A stretch of DNA of 54,094 bases from the NCBI RefSeq assembly GCF_002571385.2, contig NW_019218149.1, positions 250,884-304,977 of the forward strand, written 5' to 3'. Below are positions 1-54,094 of the stretch, in pieces (the stretch's first letter is position 1; every line of letters begins with the position of its first letter). This DNA comes from Stylophora pistillata (lineage: Eukaryota). The notes under the pieces were generated by a model. That model saw nothing but the letters and a program-made list of their open reading frames with translations. It was not told where the DNA came from and searched no databases. Position numbers and translations under genes: made by a program.

Positions 1-25118: not shown

Positions 25119-28100
25119 ATGGCGGCAAAAATTCGTGGAGTTCTTATCGATCTTAGCGGCACAATTCACGTTGAAAATTCAGTAATTCCTGGTTCTATAC
25201 AAGCTCTCAAAAGGTATGGTAGAACTGATACTCACTGAGGTTATTCACAAGTCATATTTTTACGATCACTGCGAATTTTGTTTATGATTGCGCGCCGTAT
25301 GTTTTTACAGTTTGTTTATGTATTTTTCGTAGACTTCGAGAATCTGGCGTTACTGTTCGATTCGTCACCAACACTACAAAAGAATCAAAATCTACCCTAC
25401 TGAGACGTCTGACTGGCATAGGATTTGATATAAAAGACGAAGAAGTTTTTACTTCACTCACAGCTGCTCGTCGTGTAATTGAGCAAAGAAGCCTGCGTCC
25501 AATGTTGTTGTTGCAATCGGACGCCATTGAAGACTTTAAAGGCGTTGACGTAAACAATCCAAATGCAGTAGTAGTAGGACTTGCCCCTGATTGTTTTAAT
25601 TATGAAACCTTAAACAAAGCATTCAGGTACAGATTGGTTCGTAACTAGTTAAACGGCAGTGTGCACCCCTCTCTCCCCACCCGTTGTTCTCGTGTCCCAT
25701 CTTACCCCCCCCCCCAGCCAGTTATCAAGCCTCCTTGCTTAGGCCCACTGGAATATGCTCATGAAAGATGGCCCTACTGTTGGAAAATTATTTTAAGGTT
25801 GTACTTGTTTGAGTTACTTATGTGTATAAATAATTTTTTTAAAGGTTTTTTCAAATTTACAAAAATTTAATGGGCTCATTGATGCACTAGTAAATTATTT
25901 GGATATATCAACAAAGTTGAAATGGTAAATTGGTCACCGTAATGATTACAAAAGCTGACATTTCGAGTGTTAGCCCTTCGTCGGAGCAAATAGAGGAATT
26001 GTGGGTTGTGTGTGCTTTTAAAGGCAGAAAATGGAGCTACGTTATTAGTGGGAACATGGCAACGAGAAAAACATGAATAAATTAGTGGAATGAAAAGCGT
26101 TTCGTTGATCCCTGTGGGATTTAGACTGCCGGTTTGAAAGATGAGCTTTGGTTCAAGATTTTTACGGCTTTCCGTGCCACCTAAGTGCAAGGAAAGACCA
26201 CATGTTCTAAACAACATATGGCAATCTGCTCAAAACGTCAGCTTTTGTAATCATTACGGTGGCCAATTTACCATTTCAACTTTGTTGATATATATCCATT
26301 TATTATTTTGTTATTCCCACCGACGCAGCCCCAAACAGTTTCTTTCGAAACTTTCAGCCTTTATTCACTAGTAAATTACCCTATTTTAGAAACAAGCATC
26401 TTGTGCAGTTTTCTTTTAAATAATAATTAGGCCAGAATCATAAACAGGTGATTGCTCATGAGTGATCAATAGCCTGAGGGTGGCTTATGAAGGGGTGCTG
26501 GGGGAAGAAGTGAAGGTCAAGAACAAAGTTATTTGGTATATCAACTAAGTTGAAATTGTAAATTGGCCACTGTAAAAGAGTTAAAAAGCTGACGTTTCGA
26601 GTGGGCCCTTTGCAGAAAGTGGGGGCATGGCAACGAGAAAAACACATAAACTATTAGAATGAAAAGCGTTCGTTGATACCTGTGGGATTAAGAGTGCCAA
26701 TTTGGAAGATGAACTTTTGTTCGTGAGTTTTGCGGCTTTCCAAGTTACCTAAATGTAAGGAAAGACCGCAGATTGCCATATGTTGCTTAGAATGATTAGG
26801 TAGATTCAGCGACAGAACAAAGTTGTTTTGGATTTTATTGTTGTAATAGAAGGGACTGATGTGCACTGAGATGGCAGTAGAATGCTGATAAAGGCTTCCC
26901 CCCCTTCTCTACTGAATAGTCTTGGAGAGTGAACTAGTATAATTTCACTATCAAGCTGCTTCAACATACTTTTTTTCCAGGCTTTTGCTGGAAGGTTGCC
27001 CTCTAATTGCAATTCACAAAGTACGATACTACAAAAGAGGAGATGGACTGGCACTAGGTCCAGGCCCCTTTGTTACTGCTCTTGAATTCGCAACAGATAT
27101 CAAAGCTGAAGTTTGTGGCAAACCTCAAGCTTCTTTTTTCAAACAGGCACTGTGTGAAATTGGCTGTGATGTGCAATCTGCAGTCATGATTGGTGATGTA
27201 AGTTACCTAACTTGTTAGACAAAGCTGTTAGCCCACAGGGAGCCCACACAAGCGGCGTATCTGGCCGTTTGTTCCAAATATAAAGAAATATAATTATGGG
27301 AGAATATTGAAGAGTTGTAATATCATAAAATTATATCAAGGAATGTCTATGTTAAGGCTCAAAATAAATATAAACCTACCTCATTTGCTGTGTATTATCA
27401 TTTCTGTGGTTCTAAATAGCGAATTTGAGTGAGTTGGTGGGTTTTGGGTTGACTGTTACTTTACCTTATAAGAAGGAGACCCTTGTTATAATGTAAAATA
27501 ATGCTCAACGCAAAACCCACCAAATCGCTCAAATTCGCCATTTAGAACCACAGAAATGACAATACACAGCAAGTGAGGTAGGTTTACATTTATTTTGAGC
27601 CTTAACATAGACATTCCTTGATATAAGTTTGCGATATTATGACTCTTCAATATTCTCCCATACATTTCTTTATATTTCAAACAAACGGCCAGACACACCA
27701 CTTGTGTGGGCTCCCTATGGTTAGCCTAACGTAAGTTGGCACCTCATACTCTGTTTTTTTAAAAGGAATTTAAAAGTATTCTTATTTCATCACCTTCTGG
27801 AGTAAAATCTGAAAATAGACCTGTTTCATTTCCCATATCCAATTCAAAATATGCAGTGGTCAAAGTGCTAGCACAAAGAACTCTTTGATCAAGTGTTCCA
27901 GAATTAAGCTCTGATTAGGTTAGTGCATTGTGTTGTCTCTTAATCGCACATTACCTCTTGATTAACAGGATGCAAGGGATGACATAAGTGGAGCAGAATC
28001 CATAGGGATCAAAGGATTTCTTGTTCAAACAGGTATGCAAAAAATGAAACCTTTTTTAAACACTGTCTCTAAAAATGATTTTAAACAATTATTTTTTTCA

Positions 28101-28213
28101 TTGCTGTTTCAGGTAAATACCGAGAGGGAGATGAATGTCACCTTGAGAAGCCTCCCTTTGCAGTTTGTAAAGATTTCTCTGTAGCAGTGGATCAAATACT
28201 TGCAATGTTATGA
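25119..28213 (+). CDS. HDHD2: Haloacid dehalogenase-like hydrolase domain-containing protein 2, 5 exons, 256 aa
   Basis: Exons: 25119-25213, 25333-25626, 26981-27197, 27969-28032, 28113-28213 (771 nt). Motifs: [82 protein letters not shown]. Confidence 0.93.
25898..26365 (-). mobile_element. Penelope-like 3' fragment (GIY-YIG C-terminus, pLTR with hammerhead motif, inverted pLTR), 13-bp TSD
   Basis: Peptide [34 protein letters not shown]. Hammerhead-like motif at ~25953-25987 on the minus strand. CACTAGTAAATTA is duplicated at 25885-25897 and 26366-26378. Confidence 0.8.
26531..26813 (-). mobile_element. Second Penelope-like 3' fragment, 11-bp TSD
   Basis: Peptide [60 protein letters not shown] is duplicated at 26520-26530 and 26814-26824. 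Confidence 0.8.
27234..27719. mobile_element. Foldback MITE with about 240-bp inverted arms and 7-bp TSD (P-element-like termini)
   Basis: Ends are CACAGGGAGCCCACACAAG and CTTGTGTGGGCTCCCTATG. GTTAGCC is duplicated at 27227-27233 and 27720-27726. Confidence 0.8.
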
Positions 28214-28972
28214 TGTAGCTTGGCAAAAATCAGTCAGGAAATCATAATTTATGTAAAGCAAATTGAACTCTAACTGTACAAGAACTCAAGGTCTTGGAGC
28301 TGTTTCTACTTTTCTAGAGATTTCACACCAATTTGGTGCTATAATACAAGGGGAGTGAAAGATGGATTGACAAGCAACAACTATTTGGTTATGAAATTCA
28401 GTTAATATAAGAGGGATAACACAATGAGCATATTTCACAATCCCTTTTACAATATGGGGAGAGGTGGGTTGAAGCCCCAGTCTCCCAGTCGTGAGGTTCA
28501 GGTCTGAGACCTGACCTGGTCAGTTTATTTTGTTGTGTTCTTAGGCAAAACACTTTACTCTCTCAGTGTCACTCTCCACCCGTGAGTATAAATGGGCACT
28601 GGTGAAGTGTCAGAGAAGCCTGATTAAATGTCGGGGGGGGGGGGGTAAGTTTAAGTGGTTCACTTAATTTCTAACCCTGCTAGTTAACAAACATGAGGAC
28701 TATGTATATTTTTAACTTGATTTTATCCTCTACATTTTATATAATCTTAACTTATTTTTCTTTTCTCTTGACTATCTTTTATTACCAATATTGTTATAAT
28801 ATATGTGCATATGGACTTTTATAATTTTTGGATGCAGGTCCACATCAGCCCTTGGCTGGCATATTATGTAACATAACCTGCTTTATCAAATAAACGTATG
28901 TATGTACGTATGTATGTATGTAAGTGTCTAACTCTTGATAATAAGTTCCAATGCTCTCTTGCCAGAGCCTTG

Positions 28973-30780
28973 TCATCTTGAAAAGTATTCCTCCAAATAG
29001 TTTAAGAGTATTTGTACTTTCATAGTGTTTACACCAACTCCAAAGTGAGTTCCATCAAAACTGTGAACACCCATTGTCATATTAAAGCTATCAAACATAG
29101 TGATATTGTGGTGATTGCAGTATTTTAAAAGATTTTCATTGAAAGACAAAATGGCTGGATTTCCCTGGTCGTGATGATAGTTTATTGGCTTTAAAGGACC
29201 CATAGAATGAGTTGATAACCATATAAGGTGTGGCCAGCCATTTCTGGATGTCGAAACCAATTGTACTGCAGGTTCAAGGTAGGATTGAATAACTGCTGAT
29301 GCATTAAAGTTGTTGTGAATACCAATTCCCATGAGAACAATGGAACCAACTTTGTTCAAGAGTTTTCTGATTGCAAGTAGGGCTAACTGTGCCAGCTCAA
29401 CTTTGTATGCTTTCACATATGATATCTTAAACCTTGCCCAGCCGTTACAGAAGTTTGGGTTGTCCATAATGTCACGCCATGTCATGGCCGTGTGAACGTG
29501 ACAGATGCTGTCAACAAACTGGCTGTCACCTTTACAAATGTCACGCATTCTAGGTGGTGTTTTGAATTTTAATGCACCATATAGCGGGTCATTTGTCAAT
29601 AGTATGACCATAGCCGAGAAAAAATGCCGCACAAGGGAATCACCAACGAAAGTCACGCTACTAACTCCATGTGACAATGACTCACAAGCAGAAGATTGCG
29701 TGAAGTTCCTTACTTGGCAGCCATTAAGTGGCCTCCACTGTGCAAGCTCAGCGGAGATGAAAGATCTATAATTTATGCAGCTTGAACAGGCGCAGAATTT
29801 GTCACCATGACCACACCATCCTGTGTTTCCATGGCAACAATAAAACTGGCTGTCGGTGTCGCACTGTGCTTGTACATCAAAGACGTAGGGTCTGTCTGCC
29901 TTTCTTGTCTTACGCGGGAGAGGGAACAACGGTCCACAGCGGAGATCGCCGTGAGACAAACGTTCAGGCCATCCTTTGCGCTCTCTTAACATCATATCAA
30001 ATCTCCGTCTGTTTCGTATGACGTCATCGCTAACGTTTCTTCGTTCCCAGTTTCCTCTAGTCAATGTTTTGAACGCGCCTCGACAGCGCAAGTGTGCGGA
30101 CTGGGGATAAGGAGGGTGGAAAGGAGTTCGCAGTTCATGTTTCATATAACAAGAAAAATAGTAGACATATAACAAAGTTGTGATGAAGAGAAATACTGTG
30201 CAACTCTGACGACAGCAACACCAGGGTTCTCCTATGGAAAGAAACAAAGAAGTTAGAAAATTATGAAAACCATCTTCAAACAATCTGATAGATTTTGTCC
30301 CTGTGTGATGGGCTGACTAAAAGAAAAGTTAGAAAAATTTACGAACCATCTTCCCCCATGCTCCCCGATAGTATGACAATGAATGAGTTGACCAAAATTG
30401 TTCCAAAAAGATAGAATGTGAAAGGGCTCTAACCACGAACATAACTTTCCGCCAAGCGTTCACTCCCTTCAGGAGAAAGAGTTAATGACCCCTTTCAAAG
30501 GAAATTTAAAAAATGTACTGCTGATTAAAGATTTCTGCGCATTTTTGCATGTAAAGCGTTAATAGTTCAAGCCTTCGTTTTCTTTATCCGCAACGCGCAC
30601 ATTATGCGTGTTAACCAATCAGGTTAAAGATGCCGCCAACCCATGATGGCCGCTCGTTGAATGGTTCGCTGGATTTTTGCGCCTTGCTGGGTTGCTTAAA
30701 GTGGGATACACCCTCTTACGCAAATTCTTATCGGTCGATTCAGTGTCCGTATTCCAAACTGTTTGATGGCCACCGACCAT
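28973..30780 (-). CDS. Type-II membrane protein with a hevein-like Cys-rich module and an SGNH/PC-esterase-like domain (about 439 aa)
   Basis: Main exon 28973-30231 follows a strong acceptor (CTAAC...TTCTTTCCATAG). Tentative phase-compatible exon 1 is 30720-30780 (ATG...C|GTAAGA). TM segment TVFLFITTLLYVYYF; Cys module DLRCGP...CDTDSQFYCCHGNTGWCGHGDKFCACSSC; catalytic-type motifs FVGDSLVR, GIGIHN and DGTH. Confidence 0.8.
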
Positions 30781-33488
30781 TTGAAATTATTTTATATGGC
30801 TTGCTTGAGTTGCTTTTAAGTTTCATTGCAATGCATTCGTTTCGCAATGGCGAAATAGTATAGTTGAGGCTCAAACTACCTCGGAGAAAGAAAAAAACGA
30901 TAAAATACGATACAGCAATTGTAAGAATAGGATAATGTCTTCGCGGAAAATATGTTTGCCAAAGATTGCTCAAAGACAACTTTTTTTACAGCGTAACTTT
31001 TTTATTACATTGTGTGATTGGAATGAGCAGTCTGGTTTTGTATACAAACTACTTTTATCTGGCTCAAATCCTTATGCAAATGTTTTGAAGACTTAATTTA
31101 TAACATGAATTTCCAGATTTGGTTAGAAGGGTTCAACTGATTAAAATTTAAACTGCCTCTGAGAAATTCTAGATAATTAAATTCAAATGTTTGCTGATAT
31201 GATTTACAGATCATTTCCTGAACATACCTTCATCGCACTCCGTGATTTTCTGGGTCGGCATCAAAACAGTCTAAGAAATTTCAAGCAAACGCAGCCCGAT
31301 TCATCATGTAAAAGGACGCGCACATCCATGGCGATCAGTGAATTCTTTGAACGGGTTACTCATGGCTTTAAAATTTGTAATGAACAATCTTTGAACTATG
31401 CATGATTCTTGAATAGTTTGCTTTGATGAAGCAATCAAAATTCTCGAATTCCGTGCGCCTTTGACAACCGTTGATGCTTTTTAAAAAATTTTTCAACGCC
31501 TCTAGACACTTGGTGTTCACCATTTACCAAAAAAATTACGCACCCCATTTCACTCACCTGTTTTAAACTTTTTGTCATCCATCACAGGTCAATACTTTCC
31601 CGCAGGTTTGAATCCTTGACAGTTAATTTAATAATGCCAGCTGTGCTAACTTAACTTGATCATAGAACCGCCGACGGCCTCTAATGTACCAAGCATCGTG
31701 CTAGTTTTCCCAAATGAAAATCTTATCAGAAGATGAGAAAAATTGAACCAGCTTCGTCAAGCAGATAACAGCCAAACGTCCCGTGAAGGTTACAATGTCG
31801 TTTCACTGTGATTCACGACAAGAGGACCTTGAATATTTTATCAAAACTGCTTGGGCAAAACAACGGGGGTATCTTTGACCCAAGTCCTTGGCTGATGTGT
31901 GGTTATATCCTATTATCACCCCTGACGCTTGCTCCTTTTCTCAAACCAATTTGTTGTCAACTTCAAACAAACATGCTTGTTGCTGGTGTTTTCTCTGACA
32001 GTCTTCATGAACATCAAGAACCCGCTGACGGAAGATATTTCCCGATTCACTTGGAAAACTATAGCGGGTGCCTCCATGGTTTTTCTGAAGACAAGCGAAG
32101 CAAAGTAAATGGTACCAGTTGACTTCTTGACGCTGTTTTATAAGCAATCACGTTATTTTCAAAACAAAAACAATCTCAGAAGGTTTCACTGGTTAAGCAA
32201 GGGAACAGGCACTTGATGGTCAGTTCTGTAATGTTTTCAATACAGGTTGTGATGAGGTACCGAGGACCCACCAGTGAACAAAGAAAGCGATTCTTCACGA
32301 TCAGTCTTCGCGACTCTCCCGACCATAATCGGAAAATTACGAATGCACGAATAAAAGGATTTCCGGTTAATTTATGGTTTGAAGTGAATTTGTCTATTTT
32401 GAGGTTATCTGCAGGAAAACTTCAACTACATTGTACGCAGTTGGTTGACTTGCAATAACCCTGCTTATTTTCGACCGTGGTTCGGAAAGTCATGATTGCC
32501 TCAGCGAAATTTGCCAGTTTTCGCGGATAAACTTCAGAAAGTGGCGACACTCGCGTTATGAACGTATTGTTAAGGAAACGAACTATATTTATAGAGTGTT
32601 TTTATTTTTTATTGTCTTATTTTTTTCTTCATTTTTTTTTCTTTTTTGTTCTGTTTCCTTCTATGACAAAAGAGTCGCATCGCAAATTTTCCGCCAAACT
32701 TCCCATCTTGTTTTTTTACCGAATTTTCCTGACTGAAAACGAGCCCAATTATTCTCCAAAGCCTCTTTAGTCTACGCTAATCTTTAATATTTTGAAGTGT
32801 AAAGTTTGTTTGCTAAAGCATTCTTGTCTCACTAAGCTTTCGCGATGTGTCACGTTTGACGTAAACAGAGCGGAAAGGTCAAAGGAAACCAGCTTAATTC
32901 TTACCGGAACGATTAGAAAAATCCGGACAGATACAAAGAAAATAGTTTAATTCATTTGTGTATGTGTGCGTGCTTGAAAGAATATCAAGTGGACAATGTA
33001 ACCAATCTTCCTTATCCTAAGTAGCATAAAGAACTATCTATAAAATGCAGTCATAGAAATCATCAACATTCCTTCCCTAAGCTGTGAGAAAACATGCAGA
33101 TCCGCTGTGCATGTCGTTTAAATGTTACAGTTGAATGGGAGTCGGCGCTTCCACATAAAACCAACTTGAATCTCTTTTATCTGTGTGGGTGTGTTTTAAC
33201 TCGGGCGGAAAACCGCAATTTGTGAAGGAAGCGACGGATTTAAAAGCATTGGATTAAACTGAGCCTTCATATATATTTTCTTACTGCACTTCCATGATCA
33301 ATATAATCAGAGTAGTATCACGATCCAAACACAAATTAAGTCGCGCGCTGATTGGCTAAAAGCGTTTACGTAAGTTAGAAAAAGACAGTCTTCAACCCTT
33401 GTTATCGAATACTAAGCGGCGAATGTTAACGCCTCATTAGGATCAGAACAACTTATACTCGAAAGATGAAGTGATTAATGTAATAGAA

Positions 33489-34676
33489 ATGTCAGAAGAA
33501 TTCACCTCGCCGCGAAATTCGTACCACAGTATTGGAACAATTATTGTCGAAGTCTCAGTTTGTGCTCTGATTGATGGGTTGGCTCTCTTCGGAAACGTGT
33601 TGGTATCTCTGGCAGTGATTCGCAGCCCAAAGCTGCGCACTTCAACAAACATGTTTATACTTGCGTTAGCCATCGCGGATATTCTTATGGCATTAATCTG
33701 CATCCCTATAACTTGCGGGATACTTTTCTCAGAAGCCTGGATCGACACGAGTGTTCTTTGTGATATTCAGGGATTTGCTATCCTCGCGCTGGCCTTCATG
33801 TCAATAGGCACTTTGGCGCTAACGGCTATTAACCGGTTCTTTCGAGTTGTGAAACCTGTTATCTACAAACGCTTCTTCACCAAAAGAAATTCTTTGCTTC
33901 TAATTTGGACGCTGTGGTTTTTGATCATCACCTTTTACGCAAGTTTGCTTCTGAGCAGAGCGAGTTACATCCGTTACGAACCCAGTTATGCAGTTTGCGC
34001 AGTTGCGCATAGATTTATGCAAACGTTGGTGGAATTTGTGTTTGTTGTTGTGGCTTTCATAGTTATTGTTGTGAGTTACACACTTGTGTTCAACAGAGTA
34101 CGAAGACATCATATTTTGGTTGTTTCGTCTCTAGTGCGCCAACAGCGGAATTTGAGTATCTCTGTGGAAGAAATTAAAATTTCGAAGCTTCTTTTTATGA
34201 CTGTGCTCGCATTTGCCATTTGTTGGATTCCAAGTTTAATAATTATCACAATGGACCGTGCGTCACCTGACACCACTCCCCCTAGACGACGGACTCTGTT
34301 ATGCACTTACCTTAACTATCTCAGCGTGGCCTTGAACCCTCTCATATACGGCGTCATGAATCGTTCCTTCAGAGCAGAATATAAGAGAATTCTTCTCTGT
34401 CGTAAGAACCAGGTTGACGTGCCTCCCAATGGTAACATGAGTCTTAAGTCATTTACAAACACTGCACGCGCAGCAGTGATCTGGAAAAGAGCTACAGAGA
34501 ACAAGACAGAAGCGGCAAAAATCGCGTTCGCGTCACGCAACCAAGATAACTGTAAAAAAACGTCACGCGAAGAAAAAGAGGATCCTTTTCTGCAGCGCTT
34601 ACGGAGATCTTCAGGTTGTTCTGGGGCAGTCTCGTTTTCGCATATTTCTCGTACTTCTACACCAACTTTACAATGA
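33489..34676 (+). CDS. Intronless class A GPCR, melatonin-receptor-like (395 aa)
   Basis: Seven hydrophobic segments with GNVLV (TM1), LAIAD (TM2), AINRF (TM3), CWIP (TM6) and NPLIY (TM7). First in-frame ATG at 33489. Confidence 0.88.
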   Translation: MSEEFTSPRNSYHSIGTIIVEVSVCALIDGLALFGNVLVSLAVIRSPKLRTSTNMFILALAIADILMALICIPITCGILFSEAWIDTSVLCDIQGFAILALAFMSIGTLALTAINRFFRVVKPVIYKRFFTKRNSLLLIWTLWFLIITFYASLLLSRASYIRYEPSYAVCAVAHRFMQTLVEFVFVVVAFIVIVVSYTLVFNRVRRHHILVVSSLVRQQRNLSISVEEIKISKLLFMTVLAFAICWIPSLIIITMDRASPDTTPPRRRTLLCTYLNYLSVALNPLIYGVMNRSFRAEYKRILLCRKNQVDVPPNGNMSLKSFTNTARAAVIWKRATENKTEAAKIAFASRNQDNCKKTSREEKEDPFLQRLRRSSGCSGAVSFSHISRTSTPTLQ

Positions 34677-35490
34677 AGATAGTTCATAGAGAAAAAGATT
34701 GTAAAGCGTTGCGTGACAAAAACTAGTATAAAGCCGTGGTTGCCTCGCCACCCGCACTCTTCAAAGAAAATTGTAATTCGAAATAACACAATTTTATTTT
34801 TATTTTTTCGTTTCTATGAATTGTGTTTACAAGTGTTCACTTTACCTGTCTTTGACCCAAACTCAACCCCAAACACACGGTAAATAAGGTTTACGAACTT
34901 AAGCAATTGTTACAAAAAGATTACAAATCACACTATTAAATATTGTATGGCAAGAGAAAAGGTTTTTAACCATAACCAGTTAGTTAACATTAGTCGTGGG
35001 ACCTTTAGTTAACAAATAAAATAGCTATAATATTTCCTTAAATGAGATAACAACAACAACTGATCAAACTCCGGCTCGTAACGAAAGCGGAACTACAGTT
35101 TCACGGTTTGCAACTCCCCTCCCCACAAAAAAGGAATGTAAATGTTTCTAATATATTACTGTTGTTGTTAAGGTATATCTGCGTAATTCGAGCCAAAATT
35201 TAGAAGTACAGTAGTATAGAGTAGTTTTCAATCGAGTGTGTTAAAACTATCACATCGACTATAATCAGTACAAACAATAACGTCATCATTAACCAATGGG
35301 AACTCAAAGTGAAAACAAGCACACTGCTTGAAGCGCGGGAAAATGCGAAGGACAAAGTCGCGATAGTTTTCAGTGTTGCATCTGATTGGTTAAGAGGGCA
35401 GCGTGAGTTTTCTAGACCAATCATAAAGCGAAGTAAAGTTAAACTAAAGCAGTCACGGTTTTCTTGCGACACTCAATGAACAATTACAAT

Positions 35491-35704
35491 AGTCCCTTTT
35501 ACAGTTGTGGGCTTGGTGGCCAAGCCTTTGAACAGGAGTGAGGCTAAGGGTGACCTTGTTACGATAGACATGTTGCTGCTTTTCAAATGCAAATTTCTTT
35601 GTTATCATGCTAAGTAGATACAGGTCTCTATCACAACAGGGTCACCCTTAGTCTCACTCCTGTTCAAAGGCTTGGCCAACAAGCCCACAACTGTAAAAAG
35701 GACT
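35491..35704. mobile_element. Palindromic MITE (about 80-bp inverted arms)
   Basis: AGTCCCTTTTACAGTTGTGGGCTTG... pairs with ...CAAGCCCACAACTGTAAAAAGGACT. Confidence 0.75.
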
Positions 35705-36309
35705 ATTCTGCCTTTTGACTGCCATAGTAGAATTTGCCGCAGTATCAAAATAACACCCTCTGGATGATAAGTTTTAAATTCTCATTACCTGCCTGCTGAC
35801 GTTAATGTCAGCTAAGGTGTTTTCATCTCGTTAACAAAAAGCTATATAAATAAACCACAAAACAGCTATTTTTACGCAAAATAGTAGCACAGTATGCTTT
35901 GACAATTGATCTTTGAAATTCGATAATGCAAAACTCAAAATTATTCGACAAAGTACCACGCGTGTTATATTCGCGTCGCGCTGGCCGATGAAATAATCTG
36001 AACTACTTTTATGTAAAGTCGATCCTTAATGCGAAATGATCTGCGCGGGGTGCTAACAATTGTGAGCATGCAGTGTTTTCAACATTTTTCGTTGCAAAAT
36101 TTTCTGTGCTTTCCTTCCTCCACATCAAATATTTACACGCAAGGCGAACTGGTTGGGTTGAATATTCAGCCTACAAAATAAACTGCTACACGAATGAGAT
36201 TTAAGAGTTCCTCTACAGAAAAACTAAGGTATTCTTACCTTAAGATTCAAGAAAAACCGTCTTCTCTGTTAACCTGTTCGAGACCATTTTATCTCAAGTG
36301 ACAAGGGCT

Positions 36310-36504
36310 TAGGAGCCGACCATTTAACTCTTGAAGGGGGTGGGTGATTTTGAAAAAATTTCCTGTAAGCTCTTGTTGGAAGAAAAAAATTGCGTGCACC
36401 CCAAATGTAACAGAAAAAAAAGAGCACTTAGAACGGAAAAAAAATATCCTGCCCAGCAGATTGCTCGAAAAAAAATTTCTTGATGACCAGAAATCACCCA
36501 CCCC
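36310..36504. repeat. Dispersed repeat, same family as ~16700-16925
   Basis: Both loci share GGGGGTGGGTGATTTTGAAA...TTGTTGGAAGAAAAAA...TAGAACGGAAAAAAA...CTTGATGACCAGAAATCA. Confidence 0.75.
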
Positions 36505-38493
36505 NNNNNNNNNNNNNNNNNNNNNNNNNNNNNNNNNNNNNNNNNNNNNNNNNNNNNNNNNNNNNNNNNNNNNNNNNNNNNNNNNNNNNNNNNNNNNNNN
36601 NNNNNNNNNNNNNNNNNNNNNNNNNNNNNNNNNNNNNNNNNNNNNNNNNNNNNNNNNNNNNNNNNNNNNNNNNNNNNNNNNNNNNNNNNNNNNNNNNNNN
36701 NNNNNNNNNNNNNNNNNNNNNNNNNNNNNNNNNNNNNNNNNNNNNNNNNNNNNNNNNNNNNNNNNNNNNNNNNNNNNNNNNNNNNNNNNNNNNNNNNNNN
36801 NNNNNNNNNNNNNNNNNNNNNNNNNNNNNNNNNNNNNNNNNNNNNNNNNNNNNNNNNNNNNNNNNNNNNNNNNNNNNNNNNNNNNNNNNNNNNNNNNNNN
36901 NNNNNNNNNNNNNNNNNNNNNNNNNNNNNNNNNNNNNNNNNNNNNNNNNNNNNNNNNNNNNNNNNNNNNNNNNNNNNNNNNNNNNNNNNNNNNNNNNNNN
37001 NNNNNNNNNNNNNNNNNNNNNNNNNNNNNNNNNNNNNNNNNNNNNNNNNNNNNNNNNNNNNNNNNNNNNNNNNNNNNNNNNNNNNNNNNNNNNNNNNNNN
37101 NNNNNNNNNNNNNNNNNNNNNNNNNNNNNNNNNNNNNNNNNNNNNNNNNNNNNNNNNNNNNNNNNNNNNNNNNNNNNNNNNNNNNNNNNNNNNNNNNNNN
37201 NNNNNNNNNNNNNNNNNNNNNNNNNNNNNNNNNNNNNNNNNNNNNNNNNNNNNNNNNNNNNNNNNNNNNNNNNNNNNNNNNNNNAGATTACTGTGCGATG
37301 GATGTCCTCCCCTGGGGTGGGATGGGTGGGTTTATTGGGCCCGCAGTAATCGGCGCAAGCTGTTGCGGTGTCCCTGCCGGTTGGCGAAGCTGAATAAATC
37401 AATAAATCATAAATCAAGGCTCAGCGGATTTAGCACTTACAAAATTACAAAACAATATTTACTGGAATACAACTTTCACTGCCAACAAGCGATCGGATCG
37501 ACGAAAGGCCTGCAAACCACTGCAAAAGGTAAGTCATTTCTTGTTATCAATGAAGTGGGTCAGGGATGACGTCAGGCTTCAGGCCACTGATGTCACGAGG
37601 CACACGTGGTACTTTAATTCCCCGGCTTTTATTACGTAAGGTTAATGAATTTCTCCCAAAATTAGCGTTATTAATGTACTTATACCAAGCGCCAAAGAGA
37701 AAATGCATGAACATGATGAAGAACTTGAGATTTATGAGAATGCTTTTAAAAACTACTTTTAAATGAAAGGGTTCGATGATTATGTCTTTATATCATTAAA
37801 ACTCATTTCATGTCGTATTTGTGTTTTTAAGCGGTCTCTTTTAGGGGTCAAAATTTGCTTAAGCCACGCGCAGATTGGTCTCCGTTAGGGGTCACAAAAA
37901 GCTTGAGCAACGCCCAGATGGTCTCCTTTAGGGGTTAAATTCAAAATTTCCGGCGAGCATCCCCGTCTGTTTCATATGGGAGTTCCTCCCCCCCCCCCCC
38001 TTCAAAAGAGAAATGGTCGGCCCCTTACAACTTTCAGCTGTTTTGAAGAACTCTGCATGGCTCGTGCAAAGCATGCGCACGTAAATATCTTGTGTATATT
38101 ACGCTTTAATTTGTTAAAGATTTGTAATAAATAAAGCCTAATTTGAAGAAACTTTTTCCGAGCTATGTGACATCTACCTAAAAATGTTTCTATTTAACCC
38201 CTAAAAGCAATTTTAGTTGACGAACTCTATCCCACAAAATCTATATAGGTACATCAGTGCAGTCATTGTGAAGTCATAATAAGGTCTATAGTCAATATTA
38301 TTAACAATAAAGTATGTTTGTAACACCAAGTTTTCTAAATGCACATTGAAAGAGATCCCTGGATTTGGTATAAGGAATTTTTAAAAAATGTAACCCGGGC
38401 GACAAACGCAATTCCGAAAGCGAGATATTCAATGTTCAGGTTATTTGTACAAAGCCACCTTGTGCTAGTTTGAAAGTTTATCGCATTGTATTC

Positions 38494-38852
38494 GGGAGTT
38501 TAAGAAAATGACGACGGCGACGTCGTGGACAACGTCGGTTAAAAAATAACATATTTTACCTATCAATCTCGCGATACACTTAAGTCATGTAGCTTGTTTT
38601 TCACTGTCAAAACTATCTCAACACTAAGGTACACAGCGTTCAATTAGAAATTGAAATATAAAAAATGAGCCGTCCTAGATCACGTTTTCTAGACAACGCA
38701 AAGTTTAGTCATTTCACGTTGTTGTTTTGCAGAGAACGCAAAGAAATTCACGAAGATTCATTACGCACGTGCACAACCATTGTTCTGCTCATTAAACCTT
38801 TTGTTTAGCGACGTTCTCGTTGCCGTTGCCGTCGTGGTTTTCTTAAATCTCT
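38494..38852. mobile_element. MITE with terminal inverted repeats (PIF/Harbinger-like)
   Basis: GAGTTTAAGAAAATGACGACGGCGACG at the left end pairs with CGTTGCCGTCGTGGTTTTCTTAAATCTC at the right end. Confidence 0.6.
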
Positions 38853-38912
38853 AATATTGTCTCCTTAAGCTGATATTTTACCCTTTATATGTAACAATAT
38901 TCAGTTGTCAAC

Positions 38913-40042
38913 TTACAGCCACTCACCCCCTCGGTCAAGGGAGTCTTTCCTGTCCGTGTAAGTGACCGAATCTTTCCTGTCCGTGTAACTGACCACATCT
39001 GATCCCGGGGGAGAGGTAGACGGGGTAGATTCCTTATTTTTCCCCGCGGTACGTAGTCGATCCACTGCCGACGGAAACAATCCAGCCTCGACCAACCCAA
39101 GGCCAGAATCATAACGAGGCAAAGTTGCCCCATCTGTGTGTATAGTGGGCGTCGATCCATAGTTGTTCTCCTTTGGCACTTCATTCATCTCGTATTTCGG
39201 CGGCATGGACGCTCGGTACCCATTCGGACGTCGGCTCTTTGGGTCGAACTCTTCCGAAAACGACTCGGACAAATTCTCCACACTAAACAACTCTCTTTTC
39301 ACGAGGCACTGGCATTTGAGGTAGTGCAACAAATGACGTTTGAATTCCGGGTTGTAGATGAAGAACAAAATGGGATTTATGATCGTTATTGCATACGTGA
39401 AGATGTACACGATGTTAAATACGTCTCGGAAGTAAAGTTTCTTTTCGCCATTTGCGAAATCCAAGATGAGCCACATGATCTGATGAGGGAGTAAAAAGAC
39501 GGCGAACACGATGACGTGGGCTACCATCATCCGGATGATTCTGTGGTGACGTTCTCGCCGGGCGGCGCGTTCAGGATCCAGGACCCTATAACTGAAATTT
39601 TAAGAGGCACATATCAGCCAATCAGCGGCTTGCTTAACTTTAATTTCTAATTAGCTGATTGGCTCATTTTAAGTTCTCATTGGCCCCTTGTAAAATTTTC
39701 TCTCATTTGATTGGCCAGTGTGATTACTTGGAGTTACACCACTCAATCGAAAAACGCTCTAGCAAGCAAAAGATGATGGTTATGATTTCATAATTCATTT
39801 TATTAACGGGGCCGTCATATGAGAACCGGAAGAGCTTGGCTCCCGAGAATGGCTGGCGAGCAATCTCTCTGCTGGGATGGAGAAGAAAAGGAAAGAGGAA
39901 ACCTCTTTCCTTCATTTCCCTTCCCCCTCCGCCCTGAAGATCTTCCTCACACCCAGAGGATAATATCGATCGCCATTACAGAGATAGCGATAAAGCCCAT
40001 TTACCAAGATGGTAAGAGTAAGCGGGTAAGAAAGCTTCTCCT

Positions 40043-40093
<51 letters not shown>

Positions 40094-42475
40094 TATTATT
40101 TGCCTTATTTTAACAATAAAAATATTTAATTACGGCGATAACGGTTAGAAGGCGAGGAGACCCAAGAAGTCACCGGGCTTATGGGAGAGCCACCTCACTT
40201 ACAATAATAAATCAGGTAAAGAAAAAGTGCTGCGAATGTGCAGCTTGGCCAATTTAGTGATTATTTAAGCAAAAACTCTTGCCATTTCGTCTTAAAACTG
40301 AGAAAGTTTGACGAACGAGTGACTGAAATAGGGAGAGAGTTCCAAATTTTAGGACCTTGGTAGAGAATTGTAAATTGCTTGACATTTGTACGGCACAAAT
40401 GCGTTCGACAATTACTGGCTGGTCTGGTACCATAGTTGTAAATTTGGCTATTCCTTACAAAAAGATTGAGAAGCAATGGGGCAATAAGTTATTTTCTCCA
40501 GAATGAAGAATAATGGTCCAGATCTTGAAGACCTTTCTCCCAGATTCGTATCAACAAATAACTCATTCTGTGGTCTAAAAGATAAAATGTGATATCATAA
40601 GGATTTCGGAAGTAAAGCAACTGTTTATCACCTTTGAAGACGTCCCCAGACCATCACGTAGATGACGAACAAAGCGATAAGTGGAAGGGCGTAATCCAAT
40701 AGAAACAGAGAGATGGTGTAAGCTTGGCGGCTTCCATCCGAGCTCCAATACTCGTCACATGTTTTGTTAATGTAGTTGTAATCCAAGATCAGGACATAAG
40801 GGACGACTGTGATGATGCTGGTGATCCAAATCACGAATGTGAGTACGACTGCAAGGATGAACTTCATTTGACCAAACAGGTTTCTGTAACAAAGAAAAAA
40901 AGAGCAAAGTCAAAATGCTATGCAGCTGTGGAGGGATCATTGCTGGAACCGAGGTCCCACCCTCCCCCAAGGCCGCGCTAATTGTTTTTCAGCTGAGACA
41001 ACTGGGTTCAAGAAGGGAAAAAAAAGTGACTCTCAGTCCTTATTTATCGCCTGAGGGGTGGGGGTGGGAAGATTTGGGGAGATCACGTAGCTTTTCTAGG
41101 AGGGAGGAGGACGGAGGTAGATCAGTCGTCACTAACAAGAGAATAAAGGACGGAATAAAATATATTGACAAGCAACGAGGGGGGGAGCTCTAGAATGATA
41201 CAAAGCCTTGGGGTGGGGTGGGAGTAAATTTAAACAGTATTTATTTGACGTCCTAAATTTAACCAAGCAACTTCTAGAAGATTACGTATGATGCACGATC
41301 CTCGCAGTAGATAGCGCTATTTAAGCAATAGCGAAAATCAGACCTGAAAAAAATCAGGCCTGTACGGGATTCGAACCACTGACCTCTGCGATACTAGTGC
41401 AGCGCTCTACCAATTGAGCTAACAAGCCAACTGGGAGCAGGCCGTTAAGTTGATTCGTAATAAACCCGTGAAAGTGATAAATCAGATACAATGAAATATA
41501 TGAAGTTCATATATTTTGAACTGCGGTATTAGATACGTATGATGCACGATCCTCGCAGTAGATAGCGCTATTTAAGCAATAGCGAAAATCAGACCTGAAA
41601 AAAATCAGGCCTGTACGGGATTCGAACCACTGACCTCTGCGATACTAGTGCAGCGCTCTACCAATTGAGCTAACAAGCCAACTGGGAGCAGGCCGTTAAG
41701 TTGATTCGTAATAAACCCGTGAAAGTGATAAATCAGATACAATGAAATATATGAAGTTCATATATTTTGAACTGCGGTATTAGATACGTATGATGCACGA
41801 TCCTCGCAGTAGATAGCGCTATTTAAGCAATAGCGAAAATCAGACCTGAAAAAAATCAGGCCTGTACGGGATTCGAACCACTGACCTCTGCGATACTAGT
41901 GCAGCGCTCTACCAATTGAGCTAACAAGCCAACTGGGAGCAGGCCGTTAAGTTGATTCGTAATAAACCCGTGAAAGTGATAAATCAGATACAATGAAATA
42001 TATGAACTTCATATATTTCATTGTATCTGATCTAGAAGATTATGGGTATCTTCGTTCTCAATACCACCACTAGAGAGTCACGCACTCACCTTGACACGCC
42101 ATACCATCGATGATAAGCCAGAGCCACATACGTGAACACCATAGCCTGTAACGCAACCGTCTGTAACGGATAAAGAATCTTACAGCCCCCGGCTCCAAAA
42201 GGCCACTTGTCGGAGTCTTGCGACACTGCATCAAATGGAATCGAGGCCACCACCAGAACGAGGCCAGACATGCCAAGGTTCTGCATCAGTATAATAAAAC
42301 TCTTGGCAGTTTTTCTGTGACGGCGAAACTTTCTCCACAGCGTTAAGAGCATAAAGGTGTTCGCCAGGACGCTAACTATGAAGATCGTAATGTACATGAC
42401 AAGTTTGAAGACGCGAAGGCCTTCCTGAACAGCAGCAGACTCAGTAGGAGGAGGTTCTGTGGTGGAGACGACCAT
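38913..42475 (-). CDS. Class A GPCR, neuropeptide-receptor-like, 3 coding exons, 438 aa
   Basis: Exons 42090-42475, 40632-40883, 38913-39591 (1317 nt, in phase). Motifs: ANTF (TM1), WPFGAGGCK (ECL1), LAYHRW (TM3), CDEYW (ECL2), YALPL (TM5), LLPHQI (TM6), NPILF (TM7). Confidence 0.88.
40045..40500 (-). mobile_element. LINE 3' fragment with adjacent (CAT)n microsatellite
   Basis: Peptide HLCRTNVKQFTILYQGPKIWNSLP is typical of CR1/L2 ORF2 C-termini. About 16 CAT units at 40045-40092. Confidence 0.7.
41356..41428 (-). tRNA. tRNA-Thr(AGT)-like pseudogene, copy 1
   Basis: 73-nt cloverleaf with 7-bp acceptor GGCTTGT/ACAGGCC, D stem GCTC/GAGC, anticodon loop CTAGTAT, and intact A and B boxes. The T stem has two mismatches. 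Confidence 0.6.
41607..41679 (-). tRNA. tRNA-Thr(AGT)-like pseudogene, copy 2
   Basis: Same sequence as copy 1. Confidence 0.6.
41858..41930 (-). tRNA. tRNA-Thr(AGT)-like pseudogene, copy 3
   Basis: Same sequence as copy 1. Confidence 0.6.
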
Positions 42476-45400
42476 GATGACCAGTGACCTGCTTGGAAAG
42501 ATCGAGGCGTTTATTCGCTACTTTAGGGATTTCCTTCCACGATGGGGAACAAAGAACTCACTCTAACAACCTGCCTAGTTCCCAAAGTAAGACTTCGCAG
42601 CTCAGTTGGTCACGTCACCCGACAGGGCTATCGGGAAAGTCAGTTTCCTTCTCATTCGAGACCTTTGAATTTCTTTGAATTTCAGGCTGTACTTTCAGCA
42701 ATTTCTTTCATTGCAAATTAAGCGTCAGGTTCAATTCATTTACCACTTCTCTAAGACTTTCCCACAGAACTGACAAGGCTGTTTCTCGTTTTCGAAACGA
42801 TTAGCCGGGGATTACTTCCTCTGGAATATAAGGTTTGATAAGTGAATACTGAAGAGGTCACACACGTTTATTATTTACTTTTCGTCTGGCAATTGAACTT
42901 ATTTGACGAGATCCCAGTCAGCTAACAACGATTACGAGGCTTAAATCCTCTCCGTCTTTCGTTTAATGACAAACACTTGTAATGGTATTCAAATGAACTC
43001 GAATGAATGGAAAACCTTAGACCAAAAAATTATTTCTGAGAGGGAAAAACTTGATTGTTAAAATCAAATGGAAGGAAGGAAAAGTGCCGTGGAAAAAATT
43101 GAGTCACGTCGCGTGCAAAAATTACTCTTCTTCCAAAATAAGATTTACAGCAAACCGGAAAACTACCTGAAATCGCTTTGAAATAATTCCCTTTAATAAC
43201 AGTACAATACTATATTGTTCTTTATGCCTTGATAGATCACCACAGTAAAAGTAAATGGCATCTGCGGTAAATTAAATAATTGGATATGGATGAAACTATT
43301 ACTCTATTAAGTGCTCAGTCGCAGTCATGACCACACAAACAATAAGAGCAGGAAATAAAAAGCACTCGATAGAAGTTTTTATCCTTAGTTTTAGAAATAG
43401 CACACTTCGCTTCTCCGGCTGTTTTACAACAGAAGCCTAGCTTAGTTTCCGGAAAACATTGGCCCGAAGATTATCTGTCATTCCACCTACCTCAGAAAGG
43501 AAGTGTATAACTTGAATTTAAGAGTTCTTTTGCAACAAAAACTCAGTATAAAGGGCAATCTATTTCCGCCAAATAATGTAAACTGTATTTTCTAACTCTG
43601 ATCGTCACAAACACAGATAGCGTTTGTACGTGCTATGAGCTATAGAAAAGGTTTCAAAATTGCTTAGGGTTAGCAGTTCTATACAGCACATCTGGACGTC
43701 TTTCAATTCACTTGGCGGTCGATCAACAACGCCTTTTTAAAATCAATGCCAGGTGATTTAAGGACAAGAACCAGCAAGTCCATAAAACTTAATTTATTCG
43801 GTTCAGTTTACCGATAAACATGCCAAATTGATTCGAAAAAGAGAATACATCACACGAAAAATTCAAAAGAATTCCAAGTGAATAATTCGAAAAGGCCGAC
43901 GGACTTCCACTATTTTCTCATCCACGTATTTCATTTGTTATTTAAAAAAATTTTCTAAGACTCGTAAATAGCCGGGTGAAATGTTGAGAAAATAGAAAAT
44001 TAGCTCTTCTACAATTTCCTATTTCGCCTAAAAAAAATAAAGTTAAAAAAACCACGGGTCATAAACATTTCCAGACTTACCTATCAAGGTTTATTCAAGG
44101 AAAGGACGAGGAGAGTTGCTAGCTATCGTCTTATGGTCCATCTCATCTCGCTATCATTGTAACCAAATTGCTTATCGCTGCCGCACAAGAAAATCCTAGC
44201 TTGCTACTTTTCATGGTCGTACCGCTGGCCTTTAGTGGAGAAAACCTCTTTGAAAGCTGATGTAAATATTATCTTGATGGCGTGGTGCAAAACAAGCCGT
44301 AAACATTATTCTAATATACCGTTATGGTGTTTACAGACTGCATAGTTATTAACCGGCATTAGTTATTAACCTTTGTCATGTGTCTATAAAGATGACGGGA
44401 GCCCCCTACCCAAGGACGAAGATCTGAAGAACTGCTGGCATTCAAGACTTTTTCCTCTTAAATTTGAGGAACTAAAAATACTACCACGCGAAGAAACATG
44501 TCTGAGCAAACCCCCAAAAATTTCCCCCGAAGGCGAAAAAGCTGCCATTTCAAAAATGTATATAAAGTTCTACTATACGAAGATTTTGCAACGGAAGTGA
44601 ACTCTTAAAATTGACTCAAAATTATGTCACCGTAAGATAGAAGGTTGAAATCTACATGGTAGAAGCACGCATTAGCTTTCTAACATTGCGTGATTGTCGG
44701 ACGAAAAGAGATTTGAAATAAGATATCTCTGAATAACAACATGTAAAATGCGACAAATTGTAAGAATGCAGGACGATAAGTTAATCTTCACCAAATAGCC
44801 GGTCTACGTGTACTATTAAATATTTCCAAACCATATTTTTCTCTGTGAGATAAACTATTTTCGAGATTTGAAACAAACTGAGGAGAGAAAAAATTTCTCA
44901 CTTATGCATTAAGATGAACATCTAGCACAAAAAAGGCGTATTGTTGATTATTGAGGCTGTCACCTGTATGGTGTCATATGTAAAGTACATGCTTTTAGCA
45001 AAAATTGTCAGTTCCCGGTTGACTCAAGAAGGAAATTGTGCTGTCTTTTCTGATCAAACTACCTTCTTAAACCTGTATTTACATTAAAAAGGACTTAACA
45101 GTGTTTCCTTGTTACGATCTTTGGGTAAAGTCGACTTGAAAGGCGAAATGCGAAGTATATCTAAACGCTTACTGCTCTCAGAGCTTCTCGTTAAATGTAA
45201 ACCTGGCACTTATCTAAAGGCACAGCATCAAATACATAGATATCTTTATGTTCTCAAAGAGCTTAACTTCGAAGAAGCAAACCTGGCAAGTGTACAAATA
45301 TGTTCACGGTATGAAAATAACTCAACTCTTGCTTTCTCAATTCGCTCGCAGTTTGCTAGATTCAAGAACAGATGCATTTGAGGCAGACTCGTCAACTCGC

Positions 45401-47867
45401 TGGAAGGGCTCGAATTTTCAATCTACCTCCGGCACCAAAACATCAAAGTTGAACATAGAATGATACTTACTGTACTCACGATTTTCCTACGTCGAAATGT
45501 TTATGAAAAATAGAGGCAAAGTAGAGATTTAGGCAGAACTTTGTAAGGACTCTTGTGACAATACATCAATACCTCAATGCGTCAAATACTTCCACGCATT
45601 CATGCAGGGTTCAATTTGCGCGGCGCCGGGATCAAATAACACGCTAAGACATTGACGGGGCACTAAATCTGTCAAGTTTCATATGGTGACGTCTTCAGAA
45701 AAATATTTACATTCGAACGTAGCATTATGTCTGTAAGAAATGAATAAATATTGTCTGTGTATCTAAAGAAAAACGCCGTGAAAAGCATAATATTATGAAT
45801 TGGATAAGGAAAAACTAAGGAAAATAACTCTTCAATGAACAAAGAAACTATTTTTTCTCCACATACGGTCCTAACGATCTACAACAACGCTACATCCTCG
45901 ATATTTATCAAGCCATTAGACGTGACCTTAAACATTAAAAACCTCGTTAAATGAACAACAAAAACAGCAAGCTTCCTAAGAAAGAAAAATATTTGTCAGG
46001 TTAAATCTTAAAACTTGAATCATGCCCTTTCTAATTTCTTGGGGAGGGGGAGACAAAGTTCACTGAAGCAGCATGGGTGGGGTAGGAAGCTGGTCAAACG
46101 ATACCACGAGAGAATTCAGAGTCCTGCTCTGATCAAAATCCAAAGTCACTATTCCATGTCACACCATCCCCAGTAGTCTCCCACGTTACCGTTTTTGGGG
46201 AGAGGACGCGTTGGACGACAAGACCAAAAAGCTGTGATGGAGACTACTATCCCCTGGAGGGAATTGCAATACTCGGGAAGATGCAATGAATTCAAAACAG
46301 CCCTCCCCCCCACCCTCTCACGAGGGAACTTTCAGATAAAAAAAGATAATAGGTAAGTAGTGATTGTTAACTGTTTCTCGCATCAATTTAATAATCACGT
46401 TCTCCTCCTGAAACCTGAGCAAAACAGAAAACATCCGGTTTAGAATTCTTAGAAGTCATAACATCCTCAAAGTCTGCCGTCACGTTTCTAAGTTAACAAA
46501 TACAAATTGAAGGTATTTCACGATGATATCGTTACGAAAGTGTTTTTCCATTATTCACAGTATCTTACAAAAATACACTTTTTTGCGTTCGCCTAGGTTT
46601 CTTAATTAAGAGCAGTCACGGTTTTTTCTCTGAACGATGTACGTACTTTTTAACGGGATTTCAGAGAGCGCAAGAGGTAAGAGGTAGTAAATAAACCATT
46701 TTATTGGTTTTGTATGAACCGGCTTCCTGGAAATTCTTGAAATTTGACTTTGCCACCTATGTCATTCGTGCAGCAATGTTTAGCAGGAACTCGATCTTAA
46801 GGAAAAACAACCAAAGTTACAGTGAAGGAAAAGGCATAGAAGGACTACATCCTTGTTCCCAGTGCTGCTCGGTAAAAACAGGAAGAATATCACTTTCTGT
46901 TACTTCTAAGAATTATACTTCCTCGTTTCCAGGGCTCACTGCAAGAGTCAGAGAGTGAGCGACTGGTACAGAAAAGGTTTCAATTCTCCTTTTTCACGAC
47001 TCTTGTTTGTTAAAAAGGCAACTAAATCGATCTCCTAGTAGGATGCTTCCTTCTCTTACACAAACAATCTTGCTTCGCGAAGTTTTTGTTTAGCTCAAAA
47101 GAAAATACTGTGGATATTCTTCGATAATGAGAACTTTTCTTCACCTTCTTAATTCATCATTGCTTTTCTGAGGCCATCGGCCGACCGCATGGAATATTTC
47201 TTTACCTAACATTGACTTAAATGTAATTAATCTTAAACGTAGTCCTAGCGCAAAACATTTTAAAGGATCACTCTATAAATCAATTTTTAAAAATCAATTT
47301 ATTACACAGTCTTTTATAAATATCTAGTAGTTTTTATATCCTTTTTATATAAATTATGTTTGCTAGATTGAAGGTCAGCTTTTGATTAATTTTCTCTTGT
47401 ATTTACTTCGAGGGCCATTAGGTTATCAGTTGTCAAATGTCACCCTCTCCAATAACGTAAGTAAGTAAGTAAGGACTTTATTTATAAAGGGGGACACGTA
47501 ACAGCTGTATAGCTGACAAACCTGTGGCCCTCTAACTAGATTATACAACGTCTACTTACTTACTTACTTACTTACTTACTTCCGCCTCGTGAGGTAAGTA
47601 CTGTTTGACTGGATTTGATCACGAAGTAGAGTGCCAATTAGACTCGTACCCAGACCCTCCAAGACCAAGCGGTTCTCAGTTACAGATACACGGTAGGAAG
47701 TTGGTACGAGAAACATAGCGCTTCGGCATAAGCGTTGTTTTACTCGCGGGAAAATATGAAACCTTAAGTAATGCGAGTCGGCGAGAGAGTTATAAGTATC
47801 TTGATGACTGTAAACCTCTCCATTTGAGTCTGGATTGATTTTTTTTTTTTTTACATTTGAACAAGAG

Positions 47868-48626
47868 TACGGTGGCCCAGAAGGCTCAACGCAAACAAAA
47901 AATATACTGCAGCAAATAAAAAATATACTTCAGCAAATAAAAAAAATCAAAACGCAAAGAAAATAAGTACTGCAGCAAATAAAAAACTGCAACGCAAACA
48001 AAAGAATACTGCAGCAAATAAAAAATGCAACGCAAACAAAAAAAATTGGAACGCAACGCCAAGGAAGACGGGGTAATAGTTCTTAGTTTCCCGCCAAAAC
48101 AGCATGAACTGGAACTCGCTTTTTGTCATGGACGAAAGCCATCTGCGTAGGATTATAGAAGATTACTTTCATCAAGGGTATGAAAATGGAGTTATTATCG
48201 TTTTTGTAAAGGAACAGCATGGTACTGTCATACGTTCGCTGCAAAACATGGTTTCGGAAAGGCGAACAAGCAAAGGATGGAACGAGTGTTGACAGGAAAC
48301 TAACAACTATTACCCAGTCTTCCTTGGCGTTGCGTTCCAATTTTTTTTTTTTTGCATTTTCTCTTTTTTTTTGGTTTACGTTGCATATTTTATTTGCTGC
48401 AGTATTTTTGTGTGTGTGTGTTGCATTTTTTAATTTGCTGCGGTACTTTTTTTCCTTGCGTTTTGATTTTTTATTTGCTGCAGTATATTTTTTATCTGCT
48501 GCAGTATATTTTTTATTTGCTGCAGTATATTTTTTATTTGCTGCAGTATAGTTTTTTTTGCTGCAGTATATTTTTTATTTGCTGCAGTGTATTTTTTGTT
48601 TGCGTTGAGCCTTCTGGGCCACCGTG
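47868..48626 (+). mobile_element. Non-autonomous IS3EU-like DNA transposon with long repetitive TIRs and 6-bp TSD
   Basis: Termini TACGGTGGCCCAGAAGGCTCAACGCAAAC and GTTTGCGTTGAGCCTTCTGGGCCACCGTG. CAAGAG is duplicated at 47862-47867 and 48627-48632. Arms contain 21-bp subrepeats. Core peptide MDESHLRRIIEDYFHQGY...QHG resembles a transposase N-terminus. Confidence 0.75.
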
Positions 48627-49767
48627 CAAGAGCCATAATTGAGACAATTACTTTTACGTTGTAAGCGTAACGCAGAATTCAAACCCTTGGGCTTACTAGT
48701 CCGTAGTCCCTACTTTTCGAGCGCCTCACTCATTGTACTTCCGCAGCGCATCAACGTCAATCCCCAAAAGCTCCCCGCACCGCGCTAACATCAATTTTTT
48801 TCATTGATTTTTTTTTTATTCGCGCGACGGACTTCGCCGAAAAGGAGAGACTTCTCCTAGTCTATTGCTGCGAAGATCACTTTGTTATTCATAAGCATCT
48901 AAGTTACACAGCTGTCTCTTCAGCCGCTAGACGAGCCGACGGAAAATGTCATTTCATTTGGGACCAGAAAATTCAAATTTATAAAATGAAAGATGTTTGC
49001 GCACATTTTCAAGGTTTCCTGATCCTCTCCAATGTGCGGTTTTTTATAAGGCAGAACCACAACGAAGTCTTGGAAAAAATGTTTTTGTGAACTTCTTTTA
49101 AATCCATTGGACAGACAGAGCAGTATAATTAAAGAAAGGTCAATATTTCTTCGTCGGTCTTGCTGTCACTCAGTTGACAAAGGAGTTTGCGGTTGTTTAA
49201 TCCAAATCGATAGTTTTTTTGGCGGAAATTGACAGGAACAACAGAAAACTGATGTCATCTGGAGAGTGTGTAAAAACGCACTGTATGCACAGCATTTGGC
49301 CTGATGGTGGGACCCCTTGAAAAACTAATAAAAAAATTTAGTTCGCGTCATATCAAGACGGTCGTTTGCATAAGTAAAGCGCAAATCACTTGGAAGACTA
49401 ATTTTACAAAACCTCCAAATTTTCATGTGAGTTTGTATGTAAAAAAGACTAAGCCCCACTAAACAATAATAGCCAATCAGACTGAAGAAAATTTTATGCA
49501 AATAATCATTCACTGGGGGGGTGTCGATGGTCGTAAACACAAACTTGGCTTTCACCACGACGCTGTCTTTTAATTCGATCTTTTGGAAATGACCGAGCTT
49601 TCACTAAACGGAATAGCGATGATAACATAGGGAAAGATTGCTGTCACCTGTGATCGAAATGCTTCCACTGTACAAGAAAGGCTTTGTAAGTAATGGATAG
49701 CTCTCTTCGTTATTTTATATCCCGCACATTTGTTAGCGAATGTAACGGCGTCGAGGAATCCTCGACG

Positions 49768-54094: not shown

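Follow-up and report, generated by a model that had tools for sequence, protein, structure and literature searches.

A tRNA-bearing tandem repeat of Stylophora pistillata, probably a non-autonomous retroelement copied by Penelope-like enzymes

Endonuclease-bearing Penelope-like elements (PLEs) and their non-autonomous derivatives, such as MRC1 of Chlamys, are described in the available sections of PMC8557442, PMC11167929 and PMC3846280 as having two 3′ ends separated by a tail, a head-to-head, 5′-truncated arm, junction palindromes, TSDs of about 8–15 bp, and multicopy head-to-tail insertions. In the accessible part of PMC11167929, a PLE reverse transcriptase (RT) is reported to nick both DNA strands and to begin synthesis at two sites within the RNA; the interval between these sites is the tail, described there as unique to PLEs, and hammerhead cleavage is reported to be dispensable in vitro. 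Inverted 5′-truncated copies, tails, and non-autonomous multicopy derivatives are documented in the accessible text of PMC8557442, as are, there and in PMC3846280, junction palindromes and 8–10-bp TSDs. Metazoan non-LTR retrozymes appear in the excerpts available (PMC7229834; bioRxiv 10.64898/2026.07.22.740005) as dispersed tandem 220–250-bp units in corals, lacking LTR, PBS and PPT, with TSDs longer than 4 bp, a stable self-paired fold, and proposed mobilization by PLEs; a type I hammerhead is their defining feature. The TRIMp3 elements Helenus, Ajax and Cassandra, as covered by the available part of PMC10886601, are non-autonomous, carry a small-RNA-derived Pol III module in a repeated unit, and form tandem arrays. 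SINE2 elements combine tRNA-derived A and B boxes with high copy number and retroposition with TSDs.

Here we describe a high-copy non-coding repeat of Stylophora pistillata that shares these traits in part with each system. It departs from PLEs in having neither an ORF nor a hammerhead, in carrying an internal tRNA module followed by a T run, and in showing no 3′ homology to the sampled PLEs. The hammerhead that defines retrozymes is absent and a tRNA module is present instead; tRNA is unmentioned in the available part of the bioRxiv paper on retrozymes. Whereas TRIMp3 elements are of LTR type, with PBS, PPT and 4–5-bp TSDs, the tRNA units abut without an internal region and occur as inverted, two-ended insertions with 12–13-bp TSDs. 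Unlike in SINE2, the tRNA is internal, the 5′ ends vary, a LINE-like or A-rich tail is absent, and the copies are tandem and inverted. The family falls outside the definitions of SINEs, TRIMp3 and hammerhead retrozymes, and in our judgment it is probably a non-autonomous retroelement copied by a PLE RT and GIY-YIG endonuclease. We found no tRNA-derived, PLE-dependent element in the literature searched; given its abundance, the repeat may be listed in Repbase or Dfam under another label.

Architecture of the insertion

The window (the whole stretch analyzed, 54,094 nt of contig NW_019218149.1) holds the insertion at 41273–42042. Unit positions (u) are counted along the plus strand from u1 = 41283.

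41273–41284, left TSD TCTAGAAGATTA, 12 bp, its final two bases shared with the unit start
41285–42006, minus strand, main arm of about 2.9 units, its template-sense 3′ end being the fixed A end (about u1–3)
41283–41533, minus strand, unit 1, 251 bp, u1–u251
41482–41533, minus strand, "tail" between the A and B ends, about 50 nt, u200–251, containing palindrome P3
41494–41516, palindrome P3, u212–234, a hot spot of inversion junctions
41534–41784, minus strand, unit 2, same sequence as unit 1
41785–42006, minus strand, unit 3, broken off at u222 within the palindrome
42007–42030, plus strand, inverted arm, 24 bp, exact reverse complement of u200–223, ending at the fixed B end
42031–42042, right TSD TCTAGAAGATTA, 12 bp
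40886–42091, minus strand, host gene context, with splice sites assigned by eye: a likely intron of a rhodopsin-type GPCR gene
49767–50065, second inverted copy of the family, more diverged and older, A end at 50065, TSD not found, 7.7 kb from the trimer

TRF reported the array at 41283–42018 with a period of 251, 2.9 copies (as assembled) and 99% matches. The original prediction had placed three essentially identical 251-bp units within a single 12-bp TSD. The TSD and two full, identical units are present, while the third unit is partial, reaching only u222 (42006). The left junction is spanned by contigs from two further samples.

The right end had also been read as a perfect fold-back. Its arms are exact (41984–42006 and 42008–42030), formed by the inverted arm and the end of the main arm, but they do not mark a special terminus. 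The palindrome at u212–234, present in every unit, supplies about half of each hairpin arm and contains the fold-back point. The same junction occurs at 17 genomic places, and nine of the ten such copies mapped at both ends carry one A and one B end, so the hairpin represents the shortest form of an inverted arm, joined at the unit's own palindrome.

The coding stretches that flank the insertion lie at 42092–42517 and 40631–40885, and the main arm runs in the same direction as the gene. As a side observation, three coding stretches of the minus-strand rhodopsin-family GPCR (7tm_1) lie within 38913–42517. Elsewhere in the window, two 402-bp tandem arrays (11–1148 and 1762–3093; sub-unit about 194–208 bp) have consensus sequences that are apparently opposite orientations of one family, and two arrays of 21-bp period lie in opposite orientation at 47887–48603, in a MITE-like arrangement.

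Ends of the copies across genomes

A 25-mer of the unit had 7,076 exact matches in the 398-Mb genome, compared with 0 for the control. Subfamilies measure 245–251 bp, and older relatives retain 70–80% identity. The copies are dispersed tandem units, in the 150–450 bp size range and without LTR features, with flanks that are unrelated between copies; arrays reach about 11 units, pure unit after unit. Many assembly gaps fall at arrays, so unit counts may be wrong.

Ends were mapped in 40 contig-order stretches (the first 100 listed matches minus the last 6), 33 best-match loci, 13 hairpin loci, and 5 sister-subfamily loci. On the tRNA-sense strand the outer ends are 3′ ends, and most map to one of two sites, A (about u1) or B (about u200), B being A plus about 50 nt; the contig-order set gave 39 A, 21 B and 12 others. 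Both ends were visible in 49 inverted copies, of which 36 were A+B, one was A+A, one was B+B, and 11 had one end assigned to neither site; none was tail-to-tail. In the contig-order set, 25 of the 43 copies with both ends visible were inverted, and a TSD of at least 9 bp accompanied 19 of these 25 compared with 3 of the 18 one-armed copies, leaving 15 of the 43 one-armed and without a TSD. TSD length was 12–13 bp in 26 of 36 cases. Outer ends abut the TSD directly, with no A-rich or LINE-derived 3′ tail.

Inner junctions are scattered (n = 130): 24 lie at the P3 palindrome, 10 at u70–72, and 2 at the tRNA start (u143–150), which rules out a fixed RNA 5′ end at that start. The arms starting at u70–72 begin 2–4 nt past the discriminator, and since about half are fold-backs at the T7 hairpin and the interval was picked after the data were seen, this pile is perhaps a product of microhomology and not an RNase Z end. 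In 33 gap-free inverted copies with TSDs (35 examined minus 2 with gaps; L043 excluded beforehand), the longest non-unit stretch was at most 31 nt and no ORF fragment lay on the 5′ side. Separately, 150–270 bp of foreign DNA sits between head-to-head arms at L043:1642–1792 and L053:2120–2460, possibly captured by template switching.

A gapped-pattern search of metagenomes yielded at least 120 loci. Among the matches listed, 83 were one-armed, 37 inverted and 0 tail-to-tail; contig ends cut 16 of the 37 inverted loci, and 9 of the other 21 had a 10–14-bp TSD. In three families among these matches, the ends gather in two piles separated by about 50 nt. With the inverted loci, the paired piles indicate an anatomy common to several diverged families.

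These maps bear on two other explanations. One is a conventional SINE with a tRNA head, mobilized by a LINE and secondarily duplicated in tandem; it would bring a tRNA-like module with A and B boxes and a TSD of LINE-like length, and L1 twin priming yields 5′ inversions. However, only the two inner (5′) ends noted above lie at the tRNA start, both outer ends are fixed internal sites lacking an A-rich tail, and the T7 run follows the tRNA directly. A genuine tRNA-headed SINE of this genome (L342–L350), with its fixed 5′ start, looks quite different. The end maps of genome and metagenome copies already contradict the SINE explanation, which we regard as exceedingly improbable. Copies of that SINE were observed at L342, L344–L347, L349 and L350, and next to an N run near window position 37285 there is sequence similar to the 3′ part of this SINE.

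A DNA-level origin (a Helitron/Helentron-type element, a MITE, tandem tRNA genes or a satellite, with the trimer possibly an assembly artefact) is highly improbable. Helentron-derived elements have terminal hairpins and tandem internal repeats, and the gaps at arrays leave unit counts in doubt. Yet TSDs of 12–13 bp are tied to inverted copies, inner junctions vary, outer ends obey the A+B rule, and copies are dispersed among unrelated flanks. Mismatches in the T stem and anticodon stem speak against working tRNA genes, and unit-to-unit joints in raw reads against an artefact. Copy number and end maps thus support the predicted young, non-autonomous, non-SINE element with PLE-type integration. 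Its 3′ ends are fixed, its 5′ ends vary, and poly-A is absent, the opposite of the fixed tRNA start and tail by which the original prediction would have been refuted.

PLEs of the same genome

Searches of the genome with the GIY-YIG family and PLE proteins gave 90 PLE loci, sorted by eye into about ten families, all with a C-terminal endonuclease and Naiad not among them. Young PLEs with a C-terminal GIY-YIG domain are present. Family 1 has two 3′ ends separated by about 95 nt; two inverted copies among its 21 loci carry TSDs, both of 11 bp. Family 3 has a 62-nt tail, and 16 chosen inverted copies comprised 13 A+B and 3 B+B, with seven TSDs of 11–15 bp. The tail of the tRNA unit, about 50 nt, exceeds the 30–40 bp of the published reports and is inside the range of the same-genome PLEs. 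A minimal hammerhead-like motif precedes A by about 90 nt in both PLE families; what precedes A in the tRNA unit, at a distance of 73 nt, is the 3′ end of the tRNA. This two-ended anatomy, shared with PLEs of the same genome and with published PLE features, indicates that the tRNA-unit family works like a PLE at integration, and PLE-type integration is well supported.

Several observations concern these PLEs themselves. The roughly ten families (L100–L120, L366–L385) range from young to old, have C-terminal GIY-YIG domains, and carry minimal hammerhead cores of the forms CUGAAGA, CCGACGA and CUGAGGA. One family-3 copy is nested inside the pLTR of another family (L376). In short inverted family-3 copies (L172–L191, a sample selected for shortness), most inner breakpoints coincide with the 5′ boundary of the hammerhead-like motif, 81–96 nt upstream of A, and some breakpoints lie near 60 nt.

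Integration of the tRNA unit could then proceed as follows. The template would be the tRNA-sense strand. The enzyme would nick both DNA strands 12–13 bp apart, and cDNA would be primed internally, from A at one nick and from B at the other. The two cDNAs would be joined head to head through microhomology, often at the unit's own hairpins; in the window, synthesis from B would have ended within palindrome P3 after 24 nt, which would account for the terminal hairpin. With less confidence, tandem arms may arise by rolling round a unit-length circle or by copying along a multimer, between which we see about even chances. With similar caution, the tRNA module may contribute Pol III boxes, and possibly one processing site per unit, at the place that the hammerhead occupies in a PLE pLTR.

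It might be supposed that the unit is simply the pLTR of an autonomous PLE, for example Naiad, and the arrays truncated or solo-pLTR insertions. The end anatomy matches PLE pLTRs, and family 3 produces thousands of short pLTR-only insertions. The available text of PMC8557442 places Naiads, which lack a canonical HHR, in a stony coral. Against this, blastn of the unit and an nhmmer profile of its non-tRNA part returned only stand-alone family copies from the 90 PLE loci, with no pLTR homology, and when 90 unit loci and the window were searched by tblastn with a PLE protein, all matches were unlinked. No autonomous PLE carrying the unit was found among the sampled loci, whose 3′ ends lack unit homology and which represent part of the PLE families of the genome. 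Furthermore, arrays of up to about 11 units are pure, and the 33 intact copies hold no 5′ ORF fragment. We consider a pLTR origin quite unlikely.

Family 3 was examined as a partner by way of a recurrent insertion site and set aside. One position in the family-3 pLTR, about 20–30 nt upstream of the A end, has received copies of the tRNA unit again and again, with 16 + 7 junction matches against 5,884 sites, in both orientations and from different subfamilies (e.g., L016, L033, L061, L141–L156, L386–L392). The site ranks in the top 0.9% of window positions under a matrix built from 28 other targets, and the A end of family 3 itself occurred there 0 times in the one orientation searched. Given both results, the insertions are no evidence of partnership.

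The tRNA-derived module and its RNA

The features of the unit that bear on its RNA are as follows.

41356–41428, minus strand, tRNA-derived module of unit 1, with A- and B-box-like motifs, a 7-bp acceptor stem, two T-stem mismatches and an A31–C39 mismatch
41607–41679, minus strand, tRNA-derived module of unit 2 (ARAGORN, Rfam)
41858–41930, minus strand, tRNA-derived module of unit 3 (ARAGORN, Rfam)
41343–41358, minus strand, P4 hairpin with the T7 run, overlapping the acceptor 3′ strand, the T run kept in all aligned families
41315–41333, minus strand, P2 hairpin, 7 bp with a 5-nt loop, two-sided changes at 5 of 7 pairs across families

ARAGORN and Rfam call the tRNA-like gene at three places, internal to each unit as predicted (u74–146, minus strand, anticodon AGT, 48.9 bits in Rfam), and the T7 run lies within the described CCTGA-T7-CAGG hairpin. 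The A- and B-box-like motifs are conserved across the aligned families. The anticodon is AGT here and GGT in older and foreign families. Two patterns for host tRNA genes, used to seek the source tRNA, yielded family variants and a SINE, so the Thr label depends only on this drifting anticodon; the module may also resemble tRNA-Ile. T-stem pairs 50–64 and 51–63 are broken in F1–F3, the most abundant subfamilies, and pair 31–39 is open in 19 of 20 aligned rows. The module has neither the intact cloverleaf nor the stable anticodon of a functional tRNA gene. One unit (L019:592–829) has its T arm joined to the anti-T segment that lies upstream, apparently by template switching between these two similar sequences.

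The tRNA-sense strand folds better than shuffled sequences (z of −5.9 as a linear molecule), and in circular form it gives a z of −5.4, compared with −2.8 for the other strand. Over 20 rows, pairing in the cloverleaf and downstream stems reaches 90.7%, and the pairs show 41 two-sided changes where shuffles give 13.3; two acceptor pairs and five of the seven P2 pairs are among those with two-sided changes. As the rows are hand-picked kin and the structure was drawn from the same sequences, this covariation is suggestive and carries no probability. P1 (CUGCG/CGCAG) is nearly invariant across families, and P2 is likely part of the element recognized by the RT. A competing fold that would mask the D and T arms lacks support from covariation: it is 87.5% paired but has only four two-sided pairs, a number matched by 263 of 500 shuffles.

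The RNA data give a diffuse picture. Two runs placed 10,282 and 4,898 reads on one unit, about equally in both directions; 71–72% of these reads continue into unlike sequence, and none fell on the left flank. No pile of read ends occurred at any unit position in the two runs. No discrete template RNA is thus seen. The unit RNA looks like read-through of many copies, which is compatible with either the presence or the absence of a small circle. The unit-to-unit joints in raw reads fit a circle and a tandem transcript alike, and variants within arrays gave a mixed outcome. A unit-only template is favored by the 33 gap-free inverted copies described above and by arrays in which all units of both arms share diagnostic changes (L053, with 7 units; L352). 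Against it stand the foreign DNA at L043 and L053 and a mixture of variants in some young arrays, the same variants being found again in single units of other arrays; such a mixture misfits one circular template unless the assembly has mixed copies. The conserved T run is puzzling: were Pol III to stop there, the 80-nt product would lack both A and B, and the template would have to come from read-through or from Pol II. In the available part of PMC10886601, Cassandra keeps its Pol III terminators and reads past them, its transcript starting in one LTR and ending in the next.

A hammerhead-less retrozyme with an undescribed self-cleaving ribozyme in the P2/P1/P3 region, the tRNA serving only as promoter, would be compatible with PLE mobilization; the one difference would be the way in which the template is cleaved. 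The family resembles coral retrozymes in the size of its units, in its tandem arrays and in its low GC (PMC7229834, in the part available), the sense strand has the z-scores given above in linear and circular form, and P2 covaries strongly beside the near-invariant P1. On the other hand, Rfam models matched no ribozyme family up to an E-value of 5 in the window and none in six family representatives, and a search for hammerhead-core patterns found none on either strand, in agreement with the originally reported lack of CUGANGA. The two RT start sites in the P2/P1/P3 region would explain its conservation, and the RNA reads show no end pile. We judge such a ribozyme unlikely.

We also entertain, as a tentative and rather doubtful extension of the PLE reading, that these are coral-wide, ribozyme-free retrozymes. 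RNase Z/P would cut the tRNA mimic once per unit, the RNA would be circularized, and a PLE RT would roll from two fixed starts, and the T7 hairpin, together with the anti-D/anti-T segments upstream, would switch the RNA between a fold for processing and a fold for templating. An RNA-level role for the module is favored by covariation in the acceptor stem and by the arm starts that cluster immediately 3′ of the tRNA. The broken T stem of the abundant subfamilies, the predicted non-cloverleaf fold (acceptor, D and T stems have a predicted probability near 0 in the circular monomer), and the absent RNA-end piles speak against it.

Coral annotations will miscall such copies as tRNA-Thr genes. The thousands of short, young copies constitute a record of the PLE integration reaction, in which the near-obligatory rule of one A and one B end implies an ordered two-primer mechanism. 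If copying by PLE enzymes is the true reading, PLEs have SINE-like parasites of their own, and a hammerhead-less family that reaches thousands of copies would bear on the role of the hammerhead in PLEs. Should the ribozyme-free retrozyme reading also be true, the family would be the PLE counterpart of SINEs, with tRNA mimicry replacing the hammerhead.
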